From the NCBI GenBank assembly GCA_964106915.2, contig OZ066914.1: a DNA stretch of 64,000 bases; one strand, given 5' to 3'. The position numbers and the translations under genes were made by a program. Shown here one piece after another: positions 1-64,000 of the stretch; the first letter of the stretch is position 1, and the number at the start of each line of letters is the position of its first letter. The notes under the pieces were generated by a model that was given only the letters and a program-made list of their open reading frames with translations, ran no database searches and had not been told where the DNA came from. Source of the stretch: Podarcis gaigeae. Lineage: Eukaryota.

Positions 1-1150
1 CCGCTGCGATTCATAGGTTCTTTCTGATGTAAGCTCTGTACGCATTAGATTTCCACCTCCCAAGATCCTTGATCCTCTCAGTGGAGAGCCCTAAGTGCAC
101 TGCGGTGGTAGCGGCCCCGATCCGAAAGGAGTGGGCTGCAAATTCCGCAGCGGGAAATCCGCAAGCTGCTAGTGCAGTGCGCAGCACGCGCGTGAACTGG
201 TGTCTGGCCAAGAGTGACCCGTCCGCATGTATAAGAAATGGGTCGGGGCCATTGGGTCTCAAATAGAGGAAACGCCTCGTATCTCTTACGGGACAGGGTC
301 CACTACCCTGTACGGCCGATAACCGTAGAAGAGCACCCTTACCGAGCTGGTCTGTCTTAGAGCTCCGCACCTGGACAATTAGCTCGGACTCGGACAGGGA
401 CAGATCACTTAATAGTATGCCTCTCTGAGAGTGAGCCGTCCCGCGTTCGCAGACTACCTCCCCAATGTGCAGAGCGCCAAAGAATGTGATGGAATAGGCG
501 GCCGAAAAAAGGGGTGCTTCATATTTTGACCAACATATCGCACGTAACATCCTTCCGCTGGACGTTGTGCCTGCGCCGAATCCGCCGCTACGGACCAGGT
601 AAGCTCCTTTTTTTTTTTTTAGACCCCTGTGCTTCCTCGCCCTGGCCGCCGGCACCATGCTGCGGCACAGCGATTTTGGGTAAACTGCACGGGCGGCTGG
701 CCAACAGGGAGCGAAAACAATGCGGGTCCTCGCCTCGCTATGTTGCAAACAGTCACGCTAGGAATAAAACTGCTCGGCAAAAATAAAACAAAAAAAAATC
801 TTCAGCTGTAAAAACCAAAACCGCTCAGCTGCTGGGCGAGGGGGAAAAGAGGGTGGTCCCTAGGCGTGCCTGGCCTTAAGTAGCCTAGGCCGTGCCTCCC
901 CCGCCCGCCAATTGGCGGGCTGGGTTGCAGGCACGCCCAGGGATTCCCCAACTCTCGCGGGGGAAAGGGAAGCTCCCGCGAATGTGGGAGGGGCCTGCCC
1001 GCAACACCCTCTCCTCTGCAGGCTCGGAAAGGGCTTTCCCTGCCATTCACCTCCTATATTCTCCAACATTTGCCGTATTGGAGGGTGGAAGGTGTGAAGT
1101 TTTATGAAAGGTTGATGCGTGTAGCACAGGAATCCTAAGGAGAGAGAGCT
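1..1150 (-). mobile_element. Internally deleted DIRS/Ngaro-like tyrosine-recombinase retrotransposon remnant, continuing beyond the left window edge
   Basis: CpG-rich block in an AT-rich background. The YR coding segment (11-550) is joined directly to a GC-rich leader-like region (~555-1150), with no gag/RT/RNase H between them. The right boundary is approximate. Confidence 0.75.
11..550 (-). pseudogene. Tyrosine recombinase (phage integrase-like) catalytic domain of a DIRS/Ngaro element, N-terminally truncated
   Basis: Motifs FFGALHIGE (first catalytic Arg position is His, CAC at 467-469), RSSKTDQ, CPV, HSFRIGAAT (HxxR), GRWKS and AYRAYIR (catalytic Tyr). Confidence 0.9.
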
Positions 1151-4100
1151 CACGTTTTAAAATCTGATTTGAAAACTGGGTTTGAAATTTGGGGATGCGT
1201 GACTGAATGAATTCTGTGAATAATAAATAAATTCTGAGGGGTATGTGAATGAGTCTCTGCCGTTAGAGCTGTAATGAGGTGCAGTAAGATAGGGTGCTGG
1301 ACCCAGACTTGGGCAGCTGTTCTCGTTTAAAGTTGTCATCGCTGAGACTAATTTTATGAATAGAGATAGCACTATTGGAGCAAATATGTATGCACTGGCT
1401 GTTTTTCTTTTTCTTACTAGCATTTTTATTCTGTCCCCATTTTAGAGTCTGCCTAACTAGGCATCTGATATAAAGATTTCTTTCTTTGTGTAGCCTGGTT
1501 GTACTTCTTAGACGTCATACAGCAAAATTCACCAGTTTGTTGGCTTCCCGTAGCATTTTCAAGGGAATAGGTCAGTACCATGCAAATAGGTGCTACATAG
1601 CTCCAAGCAAACTTTACATATGGTGTAACCTAACAGACCACAATATTACATCCTAGGATGTGTATGGCTCTAGAGCTCTATAGTAACTGTTCCCTGAAAT
1701 CTGTGGGAAACTGAAGATGCCCTATACCTGTTTTGATAATCATACTGTGAGGTCAGAGAAAAGTCACTCAGCTGTTAAGACACCCTGTGTGGCTCATCTT
1801 CCTTTAGGGCTTTGTTGGAACTAGGGGACAAAAGAGACTAGTGTGTGGAGGTTATACATGTCTGCTTGATACATATTTAATTTTTTAGGGTCTTGCTTCT
1901 TGGTGATTTCTGAGCTATTCTTATTGCTTAATTCAGGTTGCTGCATTTCTTCTTGCTTTTATTCTTAAGTTCCCTGCTTAAATATTTGGCAGTTTTAGCA
2001 TGTGGTACATTTTACAGTAATGCACGGTGTCCATTGCTGCTGCTGAGTCAGAAAGCAGGAGAGTTAATAGTAGGCAGAGCCAGGGGGTAATGACTAGCAA
2101 ATCTAGGACAGGTAGAAATGATTTAGTTCTTAAGGTATCATTTTTATTACCTTAGCTTGTTTTTAGAGCCAGGTGCTTAGCTTAGAAAGAAGCATCTGGT
2201 ATGAATAATATGGAAGAGACTGGTTCAGCCACAGCACATGTGCAGAATGCAGATTCCACACAAACACACCTAGGGAGTTTCCTCATGCCTGTATTTGTTG
2301 TGTCTAAAGGCTTGTGACTTAACACAAAAAGGCTGCAATCCTATGCACCTGTATAACCACAACATTAATGAAAGGCATTCTTTCATAGTAAAATCCCTAT
2401 AGAGCTTTCCTCTGATGGGATATGGAATACAGCCTAATGCCCTGCTCCTCAAATTCATTATCATTCACTACTACTAGTTTTAGATGGGAAGCTGCTTCTA
2501 TGCTAATAACAAGAGACATAAGGCTGCAATCCTGTGTGGACTTATCTGGGAGGTACATTTCGCTGAATGCACAGTTATGCACAGGATTGCACTGTGTGTC
2601 CTTTAGACTTTAAATATAGGAGATCTGGCAGATTTTTAGGATTTCCCGTACCAGTCTAGAATTAGATTGTCACAAGGACAATCCTCACTCTCGTAATACA
2701 ATAGTGCTTTATTCCCCAAGCTGCTTCCTATACATATGAATCTTGGAAAGCATAATCTGGCCCAGACAATAGCCTGAAATGATGACATTAAAATGTCATT
2801 GTTCTGGAGCCTAGGGATTTTTTGTGTGTGTCTTTTTTTTGAGTTGATACCTGAATGTTAACTACTCCTTTGTCGGCTGAGCTTAGGCTGATTGTGATAA
2901 CTATGCATTATGATTTGTATGGCTTAGAATTTTTTCAGCATTTCCCCGTTAAAGCAAGGAGAAAGCCTCCTTCTGAAGTATCAGAGAATAATAGATAGCA
3001 GAGTGTTTGACATGCCTAAGAAATGTATTCATTTTACATTTTGCATGCATAGGCACAGCGTGGAAAAAGTGTTGCAAGCATTTACTTTGTTCTAGGTTCA
3101 TCTGAATATACCCTGTGATGACAATGGGGGTAGTCAGAACTTTAATAAAGGGTGTGCATGCCTTAGGGAAGCATTGCAGTCTCATGTTTCTCACTTGAGA
3201 ATTTGAATAGAGTTGCTCCCTTTCTCTTCTATTATTATTATTATTAAAAAGCTGTAAGGCTAAAATCTTTTGTGACTTTCTGAGGTTTACACTTTACGAG
3301 GAATGCTCAAACCATCAGGGGAATAGTGATAACTATTTGCTTTGCTTAGCTTTAGCTAAGTATCTGAGGGTTTATTATTATTATTATTATCTCAAGGGAA
3401 GGATCTAAATACTTACCAGTAACTCTAGGAGCAGTTTCTGATTCCCTAACACTAGTGACACTCCCCATCATTGGCATATTTTAAGATAACTTTTGGTGAA
3501 AAATGGGTTAGGTGATGAAAAGTTGTATTTAATGGGTAGGCTTTTGTCTTACCCTATCCTAAGGATTCACTGTTTTGAAAAGTAAGATGTACAGCAGCAA
3601 TTCTAGTTAAAAACCAGAAAATTTTGAAAAGATTTAAAATTAAAAATACTCAATATTGGCTTGATATTAGGGGCTGAAACTCAGCTGAGTTCAAGGCCAT
3701 ATCACATGCTTCTCATCAGGCTTTCAGGGACTCTGTCCCATGGAGCACATGAAAAGGAAACTCCTTAATAAGGGACCAGCATGATCAATATCTGCATCTG
3801 TGTTCATATTTGGCACACAGTGGGAAGAGGAAGCTCTTGTCTGAATGTAGAGGTTGAAGTTTGTTAGGTGAGATGGGCACAAGTTTCCTAAGGGCTTCAC
3901 AATGCAGTAGTACCACTTCGAAATGTTCACAGACAAAGCACCAAAGCATGTGCTCCCAGTGGCGGATCTCAACTAGGAAGCAGGCTACCTTCATCTATAG
4001 CAGCTGTGTAGAACTTTAAACTGTGCTTTTACAGTCCACTGTGTCTAACCACATCTTTAGATGCAGCAGGTTAAGTGCTATTTGTTTCAGACCATTAGTT

Positions 4101-6685
4101 TTCTGAATTCCAAACGAAATGCAAGGCATCCAAACGCCTGTGGCCTCTGGTGTGATGCTCAGGTTCAATATGTACCCATGACATGTGATGAGGGCTGTAG
4201 TGGAGAATAGATAGTTAGCCCCCATGCTAACCTATTTTGTTCTTTTTGTCCTTGAGTGATATTGGGGAAAGCTGCATAGCTGTAGAAAGCCTAGGAGACC
4301 CATCTGTGCAATTTCCCAGCCCCATCTTTCCTAGAAGCGGGTAAGAAGGGATGTATCCATTTGCTTTTCTCTGTATCACTGTTGGTTCAATAAATGTTTT
4401 AATTCATCTCAATTTCCCAGAATAATTTATAATACTGTACTAGCAATGCAGAGATGGGTGCTGGCTTTTGGACAAAGCTTGGCTGTGATGGGCACTGAGA
4501 CACAGAAGCAGGTGCCTGGTGAAAGGACTGCCGCATGTGCTCATTGTGTACCCCAAGGTTCCCAAGGAACTAGTTCTAAAATAAATAAATGAGTGAACAA
4601 GATACGCTGGGAAGAGGGAAGCTTGCTCCATTGCCCAGAACTCAGTCCTCACAGCTTATAAAGGGTGCAGACGCCACCACATCATCATGGCTAGTGGAGC
4701 AGTGTATTTGTCTGTCTCTTGGTTCATTCAAATACTTAGTGTCAGATCAACAAATTTTGCTGTATGGGGCAAAAGCCTGCACTTCTGTTCCCTCTCCTGC
4801 AGGTTTGTGCCATCATAATCTGTGCCAGGATTCCTTCTCTTGGGTACAGCAACACCAGCAAGGGCAGGGGGCAAAACGTCTTTCTGCCCTTTGTGTCCCA
4901 TGCAGGCTTCCTTCTCTTGGTGGCAGTGGAGCAGCGACAAAGGGAGAAAGTATTTCTCCCATTCGCCTTCCGTGCTACTGCCACCACCAAAAGAAGGAAG
5001 TCTGCAAACTCATGCCCTGTCTTCCAGCTTCATGCCTTCCTCTTCTTGCTGGAGTGGGCAAGGAGCAGGCAGAACTTTCTATTGCCACCCATCTCTGCTT
5101 TTTAAAATAGTGGAAGCCAGCGGGAACATCTAGGAGGAAGAGTCAGGCCCTGATGACAAGATGGCATGGGAAAGTTGGGAGAGGCACGGCACAGTTACAG
5201 CATACTTTCAGTGACTCCTTACATTCCAGATGGGTTGAGCTTCCTTCTAGAAGAGATGGGTGGATGACCCCCCACCTCTTCTAATATGTGGAACTTGGCC
5301 GGAATGTAAAGAGTCACTAAGTGTGTGCTGCAGTGCTCCTATCTCCTACGCTGCCATTTTGCCACTCCCTTACCTGCCTCCTGGGACATGTGCCCTCTTT
5401 TGCCCTCCTCAGTCTGGGCCTGTGCTTAGAGACAGAATAATAAAAGGGTGCTGAGGAATGTCATGTTATGCTTGAAGATCACAGACTGCTTCTTGAACCT
5501 TGGGGGCCACTGCTACTTGATAAAGCTGCTTAAGGGCCAGGCTCTTCTTATATTGTCAGGGAAAAGACGCTCAGTTTTCTCAGCCATTGCTTCATATGAA
5601 TCATCAATAGCAGGCACACAGTAATTCTCTTCCGCAAACTTTGAAAAATAAACCATATCATAGTGTCATTAGCATTCATCTATAGAGTGCCAGGTGTGAT
5701 AAATTTGTCTAAAGTCCTGGGCTATATGAGAAATCATCAGATAATCTGACAGCTTAATAAGATGAAGTTAAAATAATGCTGCAACAATATTTTTATACAC
5801 TGATATAAGTATGAGCCACACCAATTTTTTTTGTTTATTACTTTGAAGTTGCTGTATTGGGTTTGGAGAACTAGGTTGTAGCAAGGTATTGGCTATTGTA
5901 GTCAATAAGCATGGATATGCCTATTTAAAAGAGGCAACACAAAGGCTGCTGCTTAGAGTCCTTGGAGGTTACAATAGGATGCAATTAGATTTCTTTCAAA
6001 AAGCTTACATATGAACCCACCCCCTCCCACCGTTTGCAAATCTATCAGAGGCCTGAATGTTCAGGCTGTATTCTTCCATGAGTCTGCAATGTCTAATTTT
6101 CCTCTGTAAGATTATAGCCCATTTAAATTGCCCATCGCAAATCAATTCCTACAGTGCAATTTAATGAAACCTTTTGCTGGCAATTAAGATTACAAATCTA
6201 GAAATGCTTTCTACATAACTGTCACTGTTAAGCTGGGTTACCTTGTTATCTTTAGAAGGGGGGAAGTGCAATGCATATTCCAATGGTGTGCTTTAAAAAA
6301 CTTTAATCCAATTTTAATGTTTAATCTAGGAAAATGTTTGCTATAAAGTATTTATTTTGTTTTTTAAAAATTAATTGAAACACATTTTCCAATATTAATA
6401 TTAAAATTAAACAGCTTTGAAAACCTTTCATGTAGAAATTCTGAAGGGAAAGGCTCAATTCCAGAGATCCTTTTTATACAAAAGTGAGATGGGTGCTGTC
6501 CTCAGTGACGATGTGGATCACATATTTGGGAAGTGAGAGTTAGAGTGTCTGAATTAATCCCATCTCCCAGTAGTTAACATTTAATGAGAGAGATCCTAGA
6601 GCACATCTCATTCCGTATGAGGACTTCTTGGTACCTGCCAATTCTACCCTCCCCTCAGCTTTGCCCCAACACACTTTTGTACTTA

Positions 6686-6889
6686 TATGACCTGATCCAG
6701 AAGGAAAATTCAGGTTTCTGCCATGCAGATTGTCTCTGTTGGATACAGATAATTTGGTTATTTTCCATTTAAAGCTCATGAAAGCTTTAGCTCATTATCA
6801 TTAGCCCCCCCCACACACACCTTCACCAGCAGTTATATGTGCAGTTGTTGGGGGGGCATATGTGTGTTTCCCTTCTGGATCAGGTCATA
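6686..6889. mobile_element. Small MITE-like element with 19-bp perfect terminal inverted repeats
   Basis: TATGACCTGATCCAGAAGG (6686-6704) and its exact reverse complement (6871-6889); non-coding interior. Confidence 0.55.
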
Positions 6890-9624
6890 CATCCTCAGAA
6901 TAGCTTTTCATGGTGGGACAGTCCAGGGCATTAGAAATATTGGGAACTGCTTTTATTTATTTATTTTTGTTGGAATCACGTGTTTTTAATTAGCACATGC
7001 ATTTCAAAAGTAAAATGATCAGACAGAACTTTCCCTTTTGTCATCTCTGTCCTGTTCTTCCACAAGTTTGATAACTGCTTGCATGCTGGCCTTGTGAGAC
7101 TTAACAGGCATGAGAAGTTGGACTTATCTCTCCGCCCAGATTTGGTAATTTGTTCAGCCATGGCAATCTGACAGCTCACATGCCTCGAAGCCAATGACAA
7201 CGGTTGGGATGTTTCCCACATTGACAGAGTTTCTGAATCATTTCCCATTAGATACTTAGAAGCATCTCTCAGCTAGAGATTTCCTGTGCATTAGGCTTTG
7301 ACAAACTAAGTGACAGTTTGCTTTTGAAGTGGTGGCTGTTTGTGAGCTCTGACTGAAGTGGCCTCTGGTTTAGATGCCCAGCTGTCCTCTTGGGGCTGGG
7401 CACACACTTTTTCCTGAGTGTTGGATTCCTTGTTTTCAGTGGCACTTTGCTGTTGCTGCCTTGCATGTTCCCCATCCCCCTTTTATTTTGGCTCCAGAGG
7501 ATTGTTTGACCACAAGACAAGAATCTTCGGTCAGAGGTTGTGATCTCTTTACAGGAGACGACTCCTCACACAATATGAAAGTCAAAGTAATAGCCTCTAT
7601 TGGAGGCAGACCTTTTTGTTTATGCACATCTGCACTATGCCCCTCATTAGCATTGATTACTACTGTATTGGTAACAGGCCTTTGACTAAAGCAATATATA
7701 GTTCCTTGAGAGAAGCACCCTAGATACTGGCAGGTGAGCCAGCCCAAGATCTAGTAATATGACAAGGAGAGGCATTCTCTACATTATGCTGATGGTCTGT
7801 TTTTGGTGCTGGAGATTATGGGGAATCTGTTAAGAAGATGAATCAGCACCCACCCCCTTTGGCAACTTGCTGAATATTCAGGGTTCACCATCTTCCACAT
7901 GGCTTCCTCCATGCACAGAAATGCTGCACTTCATAGGAGTCAACTTCTAGGGGTCAAATTCCCCATAGCCCATGCAATAAAACATTTGAGCCTCTCACTC
8001 CCAGTTGATAGGCATTGCCATTCAAGTAACATGTACACACTGCATCTTGTGATTGATTGGGCAGGGCAGGGCTTACCTGCCTCCTGCAATATTTTATTCA
8101 AGTTGGCACCCTTGCTGCACTCTCCACACACTTTCTCCAGTGCAAAATGTAAATTCAGAGCAAGCCGGATTTCCCCCTCCTGCTTTGAGATATCTGACTT
8201 TCAGAATTCATCTTCTCCAGTAGATCTCATGGGAAGTCAGAAGTTCTAACCATCAAAGCCACCCCCCCTTTTAAGTAAATGAAAGCTTTTATGAAGCAGA
8301 AGTAATAGTGTGTCAAATGTTTTCACTGTTGAACTTTGCTAGCCAAGAAACTATTCATAATGTCTGATAATAATTTAATATCCATTGATCCTTTGTTTCT
8401 CTTTTGCTGGCTGGCTGCCCAGATTCTGTAACGATGAGTAGCTGTCTATGTGACCTTTTTCATTATTGAATGCATGGTAATGTGCCATGCACGTTCTTCC
8501 CATTGCATCAAACACCAATCTTTAGGTAATGGGGAAAAGAATATCTAATTAGGGAAGCACCTTAACTTATTCTACAGCCCTGGAGATTTTAGCTGGGTTT
8601 CTTTTGTATGAGGTTTTGAAACTGTGCCTTGATTCTAAACTAACTTCTTGCTGGGGTGGGGAAGCAATTATTTCTGTTAACGTACAGATGATATCCATTG
8701 CATAGCATAAATTTTCACATTCAAGAATCACGCAAATGTTGTAAAACAGAGCTTCATGATTGCAAAATTATAGGTGGGTATTATGTGGGTGTAATTTATG
8801 CAAAATGATCTGCAATGATAAGTAGCCTTCAGGCTCAGGTACAACATGTTTATATTTCCCCCCAGGTTTATGTGAAAATAAAGAGACTTCTTGGAGCCAT
8901 CAGAATTAAAAATTCAGCTGATCAGTTCCCATCAACTGATGAGTTCCCATGACCTAATGTCCGTGCAGGGGCAGGACGGGACATGCTTTATTTGCCATCT
9001 GATACACTTTACTGCTTTTGACGGGATGTCTGCAAATACAAACTGAGGTTGGGATCCAAAGATCAGGCACATAGGTATGGGAGAGAAGCATACCTATAAC
9101 TGGAGCTTTGTTTGCTGCTATGATTGATTTATTGCATTTCTGTGCCACTTTCCACCCAAGTGAATCCCAATGCGGCTTGCAAACAATAAAGAACAATAAT
9201 ATCACAAGCACAGGCTTTTGCAACAGCAGTTGCTCTCTTTAAGAGACTTGCAGTTGTTGAGTTTGAAAAGCACCGTGTCTCTCTGGCAATGAGAAATCCT
9301 GCATCAGACAATAGCAAACAAATGTTATGTGCTATGTAGAGACATGTGGCACTGAAGTTGGTGCAGATTTGCTATTTTCATACCCCCCTGCATTTCTATG
9401 TGCCTCTTTCCCCCCAAAAAAAGAAAAAAAAGGATGACAGCTGCATTTACTTTTGCTTCAGTTGCCAAAATGTTCATGGCTACCCCTGGTGCCCTATATT
9501 GGGCCAGCTGACAGCCTGTGAGGCATGGAGCAATACTTGAATGGAGCCCAGAATTGGAAGATGTCATCCAGCAACTGCCTGCCAGTAGATATTTGATGAT
9601 AGCTAATCTGTTTCCAGAGACAGA

Positions 9625-9993
9625 TGGACGCGGGTGGTGCTGTGGTCTAAACCACTGAGCCTCATGGGTTTGCCGATCAGAAGATTGATGGTTCGAATCC
9701 CTGTGATTGGGTGAGCTCCTGTTGCTTGGTCCCAGCTCCTGCCAACCTAGCAGTTCGAAAGCACGCCAAACTGCAAGTAGATAAATAGGTTCCGCTCCAG
9801 CGGGAAGGTAAACGGCATTTCAGTGCGCTGCTCTGGTTTTGCCTGAAGCGGCTTAGTCATGCTGGCCACATGACCCGGAAAAACTGTCTGTGAACAAACG
9901 CCATCTCCCTCAGCCTGTAAAGCGAGATGAGTGCTGCAACCCCAGAGTCGTCTGCGACTGGACTTAACTGTCAGGGTCCTTTACTTTTGCCTT
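9625..9993 (+). mobile_element. Sauria SINE (lacertid POM/Squam1 type)
   Basis: tRNA-like head (GGACGCGGGTGGTGCTGTGG...GGTTCGAATCC), CCTTTAC-type tail, and 16-bp flanking duplication TAATCTGTTTCCAGAG (9604-9619, 9994-10009). Homologous copies at 25158 and 52142. Confidence 0.9.
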
Positions 9994-10475
9994 TAATCTG
10001 TTTCCAGAGCACAAGGCAAGGTTGAGTTCTGTAGGACATAGAGAACTCTTGAGTAACATCACCATGGCAAGACTGGACCTTGCTTTGTAGTCAATTGAGA
10101 AACTAAATTGCACAGCATTTCTATTGACTGCAAATCCCCACAGCATGATACCTTGGCACTGGGAAATTAGGAGTTCCTCAGCTTTTCTTCTTTGCTAAGA
10201 GCTTACAAGGGTGAATGGGTTTTTTTTACTGGTAGAACTGTGGGTTCCTGTTCCTCACTTAAGGAGGCTTATCCCCAAACCTTGTGGCAGAGTAAGGCAT
10301 TAATACTTTTTGCTGTGGGGGGCATGCAGATTGGCTTTGCCTTGAATTGCCCACCAGGGGGTTTGAAGGAACACGGACAAGCTGTTGCATTGTAATCCAT
10401 GTATGCTGGCTGTCTAAGGCAGGGTTCAGCAACCTTTTTCAGCCATGGGCTGGTCCACCGTCCCTCAGACCATGT

Positions 10476-10847
10476 TGTGAGAAGTCGTTCGTGGAAACAA
10501 ACAGACAAAGGACTTCAATATAAGGTTAACCCTTTTATTAGTCGCGTTTGCAAAGGCGGACCCTCCGTACCCGTGGATACGAAGAGCCCCGTTCAGGCGT
10601 AGGCGCAGCAGTTTTATCCCTACAGCTGCCGCCCCTCTCTCAGAGGCTTGGCTTACAATCTACTTATCAGAGTTCAACACATTTCTAATACATTGTCCAC
10701 TCTACACTAACCACTTCATCTATTATCAGATATGGGCCTACGCCCCTTGGATTTCTTTATCCTGTGTACGCAGCTCATGGGGACTTTCCAGACTGAGTTT
10801 GAGGCACACCCTCGCTTGTAATTTTTCCTTTATTTCTTAATCTCACA
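10476..10847 (-). repeat. ERV 3' LTR
   Basis: Direct repeat of 15524-15895. Minus-strand AATAAA at 10534-10539, TATA-like GATAAAA near 10612-10618, kB motif GGGACTTTCC at 10780-10789. Confidence 0.97.
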
Positions 10848-11859
10848 ATCCCCCCTCTCTTTGATACCTTGCCTCAAACTCACATAGCTGCTCCCAGTGA
10901 TTTCTCTCCTCCTCATCTGTCGGTATGGGTTCGTATCTCATTGCCATTAGTTGAGTGGTTACATGCCGCTGGGCTATTAGGGAGAGTGAGTTGTTAATAG
11001 TCTTAACGAAAATGGGCAATACACAGGGGATTAGTACGCATCCAGCGGCTATTAACCCAATTAAAGCTACAATGGCTTGTAATCCAGGTAATTTTGGAAA
11101 CCATGAGCTGAATAATTCCTTGAAGTTAAGGCCTTCCCATGTTTGCACAGGAACATGCGCTAACTTTATCATTCGGTCAGCTATATCTTTTACTACCCTT
11201 CCGCTATCATCTATTTCAATACAGCAATTTGTTAGATTAAATTTTCCACAAACCCCGCCTTCTTTCGCTAATAAATAATCGAGCGCTAATCTGTTTTGCA
11301 TAATATAGGTACGGCTTTTTGCACTTTCCTTAGCGAGTTTTGTTAAAGCGGCAGCGGTTTCATTAGTTATAATTTCTACTACAGCTTGTAAGCGAATAAT
11401 ACGATTTAATAGATAAATTGGGTCCCTCCCAAAAGATCCCGCTGTTCCATCATTAGCCCAAGTTGCGGGACCATAATATTGAATTATTCTTTCGGGGGGC
11501 CACTCATTATCCTGCCATGTCCCTATGTGAATCGCCCTCTTTCTCCTGGGCCCAATTTCTTCATATACAGGCATACCCAGCTTAGCTTTCGTCTCTAAGG
11601 GGAGTAAGAAGAAGCTGGGTCGAAGGGTGGTCAATACACAGGACCCTACCCAATTTAGAGGCAGCCTGTTATATGCATACCCCCCACATGCCCAATAAAA
11701 TCCATCTGGGGTTGTCCATTCCTTCGAGGTGTTTTGGGGGTCCTGGAGAAAGGTCATGTTAATCATGTTAGCTAATGCAGGTGGCCATTCTCTGGTAATG
11801 TTATCTGAACTCCACCATTGCTTATCATTCCACTGTCCCACACAAGGGGTATCTCCCAC
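10843..11859 (-). pseudogene. env: Env remnant (C-terminal SU plus complete TM), ERV3/HERV-R-like; signal peptide and N-terminal SU deleted
   Basis: Furin site RRKR; WPPERIIQYYGPATWA and LNRIIRLQAVVEIITNETA segments recognised as ERV3-type; immunosuppressive domain QNRLALDYLLAKEGGVC; CGKFNLTNCC; hydrophobic anchor IVALIGLIAAGCVLIPCVLPIFV. Confidence 0.93.
10848..10863 (-). other. ERV polypurine tract
   Basis: Minus-strand AAAGAGAGGGGGGA, separated by one T from the 3' LTR. Confidence 0.9.
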
Positions 11860-11861
11860 CT

Positions 11862-13314
11862 TGGTGCTCCCCTCTCTTTTGGGCCAAGACCCCTACAGCA
11901 GTCTGGGAACCAATCGTTACATACAAGTGGAACGGTTGCTGAAGATTGGGCAGTGCTAAGACCGGGGCCCCGATCAGTGTCCTTTTTATTTCTTCCCATT
12001 TTAATCCATCCTCCTGTTCCCATGTTACCTTTTCGTCCCCAATGAGTTTTTGATTTAAAAATTGAACCAATTTTGCATATTGGTCTATCCACAATCTACA
12101 GTATCCCAGTAGTCCTAACATCCTCCTCACGTCTGTTTTATTTCTTGGGGGTTGCAATTCCAAAATTCCCTTAACTCTCTCTGGGTCTAGTTTTCTTGTT
12201 CCTCCCTCCAACAGATGCCCTAAATATTTTACTCTCTTTTGCACGAACTGCAGTTTTTCCTTTGACACTTTTACTCCTAATTTTCCCAACCAGTTCAATA
12301 ATCTTATAGAATCCTGCCTCACTTCTTTTTCTTTTTCTCCTATCAATAACAGATCATCCACATATTGCAACAGACGGTTATGGCTAGTGGGAACGAAGTC
12401 AGCCAGCTTCTCTCCTATTGCCTGTCCAAAGAGAAGTGGACTCTCCGTATACCCCTGGGGCAAGACTGTCCATCTGTACTGCTGTTTTCTGCCTGTCTTT
12501 GTATCTTCCCATTCAAAAGCAAACAAATCCCGACTCTCAATGTCCAAAGGACATGCCCAGAATGCATCCTTTAGATCTATTACTGTATACCATCGAGTGG
12601 AGGGGGGGGATACGGCTAAGGAGAGTATACGGGTTGGGTACCACTGGAAAACGGAACTACTATATTGTTTACATTTCTCAGATCTTCAACCATCCGATAT
12701 TTTCCGTCCTTTTTCTGTACCGCTAGGATGGGGGAATTAAAAGGTGACATGGTAGGTTCCAATAGTCCTTGTTTTAATAACCCATCCACCACTGGCTGCA
12801 GTCCCATTCTTCCCTTCCGGGTCATAGGGTACTGAGGGGTCCATGACTGGGTGATTCCTGGTTTTACTATGATCTTAATGGGGGCTATATCTAGTTTTCC
12901 CACCGTTCCACCACCTGTCCATACTATTGAATCTATTTGTCCTTCATCTTCCTCTCGTAAAAGATACATGGGGGTCCCTAAATCTAAGTCCATTAGTCGG
13001 AACCCCAATTCTACCATCAGATCTCTTCCCAACAAATTTATCCCTGATTCGGGTATAAACAATAATGACCCTTTCACTGATCGGTCTCCTCTTGTTATAG
13101 TGGTTTCCTCTAACTGTATAACTTCTTTCGCCTTACCGCTTACTCCCACCACTTTCAAATTTGACGTTGTCTTGCGTACCCCAGAAATGGGTGTACAAAC
13201 GGAAGACCGAGTTGCTCCTGAGTCTACCAGAAAGACCAATGATTTTCTAGAGGGCCCCACACATAAATTCACCAGTGGCTCATTCCGGGCCCTCCGGACT
13301 GAGCCGGAGGTTTC
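11862..13314 (-). pseudogene. pol: ERV pro-pol: protease plus reverse transcriptase, frameshifted, truncated before RNase H proper and integrase
   Basis: Protease FLVDSGA and NLLGRDL; RT motifs SPFNSPILAVQK, YRMVEDLR, IDLKDAF, LPQGY and YVDD. Two frame changes between ~12600 and ~12655, one in a G8 run. In frame with gag across the TAG at 13315-13317. Confidence 0.93.
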
Positions 13315-15058
13315 CTATTCGTATAAACTAAACAACTCTGCCACTCCAGTGTCCTCCTCCGTCTCCGGTTGTCTTTTCGTCTGACTCCCCCTTCCTACAT
13401 TGTTTTTCTCCTGAATTTGAGTCCTCGGAGTCCGGCATTCTCGGGCAAAATGGCCAGGTTTGTTACACCTATAGCAAATAACACCGGGGCCCTGAGAATA
13501 GTTCCCCCGTCCTCTTCCCCTTCCTCGATACCCTATATATCCCTGCCCTCTGGTGGACTCTTCTTTAAATTGTTTTGGATTTTCCCACGCTTTCTGCAAC
13601 GTGGCTGCCATCATTTGACATTTCTGCTTGTTTTTGACTGCCTCTCGGTTTACATAAACCTGTTGGGCAGTTCTCACTAGTTCTATGATGGCAGCATCCT
13701 GCCAATTCATTTTTTGAAGTTTCTTTTGAATATCTGGCCACGCCTTTGTGACAAACTGCATTTTTAAAAGATTATCAAATGCCGCCGAATCCGGCGCCAC
13801 CCCCGAATATTTAGTCAAGTGGTCTCTGATTCTCTGTATAAAATCGCCAGGCGATTCCTCTTTCTGTTGGTTGACCTCAAACGCTTTAGTTAGGTTCGTG
13901 CTTTGAGGTACAGCTCTTTTAATTCCTTCTAAGATCATTTCTTTCAAGTCCTTCATGTGGGTCTGATGGGTGTCATCATTAATATCCCAATTAGGGTCGG
14001 CTATTGGATACTTTACATCCGCCGCGACCGCTCCCTGTTGTGCCTGTTGTCGGGTGTCCCAATAGTTCATAGCCGCCCTCCTGATCATGGCTTTTTCCTC
14101 CGGGGTAAACAAATGTCCCAGAATGTACATCAGTTCTGTGTATGTATATAGGTGTGGCCCCATCCACATTTGCAGGAGGTTAGCGACCTCCTGACTATTC
14201 TCATGTAATTTTGGCAGAGTCTGTTTTAGTTCTCTAAGTTCTGATGGCTTAATGGGACTGACCACATATACCATGACTGGCTGTCCGTTAGCATTGATAC
14301 CTCCTGGTGTTTCTCTAAGTGGATAACTCTGGACCGGAGAATCACTATTGACTCCAAATCTAGCGGGACTAAATGGTAAGTTTTCTACGTCCCTCTTTAG
14401 TTGGACTAGTTCTCTTTGTAGCCTAGGATAGGGAGGCGGAGCGGATGGGGTACTGAACTCGCCTGTTGATCCTCCCTCCCCTTCCCTACCTAAAACTTTG
14501 GTCTCTATTTCTCTCCCTTGTCCCTGACTTCTAACCGGTGCATCTAATGGTATGTAGGGGAGGAGCATCGGTGTGCCAGGTGTTACTGAGGGAGGTTGAA
14601 CCAAAGGGAGGGGGATCCGTGTGCTCGGTACGACCGGGGGAGGTTGAACCGAGGGAACCGGTTTCTGTTCATTCTCCGACTCGTCCTCCTTAGTCCTCAC
14701 AGGGAGTTGCTTAAGAGGTGGGGGGGTCCGGTCCAAAAAACCAGACGTGAAACCACACTTCCAAATAAGGCTTCTCCCTGTTCCTCTTATTTTCTATAAG
14801 GTACTTTTTCAATTGTGTCATCCAATACCTTTCAGTCTCCCCCTCAGGGTTCCAGTTGTACATTTTGTCCGACCCTATAGGGTATTTTAGCCAAATCACC
14901 CTACAGAAGTTAATCATAGTCACTTTTGACAAACCAACTGTATATTGTCTCATATAATCCTCATTCCATTGTATTAATACTTGTCCTAATGGACTATTAG
15001 GGTCTATAGGACCCTTCACATTTATCTCCTTCTGTCTCTTACTTTGACCCTTACCCAT
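13315..15058 (-). pseudogene. gag: ERV gag (MA, proline-rich region, CA, NC) with one frameshift near 14720-14740
   Basis: Myristoylation start MGKGQS, late-domain cluster PSAPPPYPRL, MHR-like QQKEESPGDFIQRI, single zinc knuckle CYRCNKPGHFAREC, amber stop. Confidence 0.92.
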
Positions 15059-15269
15059 GGTTTACAATGTCTCCAATTTCACTCTCTATCACAATCACAC
15101 GGAATCGCCTGGCCGCTTCCCTCGCGGGATAGACGGAACCGCAAGCTAATCCTCTCGTCAGGGCAGAGCCCTGATCCACACTCACGGGTCCGTATGGAAC
15201 CTCTCTTTCACTCAAGAGACGAGTCTCTCACCCCCTCCCCGTAACACAGTCTACAAAATTCTCATGTCT

Positions 15270-15277
15270 ACTCACCC
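15270..15277 (-). promoter_or_regulatory. Candidate major splice donor in the ERV leader
   Basis: Minus-strand GG|GTGAGT between the PBS and the gag ATG, the usual position of the env donor. Confidence 0.5.
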
Positions 15278-15501
15278 AATACAGTCCAGCGCCGCTTCTC
15301 GTGACTAGTGAACAGGCGGGCGTCCCCGCTGGGCTCTCGCGGTCCCTGACCGCTAATAATCGAGACTGTCTCTCCCACCTATATTGAGTCCTGTCTTAGC
15401 CCTTGTGGATCACTATGAACAAATCCCGGCCCCGAGCCACTCCGAAAAGATGGAGGGGCGCCTGCCCGGGGTCTGAGTATCGCTCAAGCCACCCGTCAAG
15501 G

Positions 15502-15519
15502 GCCCCACGTTGGGCGCCA
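15502..15519 (-). other. ERV primer binding site, tRNA-Lys1,2
   Basis: Minus-strand TGGCGCCCAACGTGGGGC (18 nt), 4 nt downstream of the 5' LTR. Confidence 0.92.
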
Positions 15520-15523
15520 GAAT

Positions 15524-15895
15524 TGTGAGAAGTCGTTCGTGGAAACAAACAGACAAAGGACTTCAATATAAGGTTAACCCTTTTATTAGTCGCGTTTGCA
15601 AAGGCGGACCCTCCGTACCCGTGGATACGAAGAGCCCCGTTCAGGCGTAGGCGCAGCAGTTTTATCCCTACAGCTGCCGCCCCTCTCTCAGAGGCTTGGC
15701 TTACAATCTACTTATCAAAGTTCAACACATTTCTAATACATTGTCCACTCTACACTAACCACTTCATCTATTATCAGATATGGGCCTACGCCCCTTGGAT
15801 TTCTTTATCCTGTGTACGCAGCTCATGGGGACTTTCCAGACTGAGTTTGAGGCACACCCTCGCTTGTAATTTTTCCTTTATTTCTTAATCTCACA
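15524..15895 (-). repeat. ERV 5' LTR
   Basis: Identical to 10476-10847 except A15718 versus G10670; adjacent to the PBS. Confidence 0.97.
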
Positions 15896-17485
15896 ATGTG
15901 GTGGGCTGGACTATATTTTGGAAAAAAATAATGAACGAATTCCTATGCCCCACAAATAACCCAGAGATGCATTTTAAGTAAAAGCACACATTCTGCTCAT
16001 GTAAAAACACCAGGCAGGCCCCACAAATAACCCAGAGATGCAATTTAAATAAAAGGACACATTCTGCTCATGTAAAAATATGCTGATTCCTGGACCATCC
16101 ACAAACTGGATTGAGAAGGTGATTGGGCCGCATCCGGCCCCCGGGCCTTACGTTGCCTACCCCTGGTCTAGGGGATCACAGTCTTTACTGTTTATGCAAT
16201 CCCAGGGAGCTAGCAGAAAATGGAGGCAGCCAACACTGGACCACCATAAATGGATAATGAGTAAATCAGAATGAACAAGGATGAGTGTTGTGTGTTTTGT
16301 TACCTTTTGATAGATAGCCAAACAAACTAAGGGTGATTTTTCAGAGTCAAATAAGAGATTTTCATTGTTCTTTGTATAAAAAAATGAAAAAGCAGAAGCA
16401 TTTTTTGTTTTGTGTTCAGATTTTTTTAATTGCAGTATTCGTCTTAAAAAAAAAATGTCATCCCTATTCGTACTGCAGTTGAAACTACCATTTCAATTCC
16501 ATTTATATACTGTGGACAGATAATAATCAACACAGTATGCTTCCAATTACACATAAATGAATAGAAACTGTGGTTCTTGTTGTGACAGAAATGATATTCT
16601 TGCATAATATCTTGTATGATATTCACAGAGGTGAATTGTTTGCAGGAATGCTCATAATTTCAGCATGGAAATAATACTATCGTACCCATTTTTTGTGGAG
16701 GGGGCTTGCCTTGATAAGTAATCTTCCTCTGTTCTCCTGGGCACTCCTCTGGAATAAAAATAGGCCAGGGATTTTATAGTTCTTATCCACGTATCTTAGT
16801 CTAGTTGAATTGTGACCCTCTCTTATGCCTATTTAGACCTCTGGCTACATTTATTCTTCCCCTGCTGCTTCCTATTAAATAAGTTAAAACAAATACTCAT
16901 CAGATTGACTAGCACAATGTTAAAATATTTTTGTTTCTATATAACCTTACTTATTTGGACTCCCCATGATCTTAGATCTCATGTATTACTGTCAAACCAG
17001 GTGTCACCCATCCTTTATTTGTGAATCTGTTTTCCCCAACCTAAAGGCAGAGCCCACCACTAGTGAATGGCTGAGAAATTATATCTTGATCATGGATGCT
17101 TTTTTATATCCCCAAAGGTATTTGCTGCTGCTTTTATTTCTTTGTTCAAGTCTTGTATGCAGGTGTTAAACTGTAGTGGGCCCAGGACAGAACCCCATAG
17201 CTAAGAAACTAGGATGTGCAAGGAGGTTCAGAGCTAAGTAGGAATTTGCATCTGAGGTCCCTACACCCAGAGCCAGCAGTGTATGTGTGTAGTTCCAGAG
17301 TGGAATAGTATGTGTGAGGCATGAACAGTTGAGGCAAAACCTAGCTCCATATTTTAATTTTAACAGATAACCATCCTAGATAAGTATTGTACTGAGAGAT
17401 GCTTTGTTTCTTCACTGTTTCTTGATCTGTTTGCCATTTCTTTTGAATGCTGATCATACTTGAAAATGATACCCATTTTGTATTA

Positions 17486-18197
17486 CAGAGGTACCTCTGG
17501 TTATGTACTTAATTTGTTCCAGAGGTCCGTCCTTAGCCTGAAACTGTTCTTAACCTGAAGCACAACTTTAGCTAATGGGGCCTGCCCATAGCTGTCAACT
17601 TACAGATTTGAAAATAAGGAACCAACAGCCTTGAAAATAAGGGACCAGCAGCCAAAATAAGGGATTTTAGTCAACCAGCAGCCAAATGAAGCCTCAAGCG
17701 GTGGTTCCCACAGCCTAGCAACCCGGCAAAGGGGGTGCAGCAAGGAAAACCACCTTCACCTCTCCACTGGGAAGCACTGAGTAAAGGCAAGTCCCCAGGC
17801 AACGCAGCTGATTTGATCGGCACAAGGCATGCAAGCTCCACCCCCCAGTCGTTCTTAGACTCCTTATTTGGTGAGCAACGCAGCCAAGCAACACAGCTGG
17901 AGCCTCCCTCCTCCCTGGCCGTCAGGCAGGGAGGGAAAGGAGCTGCTTCCTTTGAAACCCAGGAAATTTAAGGGACATCATCAATCCGGGACAGCAGCAG
18001 GAAATGGCGCTGGGAAAAGGGAGTTTCCTGCCAAATAAGGGACGGTTGACAGCTATGGGCCTGCTGCGCCACCACCACGTGATTTCTGTTCTCATCCTGA
18101 AGCAAAGTTCTTAACCTGAGGTACTATTTCTGGGTTAGCGGAGTCTGTAACCTGAAGCGTATGTAACCTGAAGCGTATGTAACCCGAGGTACCACTG
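17486..18197. mobile_element. Tc1/mariner (Tigger/pogo-like) MITE interrupted by a nested hAT-type MITE
   Basis: TA-flanked TIRs CAG(A/T)GGTACCTC; colinear with the uninterrupted copy at 37190-37420. Confidence 0.85.
17587..18057. mobile_element. hAT-type non-autonomous DNA transposon, nested
   Basis: 13-bp TIRs CATAGCTGTCAAC/GTTGACAGCTATG, 8-bp TSD GGCCTGCC/GGCCTGCT, repeated subterminal AAATAAGGGA motifs. Confidence 0.85.
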
Positions 18198-21100
18198 TAT
18201 GTTGTCAGATCATAACCAGGATAGGCAATGGCAAGGCATGTGAGAAGAATTAAGATGAGCTTCTTGCTACTGATGAGAGTGTGAAGAGGAACAAAACCAA
18301 TCAGGTTATGATCTGTGGAAAAGATAGAGCTTGCAGCATTTTAATAAGACTGTAATTGCCCAGGATTCTTAGATTTCACCATGGACGTTTCACTTGCTGA
18401 CCAACATTTATTTTATAGTTCATCTGTTCTGGGCAATTTGGTTTTCATTTTTAGAATTGCAAAAGTTAACATTTTTGTGTCCCTGAATATGTGGAATGCA
18501 ACATCAAACTTCTAATGCCTATATGTTAAATTGAAATAAATGAGGCTTACCTTCAGATAATGAGTTTAGGATAAATATGCTGAAGTTGGTCTCAGTCCAG
18601 GGCCCATCTTCTCTTTCCTTAAAAACAACAACTTGATATGGCGGTTTTCCAAGATACTTTCTCTATCTTTGAAGGGATTTTTCTGCCTGCTTTGTCAGTT
18701 TTGGGGCTGCCTTTCATTTTCCCCATAGTTATTAGTCATGCCATTTTAGATGGCTTAGTAAGCAACTCTCATAACATAAAATGTTTTAGACTTGTATCAG
18801 GATAATGCTATAGAAACTGCTAAATATTCTGTTCCTGTCCAAAAATGTTCCCATGAGTTATTGCCAGTGAAACATGCGGCTCCTACAAAGCAATTGTTTG
18901 GTTGTTTTCCTACTTTGTTGCTTGTCAAAATAGGGCTGTATATGTCTTATCAGTTCAGCCACAGACATATGGCAACAACAAGGTGTGAAAGCCATGAATT
19001 TTTTGATACGCATTGCAAGCACGATGTGTTTGCTAAAGCAATAGAAAATCCAGCGTTTCTATTTGCTGTGATGCTGGCATAGTGATAAGAGAGCTTCATT
19101 AAGATTTGATTATTTGCAACAGCAGTGGTATAGCCATCCTCTGCCTTGCTAATCCTCCAAGTTCTACTTGAGGGATCCCTTCATTTGGCATGGATTTATT
19201 TTGGGGGGCGGGGGCGGGGAGCAACCTATGAAATTGGTTTCTGATTTAGAGCCCCATTTATGCCCTTCTCATGATTTTGATTCTGTTATAATTATTTCAT
19301 TGACTTTGACTGTAAAAATCAAAAGGTTAGTCAGAAACATACATCTGTTGTCTCCTAAATTTTCATTGCATACTTCAAATACTGTTCTTTTGAGCACCAG
19401 TGGATTTATGCTGATAGTGCCAAGTTAGGTAAATGTTCCTGGTCTTTTCCAGTCACAAATATATATTGTTATATTTTGACAATACTGAATTATAGCAGTG
19501 AACCTTTTATTATTTAATGGCTTTTAATTTTTCCTGGACATTTGGCTTAATACATAGGCTTGAATCTTAACTAGTTATCCTTGAATGGAAAACCATGTTA
19601 TTTCATGGAGGAAACTGGGAATTGATGGGGCTTCTGCAGGAGTACAAGGGTGGGACAACTCTTTGTCCCAATCTCCCCTTCTCCCTGCAGCTGCTTGCTC
19701 TGTTTCTCATCCTTCTCTGGAGGATCCCCCAACCCTTTCTCACTTCCATTGTTGGGAATGTCATGTGTGAGGAACCCCACAGATGTTTCTAACTTAGTTA
19801 AGAGCTTAGCACCAGAACTAAAGGTTTCCAATTGCCTCATGAACCGTGTCAAAAGCCCTCTGCATAGGAAAAAAGAAAACTTTCCCGTCTTTCAACTTAA
19901 ATTTGTCATCAGTTGCTAAATGGATGAAGAACAGGGAGAGATATGAAGGACAACAAAACCCTTTATGCTGTGGACAGCGCTAAAAATTCACCAGGTGCTA
20001 GGCACATTTTGCACTTGGTTATTGGCCACTTGTGACCAAGTGAAGGTGCCAGGATGGCACCTGACATCTCCACCATCTGAAGGTACGTGCCTGGGGATCC
20101 TTGGGTCTTGCCTGTTTTCACACACTAACATATTCTCACACACTGACACATCCTGTTGAATTCTATCTGTGATATTTTATCTGCACAATCAGAATGAATT
20201 TCAGGAACCAAAAATTTTGGGCTGTTTGGCCCAAAAAGGGCAACTAGGCATTTCATTTTGGCAACACTAGTTTAATAAGCCATTTGGCGTCTAGCTTGAA
20301 TATCTGAATTTCTAGCACTGGCTGTGGAGAATACCTATTTTGTGAGAAATATTAAAATAAGCAAAACATGGAAACAACAAATACTTTCTCATATTGTCAA
20401 CTCTATTGTACTTTTGGTGTTCATTATTAGGCATCATTCATTTTTTAAAAATAATTTTATTTATAGTTTTCATTTGTATGAATTTCATTTAAAAAAAATT
20501 TACAACATTTCAAACAATTTGACTACCTGATCACTCTTTTTTATATTTAAAAGAAGAAAGAGTGAAATGTAACAAGGTTTGCCATATGTAAGCTATATAA
20601 AATTGTGGGTGATAAATGTCTATAGTGCTGCTATATAGTGGACATTTAGTCCTGGAGGCCATCTGGCTGAAGATATTTCTACCTCTCAAACCATTCTTAA
20701 ACCCATGAAAAATCATTGTATTGTCATGTGCTAGATAAGCTGACACATGCTTCTGGTGCTATGCTGGTTTTTAAAGCACAGTGGTCATTCTAAAAGTAAG
20801 TGCCTAAAGGTTATATGTGTTGATAACAGACAGAACAGAATCTGAGAGGAGGAGCAGGAAATCTTAATTTTTCCTGATGAATAAAGCCTGAAAAAAACCC
20901 TAAGGATGTAGCTTAGTTCACAGTTCATGTCTTTCCCCCATTACTAGAATCAACATTGAAAGAGAATTAGGGGTGGGTAGAGGCATGTAAGTCGAGATCA
21001 ATATAAAATTTCCCAGCCATTCAGTAGGGGGCGGGGTGTGGTGGTCTTGGTGCAACAACAGGAAGTGTGTATCCTAGAGCTCTGATATCAAGGGGTATGT

Positions 21101-24100
21101 AAATTTACTATGTCTGTTGGACCCGGCTCCTGTAAAGTCAGGGAACCAAAGCAGGAAACAGCAGCAAGCTAAGTCTTTTCGTTGCTTGGTGCAAAAGTGC
21201 AAATCTGACTCATTTAGAGTTTATCATACTGCATGTTCTGCCTGGCCCATTGATGATCAAGAGGTGATTTTGCCGTTCCGGTTACTTATTGTTAGTGATG
21301 TTGCTGGAATTTATAATTACTTGGTGTATGAATTTGTGCAGCTCTTCATGCTCAGCTGCCTCATGAATTTGGCATCATTTCCTCCAAGTTCTGCTTTAGC
21401 TCAAAATGTAAATAAGATTCTGATCAGGAAACAAGAAAAAGAAAGTCAGCTGGTGCATATAGTATGTATACTGTGTATGTTGAAGTTATTTATTATTAAC
21501 CCTTTGTTCTCAAGGAGTGTGATGTTGATTGTTGTGAAAACACATGAATCAGCATCCTAAATATTCTATATTATATTCTCTAGTTACAGGATCTACATGT
21601 GGATTATATACTTGCAGGGAGAGAGTGAGCGGAGAATGATAAAAAGCTTTCTCTATATTTTTAAAAATGTTTGCCTAAGCTTACCGTTTTGACTTAAGGT
21701 TTCTAATATACTATAGAAAATAAATTCTTAGCCCTTGGCAGAGCTTGCCAGGTTATTACTTTTGCCAGCTGTTCTCGGAACCACGGTAAACTATCAGGTT
21801 TAAAGGCAAGAATTGCAGCTTGCTACTTCCCTTTCATGTGTCAGTAGAGAGTAACAATCTGAAGATTTCCCCCCTCCCCATAGTTATCTGGCTACTTTTT
21901 TAAAAACAGGATTTAATTGTAGAAATAATGAAATACATTTATCAGCTCATATCTGCTGAGTTAAATGCAAACACTGCCTTTTGTTTTCTTGGGGGGAAAT
22001 GCAAATAATGCCACTGATAATTTAAATTTTCCATAAAAGCAGCAAGATTGAACTTTAAACTAAACTAAAACTAAACTAAAACACCCCATTCTCAACAAAA
22101 TGAATCTGTAGAAAATCAGTATCAACTGCTTGCCAAGAATTCAACACTACAGAATTTTTTATTTATTTATATGTTTATTGAATTTATATACTGCTTTATA
22201 CCTGGAGGGCTCAGGGCCGTTGAGAGGTACTGAGGTGCAGCCCTTTGTCATAATTGTATATATGTTCAGTAACTGAGACTTCTAAACACACCAGTTTGAC
22301 AGAGAAATAGAGGCCCTTATCTCTGGTTTAGTATCAGAGTTTCCTTCTCCTAGATGGGCTACCTTCGCAGGTTGGTGAGCTCCCATCTTTCCCCTATTGC
22401 ATGTTGACAGCTTCTAGGAGCCACAGTTGAGAGCTGAGTGCAGGGTGGGAACCAAAGGTGGGCAAACTATCCCAGGAGGTGCATGACATATCCCCCAGCA
22501 GAGGTACTACCCCTCCCCTAACACCCCATGCACCCCACTAATGATGTCTTTTATATTTAAAACAAGATTAAAATCAATTTAAAATTGGCCATTACCCATT
22601 TACAATTGAGTAAAGGTTGCTTATGGATTTTAATTGCTTGGAATGCAAACTTTGTGATTGATTCAGTTCCATAAGAATGCCACTTACTGTACCACTCTAC
22701 AGACCTTTGTGGGAAGGGGCAAAGGACAAAGGGCAAAGGGGTGTGAGAGGAGAGGGGAGAAGAGGGGCAAGAAGGGGAGGGCTTGGCCCTGACACTTTTT
22801 CCTAGCTTCATAAACCGTAATATTCTGAACCAGGGTAGTCTGTCTCTGTATGTGGGAGATTCCGTTTAGTCTATAATTACTGAACTGCTCCCCTGAATAG
22901 ATGATATTGTGTTAAATGATGCAAGATTTTGCTTGGGTAACAGACACTTTCTCACTTTTCTTTCTTTTTGATTGGAATGAGGATACTTTTAGTCAGATTT
23001 TTTTTAAAAATACTGAAACTTCTTGTCCCAAGTGGATTTCCAAATTGATGTGACAATGAGTTCAAAACAATGGATCTTTTGTCTTTTATTATAATTGGTA
23101 CATGAAAATTTTATGGGTGAAGCAATTCATATAAGAACAGTAGCAGTGATTTTACAAACTATGTTGTCAACAGCATATTGCAATTTTCTTTTTTAAAAAA
23201 TTGTCAGAATATTATAATGAAATGTATTTATTATGAATTATGTAAACATTTCTTTTAGATTCCAGTATTTCTTTCATTTGTCAAAAGTGTCCCTTAGGAG
23301 AAGTGTACCTTGAAATGTGCGCAGATGCTGGATCTTTAAACTCTGACAAATTTATAAAGTTGGGTTTTTATAGCCATTCACTGGTTCCCTGCCCCCTTTC
23401 TGCAATCTTTCTTAAAGCCATCTTGCCGCCTCACATTCTGAGCATGTTACGATTCTGATTCCGGCACGCCACTTATTAACACACATTCTGCTTGCTGGTA
23501 GATGGCCTCACTGCCAAATGCTGAAATCCCTGGGTGAGAGGGACCAGGATTTCACCCTGAAATAGCACGTGACAACTGAAAGATCCAGAAAGCATTCTTT
23601 GTTCATGATATACACCCCTTTGCAATAACGAAGGCAGTGTTGTACTCCGAGGTACCTAAAACACAAATTGAAGAGGCTTCTTTAGCTCCAGCATCACAAA
23701 CAAGCTTAATAGGGTCCCACCCTTCAAAGCTGTCAAAAACCAAAATACCAAGCATGTAGGGACTTACCCCATTGCTGAAGGGCTGCTGTTCAAATGCACG
23801 TCTGGGAGTAGTGGTGCAGCAGTATCGATGGCTGCTTCTGTATCGGGGCTGGGACTAGAATGAAATGCATGCATCTTTCTGATGTTTCCTCAGATAAGTT
23901 GTGTCTTAATTGTTCTTAGCACTCCAAACCATGTTTAGTGTGGCAGGTGAATACAGCACAAAGGATTTGCCAACCATTTTGTAAGCTCAACTTTCTCTAG
24001 TACTCCTATACTCCTATACTACGGATGCTTGAGCAGTGGTTCTGGGAAGCTGCTGATCTAGAAGGAAACTTCCCTTGTCCTGGACAAGTGGCTTAAGAAG

Positions 24101-25157
24101 TACTTGTGCTTGATTGTATGAGGTGGTCTGCTGCCGAAGCTCTCAGTGGCTCAGCCCATGAAACTGAAATGTCTGTCTTTTTCTTCAGGGAATGGTGTAT
24201 TAGGCTAACTGCTTGATCCTGCATAATCTTTCTCAGAGTTATTCCTTGATAAATATTTCATGAACAAGTTTTTTTCAACTTTTCTCAGTTAACAGATACA
24301 CACAGTACTCTTTTCCAGAGGAATTTCATTTCAATTGAGCTTATTTTAAAACATTAATGCTCACAGCTGAAGAGTTTTCTGTGGCATATGGAAGTCTTAA
24401 TATGCATACACCTAAAATATACGTAACCTTTTTTTATTGTTAGGTCAGCTTGTCCCTTATTTACTCCAGTTGATGCCAGACTATTTTGTACTGGTTTAAT
24501 GCTTGCTGTGAGCTCTTCTGGCAGTATTTGTCCAATGATATTTTTCTTTGATGTTTAGAGCTTTTAGCTAAGCATATAATGGAATGGGTAAAAGGTGATT
24601 ATTCAGTTCTAGAAAGTAGGCTGTGTTTTATATGATGGGTTTTGCTGCCTGCAACTTGTTTTTAAAGTGAAAGTATAAGATTCAAAATTGCAGACTTGAG
24701 GTTTCTAAATTGGAAGAAGCTCAGGAAATTAGCATTTACAAGGTATCCTCTGAAACCGCCTGTGTATTTTGGGCATGTTTATTTATAAATATCATTTCAC
24801 TAATGCAACATTTTTGCCAGGTAATTTTATTCAAAAATTTAATTGTCTCCTTCTTTGCTGCACATATTCATCATTCCTAAACGCAGTAGCGATTCAGTTT
24901 GTAGGATGCTTGAGAACCCTGTAGAATGCCTCAGAAACTTTTCATACTTGTGAAACTTTGCATGATATGTGTGTATAGGCCTCATCCCCAGCCACCTTGA
25001 GTCCTGGGATGCCTGGAGAAGGGAGATTTGAACACAAATCTGGTCCTTCCTCACTTAAGAACCTGCTGCCACCAGATAAAGTGGATTATTTTTTTTTAAA
25101 GCTGCCCTTTATCAATCCTCCTAAAATCTTTCCTAGCACCTCCCTGAACCCTCTTAA

Positions 25158-25518
25158 AAAGGTAAAGGTAAAGGACCCCTGACAGTTAAGTCCAGTTGCG
25201 AACGACTCTGGGGTTGCGGCACTCATTTTGCTTTACTGGCCAAGGGAACCAGCGTTTGTCCGCAGACAGTTTTTCCGGGTCATGTGGCCAGCTGCTTCTG
25301 GTGAAACCAGAGCAGCTCATGGAAACGCCATTTACCTTCCTGCCAGAGCGGTACCTATTTATCTACTTGCACTTTTTGGCGTGCTTTCGAACTGCTAGGT
25401 TGGCAGGAGCTGGTACCGAGCAACGGGCGCTCACCCTGTCACAGGGATTTGAACTGCCGACCTTCCAGTCGGCAAGCCCTACACTCAGTGGTTTAGACCA
25501 CAGTGCCACACGCATCCC
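25158..25518 (-). mobile_element. Sauria SINE (POM/Squam1 type)
   Basis: Reverse-complement homologue of 9625-9993; (AAAGGT)n tail at the left; degenerate TSD ending CTCTTAA. Confidence 0.9.
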
Positions 25519-25761
25519 CTTGAAGTCTCTTAAGGTAGCATAATTTATGGTTTCTAGGGGTGTTCTAAATAAGATGAGTCCATCACTGGCTTAGGAAACA
25601 AAAAGTTTACTAAAACAAAATAAGAGTTTTAGGAAAAGGATATTTGATGGAAAAGATTCAGAAACCAGCATATTCCACAGCAAAACAAAAGGTTACACTC
25701 TTCAGGGGGTGGGTTGTACTTCATATGTCCTCCATATGTTATCCTTGCTGATTCTGAAAAA

Positions 25762-25935
25762 CAGTGGTGTCCAAACTTTTTTCAAAGAGGGCCAGAAATG
25801 AAGGGCTGTGAGGGCCGACCAAAGTTGTTGACATTTTTTTAAAGATTGAATTTGTTGAGCTTTTTTTAGGATTTTACCACAGGGGCTGACCCGTGAGCCG
25901 GATTAGGTCCCTGAAATGGATTTTGGACATGCCTG
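25762..25935. mobile_element. hAT-type MITE
   Basis: CAGTGGTGTCCAAA / TTTGGACATGCCTG termini; 8-bp TSD CTGAAAAA/CTGTAAAA. Confidence 0.7.
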
Positions 25936-26423
25936 CTGTAAAACCTTTGATGCCTTCAGGGTCCTGTCTTGGACTGCTTGCCCCAAAGCCAGTCTTCTTA
26001 GAATTGGCCTCTTCTTACCAGCTCCTTCCACATCATGAGCTGTGCCCAGCAGGTTACAGGCAGCAGGATGTTTTACTTTGGACAAGAAAAGTGCTGCATC
26101 TAACTTCTTCAGTAAATTCTCTCAGTTTCTCATTAAAATAGAAATATTGGTCCTCTGTTGGTGATTATCACAAAACCAATTGCATTCTGGTTAGGGATGC
26201 ACAAGTATCTTTATTTGTGCGTGTTCCAAGAGAGCTCTTAAACACACCCATGAGGTTTCCACCATGCTTTCCGTCTTCCACTACCTGAAGGGAATGGTTA
26301 CAATCTAATAGATGAAGAGAAAGGCAGAGGCACCACTGAGTGTTCACAGCCTTCAGCAGAGTGTCTTTCCCACCAAAGGTGGAGGCTGGACCTATAAAGA
26401 GGAAAGTGAAAGTGTATGCATTC

Positions 26424-26687
26424 TGTTAAGTTGTGGGTGAACATATCAGACAACACAGCGATTCTTCAGACAGCTCTTGTTTATTCACAGGCCAGAACAG
26501 AACTGAACTGAAGGGTTCAGCCAGCCTGCTTATATAGAGCTCCACTACAATGCAACAGTAACAACTTTCTGAAACTATCCAATTAGTGAATGTCACTTTC
26601 AATTCTTTATTTACATATGTGAACCTGAGTGAAAACTATCTACAGTATTCCCCTGCTGGCCCAGGGTGGGAACTTCAGTACATAACA
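26424..26687 (-). mobile_element. Solo LTR of a Gypsy element related to the 55.5-60.4 kb family
   Basis: TG...CA ends; same terminal CAGTACATAACA as the Gypsy LTRs; minus-strand TATA (CTATATAAG) and AATAAA; 5-bp flanks CATTC/TGTTC; second partial copy at 42889. Confidence 0.8.
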
Positions 26688-28204
26688 TGTTCCACCCAGT
26701 CTTCAGCTGGAAAAGACCATTTTTTCCTGTGACCTGAGAGCATCTTCACTATGGCCTTTCACAACTTTATTTTCTAATGTTCACCTTCAAACAGTGGAAA
26801 GGTGGAAACTGGTTGCAGGACTGAGCACCAACCTTCCTTGTGAGTGTTTGAAGACAGGTCTTCAGCTTTATAAGCACCTGCCCTCAAATGCTTGTATTGT
26901 CTCTCATTTTGCTATCTGCAGTGTGCTTAGAACATATAATGTTGGAAGAAGTGGTAGAAAATGTGGGAAGAACTTGTATATAGGAAATGGCCATAGCAAA
27001 GTGAGTGGGTGCCAGAGAATGTTGGAAGCTGCTCAGAGTGGCTGGGGCAACCCAGTCAGATGGGTGGGGTGAAAATAACAAAATTATTGTTGTTGTTATG
27101 TCATAGGGAGGGTGTGTTGTTCCGGCAGCCAAGCACATCAAATGAAACTGCCTTTCCAGTTCTATCAAGAAAGAACAACAATGTGTGATTAAGATCCAAT
27201 TCTTTGTTCTATTGATATGTAAGTGTGACTAAGTAATTCCAAAACATTAAGTAGGTTGCTAGTAACAGAAAACTCATAACTGTAATTAGTGAATATGGGA
27301 GCATGCCAACAGTAATCTGGCTTTCGCTCACTTAGTGGCAGAAATGAAATCTTGGTTGGCCACAACAAAACATCTTTAGCAGTTAATATGGATTGGATAG
27401 CAGCATGATTATACATGCATCAGGCAAAGGCTATAAAGCAAATTTCATATGTCTGTTGGATTCATGGAGCCAAGGGAATTGGGAGCACAGCTGTCATCAT
27501 TTGACTTTTCTGCTGCTGATGGTGGTTGCTTCCAACTCGTATGCAATTAATACATATGGCAGCCAACTGGCTATACTGAAGCATAGTTCCAATTTCTTAG
27601 ACAGCCCTGAGGCTCTATTATCTGTCTATTCCATGGAAGCAATTTTTTTAAAAATAAAAAAAAATGCCTTAAGGATTTATTTTTTTGAGCTGCCATTCAT
27701 TTGCCTCTACTCTAAGGATTATTCAGTGTTTCTTTCCCCTGGGTTTTTGCATTTCCCATTCAGAACCTTGGCATTCTTAGAAATCCATGTGTCCTGCATT
27801 GATGGAGAGAAACCCTGTGAGCAATGTGGAAATAGCCCCCTGAAAAAGAGGGCTGGAAATTCTACCTACTCTAGAATTTGAGCAATCAGTTCAAAAGATG
27901 GCAGCAGAAATGACTCGTGGCATTTTTTATGAACTGTAATCCAGTGGGCATATTGAGCCAGATATCTGTCTGTCTGTCTGTCTGCCTGCCTCTATTCCCC
28001 AAATGTTTATAAATCACTTGGATTTGCTGCTCTTTATACAGTCTCGCACCAGCTTCCAAAAACGCTACTGCTCTGAACAGAAGGCTGCCTCCCTACTTGC
28101 ATTCAGTGCAGTGAAATAATTCACTAAACACCTCAAATTTACATCTGTTATTCAATAGAAATTCAAATAGCAAGACAGTCTGGCTGCACTGGAATCTTGC
28201 CTTC

Positions 28205-28245
28205 CCTCCTCCTCCTCCTCCTCCTCCTCCTCCTCCTCCTCCTCC
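28205..28245. repeat. (CCT)n microsatellite
   Basis: Directly visible trinucleotide run. Confidence 0.95.
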
Positions 28246-28719
28246 GCAGTATCATAAACATTCCCTTTGTCCACTTTACCTGGCATGGTGTCCTTTGGTT
28301 CAAGAGAAATGCCTGAACCACCATTCCAGTTACATCAACTACTTCTTCATATACCACAAATGTGATTCTCTTTGTTCCCTTTCTTTTCATTTCTTTCCAG
28401 CTGATTAGTTGGCCCCACAGTTGCCGAGATCCGGCTTCTGATAACATCTATTAAATCTGTCTAAAGAGTTAGCTGCCTGAATTAATAGACCATTTAAGAT
28501 TGTAATTTTATGGCTTTGTATTATAGCTCTACCTACATCTGATTGGAAAATGCCATGTATTGTGAATACTGCCCCCCCCCAACAGTTGCCCTTTCATCAG
28601 GTGCAGCAAAATGCCATGTCCTTTCCCGCCTCTGACTGCCTACAAGGAGATGAAATGAAAGACCCTGGTTTGAGCTTAGATGCTTCTACAAATTGAACAG
28701 AATTCGAGGAGTTAATTCC

Positions 28720-29990
28720 TTTGACAGTTTAATGCTGCGGTGAGCATAGGAGGGCTTGCTCCCTCTGCAAGACCTTCACCATCTGGCCTACGGAGAGGGG
28801 GGCAGGCCCTCACACTCCCAGCTATAAAGACTCCTGCTGCAGTGAAGGGTGGACCATCAGCTGTGGTGAGGACTGCAGGGCCTGCTCCCTTTGCAAGGCC
28901 GTTACCAGCAGGCCTGGGGGGCAGACTCACTGGAATGAACTCTTGGGGCAGTGCTGGGTGGGGTGTTCTGCTATTGTTTCATTGCTCAAAGTGTCTAATG
29001 TTTTTTTAAAAAAATTAAGCAGCTTTTAATCTGTGGTGTTTCAAATTTTACCCGTCCCTCTTCTTAGTTAGGTTGGGGTTGTTTTCAATGCTTAGATGGA
29101 GGTGGCGGTTATTTTAATTGTGCCTGTAGTAGAAAATTGTGTTTCGAGTTTCTTTAAATTTTCTATTGGTTTACTGGTTTGTTTTGTTGTTGCCTTAAGA
29201 GAACTTGTTTTTAAGGCAGGGGTTAGCAAACTTTTCCAGCAGGGGACTGGTCCACTGTCCCTCAGACCTTGTGGGGGGCCGGACTATATTTGGGAGAGGG
29301 GGGAAATGAACGAATTCCTATGCCCCACAAATAACCCAGAGATGCATTTTAAATAAAAGGACACATTCTACTCATATAAAAACACGCTGATTCCCAGACC
29401 TTCTCTGGGCTGGATTTAGAAGGCGATTGGGCTGGATCTGGCCCCCGGGCCTTAGTTTGCCTACCCATGTTTTAAGGGATAGGTTCAGGGCTGCCCTGGG
29501 AGTAGGCCCTAGCCAATAGCATGGCTGGGGCAGGTTCCACTGGGGGGGGGGATGCATTGGGACACCTGATCTCAGTGATCATGGGTAGGAGGAGGAATTA
29601 CACTAGGACCAGACCATGTCATTACTGAGGAGGCAGGTTTAGTCATTGTTAGAAGACTATCCCTGCCTCCATGTTGGGTCCTGACCATTTTATAGTTCAA
29701 ATTGGGAAAAATAAATACAGTAAATGGACAAAAATACAAAGATTCACAAAATGTGTCCCCCCAGAAAAAAGCACTGAGTATCCCACATGACCTTAAGGTG
29801 CTGCTGTGAAATGCCAGGTCAATGGTTCACAAGACCGCTGCCATCCATTAAACGTGGATGGAGGAATTAACCTGGCATGTGTAATGGAGACTTGCTTGGA
29901 TGAGGCAGATGGACCTGTTCTTGCCGCTGCCTGTCCACCAGGTTCCTCTTACGCACAGCAACCCAGGTCATGTGGGCGGGGAGAGGGTTT
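28720..29990 (+). mobile_element. 5' portion of a degenerate L2-like LINE (leader plus start of the APE endonuclease), interrupted by a hAT MITE
   Basis: 29792-29990 translates to LKVLL*NARSMVHKT...LACVMETCLDE...PPGSSYAQQPRSCGRGEG, the APE endonuclease N-terminus. Assignment of the upstream GC-rich/T-rich region to the same element is inferred. Confidence 0.6.
29217..29469 (+). mobile_element. hAT (Charlie-like) MITE, intact copy
   Basis: Perfect 8-bp TSD TTTTAAGG (29209-29216, 29470-29477); CAGGGG.../...CCCATG termini. Confidence 0.9.
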
Positions 29991-30009
29991 TTTAGTGATT
30001 ATTAGGAAG

Positions 30010-30250
30010 GGAGAACCTTACATTTGTCCCTACTGAAATTCATTTTATTAAGGTCTTCTGGAATTCTTATTCTGTTTTCAGTGGTATTGACTACCCCTTA
30101 GTATCTTCATCCAAGTTATTTATAAAGATGTTGAACAATAATGGGCCCAGGACAGAACCCTGCAGCACACAAGTTGCCACTATTTTCCAAGGTGACAAGG
30201 AACCATTATTGAGCACTGTTTGGGTTTGGGCTGTCAACCAGCTACAAATG
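30010..30250 (-). mobile_element. CR1-like LINE RT fragment
   Basis: Minus strand encodes QGSVLGPLLFNIFINNLDE, the CR1 RT motif. Confidence 0.75.
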
Positions 30251-33200
30251 CAGACATTCCCAGAACATTCATTCCCTAGGCCCCTGCTTCCTGCAGTACA
30301 CTTCTGTTATGTATTGGTGCTTATATAATAACACTTGGAGATAAATGGTAATGGTGCAATCATTTCTGCTAACTGGAAAACCTGGTTCCAGATATCCAGT
30401 TGATTTATAATTTTTGTAAAATGTCTCTCTTTTGTTTTTTTCTCATTTAACAACTAACATTCAAACTATCCTAAGCTTTTTAGTGTCACCTTCTACCTCT
30501 GTTATGTAAAAAATGGATTCCAAAACATAGTGATTTTCTCTAAAGAAGGTAGGACCTTCAGGCTATTTTTACCTAGAATCTTTGGCAAATGTAGAATCTC
30601 CCGTGTCTGACCTTTCCCATACGGCCTCTTCCAACGTACTGTATTTTCTCTTTTAGTTTTAGAGTTTCAGATTTCCTTCTGTTCTCATCTGAAACATTCT
30701 GATGACAGGTTGAATAACTCGGTAGGCTTCTCAGGAGACTGGAGGAAAAAAGAACCTCATTTCTTTGAGCTGCAAAGGTCACTTTCCAGTCCTAACCTGT
30801 GGAGGGTTCATTGCAAGCAAAGTGTCCAGTAAGAACTGAATCTTTACCTTTCTGCACAAGGAAGAAAAACGTGATAATGGAAGAAAAAACAATTGACCCT
30901 GCAAAGCAAGGGTTTTTTTTTGTGGGTTGGGTTGGGACAGAAGTTATAGTCCGAATGTCACAGCATTCAAACCCCTTGAGTTGCTATAGGTGCTTGAAAT
31001 AATAAAAGAGCCAGATTTAATACAGCCAAACAGGGGATTTGGACATACATTTCTGACTTAACTTCTCTTAAGATACTTTATAATATGTTCTAATTATCTT
31101 ACATGGGAAATGGGGAAAACAGCACTTCTAAGGCTACTCCTGTCCTTTTAAGTGTTGCACATGCATTTCCTTCTCTTCCACTCTTTGTTCATCTTAATGA
31201 CATCATAACCACCTCACAATCTGGACTACACATCCCTAGTGATTATGGCCCATGAATTTGATGGGTGGAGTTGCAGGAGCTCTAGCTTTATCCTTTGCAG
31301 GCTGATTCCTTTCCCAGGACTCTTCCGTTTTCCTTTCCTCACACCTGCAATTCTGCTTCTCCCCCCTCTTGTCCTGTGAGTGCCTACCGAGATCCTTTCC
31401 TCCTATGCCAAGTCTTTTTCCTTACAGAATTTAACGCACTGCAAGAGGCAGTGTACAGAGCATCCCTCTCAACAATGCAGTGGTATTTGAAGCAGCAGCA
31501 GCAGCTTATTTTTTGTATCTGTTATGAATATTTAGGTTGAACTATTCATAAAGGTTTTATGAATCGGTGTACTATGGATCACTTTTTTGAAACTAGATTT
31601 ATGATTAGAAGTATCTGTTTCAGTCCAGTTCATGGAAGTTGTTATAGTGATCCCCTTTTCTGCCCTCTCAAGCAATTCTGAGTATTATTTTGCCGCCTAC
31701 AATAAATAAATTAGATTGAGCAGCCACCTTCGAATAATGAGACATTTGTGAAACAAACAAATGGATCACATAAGTGGGTTAGTATTTCATTATCAGCTAT
31801 TAAGACATTGTTTTCATCTTGTTCAACAGTAAAAACAACACAGTTCTGGCTTCTTCAGCATTCCAAACCTCAGTTGCACTAAATGAGCACAACAAATGCA
31901 ATAGAATGAAAGCATTATTACTGTCTGCCTGGCAATTCTCATGTCAGCTTTTAAGAGAGGCTTCTTTGGCGCATTTCTCTGTAGGTTGCATTTCTCCTCC
32001 CTTCTCTTTTCTGGAATGCAGCGCTCATTACAGTTTCTAGTATGACAGTTCTGAAATCCTCTAACAGGCTTCAGAGGTGAAGGCTTTATCATGCTGCTTC
32101 CTAAATATTGGCTGTTAAGTGCTCTGTGTGAGTCAGAATGGCTGAACTCTCTTTTTCCAGGACAAGTGTGCTACTTAGATGACAAAAATTGCATTGCCCT
32201 GTGCTGGTACCGGCTGAGGCAGGTGGCACTTGAGGTGAGGCCCAAGCAATGGTGTCAGAACAAGAAGCGCACAGTACAAAGATAAGAATATTGATGGGCC
32301 CCAGCCACTGTGGCCAATAGTTAGGGATGACAGGCGTTATGATGGCCATGGATTCCAAATCTCTGACGTAGCAGGTAACAAAAGCTGTCAATAAGTACCA
32401 GGCTGATGTTGGGTCTGCAGGACCTAGGATAGCACCCAGGTTGTAAAGAGTCCATACCCTACCACTTGACTGCAAACTAGGAGATTCTTTAAGGGAACGA
32501 GTCCTTGCAATTTGGTTTTGGAGCAATACTTTTTAGCTAGTACATGCATCTGCAGAAAATGACAAAGATATCTCTCCCCACCCCCACCAGTATTCTATCC
32601 TCAACTGAACTCTTTTCCCACAAAGTGATTTTGAGCATTTTTTAGACCCTTGCAATGTGATAATTGCAGTTTCCAGTAGGCAAGCATCTTGTTGTTTTTG
32701 AGTGAATAATGTTATGGCCGCAACTCAAAGTAAAATAAACAAAAGTATTTCATACCACTGATTTAAGTGGGAGATGTTTAACTCTTAAGTCTCCCATGGA
32801 AATCAATGAGACTTCAAAGTGCTGAATTTTGGTTGGACTGCACCGCATATATATTAAAACCTTTAATTACACTTTCAAAGTCACTGGTGAAATTTAATCT
32901 TTCAGACTAACAGATTGTGATCTTTGACATAGGTTGGGTTCTTTTAGAAGATAAATTATGAGCAAAAGCAGCTATTTTCCCTTGTGCATATATAGATAAT
33001 TTGTGATAATTCAGGAAAGCTGCACCCTGCATGAGATCACATAATTTGCTTTGAAGTGCTGAGTTCACTTTTATTTTATTTTTTAAAAAATGATTCAATG
33101 GGGTACTCTTTTTCCAAGGTCTTCCTTTTGTTATATTTTTAAAGATCATTGTTAAATGTGTAGCCTCGTAGAATAATAACCAGGTGATCCTTTCCCTGAT

Positions 33201-36200
33201 TTTAGGGTTTTGAAGTGTGTGTCATCAATCACTCTGTAAATGTGTTTGGAACATGTATTGTGTTATGATAAATGATGCTGTTCTAGGGGAACAGAAGATC
33301 AAGGAAGGCTTGTAACCTGGTTTCTATTTTGTTAAATTGCAAACAAAAAGGATAGGGTGACTATCCTGTTTTCTAGGCTTGCAAGCACACCACTTGCTTT
33401 ATATTATATGCTTTAGCAGAATCACGAAGTACTTAGTGTGGTGTTGTCCCAAAAATGTGAGTGAAAATACACCAGCGTAAGCAATCTGTGAATCATCATT
33501 TGAATTCCCTTAGTTGATTGGGGTGTGATAATTAAACTGTTTTATTGATTTTCGCTTATGGTGCTTCACGGCCCATCCTATTTACATCTAACCATAAATA
33601 GACCTAACATATACATACATTTTGCCTCATTCCTGCATTGCTTTTTTCCACTCTGCCATAATAATACATTAAGTTAAAAGCAGCAACCTTAATCTTTATT
33701 TCTGAAAATGCATTTAAATAGCTCCCAAGAGAGAAATAGCAATCTCTCTATCTTCAACATTTCTAGGGAATTTACATCTAAACTTTAGAGCATGATTTTG
33801 AGGCTGACTAAAATGAAGTTCTGAATGTGTTTACTAGGCACCTGAGATGGCTTATGAGACCAAATCTTCCATGATTTCATGCTACACTTTTATTTTCCTG
33901 TTGCTAGTTTTTTTTTCTTTGTAGGGCAATTTTTGTTAAAGTTATGCATCTGTTGCACTTATAACAAACCACTAAGAGTTCTTCCAGATACATATTTTTA
34001 ACAACAGTACTGTTATCATTGCATCACCTCAGAAAATAGAGCAGGAAGTATCACAAAAGCAGAGCTTCAGAGCAGGAGTTGTGGGCTGGATCTTTGCTTC
34101 CCCCACTTTTCCTATAGGCTAATTTTAACAGGTGGGTGGCTCTGACCACCTGTCAGTCACTTGATGTCATTATGTAGTCAGATGATAACTAACCATTTGT
34201 ATTTACATAAACTTTTACATTCACAGATGAGGCTGAGTGATTAAACTGTTCAGGAGGACTGGGCAATATGCTCATACTGTACTCTTAATTGTTTTTCATT
34301 TCTGGGTTACTGTGAATGGTATGTTTCACAAGGGTTTATAGAACCAGTCATGAAGATCGGGTTGGCTCTGTTAGTATTACCATTAATACTAATAATACTA
34401 CAGGATGATCAGTGAATTACATTCTGTATTAATGAATATTCATGTATTACCTTGTAATTTATTGTAGTTTCAGGAGTTTCCACCCCTGATGATAGTTTTC
34501 TAATTTTTGCCTTGTATTTTCTCTTAAACATGGGTACTTTTGATGTCTTTTGGTACTTTTGATGTCTTTTGGAAGCATAGGGGTGGTTCCTGTTTGATTG
34601 GTATTTGTCTTAGTGTTTTCTTGTTCTGCCTGCCCTAGGTTTTTTCAATCTATATTTGGGCAGGGGAGCACCAATTGATAAGCCAGGAAGCCTATTTTTG
34701 CTGCCTTATTTTATTCTGTTGCCTGAAGTCTAGTAGTCTTAAGTCTTGTACTAGTTTCCCCCTTGTCCCAGGAAAAGGCAACAGTATTAGCCTGTGTTGA
34801 TAATACTACCCTCCTCTCCCTTGAGCAGGTGGTTTGTGAACCATAGAGTGGAGACTCCTGGGACATGGAAGGCCAAAAAGGGATGAGCATCTCTTCTGTG
34901 ACTGGCAGTATATGCCTCTTAATAAACTGGATCCCTTGATTTGCAGTGGCTGGATGGGCGTTAAAGATGTAGAGCAAAGGAGAAAGAAGAATAAAAGATA
35001 AAACCAAGGCTCTTTTTTTACATGTGAGCTTCCGTCATGAAAATTGTGATAATTAGATTTTATTAAATTGGAACCAACAGCATCCAAAATAACATAAAAA
35101 TGCTCTTCCTGAGCCCCCCTGCTGACTGTCTCCAGCTATTTTAGATCAACGTAACCTCTAATGGATATAGGAAGTAATCAATACTCTTTTAAAGACATTT
35201 AGATTAGAGCACATAAAATATTTATTCCCTGCATTTGTCACTTTAAATATATATATATTATATTCTTTATGCATTATTGAAAGGTGCTTATCTTATTAAA
35301 TTAGTTAAGATGTTGATTTTTATATTACTCTGAGATAAAACTTAAAATTAATTTGTCCAAATATTGTTGTGTAATATTGTTGTTGTAATATGAAAGAGGA
35401 AACCTGATCCATTAAGTCTGAAGTTCTAGCAAGCTAATGACCTACTGAGTGTTTCATACAGTAACTTATTTTATACAGAACTGCCAGCCAGTTTCAGGAG
35501 GGAAGTGCTGTTTATAAGCATGCTTACAAATTAGCCAAACGTTAGCAGATTTGAAAGTCCATTGCTTGTCTCTAGCATTGAGCATGATCTACCAAAGCGG
35601 GTTTGTGGCAAGAGTGACGGTCTGGTATTTTTAAAAAGTCTCCCCCAACCCTCTGCAGTAGATTTTGTGATGGCATCTGGGACGGACGTTGGGGTGGAGA
35701 GGAGGGAGAAGTCCTATAATGTAAGCAAAAGTCTGTTCTGCTAGTGGATGGGCACAATTGGATGGCACTATTCTTCAGTGACACTGGAGGGGGAGCACTC
35801 CAAACAAACTTATGCTTTCTTAAAATTCCCATAGAAGGTGCAGAAGTAGGTAAAAAGGTGTCCTCCAGATGTTTCCGAACTCCGACTTCAGTCAGCCCCA
35901 GCAGGCATGGTGCATAGCCAAGGATGATGGGAATTGGAGTCCGATAGCACCTGAAGGATATCGTGTTGGCAACCCCTGACACAGGGGATTTAGTTTTCAG
36001 TCTCAGGCAAAAAAATTATTTAGATGTGAATCCCGGTGAAATTTAATGTCATCAGTCAGCATTTACCACAGTAGTTACGACAGAGAAATTATTTTCTAAC
36101 CTCTGTGCCTAGTGGAGATTCACTATACTAAATGTTGCAAATACAGACATTTGCATGGAAGATGAATAATGATTTGGTTTAAAAATAAAATTCAATATAT

Positions 36201-37189
36201 AAAGACACACTTGTGTTGAAATTCATGAAGCTTTTCATATTTATTGTGTTATACTGCAGCATGCATTGTTACACTGCAGCAAACATGAAGAGAAAGTGGA
36301 CAGATTATCTGAACAAAGCAGATATGCAGAATAGTTGATCCAGAATGAGTAAGCATTGCAATAACACAAAACTGACTTCTAAAACAATTACACATATTTC
36401 AAGAGCTTCTAAAATTTTGTTTCTTACCCCTATTGTCATGAGAATAATGTTTCGGTGCAATTGTCTGTCCCCCATGCAGAATCTCAGCTATCTGCCTCCA
36501 GCTTCTGATACCATTATGCAAGCATTAATGCTACTGGCAAGATAGTGGCACTCATGGAGATTCAGAATCCCATTAAGGGGCTGCATACCATGAACCATGA
36601 AATATCAGGACAGAGGTTGAGAAAATCTGTTCACCTTCACTCTTTTTATTTATTTTTTAGCTAAAGATTACCCTGCTGGTTAAATACATGGAGGAAAGTG
36701 GCCTTTATGAAGTTCAGGATGAAAATAACTCAAATTCTATAAAATTCCAGGTCTTTTCTAGTATTTTTCTGTAATTATTATTATTATTTGGGGGGCGGGT
36801 GGGGGGAGAGAATCAGAATCAGAATAGCTTTCATTCTGTGTTAGTGTCATCTCATCCCAAGCTACGGAGACCTATGCATGCATAATTGGAGCTTGAACTG
36901 CAAATATAAATTAGAATGCTATTCCTGCATTGCTTTCAATGGGGTGTGCAATGAAGCACATGTTTTAACTATACATCCCTGTCCACATTTTGGGGTAATT
37001 AATAATCATGCTTACATTACCTTTAAAAAGTTAAACTAGAGCTGGATCAAGCATCTGCTTTTATTTTCTCTCTCTCTTTTCATTCTCTTAGTCAATTATC
37101 TCTGTCATTCCTGATTCAATTAGCAGATGCTGTTTGCCTTTAGCTGTGATAAGAAACTGCAACAACTTGTAATTGTTGGGAATACTATA

Positions 37190-37420
37190 CAGTGGTACCT
37201 CGGGTTAAGAACTTAATTCGTTCCAGAGGTCCGTTCTTAACCTGAAACTGTTCTTAACCTTAAGCACCACTTTAGCTAATGGGGCCTCCTGCCGCCGCCG
37301 TGCAATTTCTGTTCTCATCCTGAGGTAAAGTTCTTAACCCCAGGTACTATTTCTGGGTTAGCAGAGTCTGTAACCGGAAGCGTCTGTAACCTGAAGCGTC
37401 TGTTACCCGAGGTACCACTG
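37190..37420. mobile_element. Tc1/mariner (Tigger/pogo-like) MITE
   Basis: TIRs CAGTGGTACCTCGGGT/ACCCGAGGTACCACTG flanked by TA on both sides. Confidence 0.9.
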
Positions 37421-38029
37421 TATCTCCATTCAGTGCTTTCTTGGGAGCTTCTGGGCTGCCAGTTCCTCCTAGGAACAGAATTTTGTCTGTTTCCTCTTAA
37501 AGTGTTATGTGCTTTCAAAAGTCATTTTCCTTTCGTTACAACTGAATATATATTTGCTGAGGAATATCACAGTACTCCTAGGGTTTAGGTTAATTGACCT
37601 CTCTATCTTTTGTGAAATTTACTACCAGTTCTCTGCAGTTTGGTGTATTTCAGATTCATTTCTCTTTCCTCACCTCCTGCCCACCCCAGCTCCCCACCCC
37701 ACCGTATACTTTTCCTGTGAACATACTCAGCCAGTTGCTTGTCTGTCAGTTTTCTCTCTCATCTGCATGAGAAACTGCAGGCAGAATCTTCCTCCAGGAT
37801 CAATCTCTGCTTTCATGAATAAGCCTTGACGTAAATCTTGTCACAGAGAAAATAATGAAAAAGTGATAGAAGCCTTCAGACTGGTTGCCAGAAAGCCTTA
37901 GCATTTCCCCCGCTAGCCAAGGCAGTAATTTTTCCACATTAGTTTGAATGTAAGGAGAAAACCAGAGTTAAGGATGGATTTGAAAATAAGGAACACAAGT
38001 TACCAAGTGCCTTAATGTTAGTATTTCAA

Positions 38030-38350
38030 TAAGAACTTAAGAGGAGCCTTATGGATCTAGCCAGTGGTCCACCTAGTTCAATATTCTGTCCTTACAGTGG
38101 CCAAACTGTAGGAAGCCTGCAAGTGGGACCTGAGCATAAGAGCTCTCTCCCCACCCCATGATTTCTAGCAACTGGTGTCCAGAAGTATTACTCTCAATTA
38201 CCCTCCAACTGTGAAGTCAGAGCATGGCTGTCTTGGCCAATACCCATTGATTGTCTTTTCCTCTGTGAATATATCCAATCCTCTTTTAAAGCCATCTAAA
38301 TTGGTGGCCATCACTGCCTTCTGTAGGAGCAAGTTCCATAGTTTAATCAT
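38030..38350 (-). mobile_element. CR1-like LINE 3' end fragment
   Basis: (TAAGAAC)-type tail repeat on the + strand followed by sequence resembling a sauropsid CR1 3' UTR; recognised by eye. Confidence 0.6.
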
Positions 38351-39374
38351 GGTACACAGCAGTACATGATGTTGCTAATAAGCCTACTTATTATAAAATG
38401 TATGTTAAATTACTAGTTGAATTACCATATTATCTTGACTTTCAGAAGACCAGTGAACAACTAAATAATAATATATTTTTTTAAAAAAAATTATTTATAC
38501 CCCACCCTAGCCACTCTGGGTGGCTTACAGCATATATAAAACATAGTAAAATATGCTGCAAAAACATGACCTGCCAGCCCAAATGGTAGTGTGCTTAGTG
38601 CTTTTGGTGCTAATGCCTGGTCTGTGGGCTCCTTTGCTGGGTTCTGACTCAATTAGTGATAACAGCAGGCAGCATGAACTCTGCCACCTCTTAAAATTTC
38701 TCACAGTGCTCCAGAGCAACACTGTTGGTGCATTGTGGGTAGTTAAAATTGCAGCTGGCTGACAGCATTCCTGTGCTGCTTCCAACTGCTACTGGTAATT
38801 TTGTCAAGGGGCACTGATGTCAAAAGGGATGTACCTGATGGCATTTTGTCAGGGCCCATTTCACTGTCCTTGTGTTTCCTCATGCTCTGCTCCTTATCAC
38901 TGGCTGCTGTGGGTGGGAATGCTGAAACGGACCACATAATGACATCTGCACACGGAGCATGTTGCATAACATATATTGGAGGAGAACAGTGGAACTTCAG
39001 CAAAGGGTTGCTGTTTGTGGTGATAGCCCATGTTTTTTATGTTTTATTCATTTGACAGTTTTATGTCTTGCTCATCCTCAAACCACACAACTTCAATAAA
39101 GCCACAAAACTGCAATAAACAACAGTGATGAAAGTTTCTAAAACCACAACACCAAACCAACAAGCCTTAGCTTGGGGATGTCAGCTATGGGGAAGACCAA
39201 ATGTCACCTAGGTAGGAGTTCCATAGACCAGGGACTGAGAATGCTCTGTGTCGTGTCACCATTCTTCTTGCTTCTGATGCGGGTGAGATAATGAGTAGGG
39301 CATCTTCTGCCATTTGTAATTTCTTGGTCGTTGGAAGTGGAGAGGACTACTTGTTGAACCCAAGTTGTTTACGG

Positions 39375-39512
39375 CAGGGATGTGAAACCATTAGCCCTCC
39401 AGATGATGTTGGACTCCAACTCCCATCAGTCCCATTCAGTATAGTCAGTGGTGACAGATAATGGGAGTTGCAATCCAGCAACTTCCGGTGGGCCAGAGGT
39501 TCTCCATCCCTG
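39375..39512. mobile_element. Short palindromic hAT-type MITE
   Basis: Foldback (CAACTCCCATCA / ATGGGAGTTG); 8-bp TSD GTTTACGG/GTTTATGG. Relatives at ~35855-35978, ~40407-40480 and 51924-52059. Confidence 0.8.
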
Positions 39513-42500
39513 GTTTATGGCCTTTGTGCTAATAGCACCCTCAGTTTCTGTTTAGCCAGTGGGCCAAACTTTTCTTAAAATGCCAATATAGAGTTGGCAA
39601 CAGAAGCTACTGCTGTTTGGCACTTATACAGATTTCTGATGTATAATGATGTACTTTCTAGCTTTCAGGAAGCATAATTTGAAGCCAACACTTGACAAAA
39701 ATCTCTGGAGGTACAGCTAACAGACTCCTTGGAAACAAGACTTCTTGCTTCATTTCCTCTCTGCTACAAATTGAATAGAACACAAGTGCAGGATGCCATT
39801 TTTGTCTGTCATGTTGGAGAACATTTCTTCCACTGTCTGATTTTGTTTTTATTCCTCCTGCCTAAAATTGTTTCATGGGAAGGGAAAACAAGTTTCTGCT
39901 CTTAAATGTCAAAAGCCACCCTGACAGAAAGGTTAAACTTAGGAATTAGAGAAAGTGAAAGAGACGTGATGTTTCTTTTTTATTTCTTCATTGATTTTGC
40001 TTTGTAGACACAGACAAAGGCTTAGGGTGCATAACAACATGCTAAAGCCATAAAAGTCATTGCAATTATTAAGCATTTTCCTCCATTTTCAGACTTAAAA
40101 CACCATTTAAATTATAACCTCTTAGCTTTGGGGGGATTCTCAGGCACAGATGAAGAAGGCAATTGCTGAGAGCCTATTTCAGTCTTAACACTATACCAAG
40201 AGTAGTCTTGAGAGTGTTGCCAGTTGATCACAGAGGTCATGATGGACCTTCAAGGTGGATGCAACTGCTTCTTCTGAGCCTGCTTATTCATAAAGCAATT
40301 GTCCACCTCCCCACCTTAATTTTTGGAAGTAGAGGAGGACTGTGTTTGTGTTTTTCCTCCACTTAGTCTGTTGCCTCCACAAGGGAGCTGTAGATTGCTC
40401 TATCTCAGGGAAGGGAACCTGCAGCCTTTCAGATGTTGCTGGACTCCAACTCCCATCAGCCCCCAGCCAGCCTAGCCAGTAGTAAGGTTAATGGAGCCAT
40501 AGTTATATATATGGATGACTTTAGGTTCCTTATCTCTGCTCCATCTGCTCAATAGTCTGGATATAGTAGCATTAAAGTAGTATACTGCCCACCTGAACAT
40601 CACAGGGTGGTTCACAACATAAAAATACAAAATGAGAACACAAAACAGACAATAAAACAAAAACAAACCAATACCACCCCCACTTTCCACAAAAACATTA
40701 AAAAAGCCATAGAGTCTGCTTATAGGAAAATGTTTTTACCTGGCACCTAAAGATATGTAATGGATGTGTCAGGTGAGCCTCTGATGACGTGCAGCTCTAT
40801 TTCTCCATAACATCTGAATCAGGAGATGTTGTGAAAGTTCTGGATCAAGATCTGAATGAAGTGGTGGACTGAATGAGGGCTGACTGAATTCTGGGAAGAT
40901 GGAGATATTTGCAATGGAATGAAAGGGTGTGGGTCTTACATAGTAAATATTAATTGCTTAAAGGAAAGCACTGGGTGTTTTAATGCTTCAAACTCACAAA
41001 TCTGATCTAAGAAAGTAAAAAAAAAGGGGGACAGGACAAAATATGTGGTCTAAGGTTTCCATTTTGCTACTGCTAGTGAGAAGCTGAAGGTTTTCTTGGT
41101 TTCTCTGCATTCTTTGTGTATTTTAACTAGAAGAAATATGGTTTTCTAGATTTAAGCTCTACAACATTCAAAGGAGGCGATAACTTAAAAATTAACCCAG
41201 GTTCAGATGACACACTAAGCCAAACCTTGGTTTAATCCAGTGCAGTATGGGAGCAAAACAGGCCAGGGAGGAGAAAAGTGGCTGCCAGCTGCTCTCTGGA
41301 AGACCCCACATTTGTATGGTCCTGGTAAGCAATGCTTGGTTTATCATTTTGTGTGAGCCCAGGGCCATTGTAAACTTTGATTAGTCCTTTAAAAAAGTAT
41401 TATTTCACTGACTTGTACAATTTTTATTTTTATCCAGACACTTTCTTCAGGCATAGAATGAAGTTGTCTTTGCAAGGGATATTTGCAGCCTGTCACTTCT
41501 TCATTCTACTTGGCACATAAGCTGAAATGAACACTAGCTGACAGGCAACTGATCTGCGCTGGAAAGTGAAAATGACAAAGGCAGCAATCCTCTGCCCAGT
41601 TAGCACTTCCCTGTTCCTTTCGAAGTCAGTAGGACAGAGCAAATAATGTTGGGTGAACCAATATGCTATCCTATTTCAATATATATTATATATGGATTTA
41701 TTTTTCTCATAGCAGATTTTATCTTGGGAAGAATTCACAAGAATCATGTTTTAGGTACATTCATTTGCTCTTATCGTGTTGGGAATTAAAACATGTAAGG
41801 ATTTCAAAGATCATGGCAACATTTTCTAAGAGTCTTGGTGGATGTGGATCAAGTCTTTTGAGACAGACGTTTGGCAAACTGGTGGCTTTCACAACTTAGT
41901 TAAATCTTCCTCTGTTTTTCTCCATCAGACAGGCTTTGATGTCTACTTAATGCCATGTTTTATCACACTTAATTTAACCCTTATACATTTATTTGCAGCA
42001 ACAGCCTCTGCCCTTGTACATCTTTTATTGTGGGGGAGGAATTCAGAGGGTGTGTGTGTTATGGGTATTACACCATGGGTATTGTCAGTGACACCATAAT
42101 ATTCCACAATAAACAGTATGCATCACATTTTGGCAAGCTAATTTTGGCTTTCCACGGCTACTGTTTGAAGCATTGCAAGGACAGTTTGCCCTGAGACCAT
42201 CACAGCAGAACAGGAAAAAGTGAAAATGTGTACAATGACAGTAGTAAAAGACTGCTTCAAGGTCCCTGAGAAGTTAATGTGTGCACACCTCATCTGAAGT
42301 CCATTTTGAATTAGCCTTAACTTTGTTCCAGGTTATGCCCACACTTTATAATGCAAAGGCTATATTAATATAACACTTTAAAAATAAAAATAAAATAAAA
42401 CCCTGAAAAACGTTGAGGCTGCAACTATGTGTCCAGTTCCTTTTCACTTAGGAACATATCACTGGCTGCAGAACTGCAACTTTGGGGTGCAGTTCAATAA

Positions 42501-42888
42501 GATTCCATCTACATCACAAAATAATGTTAAACCACCGTAAGACCCATGAACTCCAAGATGGAAATCTGGGAATGGTGGAGGTATTGGCAGTTCTGATTGA
42601 GACCCTTTTCTACTTTTGCTCTAGAATTGGGGAACCCTTCAGTGTACATTTCTGGGGTTGTGTGGTGGGGGCTTCAGAAATGGAAGCTGAACTATGCATG
42701 TGGAACATTGTATGCAACCCTCCATCTCTGTCTCCTCAGTTTGGAGAAATTTAAAACTTACGCTTTGTGTTATCTTACCAAATTAATCCCTGCCATTCTA
42801 TTAAGTTACAAATGTATGAATAATGCCATTGCTAAAAAGCTTTATGAATTCAGTTTTTCTAGTTCCCCAATAGTTTAGCCTCTATTAT

Positions 42889-43030
42889 TGTTAAGTGGGT
42901 GAACATATCAGACGACACAGCGATTCTTCAAACAGCTCTTGTTTATTCACAGGCCAGAACAGTACTGAACTGAAGGGTTCAGTCAGCCTGCTTATATAGA
43001 GCTCCAGTACAACGTAACTGTAACAATTTT
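42889..43030 (-). mobile_element. Truncated copy of the solo-LTR family at 26424
   Basis: About 140 bp closely similar to 26424-26570, then replaced by a LINE/SINE-like tail. Confidence 0.8.
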
Positions 43031-43132
43031 TACTGGGCTGTCCTTGTTTTGATTATGTATTCTGTGTTTTTATATTGTGATTTTATCTTGTGAACTGCCC
43101 CGAGACCTGTGAGTATAGGGCAGTATACAAAT

Positions 43133-43205
43133 AATACAATACAATACAATACAATACAATACAATACAATACAATACAATACAATACAATACAATACAAT
43201 ACAAT
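43133..43205. repeat. (AATAC)n microsatellite at the 3' tail of a short retroposon fragment
   Basis: Directly visible pentanucleotide array. Confidence 0.95.
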
Positions 43206-44414
43206 AATATAAGCTTTACTACTTACTGATCAAGTCTCCCATGCATAGTGAATCAGACTGTGCCCCTACCCACCTCTCCTCCACTTCCCAGGAAAGCAGC
43301 AGTAGCAGGTTCATAATTTGGACAATGCATATGTCTATTATGCATAGTGTGGCCCCTAGGTGGCTTGATCGGCCCCTTGATGCTGCTGCCTTTCAGGGCT
43401 ACAGCCACAGGGGGTTGTAAGGCTCCTGGCAGGCCACAATTGCATAATGTGTTCAGCTTCATGGATCACAAGTGGCACAGGCCTGGTCTAGCATTTTCTT
43501 AATGATTTCTTTCAGTACTCTCTTAATAGCTTTGCCGTTGACCTCTGGAAAGCCTTCTGTGTTGTATGTGGCTTTTTGGCTTAAGTTTTCCTGCCATCGT
43601 AAGAGGGGCGGTCATTTGTGGTTCTGCTGCATGCTAACTGATAGTTTTCGATGAAGAGTGGGCTGAGATCATCAGGGCTGTCTTGTTCCAGGCAGATGTG
43701 TCTCTTCATATCCCCCAGGGGATAACAGGCTAATGGTTTGCCCATAAAGCCATGCAGCTTTTAATAGTCCTCTCTAAAAATGAACAGAGCAGCAGTAGAA
43801 TCATATTCTGCATTGTGATAACATAATGCTCTTACAAAGCTATTCATTATACAAGCCGCTTTGGTGGACAAATTAGACATGCGGAATTTTCAGGTTTTTC
43901 CTTATTCAGAGTTTAATTAATTTAGTGTAATAAGCTGTAAGCGCATTAATATCAACAAAATACTTTGTACTGTTATCTGTAATACTCAGATGAAAAGCCA
44001 TAGGCATTGTTGTTTCTTTTTAAAATAAGAAAGGCTTAGTAGTGTTTATAAATAACGTCTTCTAATTTATTGCAATTTATGCATGGAAGGGAGGAAAATA
44101 TGTTCTTTTCTGTGGATGGCAAACCAATGTGGCAATGCAGATCTTTACAAGGAAATCTTTATTAGTGCTTTTAAAACTCTTATTCATTTGCATGCATAGC
44201 TGATCTTGAGATTTGAGAAAGCAATGTTTCTGCTCATGTGCATTAAGACATTGTAACTTTTCCAGTTACTATATTTGCAACTGCTTATATCTGACCATAC
44301 AGAGCAGGATAGTAAGGTGATTCTAACTATGGCTGTTGCAAAATGTGTATTTGCAATGAGAATTATAGTGTTGGAACACAGAAATCAAATGTACATTATT
44401 CAAATCATCTACTG

Positions 44415-44878
44415 CATGGGTAGGGAAACTAAGGCCTGCAGGCCGGATCAGGCCCAATTGCCTTCTGGATCCGGCCCGCGGATGGTCTGGGAATCGCTGT
44501 GTGGATCGCCAGCGTACACGTTCTTTCCCTCTCCCTCCCTCTTATAGCGGCGTGGGTGCCTCCTCCTTCCTGGCTTCTCCCTGCCCTGCCTAGAGGAGGA
44601 AGGGGGCTAGGCTTTGTTGGTGCCAGCAGCAGCAGCAGCAGTGCTTGAGCAGCCGCCATTTTAAGCAGCCCCTCTCCAGAGCCCTTTCACGCGCCGCTCA
44701 TCGTCCCTCCGCTGCTACCACCGCCACCAGCCCCTGCCGCTCACAAATCACAGGTAAGCAGCCACCGGGGCTTGTGGTGCTCTTGGATCATTTCCCCCAC
44801 CCAAATACAGTCTAGCCCCCCACAAGGTCTGAGGGACAGTGGACTGGTCCCCTGCTGAAAAAGTTTGTTGACTGTCTG
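44415..44878 (-). mobile_element. hAT MITE, longer variant of the 29217 family
   Basis: Both ends are reverse-complement matches to the ends of 29217-29469, with a different GC-rich interior; right terminus eroded. Confidence 0.75.
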
Positions 44879-47690
44879 AAACAGGGACAGCTGCATGCCT
44901 GATCTCCATGGATAAACTTGTATAATCCAGACCATAGTGATCACAAGCAGAGAGCAGTCAGATTTCAGGCAGGTGTCTATTGCCATGGATGAAGTGTAGG
45001 TGGTGGTCAGCGGGAAGTCCAGCACTAGGAGCCAGGAGCCAGGTGGAGCTTCTTGGCAAATTCAAAGCAAATAGCTTCATATAACTCATATAGCACAGTG
45101 TTGTTAATTGCTTAACACAAAGGTTGTGTCATCAGAAAACATGACAGCATGGAATGGTGAGGGTTTGGGGTCATCCTAATGGGTTCCCGTGACTTGTCGA
45201 TAGCTTCCAAGAACCACTTTATTATTTTAGCCATTTTTACGTTATGTCCTAGTTTGCATGAAACACCAAAACAAACCATGACTTAGTGCCGATGAGCAAA
45301 TATGCAGGTTTTTTGAACAAAGACTGTGGCTGCTGCACTTCTCCCCCAGCCCTGCTACAGTTGGACTACTTGGGCTAAGCTGTGGTTTAGCTTAGCATTA
45401 TATCCAAACCTGGACTTGTGGGTTGCCTCACTCCAGACAAATCACTAGCAGTAACTAAGGTTTTGTTCTTGGTTCAGTCTTGTCGTTTGTCCTGGAGAAA
45501 CAGCCCATGAACCTGGACATAAAGCTAAGCTAAGCATGACCTAGCCCTTGGCAATCCAGCAGCAGGAGGCCATGGGAAGAGTCAAATGGCCATAGTCTTT
45601 ACTGTGCGAAATATTGATTGTGCTAAGCCATGGTTTGGTTTAGTGTTATCTGCAAACTGGGGCAATGAACATATGCATGAGGGGGTGGGGTGGGGGTGGG
45701 AGCAAGATTGCAGCAGTAGGTCTGGTCTCTGAATTACGCACGTTCATTTGAAGGTCAGGACATGGCCTCTATCTCTACAATTGCACAGGTTCAGGGATCT
45801 CTCCATGCTTTTTCTGTTTTCCATTGTATGGAGAGAGGCCTGTGTTCCAACCTTCAAATGAATTCACGACAAGAGGACAGCATGCAATGTGCCAACCCAA
45901 TCCCATTACCCTCTCCCTCTCCCAGATGCATTCATTTGTCATCTGAAAGGGGCTTTGGCCTTTCACCTTTCTCTTTTCTTGTATAGAGAATCTCAGTACA
46001 GTTCCTTACACTTTGCAGAAATTCTGCCTTTCAAGTTGAAATTATGCTTCTCTTAATTCTGTCTTACACTTATTGTACAGGCTGTGGAAAAGACCAATTA
46101 GTATGTCATCTCTGGAGAAATGTCTTCAGAATATATAACACCAGGAATGCACTTTCTTTCTAGTGGAGACTTAAATTGCATTGATCCATCAGAATATGTG
46201 TGGAATGCAAAGCGGTTTTTATTTATTTTAACTAATTAGCCAGCCGTAAAAGTTCACACTGTGTTCTGAGAGTCAAGCTGGGATCTTTCATCTCACAAAA
46301 ACCATCCATTCTTACAGTGATTCTTTAGGAAAAACTTCTTAAATGCTCTCCATGCAATCAGATTATCTTCAAATTATATCCAGAGTGACAATATATGACT
46401 TGTACAAAGGTCACTGTAAAGGAGTAAATCAAAAACCAGGCAACTTGTGCCCTGTATGTTTTTCTCTTTAGAAAATATATCCAAGTGATGTAGCAACTCT
46501 TGGTGAATAGTGACTGGTTTTCAATCTATGTCAAAGGACAGGCACTCTACTGAATCTATACCAAGGTAGAAATTAACTGCCTTTAGCATCCTTCCACTTA
46601 GAATCTTAGATCATATCACTGAAGCAGTGCAATTTGCTTAAGGGCAAGCCTGGCTTGGTTAAAGAAACCCTTTGTCCAGAATGTAATTTTTTTGTGTTTT
46701 TCCCCCTCCCTCTCTTTGTGATGCTCAGCAATCAGTGTAGCTTCACAATATTTATAAACAGATAATTGGAGCACGTTGTTCAGCTCTGCTGCCCTTCAGC
46801 TGGGCATTATATGCTGTTAAACCAGGCACACGACCAATATAATTTTTCATCTCTCCCATTGATCTTGTACAACATAATATATATCTTTGCAAGGTTGTTG
46901 CAGATCAGCTGTCAAAAACTTAAATAGGCTGGTGTCTAAAGTATACAGAATTGAAAGAGAAAATAGTCCGGCTGCTGTCCCTTCTTTCCATTGTTGATGA
47001 TCCTTGCAGTTAATAATGGCTTATTGTGAACAGGGTGCTGTTTGTATATATCCTGGGTTATCTTCCCAATCATTTCTGGATATCAGGATTGTTTCATATG
47101 ATTCTGCATGAATGAATGAAGAGGGGTGTACACCACAGTAACATATTTCAAACATGCTATCTATTTATCTATTATCTAACATGTTATCTATTTAATTCAT
47201 GTGGCATATGGGAGCAATTTACAATGCTTACCACACTAAAAGAAAAATGAAACAGATAACATGTTGTAATAGTTCTCTCAAAGAGTTCATGAGGAATTTG
47301 ATTTTTGTGAATTCAAATGTGACCTTATATGATTCTTAAAAAATACTATAAAGATCACAATCAATTATTCTTGTTATTTTGCACATTTTCAAATTTTATG
47401 GTAAGTTCTTGGCTGAAAAAAGAAAGATATGAAAATGCATTAAAAAGGCACATTTTAGGATAGGATGCACTTACTAGCTTATATGTAGAGATAAAATTTA
47501 TATTTAAATACGTATTTTGTGACAGAATACGTATTTAAATATGAACGTTAGTGTAGATTTTATAAAACCTTCAGATTAATGAAGAAATAGAATGGAACAG
47601 GCTAATAAATAAGCACATGTGGAATTGACTTTGACCCAGTCCATCCCTGGTTGTCTTGGAAGAGGCAACTCTCTGGAGCAACTAACAAAA

Positions 47691-47693
<3 letters not shown>

Positions 47694-47733
<40 letters not shown>
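47694..47733. repeat. (CA)n microsatellite
   Basis: Directly visible dinucleotide run. Confidence 0.95.
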
Positions 47734-47734
<1 letters not shown>

Positions 47735-47904
47735 ACACCCTTTCCCCTTTATATCCAGCAGCTTTTAGAGTTCTGACTACATGGACTAATCAAGTAAAAA
47801 AAATCTAATGTTTAATTTTATCATACACTGTCGTGAAGACAGGAAAACGACCAGACCCCTCACCTTGCATTTTAGAAAATTATTAATAGTGGTCTACATT
47901 GTAG

Positions 47905-48229
47905 ACTGCAAGAAGATCAAACCTATCCATTCTTAAGGAAATCAGCCCTGAGTGCTCACTGGAAGGACAGATCGTGAAGCTGAGGCTCCAATACTTTGGC
48001 CAGCTCATGAGAAGAGAAGACTCCCTGGAAAAGACCCTGATGTTGGGAAAGATTGAGGGCACAAGGAGAAGGGGATGACAGAGGACCAGATGGTTGGATA
48101 GTGTTCTCAAAGCTACCAGCATGAGTTTGACCAAACTGCGGGAGGCAGTGGAAGACAGAAGTGCCTGACGTGCTCTGGTCCATGTGGTCACAAAGAGTTG
48201 GACACAACTAAACGACTATAAACAACAAC
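47905..48229 (+). mobile_element. 5'-truncated Bov-B (RTE) LINE 3' end
   Basis: Translates to TARRSNLSILKEISPECSLEGQIVKLRLQYFGQLMRREDSLEKTLMLGKIEG; (CAA)n tail; TSD ACATTGTAG (47896-47904, 48230-48238). Confidence 0.92.
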
Positions 48230-50094
48230 ACATTGTAGGAACATGGTGCACTTTTTACTTTGTCAGCAATGTCTGCAACCTGCAATATGAGGAGAATGGA
48301 CTATGATAGCATTGCCTGGGTAATTTTTAATTGTCTACTAATGTGGCTACTAGGATCTTTGTGTGGCTGACACAAATGTTAGTGTGCAGGGGGCATGTCT
48401 AGCAATGTAATGCTGCTGCCCCATCTTCTGTTCATTATCCACATGTACTGGATGTGTGAATAGTTGTGATAATTAGATTCATTAACTTGCACCAACCCAT
48501 GAACCAGTTACTGAACCTTTATTGTCCTGAATTGGAACTGAACCAGATTACCATCAGTCACAACTGAACCCAAACAAAAGCCACAAAACCAGAACGTTTA
48601 GTATTTTGATTATCTGGATCTAATAAATGTGGCTTTAGGTGGGGTGGCGGAGGATTTATTTACCATGTTGAGTGAACTTAAGAGATGCCTTTCCTGTGGA
48701 ACCCTAACAGCCATGAAGCCTTACCAGGTTATGCATTTGTTACTTCACTGTTTGATAGAATGATCTAATGGTGAAAGAACACTTTGTAGCAAAAAGAGTA
48801 CATATTTGTTCTCTTTGCAGAGTTTTTGAATCTTTCCCCTCACTTTGCTTGTAGTATGTTGTGCTAATTCAGTTTTGGTTCAGCTGCACCAGTTTTTATA
48901 AACACACAATTTGTTTTCTTGTCTTGATGCCAGGCATTGTTTTTCAAGCTTCCAGACCATGACCAGAACTCTGAATACAAACTACACATTTATTTTTTGC
49001 TTGGTTGAAGAGCACTGCCTAGGAGCAGAAGGTGCTTTTGACAGCTATATTAATGAGACAAGATGAACATAAAATGTCTATTTGGTACAAACCCATTGTG
49101 TACAGAAAGCATTTTTTATTAAGCCTTTAAAGTATTGTGTATTTTAGGAAAGATATTTAAATAAGAATAAAAAACAATCCAACTCTTTTAACAGCTGACT
49201 TATTAGTTGAATTGAGATGAACTAGAGCAGTCACTAAAGGAATTTCTAAGGGCTGTGTGTGTATGTGTGTGTGTGAGAGAGAGAGATAAACTCAAGAAAA
49301 TTCCTATAACTTTTCAAGGCACTTGCATATGCCTTCCTATTACCACAGTTCCTGGGCTTCTTTTATGCCAAATTATATTGAGCTACAATGCTGTTGTTGC
49401 TATTTATTATTAATATTACCTACCATTCACCAGAAGGTTCCAGGACAAGTTACAGCAATATAAAATATGGTGTAAGGCTAAATATTAATAATTGAAATGG
49501 ATATGAACACTTCTGATCCTCACACAGCAGTGCTAGGAGAGGTGAGGGAAATGCAAGAGTCTGAGTCTTGCTGTAGCTCATGCCCATAATGATAAACCAA
49601 AGTTCATTGTTATGTCCAAATGGAACCAAAGCCAAGTTCAAGGTGGCTAAGTCATTATACTGGTAATATTTCTGTTACCAGATACAGTATTCACAACATA
49701 CAAGATTGCTACATGGCGTTCTTTTCATTTTTCTCAAATGCTGTGAGAATAAAAATGCTGCCGAACTTTTTTCTTATCTCATCTGTTACACTATTAATGA
49801 GTTCTTTTAAATTAATTGTTTTTCCAGTTCTGTGATATGCCAGCGTGCTCTTTTGGTGGTAAAAGTCATGGTAATCTTAATATGTTGCAAATTACTTAGT
49901 GGATGAAATGAAAATTCTTCATCTACATGGCGCTTGATTTTTCTATTTAAATGCTTTGAAATGTTAAATTGAGAATTACGTTGCTGTGCCCATGTACCTC
50001 TCTTATCTGAAATGAGATTAATAGGAACATAGAACCGGACTGTTCCTTTGGCACTCACATTTCAGAATACCCATCTCTTGGCAAATCTCTCAAT

Positions 50095-50694
50095 TGTGCT
50101 GGACCCGGGGGAAAGGTACCGTGAGCGTAGTCTGAGTCCACACGAAGAGGGGCGAGGTCCGAGGCGGAGAGCCGGGCGGGGAACAGGAACGCTGGAACAG
50201 GAGGCCGAGCAGGGAACAGGAACACCGGATGGTCAGGAACAGGAGGCCGAGCAGGGATCAGGAACACAGGCAGGTCCAAAGCCAACAACGACGTTGCTCC
50301 CGCAACCTGGGACCGGGCTGACTGGGCTTTTATCCTCTTCTAAGGCCAGGGGCGGTCCCGGCCCCCAGGAGCCCCGCCTCCTCTGGCCTTAAGACGAGCA
50401 CTCCTCCTGGGAGCAACCAGTTCCCTTCGCCTCTCTGCCCTAAGCCTCTGCAGATCAGGAGAGGCCGAAGGGTTACTGGGCCCTGGAGGAGGCTCACCTG
50501 TAGCCACTGAGTCCTCAAGCCCCTCTGGGGCCAGAAGGGTTTCACCTGGGGCCAGCTCCTGGTGCTCTGCCACAGGTGCAGGCTCTTCAGCATCTAGGCC
50601 TTGCCCCAGTTCAGCCGGCCCTGGAGGCGGGGACTCCTGTGCAGGCTGGGATTCCTCTGGTTCATCCTCTGAATCGGAATCCCAGGCCATCACA
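50095..50694 (-). mobile_element. 600-bp solo LTR (probably Gypsy) carrying an ORF across its U3 region
   Basis: TGTG...CACA ends with imperfect 8-bp inverted termini; perfect 5-bp TSD TCAAT (50090-50094, 50695-50699); TATA-like GGATAAAAG at ~50327-50335 (minus); pyrimidine-rich tandem repeats downstream. Confidence 0.85.
50340..50693 (-). CDS. LTR-encoded 117-codon ORF: acidic/proline-rich, then arginine-rich (RRSARL)
   Basis: Open from LTR base 2 (GTG ATG G) to a TAG just before the TATA-like box. Expression is not shown. Confidence 0.45.
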   Translation of the reverse strand: MMAWDSDSEDEPEESQPAQESPPPGPAELGQGLDAEEPAPVAEHQELAPGETLLAPEGLEDSVATGEPPPGPSNPSASPDLQRLRAERRRELVAPRRSARLKARGGGAPGGRDRPWP

Positions 50695-51923
50695 TCAATA
50701 AATATTTCCGTCTCCCCTTCTCCTTATTTTGTTGCTTTCTACTATATTGTTTGCTTGTTGTTCTTATTGTATTTGGGTCACCTTAAGAGATATCTTGGGA
50801 TGTTTCTCGTTTTCACAAGAGGAAGGCAAATCATCATGTTGCCAGTGTTCAAATCCAGTGTTCTATAGACCAAAACATGCGTCCCTTCCATGCATAGGGC
50901 TAATGTGTGGAGGCTGGAACACGGCCATACCTGCGGGCCACTCACCCTCCATCTTCTTACACATGAGCAGCTGCTCATGAATTGGTACTCTGGGTACACA
51001 TAACTTACTGTTGCTTCTGATCATCCCAAAGCTGATAAGGACTCCACTTCCCACACAGAGGTTAATCCTTGGATTAATAGAATTGCATTTCATACAAGCC
51101 TATTCACTAATTGGGGTCAAGACGGTGGGCACCACTGTCTGTGCCATCTATATGACACATTCAAACAGCTGCAAATAGAGGTCAAGCCTCTATCCAATAG
51201 CCCCCACACTGTAGAACCTCCTTCCAGAATGTGTCTGGAAAGCTTTGTCAATGGTCTTTGGCAAGGTTTATAAAACTTGTGTATTCCATCAAGCTTTTTG
51301 AGTAAAACTATTTTTGTTAGGTGTCTTTAACAATGGTTTAAATATTATTCAATTTTTGTTTCAGCTGTACACCACTTCAGTGGCATCAACATATTGTAAT
51401 AAACTTCATCAATGAAGAAATTGATTTATGGGATTGTTTTATTCATTTAAAGCATTTTCTATTCTTCTCTTGTTGTTTTAAGGATTTGTAGAAACTGAGA
51501 GATAAGGAAGGCCCAGTTAAATCTGCTTCCCACAGTTGTTTTAGAAGGAAGGCTCAGAAATGTGTCACATTCTGAATACATCTGACTTTATGCAAAGACT
51601 TTGTACATATTATTACATATTGTTCCTTATATGAAGGAGATGTCTGACCATGGGGTTGTAATTTATTTATTTACACGGCCATCAAGATAAGTATTCAACT
51701 TCCTAATATATCTTCATTGAACTGTTGATTATGGATCCAATATGTCATTCCTGTCCAGTTATCACCAGTGAAGATCCCATGAGTGTACATGTGAAGTTAA
51801 GATTTTTTGCATGGAAGTGTATAACTTCTTCATATTGAATTGCAATTGTCATTTTACTGCCTGTTCATTCAGTTTGGAGATATCCTTTTGACACATAAGT
51901 TCTGAAAAACAAATTAAATTATG

Positions 51924-52059
51924 CAGCCTTCTCCAAAATGGTGCCCTCCAGATGTTTTGGACTACAACTCCCATCATCCCCATCCAGCATTGTTAACAAT
52001 TAGGGATGATGGGAGTTGCAGTCCAAAAAGTCTGGAAAGCAAAAGGTTGGGGAAGGCTG
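51924..52059. mobile_element. Short palindromic MITE
   Basis: CAGCCTTCTCCAA / TTGGGGAAGGCTG termini and an internal foldback; same family as 39375-39512. Confidence 0.75.
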
Positions 52060-52141
52060 ACCTCAGCTCATGATGTGCAGTCCTAAAGTCGTGTGCACTA
52101 TTGAGCTCAATAAGTTTTACGTCCTAGTATGTTTAGGATTA

Positions 52142-52493
52142 AAAAGGTAAAGGGACCCCTGACCATTAGGTCCAGTCGTGACCGACTGTGGGGTTGCGGT
52201 GCTCATCTCGCTTTATTGGCCAAGGGAGCTGGCGTACAGCTTCCAGGTCATGTGGCCAGCATGACTAAGCCGCTTCTGGCGAACCAGAGCAGCACACGGA
52301 AATGCCGTTTACCTTCCTGCCGGAGCGGTACCTATTTATCTACTTGAACTTTGACGTGCTTTCGAACTGCTAGGTTGGCAGGAGCAGGGACCGAGCAACA
52401 GGAGCTCACCCCGTTGCGGGGATTCGAACCGCCAACCTTCTGATCAGCAAGTCCTAGGCTCTGTGGTTTAACCCACAGCGCCACCCGCGTCCC
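52142..52493 (-). mobile_element. Sauria SINE (POM/Squam1 type), young copy
   Basis: Perfect 13-bp TSD ATGTTTAGGATTA (52129-52141, 52494-52506); CpG-rich; intact pol III A/B-box-like head. Confidence 0.93.
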
Positions 52494-53299
52494 ATGTTTA
52501 GGATTACAGTTTACCTATTTTCACTTCTCTTTTCCTAGCTTCATAGTGTGCAGTATGACCATCTAGCTGAGATCCTACTTTAACTTAATTAAGATTGAAT
52601 TCATTTATGAATGAACTGGAAGAACTCCAAGGAATGGATTCCTTGAGGCACATGAGAAAATAGTCTGCTTCAAGAAGGCATGGCAGGATTAGCATTTTTT
52701 CAGCTATAGCTTGAGGGGATTAAATAATAGGGGGAAGTATTATATTTGTGAGGAAATCTTCTAACTTGGTAGACATTAGCAACCAGTTGAAGCAGTGATG
52801 GTTTCATAATGTGCATTTATCTTGGAGCATGAGATGAATAACTACTAGACTCCCTGTTTTATAGAATCAAAAGGTATCTCTGTCTCTGAAGCAAGACGAA
52901 AATAATTTCAGAAAATTATGGTTGTTTGTGGTTAGAAACATATGGCAGTAAGCTGGGGGGTGGTTCAAAAACTAAAACATGAAACAGGTGATCAGTTTTA
53001 AGCTAACATCTTGAATCCGTCCTGGGAATGCGAGGAAAACAATTATTTCGGTTCATTTGTATCTTTTGTGCTTGTCAGAAGTGGAAATTATTTTATCTGT
53101 AATAACTTTGGAATAAGAAATAAAAGAGCATTGCCCCAAATATCTCTTATGAAGAAGCTGACTCTGATCCCAAGGCAGCAGCAGATGTTATCCATGTGTA
53201 CTGGTGGGGTATTTTTTACCGCTGTTTCTCTGAACTAAAACAGTTAATAGGCTTGCTTATTCATTGATCCAAAACAGTTAACAAGCCCATACTATATAA

Positions 53300-53580
53300 G
53301 TCAGGAGTGGACAGACTTCTGATTCCTTGGATTCAGCGCACCCCGGGCTTCGAGCTTCGCGCAGCTCTCCGCAAGCCATGGGAGCCTGGCGCGACTTCTC
53401 GCTGGGCTCCCACGGCTTGCGGAGAGCTGCCTGTTCTGGGGGCTGGGGTCGGGGGAAGGTCGGGCTTCCCCCGCCCCAGCCCCGCGCCTGGGAAAAAATA
53501 ATAATTCCCCCCCTTTATTCCCCCCCCAAAAACTAGGTGTGCCCTAAGGGCTGGTGCGCCCTATGGGGCGAGAAATACGG
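53300..53580. mobile_element. One-ended Tc1/mariner-type DNA transposon fragment
   Basis: CpG-rich block ending in GGGGCGAGAAATACGG-TA, a CCGTATTT-type TIR plus TA target; no matching left TIR found. Confidence 0.55.
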
Positions 53581-55508
53581 TACTTTGTATTTTTTCTAGA
53601 ACCTCAAGGTCAGAGCTAAGTGCAAAAGATAGTTACAATTCATATAAAATAACAGGGTGGCTCCAAGCACATTCCCTGAACCTTCGGGATTTGTTTGCAG
53701 TACACATAACTGAATTGAAATCACAGTTGCTTTACATGAAACTTCAATTTTGATTAGCTTTCTTAATTTCAACAGTGTGATTTAGTTTAAAAAATGTTAC
53801 AGTTGGGAATCAGAAATCCACACCATTGGGAATCTGAAACCGACACCAATCTCCTGCAGATCAGCCATAGATTTACCAGTAGATCCCAATCTGCCTTCTA
53901 CCTACCAGTGCAATAAGCTGTATAGTAGACTTGCAAAGGCCGAGAAATGTCAGGTTATCCACAGACTCACTGCATGGCTTCTGGCACATTTTTAGTAGGA
54001 TTAACTTCTCAGTACGGCGTGTGAAATTGAATACAAACAAAAAGCACATCCATCCCAAAATAGCATAATAATATTAGCTGGTGATGAGAGATGGAGAGTT
54101 AACTGGTTAAACTATTCTAACAGCAATGCTTGAGCGGAAGCTGTTCTGTGGTGCCAGAATAATATATTAGGTATTGCACAGAAGATAAATGGCATAAATT
54201 ACAGCACAAATGTTATGTTGGGACAATCAATATGGTGCTGATGTTCCTGTGGTTGTGTGCTGCTGTGATGTTTATCAGAAATCTTTATAGAAATGGCTTA
54301 GCAGAAAGGTATATATTTGTCCTGGCGCAGTGATGATTGTGAAAAAGAGACTGCATACAAGAAGTGTCATGGGTCTCTGATGAAATGATAGCGGTCTGCA
54401 AGATTAATAGTCTCTTGCAATTCACTTGCCTCCATATGCGGGTAATGCTTAGGGCGTTTGCTGCCACAAGGTGTCCACTGGCTTAGAGGACTTTAAAAGA
54501 GCTTATGGAAATTCAGAGGTTCTTTGTCCATCAGTGCTTATTTGAGCCCTGGTAGTTCCATATTGGGATGCAGTATGTCTCTAGCAATGGGTGACTTTGT
54601 CAACTTTGGTTTCTCTTAGTTGCTCAATTTTTCTAATCTTAAATTCAGTTTACCCCATTTCTACATCAGTCGTGGCTTTTGTTTTTTGTTTTTTTTTTAA
54701 ATGCATGTGAATTTGTATGCATTTCTGGTGCATTTCTCATAACGTTCACATGTTTGCGTGCAATTTTACTTAATATACACATTTTTACAAGCAATTTCTC
54801 CTTATGCAGTGTTTTTTTTCCTATACTTACTTTCAATAATATGCTATGCACTTTTTTGTTTGCAGGATTCACTTGGAGAACTACATCACAAAATTCAGCG
54901 ATATTCAAAGAACAGCTGTGTTTTGGTTTGTGTATTGTTTCAAAAAGTGCAGCTTAGTTGGGCATGCATTAAAATGTGAACCAAACAAATGTCTATCTCT
55001 GCATCCCTATCTCTGCATATTCGAAGCTGTAATATTAAGGCTGTGATTATTATTATTATTATTTACTGTTGTGGTCAATTTGGCATTTACTTTGCTTGCT
55101 GATAGCACAAAATTTCATGCAGCAATTTGTTTTGGGTTATTGTATTTTATATAATTGTATTTTAATCTTTTATGTTTTACGGACTCAAAAACATTGCATT
55201 TGGCTGGCTTACGTAAATAAAAATAATTAATGGTGCTATTAGGAAGCACAAGTGTATACTGTAAGAGTGGGTAAAAATCCAGATCCCATCTTAAACTCTA
55301 TTTAGAAGTCCATCTTTGGGGTTTGGGGGCTAATGAGGGCACTGGAGCAGCAAGTGAGCAGGTCGGAAAGTAAGCTTGCCAAAGGGTCCCCTCAGAGTTG
55401 ACAGTGCCTCTGTGAGGCTTTTGGAATTTATTTTTCTATCCCCTCTGCAAACATTGAGAAGCAGGGGGAAAGGAGCCTGGTATACAGTGGCAATGCAGCA
55501 ATGGATTT

Positions 55509-55878
55509 TGAAATATACTCAGAGTCGCAAAGTGATTTCATGCTCTTTATTCAGCTCATAGTGGTGAGGAGGAATTAATGAATGTCCCCTCAAAGTATCT
55601 GCTTTATATACATTATTTACACAATGGGCTGCACATGATTGGCTAATTCTGGAATTCTACTGTAAGCCAATCAGGTTGTGGATTCACTTATATCTGGAGC
55701 ATGATTGGGTGGTTCCTGCCAACCAATCATATTGCTGCATTGTTCTAGGACCAATCAGACTGCTGCATTCTGAATCCTATTGTTCTAGGACCAATCAGAC
55801 TGCTGCAATTTGGATCCTATTGTTCTAGGACCAATCAGACTGCTGCAGTTTGGATCCTATTCAACTCAGTACATAACA
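55509..55878 (-). repeat. Gypsy 3' LTR
   Basis: TG...CA; three 40-bp CCAAT-containing repeats; minus-strand TATATAAA and AATAAA. Confidence 0.97.
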
Positions 55879-55890
55879 CCCCTCCCCTCT
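55879..55890 (-). other. Gypsy polypurine tract
   Basis: Minus-strand AGAGGGGAGGGG abutting the 3' LTR. Confidence 0.9.
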
Positions 55891-58800
55891 AAGTTCCAGT
55901 CCTGCCCGGGAGGTCGCATTCATAGTCCTCGAGGTACGCCGGCGGCCTACGTGTGCGTTGTGGCCTGGGGTGTTCCCTGGTCCGGGGTTCAGGTTCTGGC
56001 TCGTGTTCCAAGGATGCTGGCTGTGATGGGCCTGTTTGGTCTGGCGCAACCGGCTCGCTCAGTCGTGGTTCTGGCTCCGGTGTCCTTTTGGCCTCGCAGG
56101 TCCTCTCTGTATTTACTGATTCTGCCTCTCCTGCTGCCCCCTCCTGCTCTATGGGCCCCGCTGTTCCCTTGGGACTCCTCTGACCTTTCCTCCTCCTGGT
56201 TTTCTCCCGGGAATCGTCGCCGTATCTGGTCGCAGTGGCGGCGCCAGCATTGCCCCCCATCCGTTAGCACCTCGTATGACACGGGGCCAGTGACCCTGGT
56301 GACTGTGGCAGGTACCCATGCTGGGCCTGCCCCAAAATTCTTTGCGTACACTAGGTCCTGGGCCTTGAAGGTCCAGGGGTTCCTGCCTTCCCCCACCACT
56401 ACCTCATCCTGAGCTCTATCAGGGTGAAGGCGGTCCAATCTGATTGCAAGGCGGCGACCCATTAGTAGTTCAGCGGGGCTCCGGCCAGTTGTTGAGCTGG
56501 GGGTGCTGTGCTGTGCTAGGAGGAATGTGGCAAGGCGGTACTCCCAATCCCCTTGCGTCATGCGGCGAAGGGTGTCCTTGGTGGTCCGCACCATGCGTTC
56601 TGCTTGGCCATTGGTGGCAGGGTGGAATGGCGCTGAACGGATGTGGCGGATGGCGTTCTGCGCTGTGAAGGTTTGGAATTCTCCTGACGTAAATGCAGTC
56701 CCATTGTCTGAGACGAGAGTGTCAGGGAGCCCGTGGGTTGCAAAGAGCCTGCGTAGTACCTGGATGGCTGTGGATGTAGAAGTGGACGGTACCAGTGCAA
56801 CTTCCAGCCATTTGGTGTAGGAGTCCACCACTATGAAGAATGTTTTCCCCTGAAAGGGGCCAGCGAAGTCCACATGCAGGCGTGACCATGGTGCTCGGGT
56901 GGACTCCCAGGACTGGACTGGGGCCCTTGGGGGATCTGGGCGGGATTCTTGGCAGGCCTGGCAGTGTTTGACCCAGGCCTCTATCTCTCCATCGATCCCT
57001 GGCCACCACACATAACTCCTGGCCAGGGCCTTCATTCTTACTACCCCTAGGTGTGTCTCGTGTAGGGCTGTGAAGACCCTTTTGCGGAGGGGCTGGGGAA
57101 CAACGACCCTGCTTCCCCATAACAGGCACCCCTTGTGGGCCGACAGTTCATGTTTGCGGGTTGTGTAGCCAGCGAATTCTGGCCCAGGACTGCTGCTGGG
57201 CCATCCCCTCCACACCCAGTCCAGGACCCGGGAGATGACCCTATCTTTCTTGGAATGGTGTGCAACTTCTTGTGCCTGAATGGGGCGGTCAGGAAGCAGC
57301 TCCAGGCTCATAACCTCTTGTGCAGGTGCTGGGTCGGGGCCTGTTTCTGGTAGTGGTAGCCTGCTGAGGGCGTCCGCATGGCCCATCGCTTTCCCCGGGC
57401 GGTGAATCAGTGCATACTGGTAGCTGGCAAGGAAAATTGACCACCTGAGGACACGAGGAGACAGCACTTGGGGGGGTCTGCTTTTCGGGAGCAAACAAGC
57501 CAAGCAACGGCTTGTGGTCAGTCACCACGGTGAAGGGCCGCCCGTACAAGAAATCATGGAATTTTTTTACTCCCTTCACAATTGCGAGCCCCTCCTTGTC
57601 TATTTGCGAGTAGTTCCGCTCGGTTGCGTTGAGTGTCTGGGAAAAGTATGCTACCGGTACCTCTCTCCCATCCGGGAGTTGGTGTCCCAGGACAGCGCCA
57701 ATGCCATAGGGCGAGGCGTCGCATGCTAGCACCACCGGCAGCCTCTCGTTGAAGTGTGCCAAGACCGAGTTTGAGACAAGCAGGTCCTTGACTGCCTGGA
57801 ATGCAGCCTCCTGGCGCTGGCCCCACACCCAAGGGGCCCGCTTGTCCAGGAGTCTGTGTAGGGGCTCTGCTACCGCCGCTTTGTGGGGAAGGAAGGAATG
57901 GTAAAAGTTCAATAGTCCCAAGAAGGCCTGAAGTTCAGTCTTGCTCTTGGGTGCTGGGGCATCACAAATGGCCCGTACCTTGTCCCCAGTTGGGTGGACC
58001 CCTTCTGCGTCCACCATAAATCCCAGAAAGTCCACCTGAGGCACTCCTAGTAGACATTTTTCCCGCTTCACCTTGAGACCCGCCATCTGGAAACGGTGCA
58101 GAACGGTGTGGAGGCGGTCCTCAAACTCCTCTGGTGTGGGCCCGGCAATCAACACATCATCGAAGAAGGGGGTGACGCCAGGAATCCCTTTAAGGAGCAA
58201 GTCCATTAGATTCTGGAATATGCCTGGTGCCACACTGACACCGAATTGCAGCCGCTTTACCCTGAATGCTCCTCTGTGCATCACAATTGTCTGTGCCTCT
58301 GCTGTGGCCTCATCTACTGGAAGCTGTTGATATGCTTGGGCCAAGTCCAGCTTGCCAAAAATTTTCGACCCAGCCAGGGTGGCAAGGACATGGCTGACCA
58401 CTGGCACTGGGTATGCATGGGCCGTGAGGGCCTTGTTTATGGTACATTTGTAGTCTGCGCAGATGCGGACTGAACCATTAGGCTTGACGGGTGTGACGAT
58501 TGGGGTTTCCCAGGGGGCATTAGGCACCGGCTCCAGCACTCCTTGCTCCACAAGCCGGTCCAATTCCTCGTCTATACGGGGTTTCAGGGCGAACGGGACC
58601 CGGCGGGCCTTTAGCCTGACCGGTCGTACTGCGGGGTCAAGCTGTAGAGCAATGGGGGGGCCCGTATACTGTCCCAATTTCCCATCGAAAACCTCTGGAA
58701 ATTCCTTGCATATGGCATCCACGTCCACTTGTAAGGTAGTGTGGTTCACCCCGGTGATGGCTAGCCCCAGTGGTCCAAACCATGCCAATCCCAGTAAGCT

Positions 58801-59958
58801 AATGTAGGGGCCCTTGACCACAAGCAAGTCCAGCTGCCGCGTCCGCCCTCGGTATTGCACCCTGAAGGTCCCCACCCCCATTGTGGGGACCTTACGTTTC
58901 TGGAAGTCCCGGAGGGTGAATGGGGCCGGCCTGAGTTTGGGACCCCCAGTAGGACACAGTTTCCTTAACGTCCTTGCCGAGATTATGGATAGATTTGAAC
59001 CCGTGTCAAGCTCCATGCGGCATGGGGCCCCCTCTATCCGTACCTCTACATAAATTTTCTCTATGTTGGGGTAGGGCAACTGGTATACCTGGACGTCCGT
59101 GAGCTCCGTCGAGTTGCCTTGGTGCGTTGGGCCCCGGGACCTGGGGCTCTTGGATTGGTCATCTGATGCCTGGCGTCGGGTGGGCCGAGCCCGACACACC
59201 CGGGCGATGTGTCCCAATTTTCTGCACTGCCTGCACTCTACGTTGCGGAAACGGCAGGTCCTCCTCTCGTGACTTTCCCCGCAGCTTGTGCAGTTCCCTC
59301 CTTCTCGTCGAGGCAGCTGTGGTATGTGGGCTGCTTGAGTGTGCTGCTGTACTCGGTGCACTTCCTCCCTGTCAGATCCTGAGTCGTCGGTGAGGTCTTC
59401 GTGGTGAACCCTCGGTTGGGCTGGCAGGCTCGGCCGTGCCTCTTGTGTCGACCTCTTGGCAGCTTCCGTTGCCAGGGCCTCCTCCAGAGCGACCTGGAAC
59501 GTTAGGTCCTTCTTAGCGTAGAGGCGTCGTTGCAGCTTCTCATCCTTCATGCCACCGACGAGGCGGTCCCGAAGCATGTTCTCCAGCTCTGAAAAGTTGC
59601 AGAACTGGGCGGCTTGGCGGAGAGAGGTCACAAACCCAGTTATGGTTTCCCCAGGGGCTTGCCGCTTTGCGTAGAAGGCATTTCGACGAGCCACCACTGA
59701 GGGCTGTGGCGAAAAGTGCCACTTAAGCTATTCCATTATTCTTTTGTATGGAACAGTAGCGACGTCTTCAGGCGCAAGGAGAGCCCGGGCGATTTCAAAT
59801 GTCTCCTCTCCGCAGACGCTGAAGAATATCGCCCTCTTCTTGGCGTCTTCTTCATCGGTGACCCCTTTGGCTTCTAGGAGGAAGGTAAAATGGGAGGCGT
59901 ACGCTTCCCAGTCTCCCGTTGCTGGGTTGAACGGCGAGAAGCTGCTGTCGGTTGCCAT
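55889..59958 (-). pseudogene. Gypsy gag-pol polyprotein disrupted by one in-frame TAG (59728-59730) and frameshifts (~57475 and probably ~56150)
   Basis: Gag LRDRLVGG and two zinc knuckles (CTSCGESHERRTC, CRQCRKLGHIARVC); protease LDTGS; RT KLDLAQAY, QFGV and FFDD; RNase H CDAS, KEGLA and TDHKPL; integrase HETH..CQAC, HVDF, SDNG and QAER; C-terminal RRPPAYLEDY in an alternative frame. Confidence 0.95.
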
Positions 59959-60064
59959 TCTGAGTTCCTTGTGTCCCGGAGCTGAAGCCTGGATACACGG
60001 TGCGAGGCAGCGGTGCGGCAGGTGGCGGTGCTGCGGTGCTGTGTGTGGCAGTCAGCTCAGCGGG

Positions 60065-60082
60065 ATCCCATCCTCGTCGCCA
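60065..60082 (-). other. Gypsy primer binding site, tRNA-Ser(GCU)
   Basis: Minus-strand TGGCGACGAGGATGGGAT, complementary to the vertebrate tRNA-Ser(GCU) 3' end, 1 nt from the 5' LTR. Confidence 0.85.
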
Positions 60083-60083
60083 G

Positions 60084-60449
60084 TGAAATATACTCAGAGT
60101 CGCAAAGTGATTTCATGCTCTTTATTCAGCTCATAGTGGTGAGGAGGAATGAATGTCCCCTCAAAGTATCTGCTTTATATACATTATTTACACAATGGGC
60201 TGCACATGATTGGCTAATTCTGGAATTCTACTGTAAGCCAATCAGGTTGTGGATTCACTTATATCTGGAGCATGATTGGGTGGTTCCTGCCAACCAATCA
60301 TATTGCTGCATTGTTCTAGGACCAATCAGACTGCTGCATTCTGAATCCTATTGTTCTAGGACCAATCAGACTGCTGCAATTTGGATCCTATTGTTCTAGG
60401 ACCAATCAGACTGCTGCAGTTTGGATCCTATTCAACTCAGTACATAACA
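60084..60449 (-). repeat. Gypsy 5' LTR
   Basis: Direct repeat of 55509-55878, adjacent to the PBS. Confidence 0.97.
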
Positions 60450-61094
60450 GATTTGGAGGCTTGGTGTCATCTATATGCAGTTTCTGTTCTTGTCCCCATC
60501 TAATCCAGCACTCTGCTTTCAACACAGTGCCCAGTCAAAAATGCCTGTGTCTCCTACAGTTAGTACTCAGTGATGTACTACAACAGTACATAGTATGAGG
60601 CCTGGGTGCCCTATCCTGGCTAATAGGAGTGGTTGCCATGGATGGAACTGGAATGAGGCAGGTGGGAGGAAACTTTGGATGGGTAGAGCTGTGAGAAGTG
60701 TCTTGCCCAAATGCCCAGTGCAGAGAGAAATTAAGCTCCTCACTGCAAGGGTTGTTTGTATCCAGTGCTAATCTGATAGCATAGCAGATTTTTGCTTATG
60801 CAACAGAAATTTTGCCTCCTTCTCCTCTCCTCCGTAGCAGCTTGTGCATTCTCAAAATATGCTTCAGAGGGTTGGAGGACCATTCTGAGGACACATGAGG
60901 AAAGGGAAAGGAAAGGAAAGGAAGATCCTGCTGCATTCATTGAAGTCTATGTGCACAGTGTTGAATACAAGCTTAAATGAACAAGTTGGTCATGACGGCA
61001 TGATTTTATGCAAGGCTTGGGACAGAACTAGGTTACAAGCCAGTCTGCATTTGTTCATAGATGACTAGTAGCCTTTGCTTCTTTATTTTGGAAT

Positions 61095-61501
61095 TGTCAG
61101 GGAACTGCCATCGGAAGAACAGGTGGTAGAAAGGCTCCAGGAGAATAGGAGAGACTCTGCAGCAGAAGAGGGAACCAGTAGGGGGAGAGCAGGAGCTCAA
61201 AGGGAAAGGGAGTCGGAGGGGAGGCTCTGGGATACTTCCAGTGAGAACAGTGAGGAGGTAACAAGACCCCCTTTAGGAACCCCCACCCCTCGCCGGAAGC
61301 TGTCACGCAGAGAGTCCAGGAGGCGCATGTCCGTCAAACAGCTTTTATGTTGGAGTAAGTTCCGTAGACGCCCACTGTCGGATACTACCAGCGACTGACG
61401 GAGTCATGCTTTGGGGGCTCCGTTAGAGACTCAGGTTGGCTGACCAGCCAAAACCCGGAGGGATCAAGCTTTACGCACAAGCAGCTCATTATCCCATCAC
61501 A
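61095..61501 (+). mobile_element. 407-bp solo LTR-like element carrying an ORF
   Basis: TGT...ACA ends; perfect 5-bp TSD GGAAT (61090-61094, 61502-61506); GC/CpG-richer than its flanks. Confidence 0.8.
61096..61398 (+). CDS. LTR-encoded 100-codon ORF: acidic, then TP/arginine-rich
   Basis: Open from LTR base 2 (VRELPSEEQ...TPTPRRKLSRRESRRR...SDTTSD*); no early ATG, so probably the tail of an ORF entering from the internal region of the parent element. Confidence 0.4.
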   Translation, partial: VRELPSEEQVVERLQENRRDSAAEEGTSRGRAGAQRERESEGRLWDTSSENSEEVTRPPLGTPTPRRKLSRRESRRRMSVKQLLCWSKFRRRPLSDTTSD

Positions 61502-62629
61502 GGAATCTTATCAACAGATATCCAAAACAGCTGGGGGGGGGAACTTGTTCAGCCTGCAATTTCTATTTTGGAACTGGGTCTAAAAGGTATCTTTTGTTTT
61601 TTCTTCTTCTTCACACCCCTCACTTTCCATAGTATCTTGTCTGATGTAGAGTTCCAAAGAACTCAAAAGCTTGTCACACACTTCTAACATCTTGGTTGGT
61701 TCCATAAATGTATTGCCCAACTGTGGATTATTGATTTCAGCGGGATCTAAGTTCAGCTAACTACTGAGTTCAACCCACAATCTGTAACAGTCACGTACAA
61801 AAAGCCTGTCATAGAGCACTAAGCTACATTGAACGATGTTGGGATCAAAGCCTTAGTTTTCATCCTGTTATATAATCCATGTGCTTGAATCCAAGCCAGT
61901 TTTCTGATTTCTTTTTTGCTCTTCCATTTAGAAGGAAAGAAGAGATACCACTCTTTATTGAACCCAAACTTATTTATTGCATCAGTTGTGTTTCTATCAT
62001 CAGTGAATATTTTTATGATTATATCAAAGCATTGACGTTCGGCATATCTGTGTCTGGAGCTTCAGTAATCCAGGCTTTATTCTGTGTAAGAAACCGAGAA
62101 ACCTAGGGAGCTAGTTTGTCTTCTGACCACTTTTCTTATTCATCTGTCAAAGTTGGCTGGATCACAAACCTTCTTTTGGCTGGGATTCATCTTCTTGTAT
62201 AGCCATTTGGAGCTGGGCTAATTGTTTGTTCTTGTTTTTTAATGCTTTGCTTGGCTTAGCACTGTCAAATTATTATACTCTGTACAAGCAACTTTGAAAT
62301 TTCTCCATGCCTGTTAACTTGCTCAGGAAGCACTGCATGCCAGGCATCTATTGGATCACGGCTGAACCTTTGATTGCTGCCTTACACATTTTCAGTCAAA
62401 CAACAGTCATTGTTAAAGTGGTTGTTTTGAGATTTGTTCTTCTGGATGCACATTCTCTTATTCAGGAACATCTGTACAAATGGTAGATACAGTATTGGAC
62501 AACCCCCCTGCTTTTGCAAGCAGATGGTAAAGCAACAACAAGAGGTCTGTTGAGCTGCTTGTTGCCATTCATGACTGTCAGGCCATGTTCAGCTTGCTGT
62601 GTTATAAGTTGTTTAGCCTGTGTTGAAGT

Positions 62630-62750
62630 AATAATAATATAATAATAATTTATTATTTATACCCCGTCCATCTGGCTGGGTTTCCAACACTAAAATACAA
62701 TAACCTAGTAAACATTAAAAGCTTCCCTAAACAGGACTGCCTTCAGATGT
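62630..62750 (-). mobile_element. Short L2-derived SINE/LINE 3' tail (Squam3-like)
   Basis: (AAT)n tail then TTTATACCCCGTCCATCTGGCTGGGTTTCC; a related fragment in the opposite orientation lies at ~27020-27100. Confidence 0.6.
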
Positions 62751-64000
62751 ATCCACAAGTAAGTTTCTCTATCCTCTTTGGATCCAGCATTTTTGTGGGG
62801 GTGTCTTCTTCCATATGTTTTAGACTTTTTTGCTTGCCTAGCCCGAGTCTGCCATTCAACACAGACTGGGAATATTGCCATGGTTCTGCCTTGCTCCATG
62901 CCCTTTGGGTTGTCTGGCTTTGCTGGCAGCTTTCACACCCATCTTGTGTTTACAAGCAGAAGCACACTCAGCTTGTTCTCACGCCTATTTTCTTTCTGCT
63001 GTACCTTTGGAAATTTCCCAAAGTCTGTCCTGATTTGTCTATTTAGAACTAATCTGTATGAAACCTTATTATCTCTTCAAGAGCTGCTTCCTGTGGAGTG
63101 CAATTTCAGTTCAGATATATTTTTAATCTCCCCTTATTTCTCCTAATTAATAGTGGAAACAGAATCCCTCTATGTGGCATCAGGTGGGTGAGCACATTTA
63201 GTTTCCTTGTGGCTGCAATCCTGTATTCACTTACCTGAGAGTAGGCATCATGTAAACCAGTGGGATTTACCTCAAAGTAGACATGTGGTAGGTTTGCACT
63301 GTAAGAATCTATATTTACAGTGGAATCTTGGGCATGTATGCTTGAAAGGGTCCCACAGAATTCAATGAGGCTCTCTCTTTAGAAAGTGGAAATATCCCTG
63401 TGTGAATAATGTGCTTAGTTCTTTATCTGACATTTCAAAATAGCCTGGAGTTGGCAGGTTGTTGCCATGGGTCTCTGTACAGCCCTCGCTCTGTAATTGC
63501 TTCAGCTGCTGTTTACAATCAAGATGATTTTGTCTCAGATTTAAGGAGTGTTTGATGTTGGAAACAAGTGAAATGAATCTTACAGGATTTTTTTCTGTCA
63601 GAACAGTTGGCATCTAAAAAACAATGTCCAAAAAACATATTTGTAATGAACTCTGTATGTAAAATTTACAAGGTTAATCTGATTGCATAGTTTTTTTTAA
63701 GGGTAGTGCAGTGCTGGAGATTTATGAGGCAGTAGACATAGTGGCTGGCTACACATGACTCTCTTAACCTTTGTGTTGCTTCAGGAATAGCATTGATACA
63801 TTTCCTGCCTGGGCTGCTGCAGTTCTTCAGGAGCAGCCTAATGGATTTCTATCACTATGCCTCAGTTAGGGATGCAAAGCACTGAGTATAGTTGCTGGGA
63901 AACAGAAATCTTCATTCCAGAAAGTGTGACGATCATGCATGTTGGGGATGGCAGTTAAGTTTGTATCAGTAGTGCCTACTGAATGTGTCAGGGCTTGGTA

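Follow-up and report, generated by a model that had tools for sequence, protein, structure and literature searches.

A candidate acidic-patch motif on the LTR-encoded integrase tail of a lizard chromovirus

The 64,000-nucleotide stretch of Podarcis DNA analysed here ("the window") contains a solo LTR, most of whose U3 is an open reading frame that ends in a peptide resembling the nucleosome-binding core of HMGN proteins. This locus raises the questions of which element the frame belongs to, from where it could be translated, and what the encoded peptide might do.

The solo LTR and its parent element

The LTR is a true solo LTR, because ATTGA stands on both flanks. Read on the minus strand, from 50694 to 50095, it starts with TGTGATGG and ends with CAGCACA (Table 1). 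Translation bore out the 117-codon frame described in the initial annotation: it opens at LTR base 2 (50693) and stops at 50342-50340. A plus-strand reading was rejected, as there is no such frame on that strand. The acidic stretch WDSDSEDEPEE, the basic end SPDLQRLRAERRRELVAPRRSARLKAR and RRSARL at 50408-50391 are present as described, and the claim that the entire U3 is coding is nearly right, the frame occupying LTR positions 2-355 of a U3 that we place at 391 nt. The 40 best-scored of 1945 candidate genomic matches to the LTR are 97-100% identical to it, as are all of the best 150 of 6342 candidates in a protein search. The 117-residue peptide has no Pfam match and no PDB match, and the best score in an ESM Atlas search with the 117 residues, 0.76, is a lead at most. 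Sixteen other open reading frames in the window, screened for a host gene around the LTR, gave no Pfam match.

Table 1. Features of the solo LTR and of its flanks, in window coordinates
Feature	Position	Strand	Remarks
Solo LTR, 600 bp, TG..CA	50095..50694	-	Young Ty3/gypsy chromovirus family
Target site duplication, upstream copy ATTGA	50695..50699	-	
Target site duplication, downstream copy ATTGA	50090..50094	-	
117-codon frame and stop	50340..50693	-	In full-length elements, last 117 Gag-Pol residues, after the chromodomain
Sole in-frame ATG	50688..50690	-	Within the LTR terminal motif; promoter further downstream
Codons 81-92, LQRLRAERRREL in the window copy	50418..50453	-	Commonest residue identical in five subfamilies, 12/12 columns
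RRSARL, HMGN-like, codons 96-101	50391..50408	-	Predicted acidic-patch anchor; 6/6 columns kept
ATAAAA, putative TATA box	50328..50333	-	Lies 30 nt upstream of the putative transcript start
10 nt complementary to the primer binding site of full-length copies	50294..50303	-	Putative self-primer, RNA 5' end and U3/R border

The length of the frame was dropped as evidence of coding. The U3 is 63% GC, and a stop-free run of 117 codons appeared in some of the six frames in 895 of 3000 dinucleotide shuffles, so length alone is not beyond chance at this base composition; the antisense frame of the U3 is likewise open across 117 codons. In the frame continuous with pol, an open run of this length from base 2 appeared in only 67 of 3000 shuffles, and RRSxR[LIV] arose in 165 of 200000 shuffles of the 117-residue peptide. 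Nor does the ATG in good Kozak context (GTGATGG) count as a sign of coding, since it is part of the LTR terminal TGTxATG. Relatives have V-M at the same spot at the LTR start (DSVMTH in Anolis, DSVMAP in Rhineura and GTVMPH in the protein P0178). Automatic Podarcis gene models (P0002, P0004-P0007) start at the LTR terminal ATG and splice the U3 frame onto gag or onto a receptor exon, in several ways. These models are likely to be annotation artefacts, and annotators should note that the terminal ATG in these LTRs gives rise to spurious gene models.

The parent is a 5.6-kb, self-priming Ty3/gypsy chromovirus of the Tf1/sushi type. Pairs of LTRs 5.0 kb apart enclose gag-pol, with an internal part of 4.37-4.39 kb in most copies. 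In copies L031 and L034, Pfam matches follow the order gag (DUF4939, CCHC), PR, RT, RH, IN, SH3_Tf2-1 and Chromo, with no env match. The chromodomain (PF00385, E = 1e-14) lies C-terminal of SH3_Tf2-1 and has the three cage aromatics, Y, W and Y as read from the sequence, as these are defined in PMC3605345. The 5-bp target site duplication is exact in 17 of 21 two-LTR copies and has one mismatch in 2, the LTR end being unresolved in the other 2; paired LTRs of one copy differ at 1-13 sites. The closest named proteins come from lacertid lizards, which makes a lacertid host likely. Quick trees, one of them with three rows skipped and the other made from 31 rows chosen by hand, group the family with other squamate elements (support 95-96); these trees were made up of vertebrate and fungal relatives only. 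The organization is like that of Tf1/sushi (V-clade) chromoviruses such as sushi-ichi, with gag-PR-RT-RH-IN-chromodomain, no env, TG..CA termini and self-priming (PMC6317226).

The "U3 ORF" is the end of Pol, because the single gag-pol frame runs past the chromodomain, across the polypurine tract (PPT) and into the 3' LTR at base 2. It had been proposed that pol might extend through the PPT into the LTR, and full-length elements confirmed this: in copy L034 a single open frame of 1557 codons leads from gag to the LTR stop. Long read-through frames were also found in L035-L037, L144 and L147, and related subfamilies do likewise. Of 47 scored junctions 22 are in frame, as are 12 of 21 in the set picked by LTR. 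Frameshifts are concentrated in one G8 run (6 of 17 copies, against 0-3 in other runs) and go in both directions, +1 and -1; no indel at this run was listed in the short-read contigs of run X15, where rare variants are dropped. This is the pattern expected of slippage or assembly error.

The self-priming arrangement suggests where the transcript starts. Directly downstream of the 5' LTR lies sequence complementary to LTR 390-401; the complement is exact over 10 nt in 20 of the 26 full-length copies examined, spans 7-8 nt in 5 and is missing in 1, and subfamily C shows a compensatory change on both sides of the pairing. The same arrangement is known from Tf1/sushi elements (PMC6317226). The position of the complement implies that the RNA starts at about LTR 392, 30 nt below the ATAAAA box (LTR 362-367), and that U3 is about 391 nt long. 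The box was also considered as a poly(A) signal (one subfamily has AATAAA there), a reading set aside because of the self-primer 30 nt below; no other AATAAA-type signal was located in the LTR. With an RNA start near LTR 392, the U3 frame would be translated only where the 3' LTR supplies it, at the end of Pol. The sole in-frame ATG lies about 390 nt upstream of this start, and a solo LTR probably cannot express the U3 frame from its own promoter. The suggestion that each solo LTR disperses a ready-made coding module is therefore not supported.

Three raw RNA runs from a related organism, at 148-272 reads each too shallow to decide about the tail, showed no start or end peak and no splice joint. 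Reads cover U3 on both strands and the internal gag-pol part mainly on one strand at a depth of 0-4, which suggests that sense transcription is low, provided that the libraries follow the common stranded protocol.

Constraint on the tail and recurrence of its motif

We asked whether the frame is preserved among 131 distinct LTR copies and 30 copies of an older subfamily (one of them already among the 131); the column counts exclude 5 of the 131 that could not be assigned to a group. An open frame with RRSARL is found in 77 of 87 young copies, a count to be read with the fact that copies were picked by similarity, which favours intact ones. Across five subfamilies, a stop is the commonest codon in none of the columns of codons 1-104, against 6 and 14 columns in the shifted sense frames, and the sole subfamily-level indel is 30 nt. 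Pairwise dS among the five subfamilies reaches 0.54. The dN/dS ratio of the tail is 0.42-0.65 in 14 of 15 subfamily pairs and 1.19 in one, compared with 0.69-6.4 in shifted sense frames, bearing in mind that transitions alone push the neutral value below 1. RT and IN have dN/dS values of 0.08-0.18 in four of five pairs, so the tail is far less constrained than pol; L154, with 75 alignment breaks, was unusable as a pol control. A McDonald-Kreitman-type test on the five subfamilies was not significant overall (40.5 synonymous and 71.5 nonsynonymous differences between subfamilies against 113 and 252 private ones, p = 0.20), nor for the basic region (p = 0.11) or with four subfamilies (p = 0.24); only codons 1-35 reached p = 0.024.

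Conservation is concentrated toward the end of the tail. The same commonest residue is kept across the five subfamilies in every column of codons 81-92 and 96-101 (Table 1), in 0 of 3 columns between them and in 12 of 37 in the middle of the tail. The two conserved segments together, a stretch chosen afterwards, hold five silent and zero replacement differences between subfamilies. None of the five subfamilies has lost the arginine CpGs at R89 and R100, although these have decayed in 17 of 155 and 20 of 153 single copies; of the CpGs at codon positions 2-3, 0 of 10 persist throughout the five. The retained CpGs are all close to the promoter, and codons 96-100 are invariant at silent sites too, which means that promoter DNA could explain their conservation within this genome.

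The motif was also found in elements of other species. Anolis Pol proteins, in clusters of 366 and 94 members with 62% identity in the SH3-chromodomain core, carry acidic, poorly alignable tails of about 100 residues that end in RRSARIAAK, or RRSLRIAAK in two listed members. P0178 extends about 18 residues past its apparent LTR start and ends in RRSARIAARV; its motif is 7 codons from that start and 10 from the end. RRSPRL and RRSRRL occur in frog elements. The LTR borders of the Anolis, P0178 and frog elements were deduced from protein alone. A survey of 273 retroelement chromodomain proteins in 141 clusters yielded 113 clusters with tails of 8-200 residues (P0019 was filtered out). RRSxR[LIV] is present in 4 of these 113, against a shuffle mean of 0.20 and 0 of 2000 shuffles reaching 4, a count that may be inflated because the survey queries contained the motif; other orders of the same letters occur in at most 2 tail clusters. 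A single clade of motif bearers was rejected on the quick tree of 31 hand-chosen rows (p-AU 1.7e-88, 5 changes), which implies either several origins of the motif or frequent loss. It is missing in 109 of the 113 tail clusters, squamate P0137 and P0148 included, and in P0307 as well. Amphisbaenian and viper tails are acidic with a basic end and lack the motif, and the Anolis relative P0018 ends directly after the chromodomain.

Tails of other kinds were noticed as well. Many teleost Pol proteins (P0306, P0364, P0384, P0400 and others) have an AT-hook-like PRGRP directly after the chromodomain, followed by a short tail that ends in a word like S-P-E-F/Y, and KRGRP occurs in an amphisbaenian tail (P0137). 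Enrichment of AT-hooks in the tails was not established (6 clusters, against a shuffle mean of 2.0 and a maximum of 8).

A candidate chromatin tether and its alternatives

The RRSARL of the tail follows the HMGN-like acidic-patch pattern R-R-S-x-R plus Leu/Ile. It is like HMGN RRSARLSA, Dsup RRSSRLTS and Dot5 RRSARIAT in having RRSAR with Leu or Ile in a low-complexity region, with three Arg and a Ser (PMC12487698, PMC12871379). By cryo-EM, RRSAR was the sole contact of HMGN2 with the acidic patch, and RRSSR made the contact in Dsup (PMC12487698); in yeast Dot5 the same arginines of RRSARIAT are needed (PMC12871379), and the end of the Anolis tail matches this peptide at 7 of 8 positions. Unlike HMGN, the element has RRSARLKA, with Lys instead of Ser at position 7, and bears it at the end of a retroelement polyprotein as a candidate binder. 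The 117-residue tail is not a member of the HMGN family: it lacks the full RRSARLSA core and does not stand alone, being part of Pol.

We consider it somewhat probable, and more so than any alternative, that RRSARL on the LTR-encoded integrase tail is a tether to the H2A-H2B acidic patch of nucleosomes. Such a role, suggested in the initial annotation, is plausible in view of the recurrence of the motif across species and of a complex prediction. The prediction, made for tail residues 74-117 with the H2A and H2B of this genome, scored 0.48 against 0.01 for the best control and was graded as weak support, with no interface given; the partner pLDDT was at least 42 and runs agreed in at least 30% of contacts. 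Of 78 solved pairs 51 reach the mark used, as do 2 of 108 mismatched ones; 5 of the 78 solved pairs and all 4 passing mismatches do so at scores of 0.60 or less. The score is to be read with the caution that peptides are outside the calibration of the tool and that memory of the HMGN and Dsup structures may contribute.

A mechanism can be proposed in which the RNA would start at LTR 392 of the 5' LTR and the tail would be read only from the U3 copy in the 3' LTR. The protease would free the integrase with the tail still attached, giving a predicted integrase end composed of chromodomain, acidic spacer and RRSARL. The chromodomain would read the methylated H3 tail and the motif arginines would grip the acidic patch, two holds on chromatin linked by a floppy spacer of about 90 residues, free in length and sequence. 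The solo LTR would be a leftover of recombination, silent for the U3 frame unless a host transcript ran through it.

Other explanations of the tail were weighed against an acidic-patch tether. The main rival, rather unlikely in our judgement, is a tail that is translated and selected because its basic end is a nuclear localization signal (NLS) or general DNA grip for integrase, the likeness to HMGN being incidental. The bipartite NLS pattern does fit RRRELVAPRRSARLKAR and the tails of P0178 and P0019, and squamate tails without the motif (P0137, P0148, P0307 and the second lineage described below, L155) still end in Arg/Lys clusters; Ty1 integrase, too, bears a C-terminal NLS according to work cited in PMC3605345. 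Anolis tails, however, miss the bipartite pattern yet retain RRS[AL]RI, an NLS does not require Ser at +3 or Leu/Ile at +6, and the exact order RRSxR[LIV] occurs more often than permutations of its letters. The NLS and acidic-patch roles need not exclude each other.

Read-through might instead be a harmless by-product of a pol with no stop before the LTR, a GC-rich, stop-poor U3 and conserved promoter DNA. We regard this as improbable, even though 30% of shuffles give an equally open run in some frame, the selection test is not significant (p = 0.20), many junctions are frameshifted, the motif codons are frozen at silent sites, and many fish and fungal relatives stop at or just past the PPT. 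A by-product does not readily account for the lack of stop columns and the in-frame 30-nt indel across five subfamilies, the absence of replacement changes beside five silent ones in the stretch chosen afterwards (codons 81-92 and 96-101), or the same peptide in tails that differ widely in length and sequence, and the shifts at the single G8 run look like slippage or assembly error. Far less credible still is the proposal that the U3 frame also yields a separate peptide like Nef or Sag from its own ATG, by way of a solo LTR or spliced RNA, which would act as a transactivator or HMGN competitor. Most copies retain the ATG at codon 2, automatic Podarcis gene models begin with it, and RNA reads cover both strands of U3. 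Yet the frame lies wholly above the TATA box and the self-priming 5' end, its ATG belongs to the LTR terminus, there is no second in-frame Met, the three shallow RNA runs from a related organism have no splice joint, and the gene models join the frame variously to gag or a receptor exon, as predictions do; a separate peptide is therefore unsupported.

In HIV and MMTV, the coding sequences of nef and sag overlap U3 as separate genes with their own mRNA. The frame here, unlike these, is the end of pol, and nef and sag, named as precedents in the initial annotation, are not the closest ones: the CR motif of plant CRM elements is closer. Plant CRM group A and beet chromoviruses are known cases in which pol extends into the 3' LTR and bears a targeting motif (PMC3059260, PMC3605345), and the lizard element is like CRM group A and Bingo and Beetle of Beta vulgaris in having the integrase C-terminus encoded by the 3' LTR. 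In CRM elements, which are plant elements, the CR motif replaces the chromodomain; the lizard element, in a vertebrate host, retains a chromodomain with its cage aromatics ahead of the PPT and gains from the LTR a short motif whose type of target is known. The 117-residue LTR-coded extension with its HMGN-like motif also sets the element apart from described Tf1/sushi elements, sushi LTRs being described without any ORF in the account given in PMC3601003. In prototype foamy virus, an arginine anchor of Gag on the acidic patch tethers the genome and steers integration (PMC12125541, PMC9040877); LANA and IE1 are listed with it as acidic-patch systems. The foamy virus anchor differs in sequence and is on Gag, whereas the one proposed here is on integrase. 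The words "retrotransposon" and "HMGN" do not occur in the review PMC9040877, and we found no description of an HMGN-like motif on a retrotransposon integrase, or of such read-through in squamates, in searches of the open literature. The element is a member of the Tf1/sushi chromoviruses that carries a new form of a known kind of device.

If the tether reading is true, the lizard integrase would be two-handed, with a chromodomain for methylated H3 and an acidic-patch anchor, and would be the first HMGN mimic in a transposon. Little is known of how vertebrate LTR retrotransposons select chromatin. Were the motif to bind, a transposon integrase would join the few non-HMGN proteins that bear this anchor, the plant CR motif would have a vertebrate counterpart whose target can be named, and a short, assayable peptide would be at hand; U3 would be in double use, as promoter and as protein code. 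A wider pattern can be put forward tentatively: vertebrate chromoviruses may repeatedly evolve host-like chromatin grips at the integrase end, with U3 as a free workshop, in the form of an LTR-coded HMGN-type anchor in lizard and frog and possibly an AT-hook in fish.

Other elements in the genome and the window

Family copies are spread over many contigs, with an excess on contig G000:C32, which is 29.5 Mb long (1.9% of the genome) and holds 36 of the 150 best family hits. This contig may be the W chromosome or another repeat-rich chromosome. At L005:1386-2582 and L110, young LTRs have inserted into or next to older family members.

A second chromovirus lineage, which is very young, was noticed at L155 (G000:C3:100074000-100080500), L157 and L057-L083. 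Its LTRs are 100% identical in L155, and a 1331-codon frame is present in many of 150 scored hits. It has a degenerate chromodomain, a long acidic stretch and a self-priming complement, and reads 96-109 codons into the LTR, where it has its own conserved basic end motif with L-x-C-W.

The window itself holds further repeats. An ERV-like element at 10475-15897 on the minus strand contains pieces of Gag p30, protease, RT and env spread over several broken frames and is flanked by 375-bp repeats that are 99.7% identical. A Ty3/gypsy element at 55509-60449, also on the minus strand, has pol in two frames, no chromodomain match and 370-bp LTRs that are 98.9% identical. Three copies of a repeat of about 365 bp, at 9626-9994, 25154-25518 and 52139-52493, are 79-82% alike, the latter two being oriented opposite to the first.

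Follow-up and report, generated by a model that had tools for sequence, protein, structure and literature searches.

An open frame in a lizard solo LTR is very probably the C-terminal tail of a chromovirus Pol

Positions 61095-61501 of a 64,000-nucleotide stretch of Podarcis gaigeae DNA (assembly GCA_964106915.2, contig OZ066914.1; hereafter the window) hold a solo LTR whose second frame is open for 100 codons, and raise the question of what this frame encodes. An earlier note on this DNA had taken it for a separate, LTR-encoded module, which it also saw in a second, unrelated LTR near 50.1 kb and supposed to be general to squamate Gypsy elements. The features that bear on this question are listed here by window position.

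61090..61094, plus strand: left copy of the target-site duplication (TSD), GGAAT, from the sequence; a single copy at the empty site in sequencing run X4
61095..61501, plus strand: solo LTR of family A, a lacertid chromovirus, with ends TGTCAGG and CATCACA; from read contigs
61096..61398, plus strand: 100-codon frame, very probably the C-terminal 100 residues of Pol, beyond the chromodomain (protein matches); residues 1-60 acidic, the last 40 Arg-rich
61279..61398, plus strand: best-conserved block, codons 62-100 (P63, RRE.RRR, LLCW, F89, PLS), from the homolog alignment
61374..61385, plus strand: putative self-primer at a putative U3/R boundary, where transcription would start; complementary to sequence after the LTR in other copies
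61502..61506, plus strand: right TSD copy, GGAAT, from the sequence and read contigs

The element is 407 bp long, begins with TGTCA, ends with TCACA and is bordered on each side by GGAAT, and so has both the TG...CA ends and the TSD of 4-6 bp by which a solo LTR is recognized. The insertion is genuine, because contigs of the empty site and contigs across the junctions are both present: in run X4 one contig joins 61089 to 61502, skipping 412 bases (407 plus 5) with 5 ambiguous letters, in run X6 a contig omits 414 bases with one letter in between, and in run X2 contigs span both LTR junctions. The GGAAT pair and the empty site bear out the earlier description of a Gypsy solo LTR with a 5-bp TSD. 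A cut-and-paste DNA transposon was rejected, the inverted ends amounting to just 5 bases and the sequence being in frame with Pol. The LTR sequence is highly repeated, matching 744, 453, 448 and 547 contigs in four sequencing runs with depth concentrated on the LTR, a depth that does not equate to copy number. In one further contig of run X4 four letters separate the LTR end from a following LTR start, as a tandem LTR or a two-LTR junction might produce.

Inspection of the sequence confirmed the earlier account of the frame, which starts at LTR base 2 with a Val codon, runs for 100 codons to a TGA at 61396-61398 and contains both WDTSSENSEE and the Arg cluster, TPTPRRKLSRRESRRR. Its length alone is only modestly unusual: among 3000 dinucleotide shuffles of the 407-bp LTR, frame 2 was open for 100 codons from the start in 2.2%, and some frame was in 26%. 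Pfam returned no family at E<=1 for either this frame or that of the 50.1-kb LTR, and the Protein Atlas gave no usable match for the window peptide (P0001), at a low recognition value.

A search of longer proteins with the window frame left 4 of 364 candidates within E<=0.01 (best E 6e-34), namely three Podarcis muralis Gypsy Pol proteins and one integrase fragment, all with an SH3_Tf2-1 domain and a chromodomain. P0001 aligns to residues 1181-1280 of P0003, a protein of 1280 residues, at 77% identity. The Pfam domains of family-A Pol stand in the order PR-RT-RH-IN-SH3_Tf2-1-Chromo, with the chromodomain at 1040-1088; PF00385 scores above cut-off in P0003-P0006 and in P0007, with HP1/CBX chromodomain matches. 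A chromodomain at the integrase C-terminus and a PR-RT-RH-IN order are the marks of a chromovirus. Among 28 family-A proteins, a count that excludes P0013 (a helicase, taken as a chance profile match) and P0014, 20 extend into the LTR part, each by way of a G/E-rich junction that ends EVD-VREL, and the remaining 8 stop or diverge ahead of it; 15 share the last residue of the window frame. The layout is thus a chromodomain, then about 87-98 residues, then the 100 residues coded in the LTR. The chromodomain-to-LTR junction is known here from predicted proteins, mostly UniRef gene models rather than paired-LTR DNA, and its G/E-rich stretch would be the polypurine tract in translation. Three of the 20 LTR-reaching proteins are Logan calls that fit single contigs (1425 of 1528, 3924 of 5113 and 4035 of 4419 nt), which argues against artefacts of spliced models, provided that Logan calling is intronless, as we infer.

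We conclude that the window frame is, very probably, the C-terminal tail of a lizard chromovirus Pol, and likely a relic of a disordered integrase tail whose translation would be confined to the 3' LTR of a full element; it likely does not represent a gene of its own. The continuity with pol that the earlier note had proposed to look for is present, running in frame from the chromodomain through the polypurine-tract region into the LTR part in 20 of the 28 proteins, and the separate module that it had envisaged is instead, very probably, a Pol C-terminus. In such an element, pol would continue across the polypurine tract and enter U3, reverse transcription would copy U3 into both LTRs, and recombination between the LTRs would leave one of them between the duplicated target bases. 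The tail, we propose, would stay on the integrase after processing.

A combined chromodomain and tail search of proteins of 704-2240 aa retained 3 of 1886 candidates, all from Podarcis, and a family-A tail profile run against 1.84 billion representatives at E<=0.001 retrieved 4 proteins (P0006, a Podarcis chromodomain protein, an ENA protein and a spurious-looking helicase), with no family-B protein, that is, none from the chromovirus family of the 50.1-kb LTR, among them. P0006 is a distant relative, at 49% identity, and in the Protein Atlas its part gave only chromodomain clusters, under 0.9. P0014, from an ENA contig of 680 bases, matches the LTR-coded tail at 33% over 116 columns, with VREL and LLCW kept, and is possibly the solo LTR of yet another family.

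Differences between copies indicate that frame 2 has been constrained as protein. Within the frame, 15 of 23 differences leave the frame-2 amino acid unchanged, where 6.75 would be expected (binomial p 0.0004), in a test that used the 23 in-frame rows among 40 differences listed of 88, with subfamilies and species mixed and sites non-independent. By comparison, 3 of 23 are synonymous in each of frames 1 and 3, and 16 of 23 are in the antisense frame that has the same third positions, as expected. Both indels inside the LTR among the differences listed (61409, 61469) fall 3' of the stop, and gaps within the frame occur in minor contigs (4 in record 1 of run X1, 2 in record 25 of run X6); one X6 contig omits 148 bases. 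At the protein level P63, RRE.RRR, LLCW, F89 and PLS are nearly invariant (15 to 18 homologs). The window copy itself matches none of the homologs at codons 15, 17, 18, 35, 43, 45, 53, 56, 57, 78, 87, 88 and 97. Codon 45, which supplies the W of WDTSSENSEE, is TGG, and the 18 homologs that cover it carry R or Q and in no case W; TGG where homologs have Arg is consistent with a CpG change.

We asked how far this tail corresponds to that of the second LTR, which lies on the opposite strand.

50095..50694, minus strand: solo LTR of family B, a second chromovirus family, 600 bp, TSD TCAAT; from the sequence
50340..50693, minus strand: 117-codon frame, matching Pol P0007 over its C-terminal 117 residues (96% identity in protein alignment)

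The family-B frame likewise starts at LTR base 2, a coincidence of register with a prior of about one in three, and its 117 codons are open in 4.5% of shuffles for frame 2 and in 69% for some frame. Of the 15 proteins in the family-B cluster, 5 extend into the LTR part, always at the Pol C-terminus. The two LTRs show no nucleotide similarity, as the earlier note had said (best blastn match between the 407-bp and 600-bp LTRs, E 0.35), and to call them unrelated holds for the LTRs, which cannot be aligned, but not for the parent elements, which are related chromoviruses with Pol proteins 48% identical over 917 aa. Comparison of the tails gave scores within the range of composition-matched shuffles: 114 of 2000 reached the score of the window pair, and 68 to 953 of 2000 reached those of four intact-family tails. 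Families A and B share the read-through layout and an acidic-then-basic composition, without a demonstrable motif between them.

These results weigh on the broadest form of the earlier proposal, that one homologous acidic/basic module with WD-S/TP-Arg motifs is common to squamate Gypsy LTR families. In both chromovirus families Pol does continue into U3 in one and the same register, each tail passes from an acidic first part to an Arg-rich one, and with Pol proteins 48% identical the read-through layout could come by common descent. The W of the supposed WD[ST] motif, however, is private to the window copy, the likeness of the tails does not rise above shuffles, and the family-A tail profile found no family-B protein. 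Nor is the module general to squamate Gypsy elements, for a Gypsy element of the window that we take, from its layout, to be Mag-like has just 3, 5 and 13 codons open from its LTR start; the retroviral LTR in the window opens at most 23 codons from its start. We consider a shared module unlikely. Of the protein-level conservation that the earlier note had suggested, constraint on frame 2 stands, and conservation across LTR families is unsupported.

A further possibility is a small protein in its own right, produced off the LTR promoter or by solo copies, after the manner of MMTV, whose LTR encodes one. The frame is still open in the window solo copy, and in family B an ATG stands at codon 2, with five Podarcis gene models (P0008-P0012) that begin there. 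Those models are automatic predictions; the fusion partner is Gag-type sequence in four and a receptor domain of the host in one, and they are probably prediction artefacts. In family A the first Met of the frame is codon 78, and none of 17 homologs has Met there.

The position of the transcription start bears on the same question. Loose contig ends that reach past 61508 occur in all four runs (4, 4, 3 and 2 contigs) and start with GACAGT, the complement of 61374-61379 (six bases); a pairing of 12 bases over 61374-61385 would depend also on the first PBS bases, which are read from the reach of the alignment over 61502-61508, and on copy differences that are common at two positions (61380, 61384). 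Together with the 3' junction in the proteins, these conserved ends would be an indirect sign that the LTR also occurs in pairs around gag-pol. In Tf1/Sushi elements a self-priming PBS is described as pairing with the transcript 5' end (PMC4600332, PMC6317226), and the family-A PBS is likely self-priming in this layout. Transcription of the LTR would accordingly start near 61374, in codon 93. A start there places nearly the whole frame in U3, such that the own LTR promoter of a solo copy could not express it; the frame would be translated only off the 3' LTR of a full-length element. An exact TATA or AATAAA is absent from the LTR, and a TTTTAT at 61343, about 30 bases ahead of the putative start, is a weak candidate. 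Folding of 61374-61513 was no better than that of shuffles (z -0.84). With the putative start inside codon 93 and the Met of codon 78 private to the window copy, we regard a separate protein as very improbable.

The target site at 61502-61508 matches the first 6-7 bases of the putative family-A PBS, a match that may be due to chance. Tf1 is described as able to insert, independently of integrase, at sites that resemble a PBS (PMC11042837); around 61095-61501, by contrast, the 5-bp duplication is clean and an empty allele exists.

Least probable of all is that the open frame is a by-product of a purine-rich, G+C-rich U3 that encodes nothing under selection, for although some frame is open this far in 26% of shuffles and neither Pfam nor the Protein Atlas recognizes it, composition would not account for an in-frame fusion to Pol in 20 proteins with a common last residue in 15, for the synonymous excess, or for blocks of invariant residues that persist even in tails at 49% identity.

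Having set the frame at the end of Pol, we considered what the tail might do. In an AlphaFold2 model of P0006, pLDDT is below 50 over residues 279-474, which is consistent with a disordered tail; the model is poor overall (mean pLDDT 49.7, 19 sequences), so that the low values over the tail lend weak support to disorder. Codons 75-92 fit the pattern of a bipartite NLS, and the tail carries candidate CK2-type, proline-directed and RRxS sites. The Arg-rich end could be a nuclear-import or nucleic-acid-binding tail of the integrase and the acidic Ser/Thr stretches kinase-modifiable linkers, an assignment that we hold at about even chances. A parallel is offered by the C-terminal tail of Ty1 integrase, which has a nuclear localisation signal (according to titles cited in PMC3605345) and is described as phosphorylated by CK2, with removal of the CK2 sites leaving mobility unchanged (PMC9673352). 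Ty1, unlike family A, is a Copia-type element.

Between the chromodomain and the LTR part (residues about 279-344 of P0006), family-A Pol carries two tandem units, each made of spaced aromatics, an acidic linker and a terminal xxGF. Twenty-one members, all of them close kin, continue for 40 residues beyond the chromodomain; every one has unit 1, and 20 have unit 2 (WxxxF-x9-FxGF). A strict FxGF in unit 1 is confined to P0006 and P0015, with L/M-x-GF in the other 19, and unit 2 falls short of the full D/ExExFxGF consensus. The linkers are 9 residues long, within the range of 8-16 for TND-interacting motifs (TIMs), and rich in D, E, S and T. The pattern, which was written from the published description after the sequences had been seen, occurs in 2 to 16 of 5000 shuffles per tail. 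In the P0006 model a low-confidence helix spans 279-285, in unit 1; unit 2 has none.

TIMs are described as a helix, an acidic linker of 8-16 residues and an FxGF that is needed for binding to LEDGF/HRP2 (PMC9987994), with F129 and F133 of the MLL1 helix standing ahead of an FxGF at 148-151 (PMC8022399). The family-A units resemble the TIM/IBM of MLL1, IWS1 and JPO2, which bind LEDGF/p75 and HRP2, in having aromatics four apart, an acidic Ser/Thr linker and FxGF, whereas the host motifs as described sit in chromatin and transcription proteins and the family-A units lie between chromodomain and LTR, outside the window DNA. A PDB sequence search with the tail profile gave no match at E<=10, and hence no direct match to solved TIM peptides; in open-licence full text we found no description of such motifs in retrotransposon integrases.

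The same proteins depart from the standard chromodomain cage. In family A the third cage residue is E in 21 of 21 matched proteins (of 28) and the first is non-aromatic in 10 of 21, so that the three cage aromatics of a type I chromodomain, as in HP1, are not all present; in family B the Y-W-Y cage is kept in 6 of 6 matched (of 15), and none of five members with a full tail has a TIM-like unit. Judging from sequence patterns, we suggest tentatively that family A may have swapped its targeting, losing cage residues and gaining two tandem TIMs and a U3-coded basic tail, with tethering to LEDGF/HRP2 or another elongation factor by mimicry. Such tethering would use the same host surface as lentiviral integrases, by way of a short linear motif. 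If the upstream motifs do bind domains of the LEDGF/HRP2 type, a retrotransposon would be picking its integration sites through the host's own linear motif, and the pair of families, one with motifs and no cage, the other with a cage and no motifs, would offer a direct genomic test of a change in chromovirus targeting.

Family A fits the vertebrate V-clade (Tf1/Sushi) of chromoviruses (PMC2774666), a placement made by features. The likeness extends to PR-RT-RH-IN with SH3_Tf2-1 and chromodomain, vertebrate host labels, LTR ends and a likely self-priming PBS. The Sushi att end patterns TGTYANR and CNTNACA, as tabulated in PMC3601003 (table 3), are fitted by TGTCAGG and CATCACA, and the 50.1-kb LTR fits neither exactly. 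Unlike Tf1/Sushi as described, family A has some 190-200 residues after the chromodomain, 100 of them coded in U3.

A Pol tail coded in U3 is one that, for vertebrate chromoviruses, we found no description of in open-licence papers. In plants, the gag-pol frame of CRM group A is described as crossing the polypurine tract into the 3' LTR (PMC3059260), and pol as extending into the 3' LTR in Beetle of beet and in the Reina-clade elements Bingo1-4 and Bingo7 (PMC3605345). Pol read-through into the 3' LTR is thus already known in plant chromoviruses, and here it occurs in two vertebrate families. Family A resembles Bingo in having its chromodomain upstream of the polypurine tract. What CRM encodes in its LTR is the CR targeting motif, which replaces the chromodomain, whereas family A retains an upstream chromodomain of standard fold and has an LTR part with no Pfam match; on these two grounds membership of CRM group A was ruled out. 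As in plant CRM elements, U3 would double as promoter and selected coding sequence.

For annotation, long open frames in lizard chromovirus solo LTRs would be read as Pol tails; gene predictors already build spurious-looking models from them, as P0008-P0012 illustrate.

Other elements of the window were noted in passing. The Mag-like element, at 55509-60449 on the minus strand, is a near full-length, non-chromoviral Gypsy with near-identical LTRs, pol in two frames and a pol stop before the LTR; its integrase ends just ahead of the polypurine tract in a tail that is acidic and then Arg/Pro-rich. An endogenous retrovirus occupies 10475-15888 on the minus strand, with LTRs at 100% identity across 300 compared bases and with gag, pol and env in separate, broken or partial frames. 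At 11-757, also on the minus strand, a frame is open for 248 codons and resembles what we take to be the tyrosine recombinase of a DIRS-type element.
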